From assembly GCF_006345805.1 (NCBI RefSeq), contig NW_021833615.1, positions 1 through 57,336 on the forward strand: DNA of 57,336 nucleotides. The letters are read 5' to 3'. The notes under the pieces are model-generated. The model was given only the letters and a program-made list of their open reading frames with translations, was not told the origin of the DNA and did not search any database. Within the stretch, counting starts at the first letter, position 1; each line of letters starts with the position of its first letter. Origin of the DNA: Octopus sinensis (Eukaryota). Both the position numbers and the translations under genes were made by a program. Below, piece by piece: positions 1 through 57,336 of the stretch.

Positions 1-185
1 TGTACATGTGAGTGAATATAGATCTAGATATATATATGCACATATAGACACACATATATACATATAAATATAAGATTCTATGGTAAATATGTGTGTGTAT
101 GTGTATGATTGCGTGTAAATATATACATGTGAATATAGATCTATATATGCACATATATACACACATATGTACGTACAGATCTAGA

Positions 186-235
<50 letters not shown>

Positions 236-436
236 TATATACACACATACATACTACATACATATAAATATAAGATACGATGCTAAATATATGTGTATGA
301 TTGCGTGTAAATATGTACATGTGAATATAGATCTATATATATAGAGATCTATATATATATATACACACATATATATACGTACAGATCTATATATATATAT
401 ATATACTGCACATATATACGTACAGATCTATCTATC

Positions 437-467
<31 letters not shown>

Positions 468-508
468 ACATATATACACACATATGTACGTACCGATCTA
501 GATCTATC

Positions 509-549
<41 letters not shown>

Positions 550-585
550 TATATATACACACACATATGTACGTACGCAGAGAAT
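1..585. repeat. Compound (TA)n/(CA)n low-complexity array with reiterated GTACAGATCTA-type subunits
   Basis: Recurrent atatagatcta / tacgtacagatct blocks separated by TA runs; the block near 20-150 recurs near 225-345. Confidence 0.85.
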
Positions 586-1064
586 TGTGGTTTAGCGCCA
601 TTTTTCTCCAACACGTAAGCAAGTAGAAAAGCTAAGCCAACTTGTTGGTAAAAGGATGGGGGATGGAGTGAGTACTTGGTTGGTTCTTTTTTTTGTTGTG
701 TTTGTTGTTTGCTTTTCTTTTTCCTTTTTCTTTTTGCTTTTTTTTTTTTTCTCGGGGATTTTTCAACGGTTGGAAGAAATAGTAATAAAAAAAAAAATTT
801 TTTTTTTTTTACACACAGCGAAAGAGAGAAGAAAGAAAGAAAGTAAGAGAAAAAAAAAATATATATATATATATCTAGCTATAATATACCTACCTTTCAT
901 GTTACTCGACATCCTTTCACCATAACATTCAGTAAGACTTCCCAATCACTCAAAACAAACCGAAAACTAGAGCATCCAACAAAGAGGTAAAAATAAAACC
1001 AGAACAGGCTGATTTACATGTGTAGGTCACAGACATGACATTAACATAACTTAGCATATATTAC

Positions 1065-1400
1065 CCTTGTTCGACCTCACCCCACCCGATTTAGCGCCCG
1101 AGACGGCAAAGCGCCGTCTTCGGCCGGCCGTCGGCGGTAGCGATCGCAGCTGTGCAGAGAGGCTCGGACATCGCCGCCGGTTTCGTCCCGATTTGTCGCC
1201 CGTAATGTCCGCAAACGGGGTCCCGAAGCCGCGACCTATATTCTTGGATCGCTAGGCTGGCGCCGCGCAGTGATACCGGCGCCGTGCAATGCTCTCCTCC
1301 CGCTCCTCCCCCCGTCGACGCTTGCAAAAATATCGTCTTCCGCCTCCTCGTTCCGGAGGTTGTGAAGTGTCTACTGCTGCCGTGCTTCTGCTACTCCGCT
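1065..1400. promoter_or_regulatory. CpG-island-like segment; possible promoter or first exon, probably of a minus-strand transcript
   Basis: Abrupt GC- and CpG-rich non-repetitive sequence in an AT-rich window; minus-strand donor-like AGG|GTAATA with GT at 1064-1063; no recognisable protein in any frame. Confidence 0.45.
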
Positions 1401-1479
1401 CGCAACCACTACTCTCACTACTACCATCACCACCTCTACCGCTTCTGTCATACTTAGGTAACCAAGGAAGGCAACACAA

Positions 1480-1975
1480 GCAGCAGTAGCAGTAGTAGTA
1501 GTAAGTAGCAGCAGTATTCAATAACTCAGTGTGGTTGGCATATTTCCTCCACCCCTACACTCACTGCTGCTAGTAGTAGTAGTAGTAAGTAATAGCAGCA
1601 GCCGTAGTAGTAATAACAGCGCTTATACACTGGTGGTGGTGGTGGTGTGGTGGTGGTAGTGGTAGTGCTTGTGCTATAGCAGCAGTGTTTGCAATTAGTA
1701 GTAGTAGTAGTAGTAGTAATAATAGCAGTAATGTTTGTACTATTGGTAGTAGTAGTTGTAAAGGCAGTGCTTTCTTTTTTAGTCTTTCACTCGTGATAGT
1801 AGTAGCAGTAGTAGTAGTCAGTAGTAGTAGTAGTAGTAGAAGTAGCGGCAATAATACCACTGCTATAACCACCACCACCACCACCACTACTACTACTACT
1901 ATTACTGCTACAACCAACCAACCAACCACTACTACCACTACACTACTGGTATACACTGCTGTATAGTTATAGTGG
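1480..1975. repeat. (AGT)n/(GGT)n/(ACC)n trinucleotide mosaic
   Basis: Direct reading of the sequence. Confidence 0.9.
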
Positions 1976-2014
1976 TTATGACAATACAATTTGAAGATAA
2001 TATGCGCGTGTATG

Positions 2015-2052
<38 letters not shown>

Positions 2053-2224
2053 TGTATATATATCACCTTCTCCAATTGATGTGTAGATATATGTATTCAT
2101 ATATATAATTTAATAAATAATTCTATGTCTATACACTGTAATCTATATGTATATGCATATATATTTTTATATACTCTATATATGCATGAACACAAAATTA
2201 GATTTTATATATATATACACACAC

Positions 2225-2262
<38 letters not shown>

Positions 2263-3217
2263 CATACATACAAACGCATGCTTGTGTGTGTATAAACAAT
2301 TATATGTGGCTTTCTTTATAAGTATGTGTGTGTGTGGTTTATTAGAAAAGATTGCGTGCGCGTAAACTGTGTGTATATGAGAGAGAGAAAAAACGAGAGA
2401 GGGATATATAATATATTGATATATATATATTTGTATGTGTGTGTGTGAGAGAGAGAGAGAAAAAACGAGAGAGAGTATATATAATATATTGATATATATT
2501 TTATATGTGTGTGAGAGAGAGAGAAAGAGAGAGATACATCTCTACACACTCACATGTCTGTGTGTGTGTGTATGTATATATATATATAAATATATACACA
2601 CACACATAATAAACGTGTGTGTGATGTGTATGCAAAGTGTTTGTAAGCCCAGCAATACACAATCCGTACTGAATGAACAGTTTTTACAAAAAAATAGATA
2701 GAGAGAGAGAGAGAGCGAGAGAGAGACAGAAAAGGAAAATTTCTAGTAGTTTATTGTAAAAGATGAATAAACTATCTCGCTGCTACTACTACACATGACT
2801 AAGGTTAGCAGAGTCGCCTACCTCCACCCACGACCATCTCCCCTATTTCCCTCACACTGACACTTTTCTCCTTTCTTCTTTATGCGCACTGACGCTCTTT
2901 CTTTCTCTCTCTCTCTCTCGCTGCCATTCATACGTACACTCTCAAATACTTTGTGTCTCTCACACACACAGAGACACATATACACACTCATATATACATA
3001 CATACATATAATTTTGATCCTCATGCGTTTACATGATCTCACAAGCACTCATACACCAAAACACACGTTCTCTCTCTCTTTTTTTTTCTCTCTCTTTCTC
3101 TCTCTCTCCACGAGCAAGTGCGAGAAAATATTTTTAACACATTTATTCTCTCTGCACAGCTATCTGCGTGTGCAATCTATTCTAAAACGTTGTCATTACG
3201 TTGTGTATATATGTGTG

Positions 3218-3286
<69 letters not shown>

Positions 3287-3419
3287 CATATATATAGAGA
3301 GATAGATAGATAGATAGATAGATAATATTACTCAAAAGTATGCCTTTTGTAGATCCATTTCAGCCGATTGTACTAACTCTTCACAAATATACGAGTGCAT
3401 ATTTTCCCTAACTTATGGG

Positions 3420-3420
3420 T

Positions 3421-3456
<36 letters not shown>

Positions 3457-3739
3457 TTACACACACATACATACATACATACATACATACTTACACACAC
3501 ACATACATACATACATACATCATACATACATACATACTTACATACATACATACATACGTACATACATACATACATACATACATACACACACATACATACA
3601 TACATACTTACACACACACATACATACATACATACTTACATACATACATACATACATACTTACATACATACATACATACTTACATACTTACATACATACA
3701 TACATACATACATACATCATACATACACACATACATACA

Positions 3740-3773
<34 letters not shown>

Positions 3774-3906
3774 CATGCATACATACATACTTACATACAT
3801 ACATACATACGTACGTACATACATACATACATACATACATACTTACACACACACATACATACATACATACATACATACTTACATACATACATACATACTT
3901 ACATAC

Positions 3907-3937
<31 letters not shown>

Positions 3938-3985
3938 CATACATACACACACACCACACACACACACACATACACGCTTACACTC
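3420..3985. repeat. (CATA)n/(CA)n microsatellite, about 560 bp
   Basis: Direct reading; source of the HTYI/MYVC pseudo-ORFs. Confidence 0.95.
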
Positions 3986-4440
3986 TCGCGCTTACACACA
4001 AACAGAGATAAAAAAAAAAGAAAGTACATGTTTCCACAATGCATGCAAGCGAGAGATAAAGTACTCAATACTAGAGATGTACAATTTATTCGAGGTTGTA
4101 AAACTACGAAGCACTTACTCCTTCCAAGAAGTTGGGAGTAACGACTTAAGAAGTTTCAAGCACCATGAAATAATTTGTGTGTGTGTATAAGCGTATGTGT
4201 ACATTCTATTGAAGCATATATCGATCTGTAATTGGTGGATACAATGAGCTGAGGGGAAATAATGGCATGCATTTGGTTGGAGAGGATATATTGAATGAGA
4301 TATGCCAAAAAAAAATTCTCACTTAACTCAAATATTCCCTCTTTGATGTGAAAAGAAAGCCAATACCGAGAGATAATGTTGGCGACTAGCAAGGAAAAGG
4401 GGAGGTAATCTAAAATCTAATACTTCACAAAATTATATCT

Positions 4441-4552
4441 AGGCACAGGCATGGCTGGGTGATAAGATGCTTGCTCACCAACCACATGGTTTCGTGTTCG
4501 GTCTCACTACATGGCGCTTTAGGCAAGTGTCTTTTACTATAACTACGGGCTG
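4441..4552 (+). mobile_element. SINE-A 5' head, truncated by a MITE
   Basis: Diverged head (ccaaccacatggttt...ggcaagtgtctt) ending at the MITE start. Confidence 0.75.
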
Positions 4553-5797
4553 GGATCTTTTCGGTTTGAACGGCAGTTTTTTAAAATAATTTTTAGGTAA
4601 CTAAAAAAATTTTAACTTCCTATACTGGTAGAATGTGTTTATAAAACATCTTTTTCTCTTGGCTAATTGAGAAAATTCTATAGTTTATAAGATATTTGTT
4701 GTTGTTTTCTTCAATTTCTGCTATTTCAACCAATCACTGACGTCTATTGAGGTGAAAACATTCTGTGCTGTATGAATATGTCTCTCGTTTAAGAAACAGA
4801 TTGGGTTTATTTACATTTGTGAAGAAGAAAAAAAGATACCCTTCCCCCATCCCTAACCCTAAAACAGATTGAAATGCAATAGATCGATACTAGGGTCATA
4901 ATTATGGGTGACAATTTCATACGACACCGCTAGAAAAAACTGCCGTTCAAACCGAAAAGATCCTTTGTAAGATATTTGTTGTTGCTTTTTCTTCAATTTC
5001 AACCAATCAATGACGTCCATTGAGGTAAACAACATTCTGTGCTGTATGAATAGGTTCCTCGTTTAAGAAACAGATTGGGTTTATTTACATTTGTGAAAAA
5101 AAAAAAGATGCCCTTTCCCCCATCCCTAACCCTAACCCGAAAACAGATTGAAATGCAATAGATCGATACTAGGGTCATAATTATGGGTGACAATTTCATA
5201 CGACACCACTAGAAAAAACTGCCGTTCAAACCGAAAATATCCTTTGTAAGATATTTGTTGTTGCTTTTTCTTCAATTTCAACTAATCAATGACGTCCATT
5301 GAGGTAAACAACATTCTGTGCTGTATGAATATGTCCCTCGTTTAAGAAACAGATTGGGTTTATTTACATTTGTGAAGAAAAAGAAGATACCCTTCCCCCC
5401 ACCCCTAACCCTAAAACAGATTGAAATGCAATAGCTCGATACTAGGGTCATAATTATGGGTGACAATTTTCAATACGACAAACCGCTAAAAAAACTGGCC
5501 GTTCCAAACCGAAAATATCCTTTGTAAGATATTTGTTGTTGCTTTTTCTTCAATTTCAACCAATCAATGACGTCCATTGAGGTAAACAACATTCTGTGCG
5601 TATGAATAGGTTCCTCGTTTAAGAAACAGATTGGGTTTATTTACATTTGTGAAGAAAAAAAGATACCCTTCCCCCTACCCCTAACCCTAACCCGAAAACA
5701 GATTGAAATGCAATAGATCGATACTAGGGTCATAATTATGGGTGACAATTTCATACGACACCGCTAGAAAAAACTGCCGTTCAAACCGAAGAGATCC
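4553..5797 (+). mobile_element. GGATC-terminal MITE (4553-4963) followed by three tandem copies of its 3' ~278 bp
   Basis: TIR GGATCTTTTCGGTTTGAACGGCAGTTTT and its reverse complement ending at 4963; repeat units start at 4964, 5243 and 5521; no TSD. Confidence 0.9.
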
Positions 5798-5994
5798 AAA
5801 CTCTGAAGGACCGCTGCAGTAATATGTGTGTGACGCTGAGAGGGAATATACTGCATAACTTATCTCCTGTATTTTCTTCTACCCGAAGCTAGGAATTTTT
5901 CAGTACCTCCTCGTTCTGTACACGATGCTACGGGTAGTCAAGGAACTAGAAATGTATTCGCCGTTCCGCAGAGAAAGAGAGAGAGAGAGAGACC

Positions 5995-7030
5995 GGATCT
6001 TTTTGGTTTGAACGGCAGTTTTTTTCTAGCGGTGTCATATGAAATTGTCACCCATAATTATGACCCTAGTATCGATCTATTGCATTTCAATCTGTTTTAG
6101 GGTTAGGGGTGGGGGAAGGGTATGTTTATGTTTATGTTTTCCAGTTTCAGCTCTTGAGCTGTGGCCATGCTGGTGTCTTTTTTTTTTCTTCACAAATGTA
6201 AATAAACCCAATCTGTTTCTTAAACGAGGGACATATTCATACGGCACAGAATGTTTACCTCAATGGACATCATTGATTGGTTGAAATTGAAGAAAAAGCA
6301 ACAACAAATATCTTACAAACTATAGAATTTTCTCAATAAAGCCAAGAGAAAAAGATGTTTTATAAACACATTCTACCAGTATACGAAGTTTAAAAGTGTT
6401 TAGTTACATGGAAATTATGTTAAAAAACTGCCGTTCAAACCGAAAAGATCCCTTCATTGGATCGTACCCCTTTTTGTTGTTGTTGTTGTTGTCGTTCCGT
6501 TCCAGTTGAGCCCTGATCCATCGGGCCTTTAGATCAAAGACCAAAAGTATTCCCACCATGACGAACCCAGCTTTTATTCGCACATTATGTACCAAGGACT
6601 ACATTATCTAAGTGTTTGTAGTTATTGTAGTTGTTGCTGCTTAGCACCAAATCAAGCCCGGTCCAGCCGTGACTATCCCGTCTGATTATAAGAACTACAT
6701 TAAACAGAGGAAGAACTGGTTCTTTTTGGTTACACATGTCTTCTCTTGGTGTTCCTTAGTATTATGTTGTGGTTCTTTGATCCTCGGTCAATCCTGTTCA
6801 AATGCATTCCAGCTATGACCATCCCATTTTTTTCCCTACTTGAAGGAAATCCAGGATCACATTATCCAACGTCTGTCTGTCTCTCTTCGAAAAAAAAAAA
6901 AAAAAGGGAAAAAAAAAAGACGGTAGGGAGTGATTATGAGTGAAAGAATTGGTTGCTATGTCTAGGAAATTGAAATTTTTTAGTTACCTAGAAATTATGT
7001 TAAAAACTGCCGTTCAAACCGAAAAGATCC
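5995..7030 (-). mobile_element. Composite MITE: inverted MITE + captured flank + extra terminal fragment
   Basis: 8-bp TSD GAGAGACC at 5987-5994 and 7031-7038; TIRs at both ends and internally ending at 6451; 6452-6974 is an inverted copy of about 10633-11168. Confidence 0.9.
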
Positions 7031-7172
7031 GAGAGACCTTTGAAATTACTCTCGATGTCTTTCAAACATCTATTGCCTGAAGCTAGCTAGAAAGGTTTCT
7101 CAGTAAATCAGCAATGAATACAGCATTTGTGCAAGTCAAATATGTCCGAAACATATTTGAATAGATCTAGAT

Positions 7173-7499
7173 CAGTGATTCTCAACCTGGGTTTATTGTA
7201 AGATTTTTGATGGTCCACGCAACAAAATAGTAAACTGGGGAGTCACAATACTAGTTTAGGGGCCCCTGAAAAAAATGTTGCTTTAGATGTATGTATTGCA
7301 AGAAACAGCTGGGTCTCTTTCTCTAACATTTTACAAAGTTCAACCGACACAAGTTAATGTGTGGAAAACAAAAAATAGGGATTTTGAAAAGAGTTTCTAT
7401 AAAACTGATTTTTAAACATGGAGTGGCCATAGGGATCCACCAAAATAAAATAGTAATTAAAGGGGTCCATAGATTAAAAAAAAAGATTTTGAACCCCTG
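7173..7499 (+). mobile_element. hAT (Charlie-like) MITE
   Basis: Termini CAGTGATTCTCAAC...TTTGAACCCCTG; flanks ATCTAGAT and CTTTAGAT resemble the NTCTAGAN hAT-Charlie target. Confidence 0.7.
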
Positions 7500-7555
7500 C
7501 TTTAGATGTATGTATTTGTATGTATTGCAAAAAACATCTTGCTTACTTTCTCTAA

Positions 7556-7940
7556 TCTCTCTCTATATAAAGCTGAAGTTGTCTGTGTGTGGCAGGTTTG
7601 GTAGCCTTCAACTAACACTATCTCCTCTGAGACCCTGCTGTGCAAGTTGACCAAAATTGAGAGTATGATAGAAAAGGCTTGCTTGTTCCTTCCGTAGAAG
7701 AAAATTCAAATCGGACCATGTTAACACCAAAAATTATTTACATCAAAAAGGTGCTTTTTTTCCTATGAAAATCCTTATTTTTTACGATTTTTTGACTGCT
7801 GTGTCGCCATTTTTCGGTGTATTTCAACCAGAAAAATGTTCACTTAAAGAGAATAACAAGCTACATAATGCAAAGTTTTTCAAAAATTCCAATTCTAAAG
7901 GGTTGAAACAAACCCAAGCAACGCCAGGCGATACTGCTAG
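7556..7940 (+). mobile_element. Non-autonomous Helitron
   Basis: A|TC 5' end, CTAG|T 3' end, subterminal GC-rich hairpin region (CCCAAGCAACGCCAGG), no TSD; homologues at 28512-29265. Confidence 0.85.
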
Positions 7941-8005
7941 TATTTGAAATAGTTTAATCTACACAAGTTAATGTGGGAAAGACAAAATAGGAATTTTGAA
8001 AGACG

Positions 8006-8204
8006 TTTGTGCGGGTGGCACATAAAAAGCACCCACTACACTCACGGAGTGGTTGGCGTTAGGAAGGGCATCTAGCCGTAGAAACACTGCCAGATTTGAC
8101 TGGGCCTGATGAAGCCTTCTGGCTTCACAGACCCCAGTAGAACCGTCCAACCCATGCTAGCATGGAAAGCGGACGCTAAACGATGATGATGATGATGATG
8201 ATGT
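8006..8204 (+). mobile_element. SINE-B 3' part with (GAT)n tail
   Basis: Family terminus CATGGAAAGCGGACGCTAAACGATGATGAT. Confidence 0.85.
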
Positions 8205-8462
8205 TTCTATAAAACTGATAGATTGTACAACATCGAATGGCTATAGGGGTCAACCAGGGTAAAATAGAAATCAAAGGGGTCTGTAGATTTAAAAAATGAT
8301 TGGGAACTCCTGACCTAGATGCTTGTTTTCTATATACTTCTTTTTGCAACAAACAGATATGTTTTCAACGGCGAGCTGACACAATCATTTCGGAACCAGG
8401 AGTAAAAACTTTACTTTTCCGGCTCTATACTTCCCGAGTTCAAAAACTGCTGAGGTTAATTT

Positions 8463-8860
8463 GGATCTTTTCGGTTTCACCGGCAGTTTTTTTTAAATAA
8501 TTTCCACGTAACTAAACACTTTTAAACTTCGTATACTGGTAGAATGTGTTTATAAAACATCTTTTCTCTTGGCTTTATTGAGGAAATTCTATACTTTGTA
8601 AGATATTTGTTGCTTTTGTTTCTTCAATTTCTGCAATTTCAACCAATCAATGACGTGTATTGAGGTAAAAACCATTCTGTGCCGTATTGGGTTTTATTTA
8701 CATTTGTGAAGAAAAAAAGATACCCTTCCCCAAACCCCTCACCCTAACCCTAACCCTAAAACAGATTGAAATGCAATAGATCGATACTAGGGTCATAATT
8801 ATGGGTAACAATTTCATATGACATCGTTAGAAAAAACTGCTGTTCAAACCGAAGAGATCC
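8463..8860 (+). mobile_element. GGATC-terminal MITE, single copy without TSD
   Basis: TIRs at both ends; interrupts an old SINE-C-like head on the left; right flank is unrelated. Confidence 0.9.
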
Positions 8861-9035
8861 CTAAAAACACCTTCCCTCAAGAAAAAAAAAAAATTCAGTT
8901 CTTTTGTCTGTACTAGAAACTACTAAATGATTTTAGTGAATGGGCAAACTGCGGCCCGCATGACTCTAAATGGCACGCCGAACGAAAAACTACCTTCGAT
9001 TTTCTTTTTTTTTTTTTTCTTTTTTTTAGTTTAAC

Positions 9036-9440
9036 AGGCGCAGGAGTGGCTGTGTGGTAAGTAGCTTGCTAACCAGCCACATGGTTCCGGGTTCTGTCCC
9101 ACTGCGTGGCATCTTGGGCAAGTGTCTTCTGCTATAGCCCCGGGCCAACCAATGCCTTGTGAGTGGATTTGGTAGACGGAAACTGAAAGAAGCCTGTCGT
9201 ATATATGTATATATATATATGTATGTGTGTCTGTGTTTGTCACCCTAGCATTGCTTGACAACCGATGGTGGTGTGTTTTACGGTCCCTGTTACTTAGCGG
9301 TTCGGCAAAAGAACAGTAGAATAAGTACTGGGCTTACAAAGAATAAGTCCCGGGATCGATTTGCTCAACTAAAGGCGGTGCTCCAGCATGCCGCCCAGTC
9401 AAATGACTGAAACAAGTAAAAGAGTAAAAGAGTAAAAGAG
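9036..9440 (+). mobile_element. SINE-A, full length
   Basis: tRNA-like head with A box TGGCTGTGTGG and B-box-like GGTTCTGTCCC, CORE-like CTTGGGCAAGT, tail GACTGAAACAAGTAAAAGAG. Confidence 0.9.
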
Positions 9441-10173
9441 TATATATTATATATATATATATATTATATACAGTCCAAACTATACTCAGGAGATAGAGAG
9501 ATGCGGCGTAGAAAGAGATATAGAGAGGGGGAGGCTAGGAACAGATAGCAGAGAGGGGGGGTTTAGTAAAAGAAAGATAAACAGAGAGAGGGTTAGGAAG
9601 AAACAGACAGGCAGAAAAGTAGGTAAGGAAGGGAAAGATAAACAGAGAGAGAGGAGGGGGTTAGGAAAAGAGTGATAGAAAGGAAAGAGGTAGTTCGAAA
9701 GAGACTGAGATATAAAAGGGAGGTTTAGGAAGAGAGATAGAGAGAGAAAAGTTAGAGAGAGGCAGCGAGAGAAAGAGGGGAGGTAAGAAGAGATTTATAT
9801 ATATATATATAGAGAGAGAGAAAGATGGGGAGGCAAAGAGAGATAAGGAGAGTAAGAGAGCGAACAAGAAAATGAGGGAGGGAGTTTGGGAAAAAGAACC
9901 ACCCTTTTACTTTGAATAATACCAGAGAGACGGGGGTGAAGGAGGAAGAGCGGGCACAAAGAAAGAGAGTCCTCATGGAGGTCGCTTAATACGCTAGAAA
10001 TAGCAGCCAAATTTGTGAATTCTACTCAAAATTTCATGTGTTGTAATAATTACACAATTTTTTTTTCCCACACAACCGTAACCGGTCTATAAGAAATTAT
10101 TATTATTATTAGTAGTAGTATTATTATTAAGCTAAATTTTAAACTTCTAAATGCGCAAAAAAAAAATATCTGC

Positions 10174-10570
10174 AGGCAGGAGTGGCTGTGTGGTAAGTAG
10201 CTTGCTAACCAACCACATGGTTCAGGGTTCAGTCCCACTGCGTGGCACCTTGGGCAAGTGTCTTCTGCTATAGCCCCGGGCCGACCAATGCCTTGTGAGT
10301 GGATTTGGTAGACGGAAACTGAAAGAAGCCTGTTGTATATATGTATATATATATATATGTATGTGTGTGTTTGTCCCCCTAGCATTGCTTGACAACCAAT
10401 GCTGGTGTGTTTACGTCCCCGTCACCTAGCGGTTCAGCAAAAGAGACCGATAGAATAAGTACTGGGCTTACAAAGAATAAGTCCCGGGGTCAATTTGCTC
10501 GACTAAAAGGCGGTGCTCCAGCATGGCCGCAGTCAAATGACTGAAACAAGTAAAAGAGTAAAAGAGTAAA
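10174..10570 (+). mobile_element. SINE-A, full length
   Basis: Same head, core and tail as 9036-9440. Confidence 0.9.
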
Positions 10571-11168
10571 TATTTTTGACATTTTTTTTCTCACTTCGAA
10601 CATCAAAAGCAATCCTCTGTACGGTCATTCAGTTTCCTAGACATAGCAACCAATTCATTCACTCCTAATCACTCCCTACAGTCTTTTTTTCTTTCTTTCT
10701 TTTTTTTTTTTTTTTTTTTTACGAAGAGAGACAGACAGACAGACAGACAGACGTTGGATAATGTGATCCTGGATTTCCTGCAAGTAGGGAAAAAGATGGG
10801 ATGGTCATGGCTGGAATGCCTTTGAACAGGATTGACCGAGGATCAAAGAACCACAACATAATACTAAGGAACACCAAGAGAAGACATGTGTTACCAAAAA
10901 GAACCAGTTCTTGCTCTATTTAACGTAGTTCTTATAATCAGACGGGATAGTCACGGCTGGACCGGGCTTGATTTGGTGCTAAGCAGCAACAACTACAATA
11001 ACTACAAACACTTAGATAATGTAGTCCTTGGTACATAATGTGCGAATAAAAGCTGGGTTCGTCATGGTGGGAATACTTTTGGTCTTTGATCTAAAGGCCC
11101 GATGGATCAGGGCTCAACTGGAACGGAACGACAAGAACAACAACAAAAAGGGGTACGATCCAATGAAG

Positions 11169-11849
11169 GGATCTTTTCGGTTTGAACGGCAGTTTTTAAT
11201 ATAATTTCTAGGTAACTAAAAAATTTTTAAACTTCCTATACTGGTAGAATGTGTTTATAAAACATCTTTTTCTCTTGGCTTTATTGAGAAAATTCTAGTT
11301 TGTAAGATATTTGTTGTTTTTTTTTTCTTCAATCTCTGCAATTTCAACCAATCATTGACGTCCATTGAGGTAAAATACATTCTGTGCCATATGAATATGT
11401 CCCTCGTTTTAGAAACAGATTGGGTTTAGGATCTTTTCTGTTTGAATGGCAGTTTTTAACATAATTTCTAGGTAACTAAAAAGTTTTAAACTTCATATAC
11501 TGGTAGAATGTGTGTTTATAAAACATCTTTTTCTCTTGGCTTTATTGAGAAAATTCTATAGTTTGTAAGATATTTGTTGTTTTTTTTCCTTCAATTTCTG
11601 AAATTTCAACCAATCAATGACGTCTATTGAGTTGAAAACATTATGTTCCGTATGAATATGTCCCTCATTTAAGAAACAGCTTGGGTTTATTTACATTTGT
11701 GAAGAAAAAAAGATACCCTTCCCCCCCACCCCTAACAACCCTAACCCTAAAACAGATTGAAATGCAATAGATCAATACTAGGGTCATAATTATGGGTGAC
11801 AATTTCATATGACACCGCTAGAAAAACTGCCGTTCAAACCGAAAGATCC
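11169..11849 (+). mobile_element. GGATC-terminal MITE with internal restart at 11429
   Basis: 8-bp TSD CAATGAAG at 11161-11168 and 11850-11857; second left TIR at 11429. Confidence 0.92.
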
Positions 11850-12244
11850 CAATGAAGTCCTAGATGAATAATGTCTCCGTTTTAAAAGATAGTAGATCGC
11901 GACTGCAAGGGAATATTCTTGCTCAGTAGGTCTGCTGGATTAGAGTCGACCTAGGGTTAAACAACAAGACCGGGCATTAAATAATGCAGTCGTAAATAGA
12001 CTTATGTTTGAGGGGGAAGGCGGGATGGTCATGGTTGGAGCAACTTTGATTATAAGTCTCCTGGAATATGGTTGACCTGGGCTCAAACCATCAACAACGA
12101 CAACAGTTAATTAGTTGAAAAAAAATAATTGATATAATTATATTGTTGTTATTTAGCCAGAGGTCCAACTTAAATTACAGAGATCTATGACCCAAGGCAT
12201 TCCAGACGTGACCATCAATGTCATTCTGCACCCTCATCGACATA

Positions 12245-12832
12245 ATATATGCTTTTCTACTCTAGGTACAGAGCCCGAAATATTGGGAAGGGTGCAAGTC
12301 GATTAGATCGACCCCAGTACGCAACTGGTACTTAATTTATTGACCCCGAAAGGATGAATGGTAAAGTCGGCCTCGGCGGAATTTGAACTCAGAACGTAAA
12401 GACACGAAATACCTATTTCTTTACTACCCACAAGGGGCTAAACACAGAGAGGACAAACAAGGACAGACAGACGGATTAAGTTGATTACATCGACCCCAGT
12501 GCGTAACTGGTACTTTATTTATCGACCCCGAAAGGATGAATGGTAAAGTTGGCCTCGGCGGAATTTGAACTCAGAACGTAACGGCAGACGAAATACCTAT
12601 TTCTTTACTACCCACAAGAGGCTAAACCTAGAGGGGACAAACAAGGACAGATAAATGGATTAAGTCAATTATATCGACCCCAGTGCGTAACTGGTACTTA
12701 TTTAATCGACCCCGAAAGGATGAAAGGCAAAGTCGACCTCGGCGGAATTTGAACTCAGAACATAAAGACGGACGAAATACCGCTACGCATTTCACCCGGC
12801 GTGCTAACGTCTCTGCCAGCACGCCGCCTTCA
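12245..12832 (-). mobile_element. SINE-C trimer (head + three bodies)
   Basis: Head AGGCGGCGTGCTGGCAG..., B box GAGTTCAAATTCC; junctions at 12412 and 12596; the last unit has a different tail. Confidence 0.88.
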
Positions 12833-12989
12833 CCGACATAACATATCGAGAAAAAATCTTCGTTGTTGCAGTCATTTAGCCCTTGGTCGGCGATGAACCA
12901 GCAAAACCTGTGATCAAACGTGCTCTGGCTGTGACCGTCTCACCAGGTTTTTTTTTATCATTATTATTTTAACGAGGCATCATAACTGA

Positions 12990-13104
12990 TACATGCATAC
13001 ATACATACACACACACACATACATACATAAATAAATACATACATACATACACACATACATACATACATACATAGATATATACATACACACATACACACAT
13101 ACAC

Positions 13105-13152
<48 letters not shown>

Positions 13153-13170
13153 GTATACACACACACTCAA
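12990..13170. repeat. (CATA)n/(CA)n microsatellite
   Basis: Direct reading. Confidence 0.9.
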
Positions 13171-13701
13171 GTTGCCATTAGCGTGTGTATACACAGAGAA
13201 CAATTTTAAATACCAAAAAACAAATAAAAATCGATGTTTTCGTATTTGTTTGGTGGAGAAGGCGGCGGGGGTGGGGGAAGAATTTTTTTTTTTTTTAATT
13301 AGGCAAATATTAGTTCATTTAGATATACTACTATACATACACATATACCGACTAAGTGGCTTGTACAAATGTATTTGTGTAGATGTAAATATACTCCAGT
13401 GCGTGGTATATAGCTGTTAATGCATACATATTCATACATACATACCACACACAGGCATGCACATACATACAAGCATGCATATACATACACAGCAGTAATG
13501 TATGGTTCGATGGTTTGGGGAAGGTATTAACCATATCTGCTATCAGGCATGAGAAAGAAATATGATAAGATTTATCTGTGTGTAAGGTGGTGCTTTTTTT
13601 GTTTTCTGCTTTCGTTTAGAAAACATACTTCACAATCTTTCTAGCCTGTACTGAGCAAATATAATGTCGGGAAAATGAATAAATAAATATAAACGTGTGT
13701 G

Positions 13702-13732
<31 letters not shown>

Positions 13733-13789
13733 TTGTGTGAGTGTGTGTGAGTGTCTGTGTGTGTATGTATATATAATATATCTATATAT

Positions 13790-13874
13790 ATATATACACT
13801 CACACAAGCACACATATATATTAGCAATAATAACTCTCTGAATGCTATATATATATATCATGTTTTAATTAACC

Positions 13875-13911
<37 letters not shown>

Positions 13912-14049
13912 AACATATATATAGGCAATAATAAATGAGCGAATATATATAATATCATGTTTGAATAACTGTATATATATATATATATAGATATATATAC
14001 CACACACACTCACACAAACATATATATAAGCAATAATAAATCTTGAGCG

Positions 14050-14084
<35 letters not shown>

Positions 14085-14189
14085 CGTGCATGTATGTATG
14101 TATATACACACACAAACACATATATATATATATATAAGCAATAATAAATCTCTGAGCGATATATATATATATATATATCATGTTTGGAT

Positions 14190-14225
<36 letters not shown>
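13790..14225 (+). repeat. Degenerate tandem of about 110 bp (AGCAATAATAAATCTCTGAGCG / CATGTTTGGATTAACT blocks)
   Basis: Four copies of the first block and three of the second; the second block also ends the 44924-45181 element. Confidence 0.6.
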
Positions 14226-14499
14226 TGAGTACAGGGAGAGGGAAAGAGAGAAAGACAAACAGATAGACTAATTGAAGGGCGGGACTAACAGATCCAATTT
14301 GCACGTTAAAGAAAACAGACGAGTTCGATCTCTGTCAATGTAGAGAACAGCCATGCCTCCCACCCCCTATTTTTCTTTTATTTTCTTTTATTTTTTTTTT
14401 CATTTCATTTTTAAAACATTGTTTACAAAACGTATCTAACGTTTAATATTGTTTTTTTTTTACTTTTTTTACTTTTTTCAAAAATCTCTTGCTCTGCGT

Positions 14500-14687
14500 G
14501 TGTGTGCGCGCCCGTATGCGCACACACACATATACCACACCAACACACACAACACTATATATATAAACACACACCCACATTATATATACTAACACACACA
14601 CACACATATATATATACACACACAACACACACTATATACACACACACACATTATATACACACACACACACATATATATACACACACA

Positions 14688-14736
<49 letters not shown>

Positions 14737-14830
14737 TCTCCCACACATACAGACAGACAGACAGAAAGGCAGGCAGACAGACAGAAAGGCAGGCAGACAG
14801 ACAGAAAGGCAGGCAGACAGCCAGGCAGGC
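14500..14830. repeat. (CA)n plus (CAGA/CAGG)n microsatellites
   Basis: Direct reading. Confidence 0.9.
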
Positions 14831-15213
14831 ACATCCGAATTCAAATAAAATGTTTTTAATTTCTTCCTCAAGACTGGATCTAGTTACAAAAATTTACAGA
14901 GAAAATTCCCTTCCCATCCCCATCTTTCAATTAAAAGATTTTCCTTAATTACTAACAACCCAAGAAAGAGAGAAATTAAGAGACAGACAAAGTGGTGTAC
15001 ACACATGTATATAATAATATTATTATTATTATTAAAAAAAAAAAAGTATCATATTCTCATATTGGTTTCAAATTTTGATACAAGGCCACCAATTTCGGGA
15101 GAGGGGGAAAAGGCAATTACAACGACCCCAGTACTCAACTGGTATTTATTTTATTGACCCCGAGAGGATGAAAGTCAAAGTCAACCCCAGCAGAATTTGA
15201 ACTCAAAACGTGA

Positions 15214-15419
15214 AGATAGAGAAATTAAGGCCAACAGACCAGATATAGTTGTCAGAGATCATGAAGAAAAATTGTTTCCAGCTGTTTGTCTAATTGATGT
15301 ATCAATACCAGCAGATGACAACGTATCTCTAAAAGAAATGGAGAAATTTTCAAAATACAAAGACCTGGAAATAGAGGTAACCAGAATGTGGAATCTAAAA
15401 GCAGAAACAATTCCTATCA
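15214..15419 (+). mobile_element. Internal fragment of the R4-like LINE (endonuclease region) fused to a SINE-C fragment
   Basis: Encodes DREIKANRPDIVVRDHEEK...IDVSIP...KYKDLEIEV; close copy of about 17346-17549 with a small insertion. Confidence 0.9.
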
Positions 15420-15686
15420 CAATGTGCCAGTAGGCATATTAACCTGGCCTCAACTGGTTTCATACAGGAATTGAGATATTCCCAGGAATCATCAGAAAAG
15501 ACCGAAAAATATGGAATGCCATGTGTTCTTTGTCACTGGAAGTCTCAAAGCTCTTGAAGTGGCTAAAAACCAACTGCATATTATTCCTTTCAGCCTTTTC
15601 TGATGATTGTCAATTCCCGGTATGAAACTGAATGATAAAGTGGCTGAAACAAAAATATAATATTGCATAATATAATATAATATAAT

Positions 15687-16087
15687 AGGCGCAGGAGTGG
15701 CTGTGTGGTAAGTAGCTTGCTAACCAACCACATGGTTCCGGGTTCAGTCCCACTGCGCGGCATCTTGGGCAAGTGTCTTCTGCTATAGCATCGGGCCGAC
15801 CAATGCCTTGTGAGTGGATTTGGTAGACGGAAACTGAAAGAAGCCTGTCGTATATATGTATATATATGTGTGTGTGTGTGTTTTGTGTCTGTTGTTTGTC
15901 CCCCCGCATTGCTTGACAACTGATGCTGGTGTGTTTATGTCCCAGTCACTTAGCGGTTCGGCAAAGGAGACCGATAGAATAAGTACGGGCTTACAAAGAA
16001 TAAGTCCCGGGGTCGATTGCTCGACTAAAGGCGGTGCTCCAGCATGGCCGCAGTCAAATGACTGAAACAAGTAAAAGAGAGAGAGAG
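15687..16087 (+). mobile_element. SINE-A, full length
   Basis: Family head and tail. Confidence 0.9.
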
Positions 16088-16110
16088 TATTATTATTATT
16101 ATTATTATTA

Positions 16111-17782
16111 ACGATCAGCCACCTTTTATATATGGATGACCTAAAACTATACGCTACAAATGACAAACAGCTGGAAACATTACTAAAGACAGTTCATGGA
16201 TTTACCAAAGAAATAGATATGAAATTTGGATTAGAGAAATGTGCCAAAGTAACCCTGAAAAGAGGAAAACTAATTAAGAGTAGCAACATCACACTAGATA
16301 AAACCAATGAAATAAAAGAATTAGACCAAAGCCAAACTTACAAATACTTAGGAATCCATGCAATAGATAGACACACCAACACAAATGAAAGAGAAAATAA
16401 AAAAAGAATATTATAGACAAGTCAGATCAATACTGAAACAGAGCTCAATGCTAAAAACAAGATAATAGGTATCAACACTTTAGCCGTCCCAGTTATAAGT
16501 TACAGCTACAATATCCTTAACTGGACACTAAATGAACTGACCAAAATAGATAGGAAAACAAGAAAAATAATGACAGGATGTAGGATGCATCACCCAAAAT
16601 TTGACATAGAAAGGCTATATATATAATGTATAGATGGTGGTAGAGGCCTTATACAGCTGGAAAACTACTATAAAATAACCACCATAGGACTGCAAAAATA
16701 TCTACTTCAGAAGGAAGGAAAACTGATACAAATAGCAGCAAAACATGAGCAAAACAAAAAATGTTCTCAGTATTTAAGGAAGCTGACAAATACAAACAAG
16801 AAATCATACCACCTAATAAACATGAAGAAGAAGAGATGATGATGAGAAACAACAAAAGCTCTATAAAACAAATGAAATCCAAACTAAAAACAGAACAGCA
16901 ATGAACCATGATAAAACGATGGCAAGAAAAGCCCCTTCATGGCAAATACTGGACTAAACTAAATGCAAAAGAAATAGACAAAGAAAAATCCCAACAATGG
17001 TTGAGAAGCTCAGGACTCAAAGCAGAGACAGAAGGATTTTTAATTGCAGCACAAGACCAAAGCCTCCCCACCAGAAATTACCAAAAACATGTAATGAAAA
17101 GAAATATAACAAGTAACTGTATAATATGTGGAGATGGACAAGAAACAATAAATCATATTATCTCTGGCTGCCCAGTCCTGGCTAAGAAGGAATATATTCA
17201 CAGACACGACAGAGTTGGGACCTATATACACTGGAAACTATGCCAACATTATGGAATAACAACAGAAAAAAGATGGTATAGGCACACACCAGAAAAGGTC
17301 ACAGAAAACGAGAAAGCAACCATACTCTGGGATATGCCAATACACACAGATAGAGAAATTAAGGCCAACAGACCAGATATGGTTGTCAGAGATCATGAAG
17401 AAAAAAAATGTTTTCTAATTGATGAATCAATACCAGTGGATGACAACGTGTCTCTAAAAGAAATGGAGAAACTTTCAAAATACAAAGACCTGGAAATAGA
17501 GGTAACCAGAATGTGGAATCTAAAAGCAGAAACAATTCCTATCATAATAGGTGCATTAGGCATGATAAAAAAATATTCAGACAAATACATAACAAAAACA
17601 TCAGGACTTACAAACACATATAACATACAGAAAATTGCACTACTAGGCACTGCACACATCCTACGCAGAACACTTTCCATACAATAACCATCAGAGCATC
17701 ACAACAAATCACAGCACATACCCAAGGCACCACAGAGCTGCGCTCGGTAGTGAAGTGAAAGCACGATATAAAAAATATACTA

Positions 17783-17835
<53 letters not shown>

Positions 17836-17845
17836 TAATAATAAT
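16111..17845 (+). mobile_element. 5'-truncated R4/Dong-like non-LTR retrotransposon with restriction-like endonuclease; frameshifted; (AAT)n tail
   Basis: RT motif ISHLLYMDDLKLY, YKYLG, GGRGL, zinc knuckle CIICGDGQETINHIISGC, RHD, ANRPD...LIDESIP, QKIALLGTAHILRR; stop at 17687; about 100-bp 3' UTR; (AAT)n at 17787-17845. Confidence 0.93.
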
Positions 17846-17850
17846 AGCTC

Positions 17851-17922
17851 GGGGGTATAGCTCAGTGGGAGAGCATTCGACTGCAGATCGAGAGGTCCGC
17901 GGTTCAATCATGGGTGCCCCCT
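17851..17922 (+). tRNA. tRNA-Cys: tRNA-Cys(GCA)-like sequence, probably a pseudogene or SINE head
   Basis: Acceptor stem GGGGGTA/TGCCCCC, D arm, anticodon stem TTCGA/TCGAG with loop CTGCAGA (GCA at 17883-17885); T stem CGCGG/ATGGG has two mismatches. Confidence 0.85.
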
Positions 17923-17959
17923 TCGGCTCGGAATTTAATTCCTGAATATTTAAAATTTT

Positions 17960-18035
17960 GAATGGCGGTGCCCCAGCATGGCTACAGCTCGTGAGCTGAA
18001 ACTAGATAAAATAAAAATAAAAAATAAAATAAATA
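17960..18035 (+). mobile_element. SINE/LINE-type 3' tail
   Basis: GGCGGTGCCCCAGCATGGCTACAGCTCGTGAGCTGAAACTAG + (AAAAT)n; related to the SINE-A tail GGCGGTGCTCCAGCATGGCC. Confidence 0.7.
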
Positions 18036-18036
18036 A

Positions 18037-18382
18037 TAATCCTTTGGACTATAGTCACAAGGCTTGAAATTTGGGGGAGGGGATAGTTGATTTACATCAA
18101 CCCCAGTGCACAACTGGTACTTATTTCATCAACCCCCCCGAAAGGACGAGAGGCAAAGTCAACCTTGGCAGCATTTGAGCTCAAACTCAGATGCAATTAT
18201 ATGAGAATGATCCCTGGCTTACCATCCCTGCAAGAAGTGCAAAAGATTGTCTTAACTGGTACATCACACATATTGAGAAGAGCATTGTCGATGTGAGAAC
18301 TATTACTACCTATTACTACTCAGGTGCAATGCTTACCAGCAACTTACCCAGTGTGCTAACAATTCTGCCAGCTCACCACCTA
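18037..18382 (-). mobile_element. Old SINE-C containing the C-terminal fragment of a second endonuclease-type LINE (about 18190-18296, + strand)
   Basis: Insert encodes IPGLPSLQEVQKIVLTGTSHILRRALSM*, homologous to the end of the R4-like ORF. Confidence 0.7.
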
Positions 18383-18387
18383 ATAAT

Positions 18388-18430
<43 letters not shown>

Positions 18431-18920
18431 TAATAATAATAATCTGTTGTGTCTAATATAACACACTCACCGGTAAAATTTCCACTTTTTTCTTATTTTT
18501 ATTTTTCTAAAATTTTCGTTGTGTCTTGCAACCTTTTCAATAGTTTGGTCTGTACGTTCTGGGTTCAAACTCCACTGAGGTTGACTTCGCCTTTCATTCT
18601 TTCGGGGGTTGATAATTTAAGTACCAGTTGAACACTAAGGTCGATGTAAATGACTAAGCACCCTCTCCCAAAATTCCTGGCCTTGTGCCAAAATTTGAAA
18701 CCATTATTATTATCATTTTTCGTTTTGGGATTTGGTTTGCAAGATTCTTTATATGAGATTGTGTGTTGAAGCATATTCTATTGTGTCTGGGGAGAGTCAT
18801 TTTCTTTTTGTGCCTTATAATGTAACACACTCACCTGTAAAATTTCCACTTTTTTCTCATTTTTATTTTCCTAAAATTTTTGTTGCGTCTTGCAACCTTT
18901 TCAATAGTTTTGACTATTAC

Positions 18921-20020
18921 CAACCACATAGTTCCGGGTTCAGTCCCACTGCGTGGCACCTTGGGCAAGTGTCTTCTACTATAACCTTGGGCTGTCCAAA
19001 GCCTTGTGAGTGGGTTTGGTAGATGGAAACTGAAAGAAGCCCGTCATATTTGTGTGTCTGTGTTTGTCCCCCCAACATCGCTTGACAACCGATGCTGGTG
19101 TGTTTACGTCCCCGTAACTTAGCGGTTTGGCAAAAGAAACCGATAGAATAAGTACTAGGCTTACAAAGAATAAGTCCTGGGGTCAATTTCTTCAACTAAA
19201 GGCGGTGCTCCACCTTGGGAAAGTGTCTTCTACTATAACCTTGGGCTGTCCAAAGCCTTGTGAGTGGGTTTGGTAGATGGAAACTGAAAGAAGCCCGTCA
19301 TATTTGTGTGTCTGTGTTGTCCCCCCAACATCGCTTGACAACCGATGCTGGTGTGTTTACGTCCCCGTAACTTAGCGGTTTGGCAAAAGAAACGATAGAT
19401 AGAATAAGTACTAGGCTTACAAAGAATAAGTCCTGGGGTCAATTTCTTCAACTAAAGGCGGTGCTCCACCTTGGGAAAGTGTCTTCTACTATAACCTTGG
19501 GCTGTCCAAAGCCTTGTGAGTGGGTTTGGTAAGTGGAAACTGAAAGAAGCCCGTCATATTTGTGTGTCTGTGTTTGTCCCTCCCCCAACATCGCTTGACA
19601 ACCGATGCTGGTGTGTTTACATCCCCGTAACTTAGCGGTTCAGCAAAAAGGACCGATAGAATAAGTACTAGGCTTACAAAGAATAAGTCCTGGGGTCAAT
19701 TTCTTCAACTAAAGGCGGTGCTCCACCTTGGGCAAGTGTCTTCTACTATAACCTTGGGCTGTCCAAAGCCTTGTGAGTGGGTTTGGTAGATGGAAACTGA
19801 AAGAAGCCCGTCATATTTGTGTGTCTGCGTTTGTCCCCCCAACATCGCTTGACAACCGATGCTGGTGTGTTTACGTCCCCGTAACTTAGCGGTTCAGCAA
19901 AAGAGACCGATAGAATAAGTACACTAGGCTTACAAAGAATAAGTCCTGGGGGTCGATTAGCTCGACTAAAGGCGGTGCTCCAGCATGGCCGTAGTCAAAT
20001 GAGTAAAAGAGTGAAAGAGT
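18921..20020 (+). mobile_element. SINE-A with its ~256-bp body repeated four times
   Basis: GGTGCTCCACCTTGGG junctions near 19210, 19466 and 19723. Confidence 0.9.
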
Positions 20021-20222
20021 ATTTAGCAGAAAGTCGCAATAGTGACTCAAGGGCCACGAGTTCCATCCATGGCACTTTGGATAAGTGGTATTGCACATGA
20101 AACACTCATTCTTTGAGCCACCGTTGTGACTTTCTGCCGATTGAAAACGTATAACACACACACACACATTCAATTGTTTGTTGATAGTCTTACATATCTG
20201 TGGTGCGTGTGTGTGTGGCTGT

Positions 20223-20260
<38 letters not shown>

Positions 20261-20317
20261 ATGTATGTGTAATACTGTGATGTGTGTGTGTGTTTGCATG
20301 TATGTGTAATACTGTGA

Positions 20318-20350
<33 letters not shown>

Positions 20351-20844
20351 ATACTGTGATTGTGTGTGTGTGTGTGTATGTGGCTGTGATTGTGTGTGTG
20401 TGTTTGCATGTATGTGTAATACCATGCCATAGAGCATGTATTGGTGGGGGGGCGGGGTGTAAGGTACACATCCACACAAATATCAACACACACACACAAA
20501 TAACAAAACACACACACACACACACAGATTTGTTCGCTGAGAGTCTGGTCTCTGTTTCTCCACATGGCATTATTTCTGTTTCATCATTCAATTTCAATTA
20601 GGCTTTCAAGAAGGAGATTCCCTTGCTCCAGTTAAAGAATGAGAGACAGCAGAGGTGGGCGGGCGGGCAGGTGGGTGGTTGGAAGGGGTTGCATGAGAAA
20701 CAGAGAGAAGAGGGGGGGGAGGGGAGTTGTGTAAGAGAAAGAGAGAGAGAGAGAGAGATTAATGGATGGAGGGATGAGACAGAAAGACAGAAAGAATCAG
20801 GGGAGAGCTGAGAGAGAGAAAGGAGGGCGAGACAGTGAAAGAGT

Positions 20845-21310
20845 GTTAATGACGAGGGTGGTGGTGGTAGTGGTGGTGGTGGCGGTGGTGGTGGTGGCGG
20901 CGGTGGTGGTGGTGGTGGTGGTGGTGGTGGTGGCAGTGGTGGTGGTGGTGGTGGTGATTGCGGCGGCGGCGGCGGTGGTGGTAGCGGCGGTGGCGATGGC
21001 AGCGGTGGTAGCGGTGGCGGTGGTGGCAGCGGTGGTGGTGGTGGTGTAGTGGTGGTGGTGGCGGTGGCGGTGGTGGTGGTGGCGGCGGTGGTGGTGGTGG
21101 TGGTGGCGGTGGTAGTGGTGGTGGCAGTGGCGGTGGCGGTGGTGGTGATTGCGGCGGCGGCGGTGGTAGCGGCGGTGGCGATGGCAGCGGTGGTAGCGGT
21201 GGCGGTGGTGGCAGCGGTGGTGGCGGTGGTGGCAGCGGTTGTGGTGGTGGTAGCGGTGGTGGTGGTAGCGGTAGTGACGGTGGTGGCGGTGGTGAAGGTG
21301 GTGGGTGTAA
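20845..21310. repeat. (GGT/GGC)n array with an internal higher-order duplication
   Basis: Block GTGATTGCGGCGGCG...GATGGCAGCGG occurs near 20954 and 21146. Confidence 0.9.
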
Positions 21311-21469
21311 TTCTCAAATTTCATTCACTTAGCTTCATTTCCAGTGTTGTTTTTTTTATATATTTATTTATTCTATTTATTTATTTATTTAAACTTTTTT
21401 TTTTTTTTTAATACATGCAGGAAACAAAAAGCAAAAGAAGATTGATTCTTTCTACACCAATTCTGCCTC

Positions 21470-21662
21470 CGCCGATGCCGCCACCGCCACCGCCATTGCT
21501 ACTGGCATTATCATCACCAACATGACCACTATCACCACAATCATCATCATCATCATCATCACCACCACAACCACCACCACCATCAGCGTCATCATTGTCA
21601 TCATCATCATCATCATCATTATCATCATCATCATCATCACCATCATCATCATTGTCATCATC

Positions 21663-21726
<64 letters not shown>

Positions 21727-21910
21727 CCATCATCATCATTGTCATCATCTTCATCATCACCATCATCATCACCATCATCATCATCATCATCACCACAGCC
21801 ACCACCATCACTTCCAGCATCAACATCAACCATCATAACCACCAACATCACCACCACTAACACCATCACCACCATCATCGTCATCGTCATCATCATCATC
21901 ATCACCATCC

Positions 21911-21943
<33 letters not shown>

Positions 21944-22086
21944 CCACCATCATCATCACCATCATCATCACCATCATCACAATCTTCATCATCATCATCA
22001 CCATCATCACCACCATCACCACCATCATCGTCATCGTCATCATCATCATCATCATCACCATCATCATCACCATCATCATCACAATC

Positions 22087-22148
<62 letters not shown>

Positions 22149-22150
22149 TG
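21470..22150. repeat. (CAT/CAC)n array, about 680 bp
   Basis: Direct reading. Confidence 0.95.
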
Positions 22151-22549
22151 CCACTTACTGTTTCTACTACATATTCCATGAGCCAACATAACCACCGAGA
22201 CAGCTAGAAATAGCAGCCACGATACCTCCTTCACAACACATCCTATTGTCTTTATAAAGTGGGGGGGGGGTCAAAAAAGGGAACAATACACACACAAGAT
22301 AATACAATCCTATATTACTGTTATTTTAATTTATTTTTTTTTATTTAGAAAGGTTTGTCATAACTGGAATGCCAATCCTCCTTGCTTACATCTGGAGTTA
22401 AACACCACCACCACCACCACCACTGCTATCGGCAAAAATACAGCCCCTATTTGGTCACTAGATTTGCTAGAAATAGCAGTGCTAAACCTCCCTCAAATCA
22501 CTCTGAAATTGTATTTAAAATAAGGCAGGGACATGTAGAACAATATATG

Positions 22550-23330
22550 TTTCTTTATTGCCCACAAGGGGCTCAACACAGAGGGGACAAACAAGGACAG
22601 ACAAAGGGATTAAGTCGATTACATCGACCCCAGTGCGAAACTGGTACTTTATTTATCGACCCCGAAAGGATGAAAGGCGAAGTCGACCTCGGCGGAATTT
22701 GAACTCAGAACGTAACGGCAGACGAAATACCTATTTCTTTATTGCCCACAAGGGGCTAAACACAGAGAGGACAAACAAGGACAGACAAAGGGATTAAGTC
22801 GATTATATCGACCCCAGTGCGAAACTGGTACTTTATTTATCGACCCCGAAAGGATGAAAGGCGAAGTCGACCTCGGCGGAATTTGAACTCAGAACGTAAC
22901 GGCAGACAAAATACCTATTTCTTTATTGCCCACAAGGGGCTAAACACAGAGAGGACAAACAAGGACAGACAAAGGGATTAAGTCAATTACATCGACCCCA
23001 GTGCGAAACTGGTACTTAATTTATCGACCCCGAAAGGATGAAAGGCAAAGTCGACCTCGGCGGAATTTGAACTCAGAACGTAACGGCAGACAAAATACCT
23101 ATTTCTTTATTGCCCACAAGGGGCTAAACACAGAGAGGACAAACAAGGACAGACAAAGGGATTAAGTCAATTACATCGACCCCAGTGCGAAACTGGTACT
23201 TAATTTATCGACCCCGAAAGGATGAAAGGCGAAGTCGACCTCGGCGGAATTTGAACTCAGAACCTAACGACAGACGAAACACCGCTAAGCATTTCGCCCG
23301 GCGTGCTAACGTTTCTGCCAGCTCGCCCCC
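22550..23330 (-). mobile_element. SINE-C tetramer
   Basis: Four ~184-bp bodies, one head; junctions at 22730, 22913 and 23098. Confidence 0.92.
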
Positions 23331-23519
23331 TTTTCTTACCTGTTTCAGTCGTTGGACTGCAGCCATGCTGGAGCACCACCTTGAAGGGTTTTCGTCAAAC
23401 AAACTGACCCCAGTATTTTTTCCGCCTGGTATTTATTCTATCAGTCTCTTTTGCCAAATCACTAAGTTAATTAGGAATAAACAAACCAACACTGGTCATC
23501 AAGTGTTGGTGGGGAACAT

Positions 23520-24014
23520 ACACATACATAAACACACACACACACACACAAACACACAAACACACACAAACACACACACACACACATACAAACACATACA
23601 CACACACACACACACAAACACACAAATCACAAACACACACACACAACACACAACCACACACACACACCAAACACACACAAACACACACACAACACACAAA
23701 CACAAACACACAAACACACACAAACACACACACACACCACACACACACAAACAAACACACACACACAAACACACACAAACACAAACACACACACACACCA
23801 CACACAAACACACACACAAACACAAACACACACACACACACACACAAACACACACAAACACACACACCACACACAACAAACACACACAAACACACACAAA
23901 CACACAAACACAAAACACACCAAACACACACAAACACACCCCACACACACACACACACAAACACAACACCCCACACACACACACAAACACACACAACACA
24001 CACAAACACAACAA

Positions 24015-24048
<34 letters not shown>

Positions 24049-24235
24049 ACAAACACACCACACACACAACAAACACACAAACACACACACACACATACAC
24101 AACCACACACACAAACACACACAAACACACACAAACACACACAAACACACACAAACACACACACACACACAAACACACAAACACACAAACACACACACAC
24201 CACACACACATACACACACACACACACACACATAT
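23520..24235. repeat. Degenerate (CA)n/(CAAACACA)n array
   Basis: Direct reading. Confidence 0.95.
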
Positions 24236-24624
24236 ATATTTGATGAGCTTCTTTCAGTTTCCATTTACCAGATCCACTCACAAAGGCTTTGATTAGCCTG
24301 GTAACAATAACATAGTTCAGGGGTTATGTAGGGCCTGTAGAAAAAGGAAAAAGAAAGGGTGGTCTTGGATAAATAGGGCCTGTCTGTTCAGCACTCATCC
24401 AAAGCTATGCAACTACTACCAATTGTGATGGAGGCCCCACAAAAGTTTTAAGAAAAGGGTCATAACTGCTGACCCCTTGACCTCTGTTTGAGCCAAGGAA
24501 GACAGAAAAATATTAGAGATGCAATGCAAAGTAGATGATGGTGATGATGATGATGATGGAGAGGATAAGGATAGTAAGGATGATGACAACAATGATAATG
24601 ATGATGGGGTGCAGAACAAAGCAA

Positions 24625-25310
24625 TGGCGGTGGTGGTAGTGGTGGTGGTAGTGGTGGTGGTGGTGGTGGTGGTGGTGGTGGTGGTGGTGGTGGTGGTGGT
24701 GGTGGTGGTGGTGGGTGGTGGTGGTGGTGGTGGTGTGGTGTGGTGGTGGTGGTTGTGGTGGTGGTGGTGGTGGTGGTGGTTGGTGGTGGTGGTGGTGGTG
24801 GTGTGGTGGTAGTGGTGGTGGGGTGGTGGTGGTGGTGGTGGTGTGGTGGTGGTGGTGTAGTGGTGGTGGTGGTGGTGGTGGTGGTGGTGGTTGGTGGTGG
24901 TGGTGTGGTGGTGGTAGTGGTGGTGGTGGTGTGTGGTGGTGGTAGTGGTGTGGTGGTGGTGGTTGTGGTGGTGGTGGTGGTGGTGGTGGTGGTGGTGGTG
25001 GTGGTGGTGGTGGTGGTGGTGGTGGTGGTAGTAGTGGTGGTGGTGGTGGTGTGGGGTGGTGGTGGTGGTGGTGGTAGTGGTGTGGTGGTGGTGGTGTGTG
25101 GTGGTGGTGGTGGTGTGGTGGTGGTAGTGGTGGTGGTGGTGTGTGGTGGTGGTGGTGGTGGTGGTGGTGGTGGTGGTGTGGTGGTGTGGTGGTGGTGTGG
25201 TGGTGGTAGTGGTGGTGGTGGTGGTGTGGTGGTGGTGGTGGTGGTGGTGGTAGTGTGGTGGTGGTGGTGGTGGTGGTTGGTGGTGGTGGTGGTGATGGTA
25301 TTGATGACAA
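24625..25310. repeat. (GGT)n array, about 690 bp
   Basis: Direct reading; scattered 1-2 nt indels. Confidence 0.95.
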
Positions 25311-25449
25311 GGGTAGAGATGATTCTGGGGGGGTGGACACAGGTAATAGTGGTTACTGATGATGGTGGAGACAGGGATGACGATGGTAGAGGTGATGGTG
25401 GTGATGATGAGGGCAATGATGATAACGATGATGTCAGTGTGGGGAGGCG

Positions 25450-25839
25450 ATGATCATGGCGGCGGCGGCGGTGGTGATGGTGGTGGTGATGGTGGTGGTG
25501 AGGAGGAGGAGGAGGAGGAGGATTAACAAATGGAAGAGATGATGGTGATGATGAAGACAGTGGTGGAGGGGAGTTGCGACAACGATGGTAGTGGTGGTGG
25601 TGGTGGCGGCGGCGGTGGTGGTGGTGGTAGTGAGGAGGAGGAGGAGGAGGATTAACAAATGGAAGAGATGATGGTGATGATGAAGACAGTGATGGTGGGG
25701 AGTTGCGACAACGATGGTGGTGGTGGCGATGGCAATGGTGATGGCGGCGGTGATGGCAGTGATGGTGGTGGTGGTGATGGTGGTGGTGGTGGTGATGGTG
25801 GTGGTGGCGGTGGTGGTGGTTGTGGTGGTGGTAGCGGTG

Positions 25840-25870
<31 letters not shown>

Positions 25871-25900
25871 TGTTAATGACAGCAAATACAGAAACGACGA
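25450..25900. repeat. G-rich low-complexity segment with a ~132-bp tandem duplication
   Basis: GAGGATTAACAAATGGAAGAGATG...GAGTTGCGACAACGATGG occurs twice, near 25517 and 25648. Confidence 0.85.
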
Positions 25901-26033
25901 TAGGGGGAGACAATGATGATGAAGCCGATAATGATAATGGCAATGTCACCATTAGCAAATGAAATTTTATAGAGTAAAAGGAAAGCGATTGACAGAGGAA
26001 AGAAGAAAAAAACATACTTGTTTATGAGGCTTT

Positions 26034-26076
<43 letters not shown>

Positions 26077-26206
26077 GTGTAATGTATAGATACAAGTATA
26101 CAATGTATGTATACATGTAACACATGCAAGACAGGCAATAGTTATATAGATATATATATTGGCACATTAGGATAGCATTTGATGAACTTAAAAGACATAT
26201 CTCTCT

Positions 26207-26770
26207 TTTACTCTTTTACTTGTTTCAGTCATTTGACTGCAGCCATGCTGGAGCACCACCGCCTTTAGTCGAGCAAATCGACCCCGGGACTTATTCTTTT
26301 GTAAACCCAGTACTTATCCTATCGGTCTCTTTTGCCGAACCGCTAAGTGACGGCGACGTAAACACACCAGCATCCGCTGTCAAGCGATGTTGGGGGGACA
26401 AACACAGACACACAAACACATATATATATATATGGAGTGGTTGGCGTTAGGAAGGGCATCCAGCCATAGAAACATTGCCAGACCAAACTGGGCCTGGTGC
26501 AGCCTTCTGGCTTCCCAGACCCCAGTTGAACCGTCCAACCCATGCTAGCATGGAAAGCGGACGCTAAAAGATGATGATGATGATGATGGTGATATATATA
26601 TATATACGACAGGCTTCTTTCAGTTTCTGTCTACCAAATCCACTCACAAGGCTTTGGTCGCCCCAAGGCTATAGTAGAAGACACTTGCCCAAGATGCCAC
26701 GCAGTGGGACTGAACCCGGAACTATGTGGTTGGTAAGCAAGCTACTTACCACACAGCCACTCCTGCGCCT
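26207..26770 (-). mobile_element. SINE-A with a nested + strand SINE-B 3' end (about 26435-26590)
   Basis: Tail at left, head at right; SINE-B inserted in the central TA run. Confidence 0.85.
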
Positions 26771-26804
26771 ATGAAGTATTACATTAAGATAATGTTTGAA
26801 ACAT

Positions 26805-27170
26805 AACAAGAGCACTCAGAGAGTGAAAACCTCTGCCAAGACAACACCAATGTCCTCTCAACGATTAGCCAGAGATGATTTTTAAAATGAGAATATCTGA
26901 AATAAACTCAGCTACTCTCACAAACAAGAATACTAAAAATGAACCTGACCGCTCTCAAAAATTAAGTTAAAAAACTGGAAAAATAATCCAGAATCTTTGT
27001 CTGGTACTGGATCAATCCCAAAATCTAATCGGTTTGTGCCAACCATAAGGTCAAACATCCCTGAAAGTTTCGTCCAAATCCATTCAGCGTTTCTTGAGAT
27101 ATTTTGTCTACGGACAAACAAACAAATGCGACTGAAAACAATACCTCTGCCTTTGCTAAGGTGGAGGCAA
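26805..27170. mobile_element. Helentron-associated (HINE/DINE-like) non-autonomous element
   Basis: ACCTCTGCC near both ends; terminal hairpin CCTCTGCCTT-TGCT-AAGGTGGAGG; short AAAC microsatellite near the hairpin end. Confidence 0.6.
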
Positions 27171-27390
27171 CAGAAGACAAGCATATAATGGTGTATTAAG
27201 ACGGTGAACAAGGATCCATCACAATGGACTATCAGAACACCTGAAGTGGCATCTCCAATGCTTGGCGGAGCCAGTCACAAGAAGATAATGATTGCTGAAG
27301 AGGATGGCTATGATGGTACTGGTGATGATGATGAGGATGATGATGATGATGATGATGATTGTGGTGGTGATGATTAGGACTTTGGTGGTG

Positions 27391-27423
<33 letters not shown>

Positions 27424-27431
27424 ATAGTAGT

Positions 27432-27486
<55 letters not shown>

Positions 27487-27812
27487 ATTAAGATGTGAAG
27501 TCTTAATTTTAATAACAAGTATTTACCTTGCCTTCAAAAAAAAAAAAATACTGTAAATTCTATTTTTTTTTTTCATTTTTATTTTTTTTTTTTTTGGCGA
27601 GTGGATGGGATGGGAAGGGAGGCGACTGATTCAATCAATGTATTTTTGATAATTATTCCACTCTTCATGATATCGCCTGCTTCATGCATGAATAAGCATT
27701 GCAGAGCAGCAACGGAGACTCACTGTACTAGACATGACTAATCACTAACACATCAGCTGAGAACTAATCTGTCTTGGGAAAAAATTTTGATATATTGGTG
27801 GCAGGTAGGGGA

Positions 27813-28205
27813 GTGCTGCTTAACCTCAGATCGACCCTGATGCAGTAGGCACATGATCAAAGACGTTCCAGCTATGACCATCATGTCTTTGCTTTACATA
27901 AATAATCACTGTGCTGCTTAAACTCAGATCGACCCTGATGCAGTAGGCACATGATCAAAGACGTTCCAGCTATGACCATCATGTCTTTGCTTTACATAAA
28001 TAATCACTGTGCTGCTTAATCTCAGATCGACCCTGATGCAGTAGGCACATGATCAAAGACGTTCCAGCTATGACCATCATGTCTTTGCTTTACATAAATA
28101 ATCACTGTGCTGCTTAATCTCAGATCGACCCTGATGCAGTGGGCACATGATCAAAGACGTTCCAGCTATGACCATCATGTCTTTGCTTTACATAAATAAT
28201 CACTG
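27813..28205 (+). repeat. 4 x 98-bp near-identical tandem repeat
   Basis: Units start at 27813, 27911, 28009 and 28107; contains the dispersed motif TTCCAGCTATGACCATC. Confidence 0.95.
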
Positions 28206-28214
28206 CATCATTGT

Positions 28215-28485
28215 ATTATCACTGGTCACAATGCGCTTCCTCGCACTATTGTAGCTTTTGAATGATGCCACCATGCTGGTCAGACAGGCAGGCAGGCAGG
28301 CAGGCCAACATCCCCTCTGAATAGAATGCCAGTCTGTAACTGGGTTACCCATTTACAGCTAAGTAGACTGGAGCAATGTGAAATGAAGTGTTTTTATCAA
28401 AAACATAATACATCATCAGTCTGGAAATTGAAACACCAATTTGGCTATCATGAACGCAACACCCGAACCACTTGGCCATGAAACA
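28215..28485 (-). mobile_element. Old SINE-D-type copy
   Basis: CTGGTCACAATGCGCTTC block shared with 44220; conserved central block GACTGGAGCAATGTGAAATGAAGTG also at 42895-42925. Confidence 0.6.
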
Positions 28486-28511
28486 CCTTAGCCACTTGTC
28501 CTTAACATAAA

Positions 28512-29265
28512 CTAGCAGTATCACCAGGCGTTGCTCGGGTTTGTTTTGACCCTTTACAACTGGAATTTTTGAAGAGTAAAAATTTTGCATTATGTAGCTT
28601 GTTATTCTCTTTAAGTGAACATTTTTCTGGTTGAAATACACGGAAAAATGGTGACACAGCAGTCAAAAAATTGTAAAAAATAGGGATTTTCATAGACAAA
28701 AAAGCACCTTTTTGATGTTAACATGGTCCCATTTGAATTTTTTCTTCTATGGAAGGAAGAGCAAGCCTTCTTCTATCATACTCTCAATTTTGGTCAACTT
28801 GCGCCGCAGGGTCTCGGAGGAGATAGTGTTAGTTGAAAGCTACCAAACCTGCCATACACTTTATATATCTAGACTAGCAGTATCACCCGGCGTTGCTCGG
28901 GTTTGTTTCAACCCTTTAGAATTGGAATTTTTGAAAAGTAAAAAATTTGCATTATGTAGCTTGTTATTCTCTTTAAGTGAACATTTTTCTGGTTGAAATA
29001 CACCGAAAAATGGCGACACAGCAGTAAAAAAATCGTTAAAAAATAGGGATTTTCATAGAAAAAAAAGCACCTTTTTGATGTAAATAATTTTTGGTGTATA
29101 CATGGTCCGATTTGAATTTTATCTTCTACGGAAGGAAGAGCAAGCCTTCTTCTATCATACTCTCAATTTTGGTCAACTTGCGCTGCAGGGTCTCGGAGGA
29201 GATAGTGTTAGTTGAAGGCTACCAAACCTGCCATACACAGACAACTTCAGCTTTATATATATAGA
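28512..29265 (-). mobile_element. Head-to-tail dimer of the non-autonomous Helitron
   Basis: Units 28512-28873 and 28874-29265; minus-strand junction CTAG|TC; homologous to 7556-7940. Confidence 0.88.
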
Positions 29266-29938
29266 CAACAGGATTACATTATCAATGTATCCTTCCTTAT
29301 TATTGAGCAGATCTTTCCTCTAAAGGTGATCCAGCTGTGATCACCCTATCTTTTACTTCCACAGTGTATCTAGGAATACATTATTTAACACATATTTCCT
29401 TGCTAGTACTGTTTAGCCTGGATTAGACCTAACTGAGCAGATTTATGAACACATTGTATTGAGTACTACATTATCTGATGTGTCCTACTTTTGTTGTTGC
29501 TGAGCTCCAGGTCAGTTCCGAGCCAATAGGCAGATGATTGAAAGTGCTCCAGCTGTGACTATCCTTATATTTAGTATGACACAGATGTTATACCAAATAT
29601 ATAGTAAACTAGCATATATATACCATATCCATGAACTATCAGTATATAATACATAGTATAACATGTATAGATACATATATAAATGTAGTACATATTTGGC
29701 TGCTATTTCTACCATAATGAGGGACCCTGGTGATGGTGCCATGTAAAAAGTATTGGTGCTGGTGCTATGTAAAAAGCACCAATGACAGTACCATGTCAAA
29801 AGCGCTGGTGCTGGTGCCACTTAAAATCACTAGTATTGGTGCTATATAAAGAGTATTGGGGCTGGTGCTATGGCAGAAGACAACTTGCTCAAAGTGCCTC
29901 TTTCATGGACTTACACTACAAAATAAACATTAAGTTAA

Positions 29939-30159
29939 CCCTTTCGTTACCGTATTTATTTTGAGATGTTCTGTATTTCTTTCAATTACTTTAAATATGA
30001 CAAAGAATTTAGTAAAATAACTTAGTTATCATTCAGCTGGTGTTAGGAACATAAATTGTGACTAAGGTTTGGTGGTATATTTTGATGCAAAACTTATGAA
30101 AACAAGACATTTGTACTACAGAGCCAGAGGTGGTTTCAACCGGATTGGTATCAAAAGGG
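29939..30159 (+). mobile_element. piggyBac-type MITE
   Basis: TTAA|CCCTTTCGTTACC ... GGTATCAAAAGGG|TTAA. Confidence 0.8.
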
Positions 30160-30190
30160 TTAAGAATTGTTTCTCTATTATATATTTTAA

Positions 30191-30411
30191 CCCTCTTGTT
30201 ACTATATTTCTGTTGAGATGCTCTGTGTTTCTTTCAATTAATTTTAAATATAACAAAGAATTTAGTAAAATAACTTAGTTATCATTAAGCTGGTGTTAGG
30301 AACCTAAATTGTGACTAAGGTTTGGTGGAAGATTTTAATTCAGAACGTATGAAAAAGAGACTGTTGTACTCAGAGTCCGAGCCGGTTTCAGCCGGGTTGG
30401 TAATGAAAGGG
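30191..30411 (+). mobile_element. piggyBac-type MITE, second diverged copy
   Basis: TTAA|CCCTCTTGTTAC ... GGTAATGAAAGGG|TTAA; also 221 bp. Confidence 0.8.
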
Positions 30412-30465
30412 TTAAGTCAGGCAAAGAATAAGGGGCTAGTTAGTGCTTATACAGTCCTGAGATAC

Positions 30466-30714
30466 TTAGACTTCTCCACTTTTCTCCTCTAGCATGCAGA
30501 ACGCACCGGAATGAGTTTTTTTGAGATGGTCAGTTTTCTCAGCTTTTGCAACACTAATTGTCACGCCTGTCTTGCAACATTTGGCAGTGAACCCGTTCAG
30601 TGCATGCTGGAGATCACTTTCTGATGAGCCAGGTAGCACCATGTTACCTGCAAACATCAGCTGACCAATCCTACACCTTTGGATTGTCATACTACTTTCA
30701 CAATAGCTGTGCAT
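30466..30714 (-). pseudogene. Degraded LINE RT fragment, RTE-like
   Basis: LMFAGNMVL...SESDLQHALNGF resembles the LFADD...S..DLQ..L RT segment. Confidence 0.65.
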
Positions 30715-30717
30715 GTC

Positions 30718-30975
30718 AATCCATCATCATCATCATCATCATCGTTTAACGTCCGCTTTCCATGCAAGCATGGGTTGGACGGTTCAACTGGGGTCTGGGA
30801 AGCCCGAAGGCTGCACTAGGCCAGTCAGATCTGGCAGTGTTTCTACAGCTGGATGCCCTTCCTAACGCCAACCACTCTGTGAGTGTAGTGGGTGCTTTTT
30901 TATGTGCCACCGACACAGGTGCCAGATGAGGCTGGCGAACGGCCACGTTCGGATGGTGTTTTTTATGTGCCACCA
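30718..30975 (-). mobile_element. SINE-B 3' part
   Basis: CATCATCATCGTTTAACGTCCGCTTTCCATG terminus. Confidence 0.85.
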
Positions 30976-31265
30976 GTTCATTAAAAAAAAATTGTAAGAA
31001 GGAGAGGTGACAATACACACCTCTGGCAAAATCCAACACAGAATGTGTAGCTTGGAGATCAGGTGGGGTCTCTCCTGGTTGAGCAGCTAATTTGCATTGA
31101 GAAGTCTCACAGCCCCAGTACTGTAGGCATGTGGTTAGAATGTCACAGGAGAGAATTGCAGGGTGGATTCTTTGGGGGTGAGTCAAATGACAGAAGAGAC
31201 CTTAGGGGTAGATTAAGAATGAGAGGGTTGAAAATTATCCATGGTCTGAGTTGGTCCCACTTGGA

Positions 31266-33260
31266 AATACTACCAGAAAGTCCTAATTTAGACTGTTGCT
31301 TCTGATAGGACCTTACAAAAGAGGGGCCTGGGAACACTACCCACCATGATCCTCCCGGGAATTGGGTGCAGAGAAGACGAATAGATGGATGGTGCTCTTA
31401 CGTGATTTTTGGACTTTGGCAAAAAAACACTAAACTTCAAATATCTTTTAGTGGTGAGGTGAGGAATACTACCAGAAAGTCCTAATTTAAGACTGTTGCT
31501 TCTGATAGGACCTTACAAAAGAGGGGCCTGGGAACACTACCCACCATGTTCCTTCTGGGAATTGGGTGCAGAGAAGATGAATGGATGGATGGATGTTGCT
31601 CTACTTACGTGATTTTTGGACTTTGGCAAAAAAACAGTAAACTTCAAATATCGTCTAGTGGTGAGGTGAGGAATACTACCAGAAAGTCCTAATTTAGACT
31701 GTTGCTTCTGATAGGACCTTACAAAAGAGGGGCCTGGGAACACTACCCACCATGGTCCTCCCGGGAATTGGGTGCAGAGAAGATGAATGAATGGATGGTG
31801 CTCTTACGTGATTTTTGGACTTTGGAAAAAAACCAATAAACTTCAAATATCTTTTAGTGGTGATGTGAGGAATACTACCAGAAAGTCCTAATTTAGACTG
31901 TTGCTTCTGATAGGACCTTACAAAAGAGGGGCCTGGGAACACAACCCACCATGGTCCTCCTGGGAATTGGGTGCAGAGAAGATGAATGAATGGATGGTGC
32001 TCTTACGTGATTTTTGGACTTTGGAAAAAAAACACTAAACTTCAAATATCTTTTAGTGGTGATGTGAGGAATACTACCAGAAAGTCCTAATTTAGACTGT
32101 TGCTTCTGATAGGACCTTACAAAAGAGGGGCCTGGGAACACACCACCATGGTCCTCCGGGAATTGGGTGCAGAGAAGATGAATGAATGGATGGTGCTCTT
32201 ACGTGATTTTTGGACTTTGGAAAAAAAACACTAAACTTCAAATATCTTCTAGTGGTGAGGTGAGGAATACTACCAGAAAGTCCTAATTTAGACTGTTGCT
32301 TCTGATAGGACCTTACAAAAGAGGGGCCTGGGAACACTACCCATCATGATCTTCCCGGGAATTGGGTGCAGAGAAGATGAATGGATGGATGGTGCTCTTA
32401 CGTGATTTTTGGACTTTGGAAAAAAAACACTAAACTTCAAATATCTTTTAGTGGTGAGGTGAGGAATACTACCAGAAAGTCCTAATTTAGACTGTTGCTT
32501 CTGATAGGACCTTACAAAAGAGGGGCCTGGGAACACAACCCACCATGATCCTCCGGGAATTGGGTGCAGAGAAGATGAATGAATGGATGGTGCTCTTACG
32601 TGATTTTTGGACTTTGGAAAAAAAACACTAAACTTCAAATATCTTTTAGTGGTGATGTGAGGAATACTACCAGAAAGTCCTAATTTAGACTGTTGCTTCT
32701 GATAGGACCTTACAAAAGAGGGGCCTGGGAACACTACCCATCATGATCTTCCCGGGAATTGGGTGCAGAGAAGATGAATGGATGGATGGTGCTCTTTTGT
32801 GATTTTTGGACTTTGGAAAAAAAACACTAAACTTCAAATATCTTTTAGTGGTGAGGTGAGGAATACTACCAGAAAGTCCTAATTTAGACTGTTGCTTCTG
32901 ATAGGACCTTACAAAAGAGGGGCCTGGGAACACAACCCACCATGATCCTCCCGGGAATTGGGTGCAGAGAAGATGAATGAATGGATGGTGCTCTTACGTG
33001 ATTTTTGGACTTTGGAAAAAAACCACTAAACTTCAAATATCTTTTAGTGGTGATGTGAGGAATACTACCAGAAAGTCCTAATTTAGACTGTTGCTTCTGA
33101 TAGGACCTTACAAAAGAGGGGCCTGGGAACACTACCCACCATGATCCTCCTGGGAATTGGGTGCAGAGAAGATGAATGGATGGATGTTGCTCTTCTTATG
33201 TGATTTTTGGACTTTGGAAAAAAAACATTAAACTTCAAATATCTTTTAGCGGTGAGGTGA
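31266..33260. repeat. Ten-copy ~199-bp tandem array of non-SINE sequence
   Basis: GGAATACTACCAGAAAGTCC... recurs about every 199 bp (range about 196-206). Confidence 0.95.
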
Positions 33261-33559
33261 GTACTTGTTATGACTGCGTTAACTTTGCACCAACTGAAAT
33301 ACTGCCAACCCTACCTTACATCCGCCCCCGCCCCCCCCCCAGCCCTGCCCTCCTCCTCCTCCTCCTATCCTCCTTTCCCCTCCCCCTCTCATCCACCCTC
33401 TCCCATCCATCTTCTTCTTCTTATCTCTCTCTCCCACTCTTATATTATTTTTATACCTGCAATGGAAATCTTTGCCGTTATTGATTTTCATGTCTTTGAA
33501 TGCAATCATCTATCATGTGAATTGAATTACTATCTTCTTCAGAAATATGTAATCCTAGA

Positions 33560-33598
33560 AAAACACACACACACACACACGCGCACACACACACACAC

Positions 33599-33645
<47 letters not shown>

Positions 33646-33790
33646 ACGCATATGCACATGCACACACACGCACGCGCACACACAAACACACACACACACA
33701 AACACACGCACGCACGCACACGCACACACATGCACTCACATACACACACACACACACACATGTACACACACTCACCCACACAACAACAAA
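33560..33790. repeat. (CA)n/(CG)n microsatellite
   Basis: Direct reading. Confidence 0.9.
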
Positions 33791-34232
33791 CATCTACCGT
33801 TTCGTGAAGCACCACTCTAAGAATCAAGAGGATTTTAAAGTGCGTTCCTGTTGTAGTGGTGGTGGTTGTTGTTGTTGTTGTTGCTGGTATTTTCTTTGTT
33901 ACCAAACTACTGAAGGCTATAAAAGTACGCCTGAAAATGCATCTCTCTGCGTACTAGCTCGACCTGTTGTAAACAGCAGCCAAATCTTCTTAACTCACAC
34001 CATATTGTCTTATGAATCTCTGTCTGTCTGTCTGTCTCTATCTATCTATCTATCTCCCTATCTGTCTTTCTATCTATCTACCTATCTATCTATCTATGAT
34101 CCCTTTTTTTTTCTATTTTTTTCTTTTCCCTTTTTTTTTCTTCTTTCCCTTTTACGATCCCTTTTGATCAAAAACCTACCCCACCTTTTTGGATGAAGTA
34201 CTGCTAAGCATTCTGCCAGGTCTTCTTCTTCT

Positions 34233-34623
34233 TTTACTCTTTTACTTGTTTCAGTCATTTGACTGCGGCCATGCTGGAGCACCGCCTGTTAATCAAGCAA
34301 CTCGACCCTGGGACTTACTCTTTGTAAACCCAGTACTTATTCTATCGGTCTCTCTTTTGCCGAACCGCTCAGTGACGGGGACGTAAACACACCAGCATCG
34401 GTTGTCAAGCAATGCTAGGAGGACAAACACAGACACACAAACACACACACATACATATATATGACAGGCTTCTTTCAGTTTCCATCTACCAAATCCACTC
34501 ACAAGGCATTGGTTGGCCCAAAGCTATAGCAGAAGACACTTGCCCAAGGTGCCACGCAGTGGGACTGAACCCAGAACCATGTGGTTGGTTAGCAAGCTAC
34601 TTACCACACAGCCACTCCTGCGC
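34233..34623 (-). mobile_element. SINE-A, full length
   Basis: Reverse-complement head and tail. Confidence 0.88.
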
Positions 34624-34820
34624 CTATCTATCTATCTATGATCCTTTTTCTTCTTTTTATTTCTTTTCCCTTTTTTTTTTCTTCTTTCCCTTTTACAATC
34701 CCTTTTGATTGAAAACCTACCCCACTTTTTTTTTTCTCTCCCCAAAAAAGAAAAGCTCTACTTTGTAATCTGTCCCGTCTGCGTGCAGCCCTGTGTGGCT
34801 AATAAAGAGACATATCTATA

Positions 34821-34851
<31 letters not shown>

Positions 34852-34892
34852 GTCTATCTGTCTATCTATCTGCCTATCTATCTATCTGTCTG

Positions 34893-35023
34893 TTCCAGGT
34901 TCAGTCCCACTGCGTGGCATCTTGGGCAAGTGTTTTCTGCTATAGCCTTGGGCCGACCAGAGCCTTATGAGTGGATTTGGTAGATGGAAACTGAAAGAAG
35001 CCTATCGTATGTATGTATGTATG

Positions 35024-35072
<49 letters not shown>

Positions 35073-35274
35073 TTGTGTGTCTGTGTTTGTCCCTCTCGCA
35101 TCGCTTGACAACTGATGCTGGTGTGTTTACGTCCCCGTAACTTAGCGGTTCGGCAAAAGAGACCGATAGAAAAAGTACTGGGCTTACAAAGAATAAGTCC
35201 CGGGGTCAATTTGCTCGACTAAAGGCGGTGCTCCAGCATGGCCACATTCAAATGACTGAAACAAGTAAAAGAGT
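34893..35274 (+). mobile_element. SINE-A, slightly 5'-truncated
   Basis: Family core and tail. Confidence 0.88.
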
Positions 35275-35319
<45 letters not shown>

Positions 35320-35772
35320 TATTGTGCCCCACTCCTAAATACTGGCTTCATAAAATGAGATGTCAACCCGTTGAGCTCTGAACCAGTAGAATTTGGGATG
35401 AAACATATTCCAGCTATGACCATCCCATCTGACTTAATGCGCACTTTTTTGTGTGTGCTTCTTTTTTTTTTTTTTTTTTGTTCTGTTTGTTTATTAATGA
35501 TTTGGTCTGGAGAAAGGAGGAGGAGGAGGAGGGGGGGGACTGCACCCATGACCTTTGGCCTTTGCAGACCATGTCTGGATGAAAATGAAATCCAGACAGA
35601 AAAAAAAAAAACTACTTCATTATAATACAAGACTTAAAGAGATAAAAGGAAAAAAAAAACAGCTCCCAGTGTTGTTAGAAAAACTTCAAAAAATTTCTGT
35701 GGAATTTCAAAGATCATCAACAAATTCACAAAACATACTAATACGTAGAGAAACTACAATTTTATTGTATTT

Positions 35773-36182
35773 TCATCATCATCATCATCAACATCATCAT
35801 CATCGTTTAGCGTCCGTTTTCCATGCTAGCATGGGTTGGACGGTTCTACTGGGGTCTGTGAAGCCAGAAGGCTTCATCAGGCCCAGTCAAATCTGGCAGT
35901 GTTTCTACGGCTGGATGCCCTTCCTAACGCCAACCAATCCGAGAGTGTAGTGGGTGCTTTTTACGTGCCACCCGCACAGGTGCCAGACAGAGCTGGCAAA
36001 CGGCCATGAACGGATGGTGCTTTTTGAGGGCCAGGCGAGGCTGACAACGGACACGAAACGGGGCGGTGCTGGCAACGGTCGCGAAACGGAAGGTTCTCTT
36101 ACATGCCACCGGCACAGGTAACACATCTGCAATTTCCATTGATCGATTTCGATTCTGATCCTCACTTGCCTCAACGGGTCTT
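35773..36182 (-). mobile_element. SINE-B with internal minisatellite
   Basis: Family terminus and GGATGGTGCTTTT units. Confidence 0.8.
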
Positions 36183-36304
36183 CACATTTCGTTTTAATTC
36201 ATTTCCCACCGGGAAAAATTAATAAAACATTGTGCTTGCTTATGGGTGTATGTGAGTGTGTATAAACTTGTTTCTACATATGTACATTTATTATAACAAG
36301 TCTA

Positions 36305-36607
36305 ACAAAAAGTGTGACATTGACTTCACCAACTGGGAGGAAACGGCAAAAGACCAGACCACTCTGGAAAACCACCATCCATGAGGGAACGGCGAATTTC
36401 GAGTCGAAAAGGTCTGCGGAGCTGGAGGAGAAAAGACGACGACGGAAGGAGCGCCAACAACAACCACGTGTGACTCTCTCTTCCGGCACTAGATGTCCGC
36501 ACTGTGACCGATCTTTTCGAGCAAGAATTGGTCTTATCAGTCACCTGCGGACTCACCAATAAATTTGCGCGAAGACCATCATTCTCGACCTTGAGGGATT
36601 GCCATAG
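36305..36607 (+). mobile_element. 5'-truncated RTE-clade LINE 3' end with C2H2 zinc finger
   Basis: LWKTTIHEG...CPHCDRSFRARIGLISHLRTHQ*; 21-bp TSD ACATTTATTATAACAAGTCTA at 36284-36304 and 36608-36628. Confidence 0.9.
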
Positions 36608-36739
36608 ACATTTATTATAACAAGTCTATATAACAAAGGGGGAAAATAAGGGGGAGGCATTTGGTGTATGCAATGAAAAAAATGTAGTGTTGCATAGATT
36701 TTAGGTCCTCTTTCTCTATGTGTATTTGTGAGCTCCTAC

Positions 36740-36900
36740 ACGCATTTTTTTCTCTCCTTGTTTTTTTTCTGTGTATCTTTCTGTCGAAGAGCATAGGCTC
36801 GAAACGTAAAAAACTTCTATTTCTATTCCTGAGCGCTATACTAATACATTTATTTGTTTGTACTCCACCTGCCTTCGTCTTTTGTTTATTTTCGTAAACT
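36740..36900 (+). mobile_element. Penelope-like terminal-repeat remnant with a variant hammerhead motif
   Basis: TCTTT-CTGTCGA-A-GAGC ATAG GCTC-GAAA-CGTA-AAA at 36776-36812. Confidence 0.5.
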
Positions 36901-36993
36901 TTCCTGGTGTATTTGTGAAACCTGGATAGATAGACAGATAGAGAGGAAAACAGATATGTTGTGTCTATATGTGTATATGTAGAATATATATTC

Positions 36994-37796
36994 TTTTATT
37001 CTTTTACTTGTTTCAGTCATTTGATTGTGGCCATGCTGGAGCACCGCCTTTAGTTGATCAAATCATCGACTCCAGGACTTATTCTTTGTAAGCCCAGTAC
37101 TTATTCTATCAGTCACTATTACCGAACCGCTAAGTTACGGGGACGCAAACACACCAGCATCGGACAAACACAGACACACAAACATACACATATATACATA
37201 TATATATACATATATACGACAGGCTTCATATATACAACATATATATATACTACATATATACGACAGGTCTACCAAATCCACACACAAGGCATTGGTCGGC
37301 CCGGGGCTATAGCAGAAGACACTTGCCCAAGATGCCACGCAGTGGGACTGAACCCGGAACCATGTGGTTGGTTAGCAAGCTACTTAACACACAGCCACTC
37401 CTGCACCTACCATATATATATATATATATACATATATACGACAGGCTTCTTTCAGTTTCCGTCTACCAAATCCACTCACAAGGCATTGGTCGGCCCGGGG
37501 CTATAGCAGAAGACACTTGCCCAAGATGCCACGCAGTGGGACTGAACCCGGAACCATGTGGTTGGTTAGCAAGCTACTTAACACACAGCCACTCCTGCAC
37601 CTACCATATATATATATATATATACATATATATGACAGGCTTCTTTCAGTTTCCGTCTACCAAATCCACTCACAAGGCATTGGTCGGCCCGGGGCTATAG
37701 CAGAAGACACTTGCCCAAGATGCCACGCAGTGGGACTGAACCCGGAACCATGTGGTTGGTTAGCAAGCTACTTACCACACAGCCACTCCTGCGCCT
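36994..37796 (-). mobile_element. SINE-A with its 194-bp head region triplicated
   Basis: Matching positions at 37323, 37517 and 37711. Confidence 0.9.
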
Positions 37797-38377
37797 ACAT
37801 AAAATAAATTTTAATATCATCAAACACTTTGCAATTAAAAAAAAAAGAAGAAAAAAAACGAAGGAAAAAATCTTTTCAAATACAAATAAAATGGAAGCAT
37901 ACAAAAATAAACATTATTTTCCATCTTTCTGTTGGTTTTTTTTGCGTTTTGAAAAATAAAAATTTATTTTATGGTTTATCATTGTTTACGTTTTGAACCA
38001 TTTATGTATACTTGAAGGCACAAAAACCTTTTAAGTGCGTAGGGCCTCTATGGACCTTAATCCAGCCCTGGGTACACCTATTAAATGGCAACCTCTAGTA
38101 CAGTGATTTCCTTGTTTAGCATGAGGCTTAGCTTGTGTTTTAGGCATAAGGTGCTGGAATTTCCTGTCTGAGATTAACTCTTTAGCATTCAGACTATCCT
38201 GTCAAATGTATTGCTTATTTATTCACACTAATTTGAATTAGTCATGCTATATCTTGTAGCCTTGAGGTTTCAATAATGGGAAGGTTTAATTTTTGGGATA
38301 ACATTGTAGGGTAGGTGTGAGAAGCCAGATCTGGCTAGTTTTAACATAAAACAAACAGAACATTTAGGCCGGATATA

Positions 38378-38648
38378 CTCTTTTACTCTTTTACTTGTTT
38401 CAGTCATTTGACTGCGGCCATGCTGGAGCACCACCTTTAATCGAGCAACTCGACCCCGGGACTTATTCTTTTGTAAGCCTAGTACTTATTCTATCGGTCT
38501 CTTTTGCCGAACCGCTAGGTGACGGGGACATAAAGACACCAGCAATAGTAGGGGGACAAACACATTTATGTATACATTTTGCTTTTTGAGCCAAAAAATT
38601 AACTAACTAACTAAATATGTCAGAATAACACAGACACACAAACACACA

Positions 38649-38688
<40 letters not shown>

Positions 38689-38848
38689 TACGATGGGCTT
38701 CTTTCAGTTTCCGTCTACGAAATCCACTCACAAGGCTTTGGTCGGCCCGAGGCTATAGTAGAAGACGCTTGCCCAAGGTTCCACGCAGTGGGACTGAACC
38801 CGGAACCATGTGGTTGGTAGACAAGCTACTTACCACACAGCCACTCCT
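38378..38848 (-). mobile_element. SINE-A
   Basis: Reverse-complement tail and head. Confidence 0.85.
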
Positions 38849-38883
38849 ATATATATATATACACATGTGTGTGTGTATATATA

Positions 38884-38936
<53 letters not shown>

Positions 38937-39009
38937 CATGTGTGTGTGTATATTATACTATATATCTATATATATATATATACACACACACACATATATA
39001 TGCATACAT

Positions 39010-39158
39010 ATGGGTGCACAACAGCTGAACAAAATAACCCTGGCACTCCCTTTGTAATTAATCGACCCCACCCACCCCTGTCTCCCCAATCTCCTGCTTC
39101 TCCCCAATTTTACCACAAAATCACCAAGTAAATTGTCAATTGTAAAACATAGCCCCAC

Positions 39159-39204
<46 letters not shown>

Positions 39205-39295
39205 CTTAAACACACAGCTATCTGAAGCCACTTCCCAAGAATTAATGACTCACTTTTAGTTATATACACTCTCTCATAACTTAAATTATCATGTA
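39010..39295 (+). repeat. Unclassified dispersed repeat; diverged paralogue at about 41822-42235
   Basis: Shared GTGCACAA...GAACAAAATA...GGCACTCCC...TAATTAATCGACC, central (CT)n, and ATCTGAAGCCA...TTATATACAC. Confidence 0.65.
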
Positions 39296-40146
39296 CACAC
39301 CAAGTGCAGGCATGACTACAGAGGAGGGCATTGTTGGCTTGGAAATTCTCATTGCAGCCATGTGGTCCAGAGCCGTGTTTGGTGCAAGTAAGTGATAGCC
39401 CCTTGGTTGCACCAAACTCGGCTCTGGACCACATGTAAGTGATAGCCCCTTGGTTAAGTGCCTTTCCAAATGTGCACCTCGAGGGGACTGAATATACCCC
39501 ACCAAATCACCTTCGTCTCTCTTGAGAAATGTAGACCACGCTGGAGATAATGAAAGCCAAGATACACAGGACCTCAAAAAGCAAAAAGGTCACCCTTTCT
39601 CCTGCCCCATCTCCCTCTACAACATCATTATTTAACATCAGTTTCCGATGCTGGCATAGGTTAACAGGAGCTGGCAAGGCCATACCAGGTTCCATAGCCT
39701 GCTTTGGCTGGGTTCCTACAGCTGAAGGCCCTTCATCATGCCAACCACTTTTGCAGAGGGTATTGGCTCTACAATGCATGGGTGTTATTTACATCGCACC
39801 AACATCGACTTCAACGATTCACAGGTGCCATTCACATCTGTATGAAACCAGGCTTCAGTGACGAAAGGTTGCACAACATCTTTGATCATCTCGGTCACCA
39901 TAGCGACAAACTCTGCAAGATGACCGGTACTATTTTGTCTGTAAGTTTTATGCTAGAGTATTCTTCTCCAAGAAGAGCTGCCTTCCCGCCCATGGTTTTG
40001 TCAGAAATAATGGAAGCATCCTCTACCCCTGGGAAATCTCCAACTCACAGATGGGACCCTGACAGGTACTGTCATTCCGGGTCAGAACAGAAATGGAGGT
40101 AATGGCAATTGACAAGTAACTCAATGTTATATATATATATATATAC

Positions 40147-40185
<39 letters not shown>

Positions 40186-40441
40186 GAATTTTCCTCCGTC
40201 TGGCTGTTTTTTCTCTCTACAAAACGAAAAGTTGCATTATGGAACTGTCATTTAACGAGATTTTTTATTTATTTATTTATCACCCGACGAAATACGTCTG
40301 CACCACCAGATACTCCTGTGCCAGTTTTTGTGTGTCCCACAAGAGGAATCAATGCTAGATATGTCAAAACAATTGTCGTGATTAATAATATATTCTCGTA
40401 TATTCCCTCTTCTGTCTTTCATTTGTTATATATATATTTCA

Positions 40442-40621
40442 GGACATCATGCTCGGAATGGTCAGTGGCAAGAGAGGAAGAGGCCGACCAAGAACCCGCT
40501 GGCTTGACACCATCAAGAGTGATACCGGAATGGACATAGCCAGTCTGAAAGAAGCGGCCCAGGATAGAGCTGACTGGAGGACACTGATCCAACGAGTAAC
40601 CGAGAGTCGACTTTGACTGAG

Positions 40622-40625
<4 letters not shown>
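40442..40625 (+). mobile_element. RTE-clade LINE 3' end (BovB/RTE-1-like C-terminus)
   Basis: DIMLGMVSGKRGRGRPRTRWLDTIKSDTGMDIASLKEAAQDRADWRTLIQRVTESRL*LSG; the internal TGA probably arose from CGA. Confidence 0.85.
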
Positions 40626-40659
<34 letters not shown>

Positions 40660-40663
40660 TATA

Positions 40664-40890
40664 TATTTCTTTACTACCCACAAGGGGCTAAACACAGAGG
40701 GGACAAACAAGGCCAGACAAAGGGATTAAGTCGATTACATCGACCCCAGTACGTAACTGGTACTTAAATTATTGACCCTGAAAGGATGAAAGGCAAAGTC
40801 GACCTTGGCGGAATTTGAACTCAGAACGTAACGGCAGACGAAATACGGCTACGCATTTCGCCCGGCGTGCTAACGGTTCTGCCAGCTCGC
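40664..40890 (-). mobile_element. SINE-C monomer
   Basis: Complete head, body and tail. Confidence 0.9.
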
Positions 40891-40905
40891 TTATATATAT
40901 ATATA

Positions 40906-41453
40906 TATCATCATCATCATCATCATCATCATCATTTAGCGTCCGCTTTCCATGCTAGCATGGGTTGGACTGGGGTCTGTGAAGCCAGAAGGCTGCATCA
41001 GGCCCAGTCACTCCGTGAGTGTAGTGGGTGCTTTTTACGTGCCACCCACATAGGTGCCAGACGGAGCTGGCAAACAGTCACAGACGGATGGTGCTTTTTA
41101 CGTGGCACGGGGGCCAGGCGAGGCTGCCAACGGCCACAATCGGATGGTGCTTTTTACGTGCCACCAGCACGGGGGCCAGGCGAGGCTGGCAACGGCCACG
41201 AACGGATGGTGCTTTTTACGTGGCACGGGGGCCAGGCGAGGCTGCCAACGGCCACAATCGGATGGTGCTTTTTACGTGCCACCAGCACGGGGGCCAGGCG
41301 AGGCTGGCAACGGCCACGAACGGATGGTGCTTTTTACGTGGCACGGGGGCCAGGCGAGGCTGCCAACGGCCACAATCGGATGGTGCTTTTTACGTGCCAC
41401 CAGCACGGGGGCCAGGCGAGGCTGGCAACGGCCACGAACGGATGGTGCTTTTT
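40906..41453 (-). mobile_element. SINE-B with expanded internal 56/62-bp minisatellite
   Basis: Alternating units repeated three times, about 41086-41452. Confidence 0.88.
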
Positions 41454-41715
41454 ATACACATACACACACACACACACACATGTATATACATGACAGGCTC
41501 TAGCCAACAACATGAAATCCTACAGCTGTAAAAGACACTTGGTGCTGAACAGAGTATATAATACAACAGGAGTAAACACACAACCATGCGACTGCCATAC
41601 AAGTTTTACAAACTTCTCGCACACATCACTACTGATCTCAGCACAGACATACCAAGTCCCATTACCATGACTTAGAAGTACACACGGATTTAAAGGCTCA
41701 CCAAGACACAGACAG

Positions 41716-41779
<64 letters not shown>

Positions 41780-42478
41780 TTGTGTAATATATGTATACAT
41801 ACACACACACACACTTGTATGTGAGTGCACAATTGTTGAACAAAATATCTTTGGCACTCCCATCATAATTAATCGACCACCCCACCCCACCCTGTCTCCT
41901 CGCTCTCCTACCTCTGCCTAATTTTTGTCATGAAAACTTTGCAATCACCGACTAAAGTGTCCATTATAAAAAAAAAAATGCTGGCTTAACGCACTCTGTC
42001 TCTCCCTTCTCCCTCCCTCTCTCCCCCTCCCTCCCCCTCCCTCCCTCTCCCCCCTCTCTCTCTGGCTGTCTCTTCTCCCATCTCTCTCCCCACTCCCTAT
42101 CTGTCTCTTTCTCCCCCCCTTCTCTCTCTCCCCTACCTCTCCCTACCCCTCTGTTCCTAAATACATTGACATCTGAAGCCATTTCTCGTGCATTTATGAA
42201 TAACTTTCCATTATATACACCCTTGCATAACCGTAAAAAAAATATATATATATATATATATATATCACACTACAGGTGCATGGTGTAGGTACGACCTCCT
42301 ATGTGATTGAGACGTTCATTTCCCAACCACCTGGTTCCAGGTTCAATCCCACTGCATGCCACCTTGAGTGAGTGTCTTCTTGCAGAATCTTATGAAGCCC
42401 AATGCCAAGTGAGTGGTGTTTGGTAGGGAATCTGTTCTGAAGCATAGCATGTGTGTGTGTTGTGTGTGTGAGTGGTGT

Positions 42479-42515
<37 letters not shown>

Positions 42516-42546
42516 TTAAGGTAAAGTTATCTTTCTCAACTCATAC

Positions 42547-42780
42547 CTATTTCTTTACTACCCACAAGGAGCTAAACACAGAGGGGACAAACAAGGACAG
42601 ACAAACAGATTAAGTCGATTACATCAACCCCAGTGTGTAACTGGTACTTAATTTATCGACCCCGAAAGGATGAAAAGCAAAGTCGACCTCGGCGGAACTT
42701 GAACTCAGAACATAACGGCAGACGAAATACGGCGACGCATTTCGCCCGGCGTGCTAACGATTCTGCCAGCTCACCGCCCT
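42547..42780 (-). mobile_element. SINE-C monomer
   Basis: Complete head, body and tail. Confidence 0.9.
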
Positions 42781-42978
42781 TCTCAACTCATACCGACTCA
42801 TAGGGTCCACTTTCCAGATTTCCTGATGCATGTATTCCCCCATCTGGACAGAACACTGATCTGTTGCAAGATTACTCATTTTTGCCAGCAGTGTGGACTG
42901 AAGCAACATGAAATGAAGTGTTTTGCTTAAGAACACAATGCGTCACCCCCTCCAGGAATCGAAACCACAATCTTACAC

Positions 42979-43515
42979 TCTTCTTCTTCTTCTTCTTACA
43001 GCATTCACCCGGGGTGGGTTGAGCTGGCTTCATACATCCTCAATGCTGCATCTCTCACAAACGCCGACCAGGCCTGGCAACTTGAGGCTAACGACCGCGT
43101 GATCTCCAACCACTCCTTATTCCAGCGGCGAACGCCGTAGATATGGGGGCCTAGGTTGGGTTCCAGATCAGCCTTGACTGTCATCAGCCAGGTTTTTCAT
43201 TGTCCACCACATGCTTTCGCCAACCCTGAAGGGGAGCTGGTGCAATTACTTCGTGGGTTGGGTTCCAGATCAGCCTTGACTGTCATCAGCCAGGTTTTTC
43301 GTTGTCCACCACATCGCTTTTGCCAACCCTGAAGGGGAGCTGGTGCAATTGCTTCATGGGTTGGGTTCCAGATCAGCCTTGACTGTCATCAGCCAGGTTT
43401 TTCGATGTCCACCACATTGCTTTCGCCAACCCTGAAGGGGAGCTGGGGCAATTGCTTTGTTGATGAATTCTCCTGGTTGACGACACGCCTCCAATGTGTG
43501 TGTGCCAGCTAAAGG
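42979..43515 (-). mobile_element. RTE-clade LINE 3' end with (AAG)n tail and internal ~103-bp triplication
   Basis: GWRKRCGGQRKTWLMTVKADLEPNLGPHIYGVRRWNKEW...AWSAFVRDA...STHPG*. Confidence 0.75.
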
Positions 43516-43609
43516 CGCAGATATTATTTTGTGGTAAAAGTTACGTTTGCAGTACTATTTGGTTATCTCACCCCCATTAAAATAATAATGGTTTAACTTA
43601 TTGCCCCAT

Positions 43610-44110
43610 GTGCATACGTAAGACAGTAGGGTGTGATTTAAATGAGATTTGGTTGTTATTTCTACCAGGTCTAATTTCAATGTAAAAGCCTTCCTTGTTG
43701 GCTCATGCATGCATAAGATAGTAGGGTCAGGTCTAGCTTCAATGAAAAGAGCTTCCTTGTTAGCTCATGCATGCATAAGATAGTAGGATGTGATTTAAAT
43801 GAGCTTTGGTTATTATTTCTATCAGGTCTAGTTTCACTATAAAAGTCTTCCTTGTTGGCTCATACACACATAATACAGTACGGTATGATTTGAATGAGAT
43901 TTGGCTGCTATTTCTAGTAGGTCACATTTCAATGAAAAGGTCTTACTTGTTGGCTCTTGCATACATAAGACAGTAGGGTGTGATATGAATAAGATTTGGC
44001 TGTTATTACTATCAGGTCTAGTTTCAATGTAAGGATCTTCATTGGCTATGAAACTTGGCTCCTATTTCTAACAGGTCTAATTTCTGTGTAAAGGTCTCCT
44101 TCATTGCCTC
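43610..44110 (+). repeat. Degenerate ~95-bp tandem array, five to six copies
   Basis: AGACAGTAGGGTGTGATTT...GATTTGGCTGCTATTTCTA...AGGTC...CTTGTTGGCTC units. Confidence 0.8.
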
Positions 44111-44171
44111 AAGCATACATACGTACATATACATATATATATATATATATGATATATATATATATATATAT

Positions 44172-44480
44172 ATCGCCGTGATCACCGTGACCGAACAGGC
44201 TATCAGATGTTGCTACACATCGCTGGTCACAATGCGCTTCGCATTGTTTTAGCCTTCAAATGACGCCACCCCGCTGGCTAAGCGAGCAGACCCACAGAAG
44301 AAAGAGCGAGAGGAAAGGTTGTGGCGAAGGAGTACAGCAGGGATGCCACAACCCCGCCTTCTGCCCCTGAGGATGAACCCTCGTGGAGCATTAGGGTGTG
44401 TTTCGCTCAGTAACACTCACAATGCCCGGTCTGGGATTCGAAACCGCGATCCTACGACGACGAGCCCTGCCCACTGGGCC
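44172..44480 (-). mobile_element. SINE-D
   Basis: Minus-strand tRNA-like head with GGATCGCGGTTTCGAATCCC, related to the head at 53636. Confidence 0.7.
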
Positions 44481-44544
44481 TCCACACACACACACACATA
44501 TATATATTATATATATATATATATATAATATATATATATATAAA

Positions 44545-44880
44545 TGTGTGTGTGTCGCTTTGTAGGCACGTGCAATTAAACATTAGAGCGAGGTCGTTGC
44601 CAGTGCCACTGAACTGACTCCTGTGCAGGTGGCACGTAAAAAACACCATTTGAGCACAGCGGTTGCCAGTACCGCCAGACTGGCCCTCGTGCCGGTGGCA
44701 CCTACAAGCACCCACTACACTCTCGGAATGGTTGGCATTAGGAAGGGCATCCAGCTGTAGAAACTCTGCCAGATCAGATTGGAGCTTGGTGCAGCCATCT
44801 TGTTCACCAGTCCTCAGTCAAATCGTCCAACCCATGCTAGCATGGAAAGTGGACGTTTAAACGATGATGATGATGATTGA
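44545..44880 (+). mobile_element. SINE-B 3' part
   Basis: Family terminus with (GAT)n tail. Confidence 0.85.
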
Positions 44881-44883
44881 TAT

Positions 44884-44923
<40 letters not shown>

Positions 44924-44927
<4 letters not shown>

Positions 44928-45181
44928 ATCCAAACATGAAAACACAAAGAGAAAAACACAACAATGCCGAGGACGTCGAACAAATATATATATATTGGAT
45001 TGCTGCAGGAAGGAGGGAAGAAGGAGGGTTTAACGTTCGAGCGGAGCTCTTCGTCAGAACATAGGAAAAGGAAAGTTCGAGAGAAGGGAAGACGGAGGGA
45101 AAAAAATCGCAAAATATATATATATACAAGACAGGAGGGGGTGATGTGAAGGTGAGGTGGTTGATATTACTAACAGATCCA
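44924..45181 (-). mobile_element. Penelope-like remnant with a hammerhead-like motif
   Basis: Minus strand CTGACGA-A-GAGC TCC GCTC-GAA-CGTT; flanked by (TA)n. Confidence 0.5.
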
Positions 45182-45679
45182 ACTACCATATAGAGGTCTC
45201 CCTCTTTGGCTCATACATACATGTAAAAGTCAGATGTGATCCGAGGGAGATTTGGCTGCTATGTCTAGCAAATAAAAATCCCCGCATCGAGGCTTGCCCA
45301 TTGGATCTTGCATGTGTACATATGTATAAGTTGCGTGAGCGCATGCTTGTATATGTGTATGCATGTGTGTGCGTGCACACAAGGATAATTGTAAAACATA
45401 CAAAAGTCCATTGCTTAATGCTTTTTATATTTTGTTTATCTTTATATATTTTTTTTCCAGAATTTAAACAAAACTAAAAAAATTTTTGTTTTACTTTTTC
45501 TTTTTATAATCTCTTTTTCTTTTTTTGTTGATAATTTTAAAGAAATCGCTATTCTTTACTTAATGTAGCACACAGAAATTGCACATATTGATTTTTTTAT
45601 TTTGTTAATTTATAGAACAAATTCCACCAAATATCTCTTCGTTAGAAATCTATAGAAATAAAAAAAATAACAATAATAA

Positions 45680-45725
<46 letters not shown>

Positions 45726-46031
45726 TTAAATAATATCTATTAGAAGAGGAAGAATGCAAAACCACTGATTTCTCTCGTTGAAAGGATGGGAGGATGAGAG
45801 GGGTGGGGAAGAGGAAAAAAGAAAAAAGAAAAAAAAGGAAGCAAAAGTATGGGAAAAGAAGGAAAGAAAAAAGTCATTGAAATCCAACTAATTTACTATA
45901 AATCAACTGTAAAAGAAATAATTTTAATAATTAAACAAAAAAAAATTTTTTTTTAAATTCGAGAATGAAAGGAAAAAAAACAAAGAAAAAGATATGCACA
46001 TGTGAGAGAGAGAGAGAGAGAGAGGGAGGAG

Positions 46032-46065
<34 letters not shown>

Positions 46066-46324
46066 ATGTGTGTAAGTAAACAGAAGCGATTTATAATAAA
46101 TGTTAAGATTTTTAGAAATCATCACAAAAGAATGCCACATTCCTTTTCTTTTTTTTTTTTTTTTTTTACTATTTTCCTATCTGTTGTGATTTTAATTGTA
46201 AGCCTTAAACTTGAATTATTTCTACGATTACAAGAATATATTTTGAGTAATTAGAATTAAAATAAAGTACATTAAATTATAATTAAATTTCTTTAAAAAA
46301 AAAAAAAAAAAAAAATTAAAATAT

Positions 46325-46780
46325 TTTGGATTTGGTAGACGGAAACTGAAAGAAGCCTGTCGTATATATGTATATATATATGTATGTGTGTGTATATGTT
46401 TGTGTGTCTGTGTTTGTCCCCCCCCCCCTCAACGTCGCTTGACAACCGATGCTGGTGTGTTTACGACCCCGTCACTTAGCGGTTCGGCAAAAGAGACCAA
46501 TAGAATAAGTACTGGGCTTACAAAGAATAAGTCCCGGGGTCAATTTGCTCAACTAAAGGCATGTGTTTGTGTGTCTGTGTTTGTCCCCCTAGCATTGCTT
46601 GACAACCGATGCTGGTGTGTTTATGACCCCGTCACTTAGCGGTTCGGCAAAAGAGACCAATAGAATAAGTACTGGGCTTACAAAAGAATAAGTCCCGGCG
46701 TCGAGTTGCTCGACTAAAGGCGGTGCTCTAGCATGGCCGCAATCAAATGACTGAAACGAGTAAAAGAGTAAAAAGAGTAT
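46325..46780 (+). mobile_element. SINE-A 3' half, tandemly duplicated
   Basis: The body restarts near 46563 after ACTAAAGGC. Confidence 0.85.
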
Positions 46781-47052
46781 TGATGTTACATGGGTTTAGA
46801 AGCTTGGAGAGAATACAAAATAATTCATTTTTTTGTACAGTGAACTCGAAGCAGATAAAGCTATCAATAAAAGTGTGTAAATATTGCATTAAGAAAAGAA
46901 AAAAAACCTTTGGATAAAAAAAAAAAAATTGAAAGCTGTCCATAAGATATGAACCCACATCTTCCATAAACATGACAGAAGTTCTACCATCAGACCAAAA
47001 CAATCCTTTGAATTTCTCTATCAACAGGCAGTCTATGACTTTTTCTACATAA

Positions 47053-47492
47053 AGGCACAGGAGTGGCCGTGTGGTAAGTAGCTTGCGTACCAACCACATG
47101 GTTCCGGGTTCAGTTCCACTGCGTGGCATCTTGGACAAGTGTCTTCTGCTATAGCCCCGGGCCGACCAATGCCTGTGAGTGGATTTGGTAAACGGAAACT
47201 GAAAGAAGCCTGTCGTATATATGTATATATATATGTATGTGTTGTGTGTATATGTTTGTGTGTATATGTTTGTGTGTCTGTGTTTGTCTCCCCTAGCATT
47301 GCTTGACAACTGATGCTGGTGTGTTTACGTCCCCGCCATTTAGCGGTTCGGCAAAAGTGACCGATAGAATAAGTACTAGGCTTACAAAGAATAAGTCCCG
47401 GGGTCAATTTGCTCGACTAAAGGCGGTGCTCCAGCATGGCCACAGTCAAATGACTGAAACAAGTAAAAGAGTGAAAGAGTAAAGAGAGTAAG
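47053..47492 (+). mobile_element. SINE-A, full length
   Basis: Family head and tail. Confidence 0.9.
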
Positions 47493-48142
47493 AGAAATTT
47501 TTTTAAACCCAATACTTATTTATAAGGTTCCTCAGCTTCAAATTTCACTATTCCAAAGATAGATTAAAGTATTATTAAAGCATGTTTTTCATCCCCCTCA
47601 TCTTCAGCTTGTCTCTCTCTGAGACAGATGGAGCAGCACTCTTGAATCATGCGAAGACCAAACTCGGGCGTCTGGCATCGTCTAACTAGAATTAAACATC
47701 TGCGCTTTTGCATCTTATGGATACGATACGGTTCACTGGTTATGTAATGGTTCAGCTCCTGTTGAAAACCATCTGTACAGAGAGCTTGTAATGCTGAGAC
47801 CGATAACAGACAAACATGCAAAGAGCCTTTCGATTCTGCAGAGATTCTTGGATAGTGAACGAGTGAGGTTGCCCTTCGTCAGGCATGGGGGTTTTTTTTT
47901 CGCATCTTATCTCTGACAGTACTGCAGTTCTGAGAGGCAAGCAAGGACCATGAATGAAGTAGGGTGGAGAGAGGGCCTCATATCTGCAATGCTACCATGT
48001 ACCCGTACCCTTCTACTAGTCAAGCAACATGGCCAGGGGAATTTCCATGTTATGTTTTCTGTTGAGGGCAAATGGTTGAGGACATTCTCAGGGAAACTCT
48101 GGAACACTGATAAAAAAATATAAAAGAGGCAAACACAAACAA

Positions 48143-48723
48143 ACAGGCGCAGGAGTGGCTGTGTGGTAAGTAGCTTGTTTACCAACCACATGGTTCCGGG
48201 TTCAGTCCCACTGCGTGGTACCTTGGGCAAGTGTCTTCTGCTATAGCCTCGGGCCGACCAAAGCCTTGTGAGTGGATTTGGTAGACGGAAACTGAAAGAA
48301 GCCCGTCATATATATGTATGTATGTGTATATATATATATATATATGTAGGCATAGGAGTGGCTGTGTGGTAAGTAGCTTGTTTACCAACCACATGGTTCC
48401 GGGTTCAGTCCCACTGCGTGGTACCTTGGGCAAGTGTCTTCTGCTATAGCCTCGGGCCGACCAAAGCCTTGTGAGTGGATTTGGTAGACGGAAACTGAAA
48501 GAAGCCCGTCATATATATGTATGTATGTGTATATATATATATATATATATGTAGGCGTAGGAGTGGCTGTGTGGTAAGTAGCTTGTTTACCAACCACATG
48601 GTTCGGGTTCAGTCCCACTGCGTGGTACCTTGGGCAAGTGTCTTCTGCTATAGCCTCGGGCCGACCAAAGCCTTGTGAGTGGATTTGGTAGACGGAAACT
48701 GAAAGAAGCCTGTCATATATATG

Positions 48724-48756
<33 letters not shown>

Positions 48757-48978
48757 GTATGTGTGTTTGTTTGTGTGTCTGTGTTTGTCCCCCTAGCATT
48801 GCTTGACAACCGATGCTGGTGTGTTTACGTCCCCGTCACTTAGCGGTTCGGCAAAAAGAGACCGATAGAATAAGTACTGGGCTTACAAAAAAAGAATAAG
48901 TCCCGGGGTCGAGTTGCTCGACTAAAGGCGGTGCTCCAGCATGGCCGCAGTCAAATGACTGAAACAAGTAAAAGAGTG
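48143..48978 (+). mobile_element. SINE-A with its ~203-bp head region triplicated
   Basis: Three heads joined through TA runs, then one tail. Confidence 0.9.
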
Positions 48979-49739
48979 ATTATGCATGTGTGAGTGTGCA
49001 CACTCGTGCATATGTGCGTGTGTGTGTATGCACATGTGTGTGTGAGGGAGGGAGAAGGGGCTGCGGGAGAGGGAGAGAAAAGAGGGTAAGAGAGAGGCTA
49101 GAGGGCAGATGGGAGATAGGGAGCAGAGGGGGATAGGGGAAGGAGGCAGAGGAATGATGGGGAGAGAGAGGGGCAAATGGAAGTGCGGTGGTGTGGGGAG
49201 AGATGAAGAGACAGGGAGAGGAATGAGGAGGCAGGAGAGAGGGGAATCAAGGAGAGAGGAGAGGAAAGAAATGAGAGAGGGGGTGGAGAGAGAGAGAGAA
49301 AGAAAGGGAGAAAGAGAAGGAAGAAGAGAAGAGAGAGAGAGAGAGATATCACCAAAATGAAACAAATTCTTGTAACAGAGGCAAATAAGATATTTCCTCT
49401 AATACCAAATTCAACCAAATTCTTCACCAGTTCCAGCACCAACTAAAATCCCTTCCTTCAGACTAGGAACTCCTCCCAAAGGAGTGGATGGAAATGTGTC
49501 CCTTCCGGCACTGACATGAAACAAATTATCTCCTGTGGGGTAGAATTTGCTATTTAGCAGAAAGGACAATAAGACATGAAGCCCCCCACCCCAGAGGAAT
49601 TTAGGGTTCACAGAAAATATTAAGAAAGGTCAGAGAGGACTTGAAAAAGGCAATCCCCCGCAATTTTCAAACAACAAGGTCATTATTTACAAAGTAAAAA
49701 GAACGAAAAAAAAAAGGGGGAAAAAAAGACAAAACAAAT

Positions 49740-50320
49740 GAGGATGCTGATGATAGTGATAATGATGTTGCTATTTATACTGATGATGATGGTGGTTATT
49801 CATGGTGGTGGTGGTGATGATGGTTGTGGTCATGATGATGATGGTCATGATGATGATGGTCATGATGATGATGGTCATGATGATGATGGTCATGATGATG
49901 ATGGTCATGATGATGATGGTCATGATGATGGTCATGATGATGATGGTCATGATGATGATGATAGTGGTGGTGGTCATTGTGGTGGTGGTGGTGGTGGTGG
50001 TGATGATGATGATGGTAGCCAAGACGATGATGATCAGGATAATGGTACCGATGACCGCAACAGCAACAACGACACTAATGATGATGGTGGTGGTGGTGGT
50101 GGTGGTGATGAGGATGATGATGTGATGGTAATGATGACAGCTAAAATTACAGTAATGATAGTGGTGATGATGATGATGATGATGAAGACGAATATAATAT
50201 AGGTGATAACAATGATGATGATCTCAATGATATTGTTAATGATGAAGGGAGGCAATGATGATGATGGTGGTGGTGGTGGTGGTGGTGGTGGTGGTGGTGA
50301 TGATGATGATGATGATGATA
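49740..50320. repeat. (GAT/GGT)n mosaic with a 15-bp GATGATGATGGTCAT minisatellite
   Basis: Direct reading. Confidence 0.9.
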
Positions 50321-50532
50321 CCAAGAAGAGAGAGGAGACATCATTACCATAAATATACATATCTCCAAAACGAATATAAATTCATAATCATAAATTCATA
50401 TAAATTCAACAGAAGTCGGATCACCACGGGCCCCATTTGAGGGTTCTTGACATTGATAAGGGTGAATGGGTGAAGCTAAAGAGGAGGGGGAAAAAAAAAA
50501 GCAGAAGTCTGTATTGATTGATTCTATATATA

Positions 50533-51134
50533 TATTTCCTTATTACCCATAAGGGGCTAAACATAGAGGGGACAAACAAGGACAGACAAACGGATTAAGT
50601 CGATTAGATCGACCCCAGTGCGTAACTGGTACTTAATTTATCGACCCTGAAAGGATGAAAGGCAAAGTCGACCTCGGCGGAATTTGAACTCAGAACGTAA
50701 CGGCAGACGAAATACCTATTTCTTTACTACCCACAAGGGGCTAAACATAGAGGGGACAAACAAGGACAGACAAAAGGATTAAGTCGATTACATCGACCCC
50801 CAGTGCGTAACTGGTACTTAATTTATCGACCCCGAAAGGATGAAAGGCAAAGTCGACCTCGGCGGAATTTGAACTCAGAACGTAACGGCAGACGAAATAC
50901 CTATTTCTTTACTACCCACAAGGGGCTAAACACAGACGGGACAAACAAGGACAGACAAATGGATTAAGTCGATTACATCGACCCCAGTGCATAACTGGTA
51001 CTTAATTTATCGACCCCGAAAGGATGAAAGGCAAAGTCGACCTCGGCGGAATTTGAACCCAGAACGTAACGGCAGACGAAATACGGCTACGCATTTCGCC
51101 CGGCGTGCTAACGTTTCTGCCAGCTCGCCGCCTT
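50533..51134 (-). mobile_element. SINE-C trimer
   Basis: Junctions at 50715 and 50900. Confidence 0.92.
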
Positions 51135-52403
51135 TGACTGATTCTATATAGCTAGTTAACTACACGTGCTGTAATGATGAAGCCAGTGAAGGAGGGAGGA
51201 AGTATATCAAAAGAAAGGTCATTGTGGAAGCAAAGCATCAAAGATGTCAAGCCATCAAGAAAGCCTCTCTTTATGTGGCATCTGGACCAGCTAGAAATAG
51301 CAGCCAAATTCCACCCCCTCCCAACAAGCTTCTTTAACCATTTGAATCCATGGATATTTTTTCTCTTCTATCTTTTACTTGTTTCCGTCATTAGACTGTG
51401 GCCATGCTGGGGCCTCACCTCGACTGAATCGACTCCAGTACTTATTTTAAAAGATTTTTCTTGAAGCTTGAATACTTAGAGGAACAGGCAGCAGAAATCC
51501 GCGAGGCAGGGCGCTAACAGGTCTGTGACACCTTTAGATGTCCGGGGCCACACCTGCAATACACCGGAGGTATCAGCAAGCACATCTCTCCCAGCCTGAG
51601 AAGAGCAGGACACCTCTAAATCACTTCTCATTATAGGGACCAGGATTGATGCAAAGACTAAGCCTACTCCCCTGAAATTACAGGCCTTGAGTCAAAATCT
51701 GAAACAAGTATTGGCTTTGACCTTATGATGGTAACATTGCCACAGAAAACACCTAATTACTAGGATAACTAGCAGAGCCATTCATCCCTGGGCCAGTGCT
51801 TATCAACAAAAGAAGAGAAGGGCTTTACTGCTTTATTTCATCAAACCTAAATAAGCGAAAAGAGTCGATAAAATAAAGAAAGAAAAGGGCAAATATTAAA
51901 TACTATACACATATTTTTCAGCGCTCAACCAAATACCTTTCTTTTTCTTCTTACTTTAGAGTAGATTGTTTTTAATCACTGTACCATGAAAAGCTTCTTA
52001 TATGTGCTGTGAAGTTTTTTGAGGCAACCCAAAGAAAATAGCACAATACCTAGAAAAAATTCTCAGTAGTTTTTTATACACCGTACCAATACATGTGTTT
52101 TCTTTTGTGGTAAAATGCAATGTATACGTTCGTCTTCACTGTAAAATGATTTTAATACCTGTTTTCATTTATTTATTTATTTATGCGCCCTTTTCAAATC
52201 TAGCCAGGCTCGTGGGCCCGGTTTCCCGGTTTCTGTGGCGTATGTGTTCCCCCCAGCTGGACAGGACGCCAGTCCATCGCAGCGTTAGTCAAGAAGCAGG
52301 AAGAGAGAGTGAGAGAAAGTTGAGGAGAAAGAGTACAACAGGGGTCGCCACGCCCCCCCTGCCGGGTGAACTATTGCTGACCAAATGGATCATGGGTAGT
52401 TTA

Positions 52404-52437
<34 letters not shown>

Positions 52438-52789
52438 TAGGGAGCGTTTTGTTCGAATAGCTTGCTGCGCATTTGTTTGGAGATTTAAATTCCTGGTTTT
52501 TCCTGAAGAGAAAGCTGCAAAATGGTCTCCTTATTCAATCCGAATTAGGGAATTTGCAGCCTTTGAAACATGTGTAGAAAATAATAAAAAGGAATTTTGT
52601 AGAATCTTCGTTCAGCTCCATTTCTTCCCTTCACTAAATATATAAAACTTCAATTATCCGCGCTAAGGCACGGTTGCGACACCCCATGGTTGTAACCTTA
52701 ACCGTGTTTTTTCTGTTGTGATTTTTGCTACCCAGGTATCGGTTAAATTTTGAATAATCCATAACAAGATAATTCATTTATCCATTTCA

Positions 52790-52822
<33 letters not shown>

Positions 52823-52824
<2 letters not shown>

Positions 52825-53150
52825 AATAAGAAAATGGAGGAACAGATTCCATTCAATCATCGACTTACAGATATTACCAATTCATATTATTTATTAACTA
52901 CTTAAATAGGAACATCCAAATCCAACAAAATAAAACAGAATAAAACAATATACATCAATAAGTAAGATAATACCATAAAAATAATACATATAAAATGGAT
53001 CTTACAGCTGTTTCAGCCTATAGATAAAGGTATCTCATTGTGCCTATATTAGTCATGTGTATTGAGGTAATATGCACTTAAAAATCAGTTACTTATAAAT
53101 ATATCTCAAGGCCTCATCAGAGATTATAAAGTACAATTATAAAAATATAA
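52823..53150 (-). mobile_element. Penelope-like terminal-repeat remnant next to (TA)n
   Basis: Carries a hammerhead with the palindromic stem III typical of Penelope-like elements; no ORF seen. Confidence 0.55.
52999..53124 (-). ncRNA. Type I hammerhead ribozyme motif
   Basis: ATCT-CTGATGA-GGCCT...AGGCT-GAAA-CAGCTG-TA^AGAT; stem I ATCT/AGAT; palindromic ACAGCTGT; GUA cleavage triplet. Confidence 0.75.
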
Positions 53151-53282
53151 AATACAAATATAAATATGAAACAAAATACATATACACAAGAATTATATAT
53201 ATTATATATAGATATATATATATATATATATATAGGTGTATATATATAACCCCTATCTCACTTTGTACTTATATATATATAT

Positions 53283-53612
53283 ATCATCATCATCATCGTT
53301 TAACGTCCGCTTTCCATGCTAGCATGGGTTGGACAGTTCAACTGGGGTCTGGGGAGCCCGAAGGCTGCACCAGGCCAGTCAGATCTGGCAGTGTTTCTAC
53401 AGCTGGATGCCCTTCCTAACGCCAACCACTCCGAGAGTGTAGTGGGTGATTTTATGTGCCACCGACACAGGTGCCAGACGAGGCTGGCAGACGGCCACGC
53501 TCGGATGGTGTTTTTTATGTGCCACCGACACAGGTGCCAGACGAGGCTGGCGAACGGCCACGCTCGGATGGTGTTTTTTTATGTGCCACCGACACAGGTG
53601 CCAGACGAGGCT
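53283..53612 (-). mobile_element. SINE-B with internal ~60-bp repeats
   Basis: Family terminus; GTGCCACCGACACAGGTGCCAGACGAGGCT occurs three times. Confidence 0.88.
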
Positions 53613-53635
53613 ATATATATTTATAAACAGGCTAG

Positions 53636-53705
53636 GGGACGCAATGGCGCAGTGGTTAGGGCAGCAGACTCGTGGTCGGAGGATCGCGGTTTCGGTTCCG
53701 AGACT
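53636..53705 (+). mobile_element. tRNA-derived SINE head fragment (SINE-D-like)
   Basis: A box TGGCGCAGTGGTTAG and B-box-like GGTTTCGGTTCC; no closing acceptor stem. Confidence 0.6.
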
Positions 53706-54248
53706 TTGAGCTGTTGACTGAGAACACTGAGTCTCATGTAATAGTGATCGTATCATGCCGTATAAATACTTATTTTCCCTACTGCTTCGTTAAATTATAT
53801 ATCTAACACCAAGATATAAAAAGACCCTACTACTAGGATCCCTCGAAAGTGGTCTTGTTGCTTCTCGCAAACATTAAGAAAAGGAATTTTTTCTGTGAGG
53901 TTTTAGTTGTGGATTGAAAACTAATGGAAAAGTCAGTGTGTATTAGGACTAGTCAAACAAAGTTGGTTTTTAAGTTGTTGAATATCAGTCAGTTGTTACG
54001 TTGCAACAGTGACAGCAGTAAAGTACATAGCAATTGGTGTCTAAGTATATAACAATTTCAATTCTATTGTTGCTGCTGGTGTTAATATTTGTGAGTTGCT
54101 GGGTTTTTCTGCTTTCTTTTCTTTTTTTTTATTTTAGTTTTCTAACATTTTACCCACAAATACATATACACACGCACACACACACACAGACATACTTTAA
54201 ATATCTATATAGTAAATATAGGCTTTCACTGTATTTTGACTATAGATC

Positions 54249-54823
54249 TATTTCTTTATTACCCACAAGGGGCTAAACACAGAGGGGACAGACATAGGTA
54301 TTAAGTCGATTACATCGATCCCAGTGCGTAACTGGTACTTTATTTATTGACCCCGAAAGGATGAAAGGCAAAGTTAACCTCGGCGGAATTTGAACTCAGA
54401 ACGTAGCGACAGACGAAATACCTATTTCTTTACTATTCACAAGGGGCTGAACACAGAGGGGACAAACAAGGACAGACATAGGTTTTAAGTCGATTACATC
54501 GACCCCAGTGCGTAACTGGTACTTTATTTATTGACCCTGAAAGGATGAAAGGCAAAGTCAACCTCGGCGGAATTTGAACTCAGAACGTAGCAACAGACGA
54601 AATACCTATTTCTTTACTATCCACAAGGGGCTGAACACAGAGGGGACAGACAAGGACAGACAGAGGTATTAAGTCGATTACATCGACCCCAGTGGGTAAC
54701 TGGTACTTAATTTATCGACCTCGAAAGGATGAAAGGCAGAGTCGACCACAGCGGAATTTGAACTCACAACATAACGGCAGACGAAATACCGCTAAGCATT
54801 TCGCCCGGCGTGCTAACGTTTCT
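54249..54823 (-). mobile_element. SINE-C trimer
   Basis: Junctions at 54421 and 54605. Confidence 0.9.
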
Positions 54824-55015
54824 AGATCTAAAAGTCTAATGTTGGGGCATATAAACCTACAACAGAAAAAAAATGGGCATTAGTAGCGTATGTGGGAATC
54901 GTATAGACTTTATATACAATTCACCTCGCAAAAAAAAAAAATCAAAGAGATGCTTTCCCAGGGTATGAAAATATAACTTGATGGTATAAACGATTTCACA
55001 TAAATGTTACACCAT

Positions 55016-55457
55016 AGCAGGAGTGGCTGTGTGGTAAGTAGCTTGCTTACCAACCACATGGTTCCGGGTTCAATCCCACTGTGTGGCATCTTGGGCAAGT
55101 GTCTTCTGCTATAGCCTCGGGCCGACCAAAGCCTTGTGTGTGGATTTGGTAGACGGAAACTGAAAGAAGCCTGTCGTATATATGTGTATATATATACCTT
55201 TCTAAAGTTTATTGACCCCGAAAGGATGAAAGGCTAAGTCGACCTCGGTGGAATTTGAACTCAGAACGTAGCGACAGACGAAATACTTATTTCTTTACTA
55301 TCCACAAGGAGCTGAATACAGAGGGGACAACAAGGACAGACATAGGTATTAAGTCGATTACATCGACCCCAGTGTGTAACTGGTACTTTATTTATTGACC
55401 CCGAAGGAAAATATATTTTGAAACTTATTAATAATGTGTATATATATATATATATAT

Positions 55458-55507
<50 letters not shown>

Positions 55508-55712
55508 ATTTGTTTGTGTGTCTGTGTTTGTCCCCCTAGCATTGCTTGACAAACGATGGTGGTGTGTTTTGTCCCGTCACTTAGCGGTTCAGCAAGAGGA
55601 CCGATAGAATAAGTACTGGGCTTACAAAGAATAAGTCCCCGGGTCGAGTTGCTTGACTAAAGGCGGTGCTCCAGCATGGCCGCCGTCAAATGACTGAAAC
55701 AAGTAAAAGAGT
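55016..55712 (+). mobile_element. SINE-A split by a partial SINE-C dimer (about 55210-55405, minus strand)
   Basis: Head at 55016-55185, tail at about 55495-55712. Confidence 0.8.
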
Positions 55713-55750
55713 ATATATATTTCTTTACTACCCACAAGGGGCTAAACACA

Positions 55751-55783
<33 letters not shown>

Positions 55784-55789
55784 CACATG

Positions 55790-56423
55790 CACATGCACCA
55801 TTCAAGCGTGATCACTACCAGCGTCACCTTAATGGCACTCAAGCCCCATGCTAGTAGGGTGCTAAGAGCACCATCCGAGTGTGATCGTTGCCAGAGCAGC
55901 TATCTGGCCTCCGTGCCGGTGGCACGTAAAAGACACCATTCGAGCGTGATCGTTACCAGCATCGCCTTACTGGCACCTGTGCCAGTGGCAGGTGTAAAAG
56001 ATTCGAGCATGGTCGTTGCCCGTACCGCCTGACTGGCCCCCGTGCCGGTAGCAAGTAAAAAGCACCCACTACACTCTCGGAGTGGTTGGCGTTAGGAAGG
56101 GCATCCAGCTGTAGACACTCTGCCAGATCAGATTGGGGCCTGGTGCAACCATCTGGTTCGCCAGCCCTCAGTCATTCATCCAACCCATGCTAGCATGGAA
56201 AGCAGACGTTAAACAATGATGATGATGATGATATATATATATATATATATATAAAGCACCCACTACACTCTCAGACTGGTTGGCATAAGGAAGGGCATCA
56301 AGCTGTAGAAACTCTGCCAGATCAGATTGGGGCCTGGTGCAGCCATCTGGTTCGCCAGCCCTCAGTCATTCATCCAACCCATGCTGCATGGAAAGCAGAC
56401 GTTAAAACGAACGATGATGATGA
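55790..56423 (+). mobile_element. SINE-B with duplicated 3' end; a third, diverged 3' end lies at 56735-56928
   Basis: AAAGCACCCACTACACTCTC...AAGCAGACGTTAAA occurs twice. Confidence 0.85.
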
Positions 56424-56438
56424 TATATATATATATAT

Positions 56439-56479
<41 letters not shown>

Positions 56480-56697
56480 ATAGATAGGATAAATGAAAGA
56501 ATAGAGTCGAACAACGATTTAAATCGTCGTTCGACTCCATTCTTTCATTTATCTATAGTAAAAAATAAACACAAATTTCCACACGAAAGCACGTGATCTC
56601 TGCCTTTGGCATGTAGCTTCAACCGTGCTTCTAACGTAAATTTTGCTACCGGGTATCAGTTAACCGAATATCCATATAGGATAATTCATTTATAATA

Positions 56698-56737
<40 letters not shown>

Positions 56738-57336
56738 CACCCGCTACACTCTCAGAATGGATGGCATTAGGAAGGGCATCCAGCTGGAGAAACTTTGCCA
56801 GATCAAGATTGGAGCCTGGTGGTGCAGCCATCTGGTTCGCCGGCCAGCCCTCAGTCAAAATCGTCCAACCCATGCTAGCAAGGAAATGCGGACGTTAAAC
56901 GATGATGATGACGATAATGATGATGATACACACACACAGACACACACACAAGCACACGCACACGCACCGCACACACAAACTCACATTTACACGTATGCAT
57001 GTGTGTTTGTGCATATCTGCGTATGAGTGCGCTGTGTCTTGTCTCTTTCTTCCAGATAATATTACTGCAAAGGCTCTGCCCTACTTTCAAACTGAACACA
57101 TAATAAATGTTTGTTTATCATACTCTTTGTATGGGCCTTTTCTTTTCCTTTCTTCTCTTTCTCCTCCTCCTCCTAAATTTGACAATGAAATATCTGACTA
57201 CTTTTGCTTTATTATAAAGGTAGGGTAGTTTTTTTTCTTTTTGTTCTTTATATAAGTACAAATATATATGTATATATATATATATATATATATAGATATA
57301 TATTTTGTGTGTGTGTGTGTGTGGTGGTATATATAG

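What the first reader, a model, noticed from the sequence alone, without database searches (positions are those of the whole stretch)
5995..7030. Composite MITE that captured about 520 bp of flank from a sibling copy 4 kb away
Seen: a perfect 8-bp TSD GAGAGACC brackets [inverted MITE][6452-6974][56-bp left-end fragment]. The middle piece is an inverted, slightly diverged copy of about 10633-11168. It begins with CTTCATTG, the reverse complement of the TSD of the MITE at 11169. Oddly, the MITE part carries diagnostic bases of the 8463 copy (TTTCCAYGTAACTAAACAC), while the end fragment carries those of the 11169/4553 type (TTTCTAGGTAACTAAAA). Inference: a Pack-type or composite transposon made by local hopping, with conversion or two donors involved.
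Basis: partly seen in the sequence, partly recalled or inferred. Interest (0 to 1): 0.7.

Follow-up and report, generated by a model that had tools for sequence, protein, structure and literature searches.

The report
MITE carrying its sibling's flanking DNA
A small non-coding transposon (MITE) here carries about 520 bp copied from the DNA beside a sibling copy 4 kb away; the structure is real, but it is a known kind of transposon-mediated duplication and has no evident function.

Summary
Window 5995-7030 lies between a perfect 8-bp duplication, GAGAGACC. It consists of a full inverted MITE (5995-6451), then CTTCATTG (6452-6459), then an inverted copy of 10626-11160 (6460-6974), then a second MITE left end of 56-58 bp (6973/6975-7030).

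CTTCATTG is the reverse complement of the target-site duplication (TSD) CAATGAAG. That TSD flanks the sibling element at 11169-11849 on both sides, so the DNA was copied from the sibling locus into the composite.

The junction between the extra left end and the captured DNA lies in register within a 12/16 similarity between the MITE and the flank, which points to a template switch.

The full MITE is a mosaic. It groups with the 8463 copy over positions 1-132 and with the 4964-5797 tandem units over 133-267. It never groups with the sibling's own MITE.

This is transposition-independent gap filling of the Pack-TIR type. Main rival (about 0.3): a 599-bp duplication arose at the sibling locus and the whole unit then transposed.

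No outside sequence of this genome could be reached, so copy number and junction support from reads remain untested. This is a known kind of event and of modest interest.

The parts
5987..5994 (.). Left copy of the 8-bp target-site duplication GAGAGACC (the end of a (GA)n run)
   Evidence: chance estimate
5995..6451 (-). MITE B: full-length copy of 457 bp, inverted relative to the other copies. Its right-end terminus is at 5995 and its left-end terminus at 6451. It is a mosaic: positions 42-68 match the 8463 copy, and positions 133-267 match the tandem units at 4964-5797
6123..6175 (-). Insertion of about 53 bp private to B, resembling the 3' tail of the local SINE-type repeats (best match 17972-18021). 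It is either filler DNA or a 5'-truncated retroposon tail
6452..6459 (-). CTTCATTG, one copy (reverse complement) of the sibling element's target-site duplication CAATGAAG
6460..6974 (-). X': inverted copy of the sibling's left flank X (10626-11160). Divergence is patchy: about 4-5% over the part matching 10626-10925 and 1 mismatch plus a 3-bp indel over the part matching 10926-11168
6973..7030 (-). E: second MITE left end, positions 1-56/58, of the family consensus type. Its terminus at 7030 abuts the right TSD. Its inner junction with X' has a 2-bp overlap and lies in register within a 12/16 similarity between MITE positions 57-72 and X 10624-10640
7031..7038 (.). Right copy of the target-site duplication GAGAGACC
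10626..11160 (+). X: the parental sequence of the captured piece. It occurs in the window only here and in the composite
11161..11168 (.). Left TSD CAATGAAG of sibling element D
11169..11849 (+). Sibling element D, a compound of D1 (left part, positions 1-267, at 11169-11428) joined at the exact left terminus to D2 (full MITE, 11429-11849). D1 and D2 are about 90-93% alike
11850..11857 (.). Right TSD CAATGAAG of sibling element D
8463..8860 (+). MITE copy C, the likely template or conversion donor for B positions 42-98 (1 mismatch in 64 nt). It has no recognisable TSD
4553..5797 (+). MITE copy A: a full element (4553-4963) followed by three tandem 279-bp units (positions 133 to the right terminus). 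These units are the closest relatives of B positions 133-267

Best explanation
What it is (shown). This is a compound MITE. One 8-bp target-site duplication encloses, in the family's canonical orientation:
- left end, positions 1-58
- 535 bp of the DNA that lies to the left of sibling element D
- one copy of D's target-site duplication
- a full MITE

The DNA was copied from D's locus, not the other way round.

How it most likely arose (inferred).
1. A simple MITE (B0) had inserted at GAGAGACC in the orientation opposite to its siblings C and D, which lie 2-5 kb away.
2. During replication or break repair inside B0, the growing strand left B0 about 58 nt from its left end.
3. It landed on D's flank at a short similarity (TT.A..TTCCTA.AC).
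4. It copied about 535 bp of flank, then D's TSD, and ran into D's MITE.
5. It returned to B0 through ordinary MITE-to-MITE homology, possibly by way of sibling C for positions 42-98.

The same product results if the strand travelled in the reverse direction.

This is transposition-independent gap filling, or serial template switching, of the kind that produces single-copy Pack-TIRs in animals. The special feature is that one switch used the full homology between sibling MITEs. The filler is therefore the sibling's terminus plus its flank, and the sibling's TSD is preserved inside.

No function is implied. The captured DNA has no long ORF and no match to any family searched.
For: - Structure, TSDs and direction of copying.
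- X' is a separate, diverged genomic copy (21 mismatches plus indels), so it is not an assembly chimera.
- The junction of E with X' is in register with a 12/16 similarity between the two parents. Only 17 of 20000 random windows reach this for D1, and 12-85 across the four copies tested. This points to an annealing or template-switch junction.
- B is not a copy of D's MITE. Region trees put B with C over positions 1-132 (support 0.92) and with A2-A4 over 133-267 (support 0.90), and never with D1 or D2 (distances). In contrast, X' is 93-97% like X. This is expected if B is mostly the resident element and only the terminus and flank came from D.
- The present donor locus needs no structure that is not observed.
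- Both putative templates are inverted relative to B and lie within 5 kb.
- Published survey of 100 animal genomes (PMC8277862). Single-copy Pack-TIRs arise mostly by gap filling in a resident TE. 57% lie within 15 kb of the parent, mostly within 5 kb. Microhomology has a median of 2 bp. In primates, 94% have the simple TE at the orthologous site in outgroups.
- B also carries a second small filler-like insert.
Against: - No outside sequence could be obtained, so neither a simple MITE at this site in another haplotype or species nor the copy number of the composite could be checked.
- E and B positions 42-58 differ at 4 sites. Every model, this one included, therefore needs either a third template (C) or a later C-to-B conversion.
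- No base in B beyond the conserved terminal repeat positively marks it as D-derived.
- In a classical two-ended break repair (SDSA), the new strand should have annealed through its 58-nt MITE homology and lost the flank. The model therefore needs a replicative (3'-end priming) version.
- The divergence between X and X' is uneven: 12 of about 240 against 2 of about 284 (my counts). This needs a later conversion between the two inverted copies.
- The cited survey deliberately excluded cases whose parent sequence abuts a TE, so its frequencies are only a prior.
Confidence: 0.5

Rival explanations
1. Composite (macro)transposition. At the D locus a backward replication slip between the similar motifs at MITE positions 57-72 and X 10624-10640 made a 599-bp tandem duplication: X, TSD and left end 1-58, twice. 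Transposase then used the upstream 58-bp left end and the MITE's right end, and moved the whole unit 4 kb to GAGAGACC, in inverted orientation. The duplication at D was later lost. The MITE part was later overwritten in two patches by neighbours C and A2-A4.
For: - There is a perfect 8-bp TSD exactly outside two correctly oriented termini.
- E differs from D1 at only 1 of 58 positions.
- The same homeology explains a 599-bp slip equally well.
- All four MITE loci sit within 7.3 kb of a 57-kb window. By my estimate the chance of this is about 0.01, which fits local hopping.
- Precedents exist: maize macrotransposons and the compound Ds-l4-483 (PMC3260210), and P-element transduction or 'end bypass' for parent sequences linked to a TE (PMC8277862).
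Against: - The donor locus today has no left end at 10626, so an extra loss step is needed.
- B is not the sister of D1 or D2 in any region, so two conversion patches, or a replaced donor element, are needed.
- It is unknown whether 58 bp of left end suffice for this transposase.
- No second copy of the composite exists in the window.
Confidence: 0.3
2. Ac/Ds-type alternative transposition. The left end of D's MITE on one sister chromatid and the right end on the other were inserted together into a not-yet-replicated site 4 kb away. The element and its flank were re-replicated, the forks aborted, and the two broken ends were joined. This left a 'composite insertion' of transposon ends around a segmental duplication of the donor flank.
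For: The product has the published anatomy of maize composite insertions: TE termini, an 8-bp TSD, duplicated donor-flanking DNA, and an internal junction with 0-4 bp of microhomology (PMC4270019). The inverted orientation and short distance fit such a model. The donor stays intact.
Against: - The published cases need two nearby elements with reversed ends, and none is seen at D.
- The internal junction here is guided by a 12/16 similarity rather than by blunt or short-microhomology end joining.
- B is not D-like.
- The superfamily is unknown, and the terminal repeat begins GGATC, which from my own knowledge is not the usual hAT start.
Confidence: 0.07
3. X is not unique flank. It is part of a longer dispersed repeat that is regularly found next to this MITE, so the resemblance between the two loci reflects a common longer element rather than a local capture.
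For: X and the DNA on the other side of D share a degenerate 33-nt motif that also resembles a 98-bp tandem repeat at 27820-28219. The genome could not be searched.
Against: - Apart from low-complexity runs and that weak motif, X occurs only twice in 57 kb.
- D's MITE is a clean insertion into X|Y with CAATGAAG on both sides. The composite holds X plus exactly one copy of that TSD and no Y. This is what a copy of D's junction predicts, not what a shared longer element predicts.
Confidence: 0.08
4. Assembly artefact: reads from the D locus and from a simple MITE were joined wrongly through the shared repeat.
For: Repeat clusters of this kind are error-prone in assemblies, and no reads were available to check.
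Against: - X' differs from X at 21 positions and by several indels.
- B differs from every other copy.
- The E|X' junction sequence exists nowhere else in the window.
- The structure is closed by a perfect TSD. A chimera of existing loci would carry their sequences unchanged.
Confidence: 0.03

Closest known systems
Single-copy Pack-TIRs of animals made by transposition-independent gap filling (Tan et al. 2021, Nat Commun, PMC8277862)
   Same: Non-TE DNA of 100-5000 bp sits between two parts of one TIR element. The parent sequence lies on the same chromosome less than 5 kb away. There is microhomology at a breakpoint. The two breakpoints in the TE are close together. Only a single copy is seen.
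   Different: Here the parent sequence directly abuts a sibling copy of the same TE, and that study's pipeline excludes such cases. One of the two switches used full TE-to-TE homology, so an extra internal terminus and the sibling's TSD were copied in. The host is an unidentified invertebrate.
Compound Ds-l4-483 of maize (Du et al. 2011, BMC Genomics, PMC3260210)
   Same: A regular element with perfect TIRs is followed by trapped foreign DNA and then a truncated duplicate of the same element's end, finishing in a perfect TIR and a TSD.
   Different: In Ds-l4-483 the element's own TSD occurs three times and the filler comes from other chromosomes. Here the internal 8-mer is the TSD of a different (sibling) copy, and the filler is that sibling's flank.
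Maize Ac/Ds macrotransposons and composite insertions (PMC3260210 citing Huang and Dooner; Zhang et al. 2014, eLife, PMC4270019)
   Same: Two transposon ends and one 8-bp TSD enclose DNA that flanked the donor element. The internal junction is made by repair.
   Different: Those cases start from two separate elements, or from an element and a fractured element, seen at the donor, and they span kilobases to 100 kb. No second end is seen at the donor here, and the unit is 1 kb.
P-element transduction, or 'end bypass' (as summarised in PMC8277862)
   Same: The flank of a TE copy travels with that copy, so the parent sequence is linked to a TE.
   Different: End bypass uses a chance TIR-like sequence in the flank as a surrogate end. 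Here the far end is a true 56-58 bp copy of the family's left end, joined at a template-switch junction.

Membership tests
MITE (short non-autonomous TIR DNA transposon) | Terminal inverted repeats | tested here: met
   The first 30 nt of the two ends are perfectly complementary in copy A1 and 29 of 32 in B. The consensus is GGATCTTTTCGGTTTGAACGGCAGTTTTT.
MITE (short non-autonomous TIR DNA transposon) | Target-site duplication of fixed length | tested here: met
   Perfect 8-bp duplications occur at two loci, GAGAGACC and CAATGAAG. Copies A and C have none (my reading), so the count is 2 of 4 loci.
MITE (short non-autonomous TIR DNA transposon) | Small size and no coding capacity | tested here: met
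   Copies are 398-457 bp. The longest stop-free stretch in a single copy is 84 codons, in B only. A conserved 66-codon frame has no relatives among 1.84 billion proteins beyond two chance-level hits.
MITE (short non-autonomous TIR DNA transposon) | High copy number, and an autonomous partner with the same ends | not testable with these tools
   Only four loci are seen, all within 4.5-12 kb of this window. No matches were found in the metagenome or viral collections.
hAT superfamily | 8-bp TSD | tested here: met
hAT superfamily | Terminal motif of the YARNG type and the nTnnnnAn target preference (from my own knowledge of the superfamily) | tested here: not met
   The ends start GGATC. Neither TSD fits nTnnnnAn on either strand. 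With only two TSDs the target test is weak. I do not file the family under hAT, and the superfamily is left open (P and some Mutator-like elements also make 8-bp TSDs).
hAT superfamily | hAT transposase in an autonomous relative | not testable with these tools
   There is no transposase ORF in the window. The only long ORF of a mobile element is the C-terminal part of a LINE protein.
Pack-TIR (operational definition of PMC8277862) | Internal non-TE sequence of 100-5000 bp between two parts of the same TIR element, each covering at least 10 bp of a consensus terminus | tested here: met
   523 bp (6452-6974) lie between B, which reaches the right terminus, and E, which reaches the left terminus.
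Pack-TIR (operational definition of PMC8277862) | Parent copy at least 90% identical, with a length ratio of 80-120% | tested here: met
   92.8% over 544 aligned columns; 523 bp against 543 bp.
Pack-TIR (operational definition of PMC8277862) | Unique best parent in the genome | tested here: inconclusive
   The parent is unique within the 57-kb window. The genome is not available.
Pack-TIR (operational definition of PMC8277862) | No TE within 100 bp of the parent copy (a control against segmental duplication) | tested here: not met
   The parent X ends 8 bp from sibling MITE D. By that pipeline's rule this case would have been discarded. It works like a Pack-TIR but falls outside the operational definition.
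Composite transposon / macrotransposon | Two correctly oriented ends and a single TSD around the whole unit | tested here: met
Composite transposon / macrotransposon | A donor locus with two ends flanking the mobilised segment | tested here: not met
   10560-10640 holds no MITE end. This could have been lost since, so the test is not decisive.
Composite transposon / macrotransposon | Evidence that the unit moved: several copies with different TSDs, or an empty site in a relative | not testable with these tools
   The junction-spanning ORFs are not on record in the public assemblies and the 6404-6595 ORF has no homologues.

The most novel reading that the evidence does not exclude
The family is, or recently was, active in this animal genome, and it can move host DNA as a macrotransposon using only a 58-bp left end together with a full element. 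The cluster at 4.5-12 kb would then record local hopping, insertion into sibling copies, and flank transduction. It would be a natural animal counterpart of maize Ac/Ds macrotransposition, carried out by a MITE.
Probability: 0.3. Interest if true: 0.45.

Novelty: new member of a known kind. Interest (0 to 1): 0.3.

Why it matters
It is a clean, self-documenting example of how clustered DNA-transposon copies duplicate neighbouring host DNA. The sibling's target-site duplication is preserved inside the product, so parent, direction and both junctions can be read from one 7-kb stretch.

Cases whose parent sequence abuts a TE are filtered out of the published animal surveys. This class (homology-guided read-through into a sibling's flank, or true transduction) is therefore probably under-counted.

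With population or sister-species data, this locus could separate the two proposed routes: gap filling in place, or template switch followed by transposition.

It also creates a 0.5-kb inverted repeat with a 3.65-kb spacer, which could promote inversion or further conversion. Nothing suggests a function for the host.

Tried and rejected
External data. All of these searches were empty:
- Exact-pattern scans of the metagenome collection with a conserved internal 20-mer and a 22-mer from the terminal repeat, and of viral contigs.
- Exact look-ups of four ORFs spanning the junctions, B's private insert and X'.
- A word-index protein search with the junction ORF.
- A full HMMER scan with a conserved MITE frame (two chance-level hits only).

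Organism. The LINE ORF at 16908-17687 has relatives across marine invertebrates. The nearest are an unnamed Logan contig (90%) and GCA_024449705.1 (80%). Accession searches in the literature gave nothing. From memory the SINE resembles those of cephalopods; this is untested and I did not rely on it.

Ideas rejected:
- The composite is the source and D the copy. Rejected because D has its TSD on both sides and the composite has only one copy.
- A simple inversion by recombination between the inverted MITEs. Rejected because X is still at D, and the composite ends in E plus the TSD rather than in the inverted spacer.
- A second full MITE once inserted at 10626 and was later cut down. Unnecessary, and it does not explain the in-register similarity at the junction.
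- Classical two-ended SDSA. Disfavoured because the 58-nt MITE homology should have captured the new strand before the flank was kept.
- D's compound state argues against composite transposition. Dropped, because D1|D2 can be a later nested insertion followed by recombination between the two right halves.
- A paralogous empty or simple site for the composite's flanks within the window. None exists.

Full report
**Setting.** The window is eukaryotic, AT-rich and full of microsatellites, SINE-type repeats and LINE fragments. The organism could not be identified. A LINE ORF at 16908-17687 has relatives in many marine invertebrates.

**The MITE family.** A family of 398-457-bp elements occurs at four loci, all between 4.5 and 12 kb of the 57-kb window. 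Its members have perfect terminal inverted repeats of about 30 bp (GGATCTTTTCGGTTTGAACGGCAGTTTTT) and no coding capacity.

| Locus | Coordinates | Structure |
|---|---|---|
| A | 4553-5797 | Full copy plus three tandem 279-bp units |
| Composite | 5995-7030 | The finding |
| C | 8463-8860 | Single copy, no TSD |
| D | 11169-11849 | Left part D1 joined to full copy D2 |

Two loci have perfect 8-bp target-site duplications. I call the elements MITEs on structure. The superfamily stays open: the TSD length fits hAT, but the GGATC ends do not, and no transposase is at hand.

**Check of the observation.**
- GAGAGACC is at 5987-5994 and 7031-7038, directly outside the termini.
- 5995-6451 is a complete inverted MITE (B).
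- 6452-6459 is CTTCATTG.
- 6460-6974 (X') is an inverted copy of 10626-11160 (X). A 413-nt block is 97% complementary, and identity is 92.8% over 544 columns with indels.
- 6973/6975-7030 (E) is left-end positions 1-56/58.

The chance of the 8/8 match is 2e-5 from composition. It is 7e-4 when measured as identical 8-mers at that spacing in this low-complexity window.

**Direction of copying.** Element D has CAATGAAG on both sides (11161-11168 and 11850-11857). It is therefore a normal insertion into a site X|Y. The composite holds X, exactly one copy of that 8-mer next to a MITE left terminus, and no Y. X' is therefore a copy of D's left junction. The reverse direction would need an 8-bp coincidence.

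**Not an assembly chimera.** X' carries 21 mismatches and several indels relative to X. It is a separate genomic copy.

**X is low-copy in the window.** Apart from homopolymer runs and a weak 33-nt motif, X occurs only at these two places. Whether it is dispersed elsewhere in the genome could not be tested.

**The junction E|X'.** The MITE parent continues ...AAAAAATTT|TTAAACTTCCTATAC. The flank parent reads ...CATTCAGTTTCCTAGAC. The composite reads ...AAAAAATTT|CAATTTCCTAGAC. The crossover has a 2-bp overlap. It lies in register within a stretch where the two parents match at 12 of 16 positions. Depending on which MITE copy is used, 12-85 of 20000 random windows reach that score. This is the mark of an annealing or template-switch junction, not of blunt end joining.

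**The MITE part is a mosaic**.

| Positions of B | Finding |
|---|---|
| 42-68 | Shares five states found otherwise only in C. Over 34-98, B and C differ once, at a CpG |
| 133-267 | Shares a 10-bp deletion and three substitutions with tandem units A2-A4: 3-4 differences in 117, against 8 to D1 and 12 to D2 |

- Region trees put B with C over positions 1-132 (support 0.92) and with A2-A4 over 133-267 (0.90). They never put B with D1 or D2.
- E is identical to the family's majority state and one base from D1.
- E and B positions 1-58 differ at four sites and one indel. They therefore cannot be two untouched copies of one template. Every model needs a third template or a later conversion.

**Uneven divergence between X and X'.** I count about 12 mismatches in the roughly 240 unambiguous bases of 10626-10925. 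I count 2 differences in the roughly 284 bases from 10926 through the TSD into the terminal repeat (my counts; I estimate the contrast at about P = 0.003, not computed with a tool). This indicates continuing exchange between the two inverted copies.

**Mechanism.** Two routes give the observed product.

*Route 1: composite transposition.* A 599-bp slip duplication arises at D. Transposition then runs from the upstream 58-bp left end to the MITE's right end. This route needs:
- loss of the duplication at D
- two conversion patches in B
- a 58-bp end that is sufficient for the transposase

*Route 2: in-place gap filling or serial template switching.* The event takes place inside a resident simple MITE (E continuous with most of B), using the inverted siblings as templates. 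This route needs:
- no unseen donor structure
- no separate explanation for why B is not D-like, since that follows directly
- only one extra template (C) to absorb the C-like patch in the same event

**Published priors.** A survey of 100 animal genomes found that single-copy Pack-TIRs arise mostly by such transposition-independent gap filling. They show a strong bias to parent sequences within 5-15 kb, a median microhomology of 2 bp, and the simple TE present at the orthologous site in outgroups (PMC8277862). That survey excluded parent sequences that abut a TE and noted that such cases might come from transduction ('end bypass'). Its figures therefore serve only as a prior.

**Ranking.** I rank route 2 at about 0.5 and route 1 at about 0.3. 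A maize-type composite insertion by alternative transposition (PMC4270019) is at about 0.07. A dispersed-repeat explanation and an assembly artefact make up the rest.

**Comparison with known cases.** The closest described objects are:
- animal Pack-TIRs
- the maize compound element Ds-l4-483: a full element, trapped DNA and a truncated duplicate end (PMC3260210)
- maize macrotransposons and composite insertions
- P-element transduction

The particular feature here is that the filler is a sibling's terminus and flank, chosen through TE-to-TE homology, with the sibling's TSD kept inside. This is a further example of a known kind, not a new kind.

**Limits.** No sequence from this genome outside the window could be reached. 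Copy number of the composite, support for the junctions from reads, the state of the site in relatives, the subfamily structure and the transposase are all untested. The tests that would decide are listed under next steps.

Noticed in passing
window 4553-5797: MITE copy A is a full element followed by three tandem 279-bp units. Each unit runs from internal position 133 to the exact right terminus (junction ...GATCC|TTTGTAAG...). The first unit differs from the other three by a 10-bp indel. One possible origin is a MITE inserted into a sibling, then recombination between the homologous halves and unequal crossing-over. The element has no TSD, and about 35 bp of the SINE it interrupts (4429-4552, resuming near 5798) are missing.
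   Followed up: partly
window 11169-11849: Sibling D is itself compound. Left part D1 (positions 1-267) is joined at the exact left terminus to a full copy D2, and the pair sits within one TSD. D1 and D2 differ at 18 of 257 positions plus 5 gaps, which is more than X differs from X'. This fits a nested second insertion followed by recombination between the two right halves.
   Followed up: partly
window 6123-6175 (compare 17972-18021, 9380-9440, 10510-10575): B carries a private insert of about 53 bp that matches the 3' tail of the local SINE-type repeats (CCAGCATGGCYACAGCTC..GAGCTGAAAC followed by an A-rich microsatellite). It is either filler DNA from a repair event or a 5'-truncated retroposon tail.
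   Followed up: partly
every MITE copy, for example window 8742-8759 in C: Each copy contains two or three tandem CCCTAA units, the complement of the TTAGGG telomere repeat, at the same internal position.
   Followed up: no
window 4553-11849: All four loci of the family lie within 7.3 kb, and none is in the other 50 kb. By my estimate the chance of this is about 0.01. The flanks are unrelated, so this is not a segmental duplication. It suggests local hopping or insertion next to siblings.
   Followed up: partly
window 6460-6974 versus 10626-11160: The captured piece and its parent form a 0.5-kb inverted repeat with a 3.65-kb spacer. Their divergence is about 5% in the distal half and under 1% in the 285 bp next to the MITE, which suggests a later gene-conversion tract. 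Such a repeat could also mediate an inversion polymorphism.
   Followed up: partly
window 17851-17922: A tRNA-Cys(GCA) is called by both ARAGORN and Rfam (43.9 bits). It is followed within 50 bp by a SINE-type tail, so it may be the head of a tRNA-derived SINE rather than a tRNA gene.
   Followed up: no
window 9024-9440 and 10160-10575: Two copies of a roughly 415-bp SINE-type repeat, 90-95% alike, lie 1136 bp apart. A third, truncated copy at 4429-4552 is interrupted by MITE A.
   Followed up: no
window 16908-17687: A 259-codon ORF encodes the C-terminal part of a LINE protein. The zf-RVT domain is annotated on close homologues. It has over 500 relatives across marine invertebrates, the nearest at 90% (a Logan contig) and 80% (GCA_024449705.1).
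   Followed up: partly
window 12296-12781 and 27820-28219: There are tandem repeats with a 184-bp period (2.7 copies) and a period of about 98 bp. The second weakly resembles a 33-nt motif scattered through X and Y around element D.
   Followed up: no
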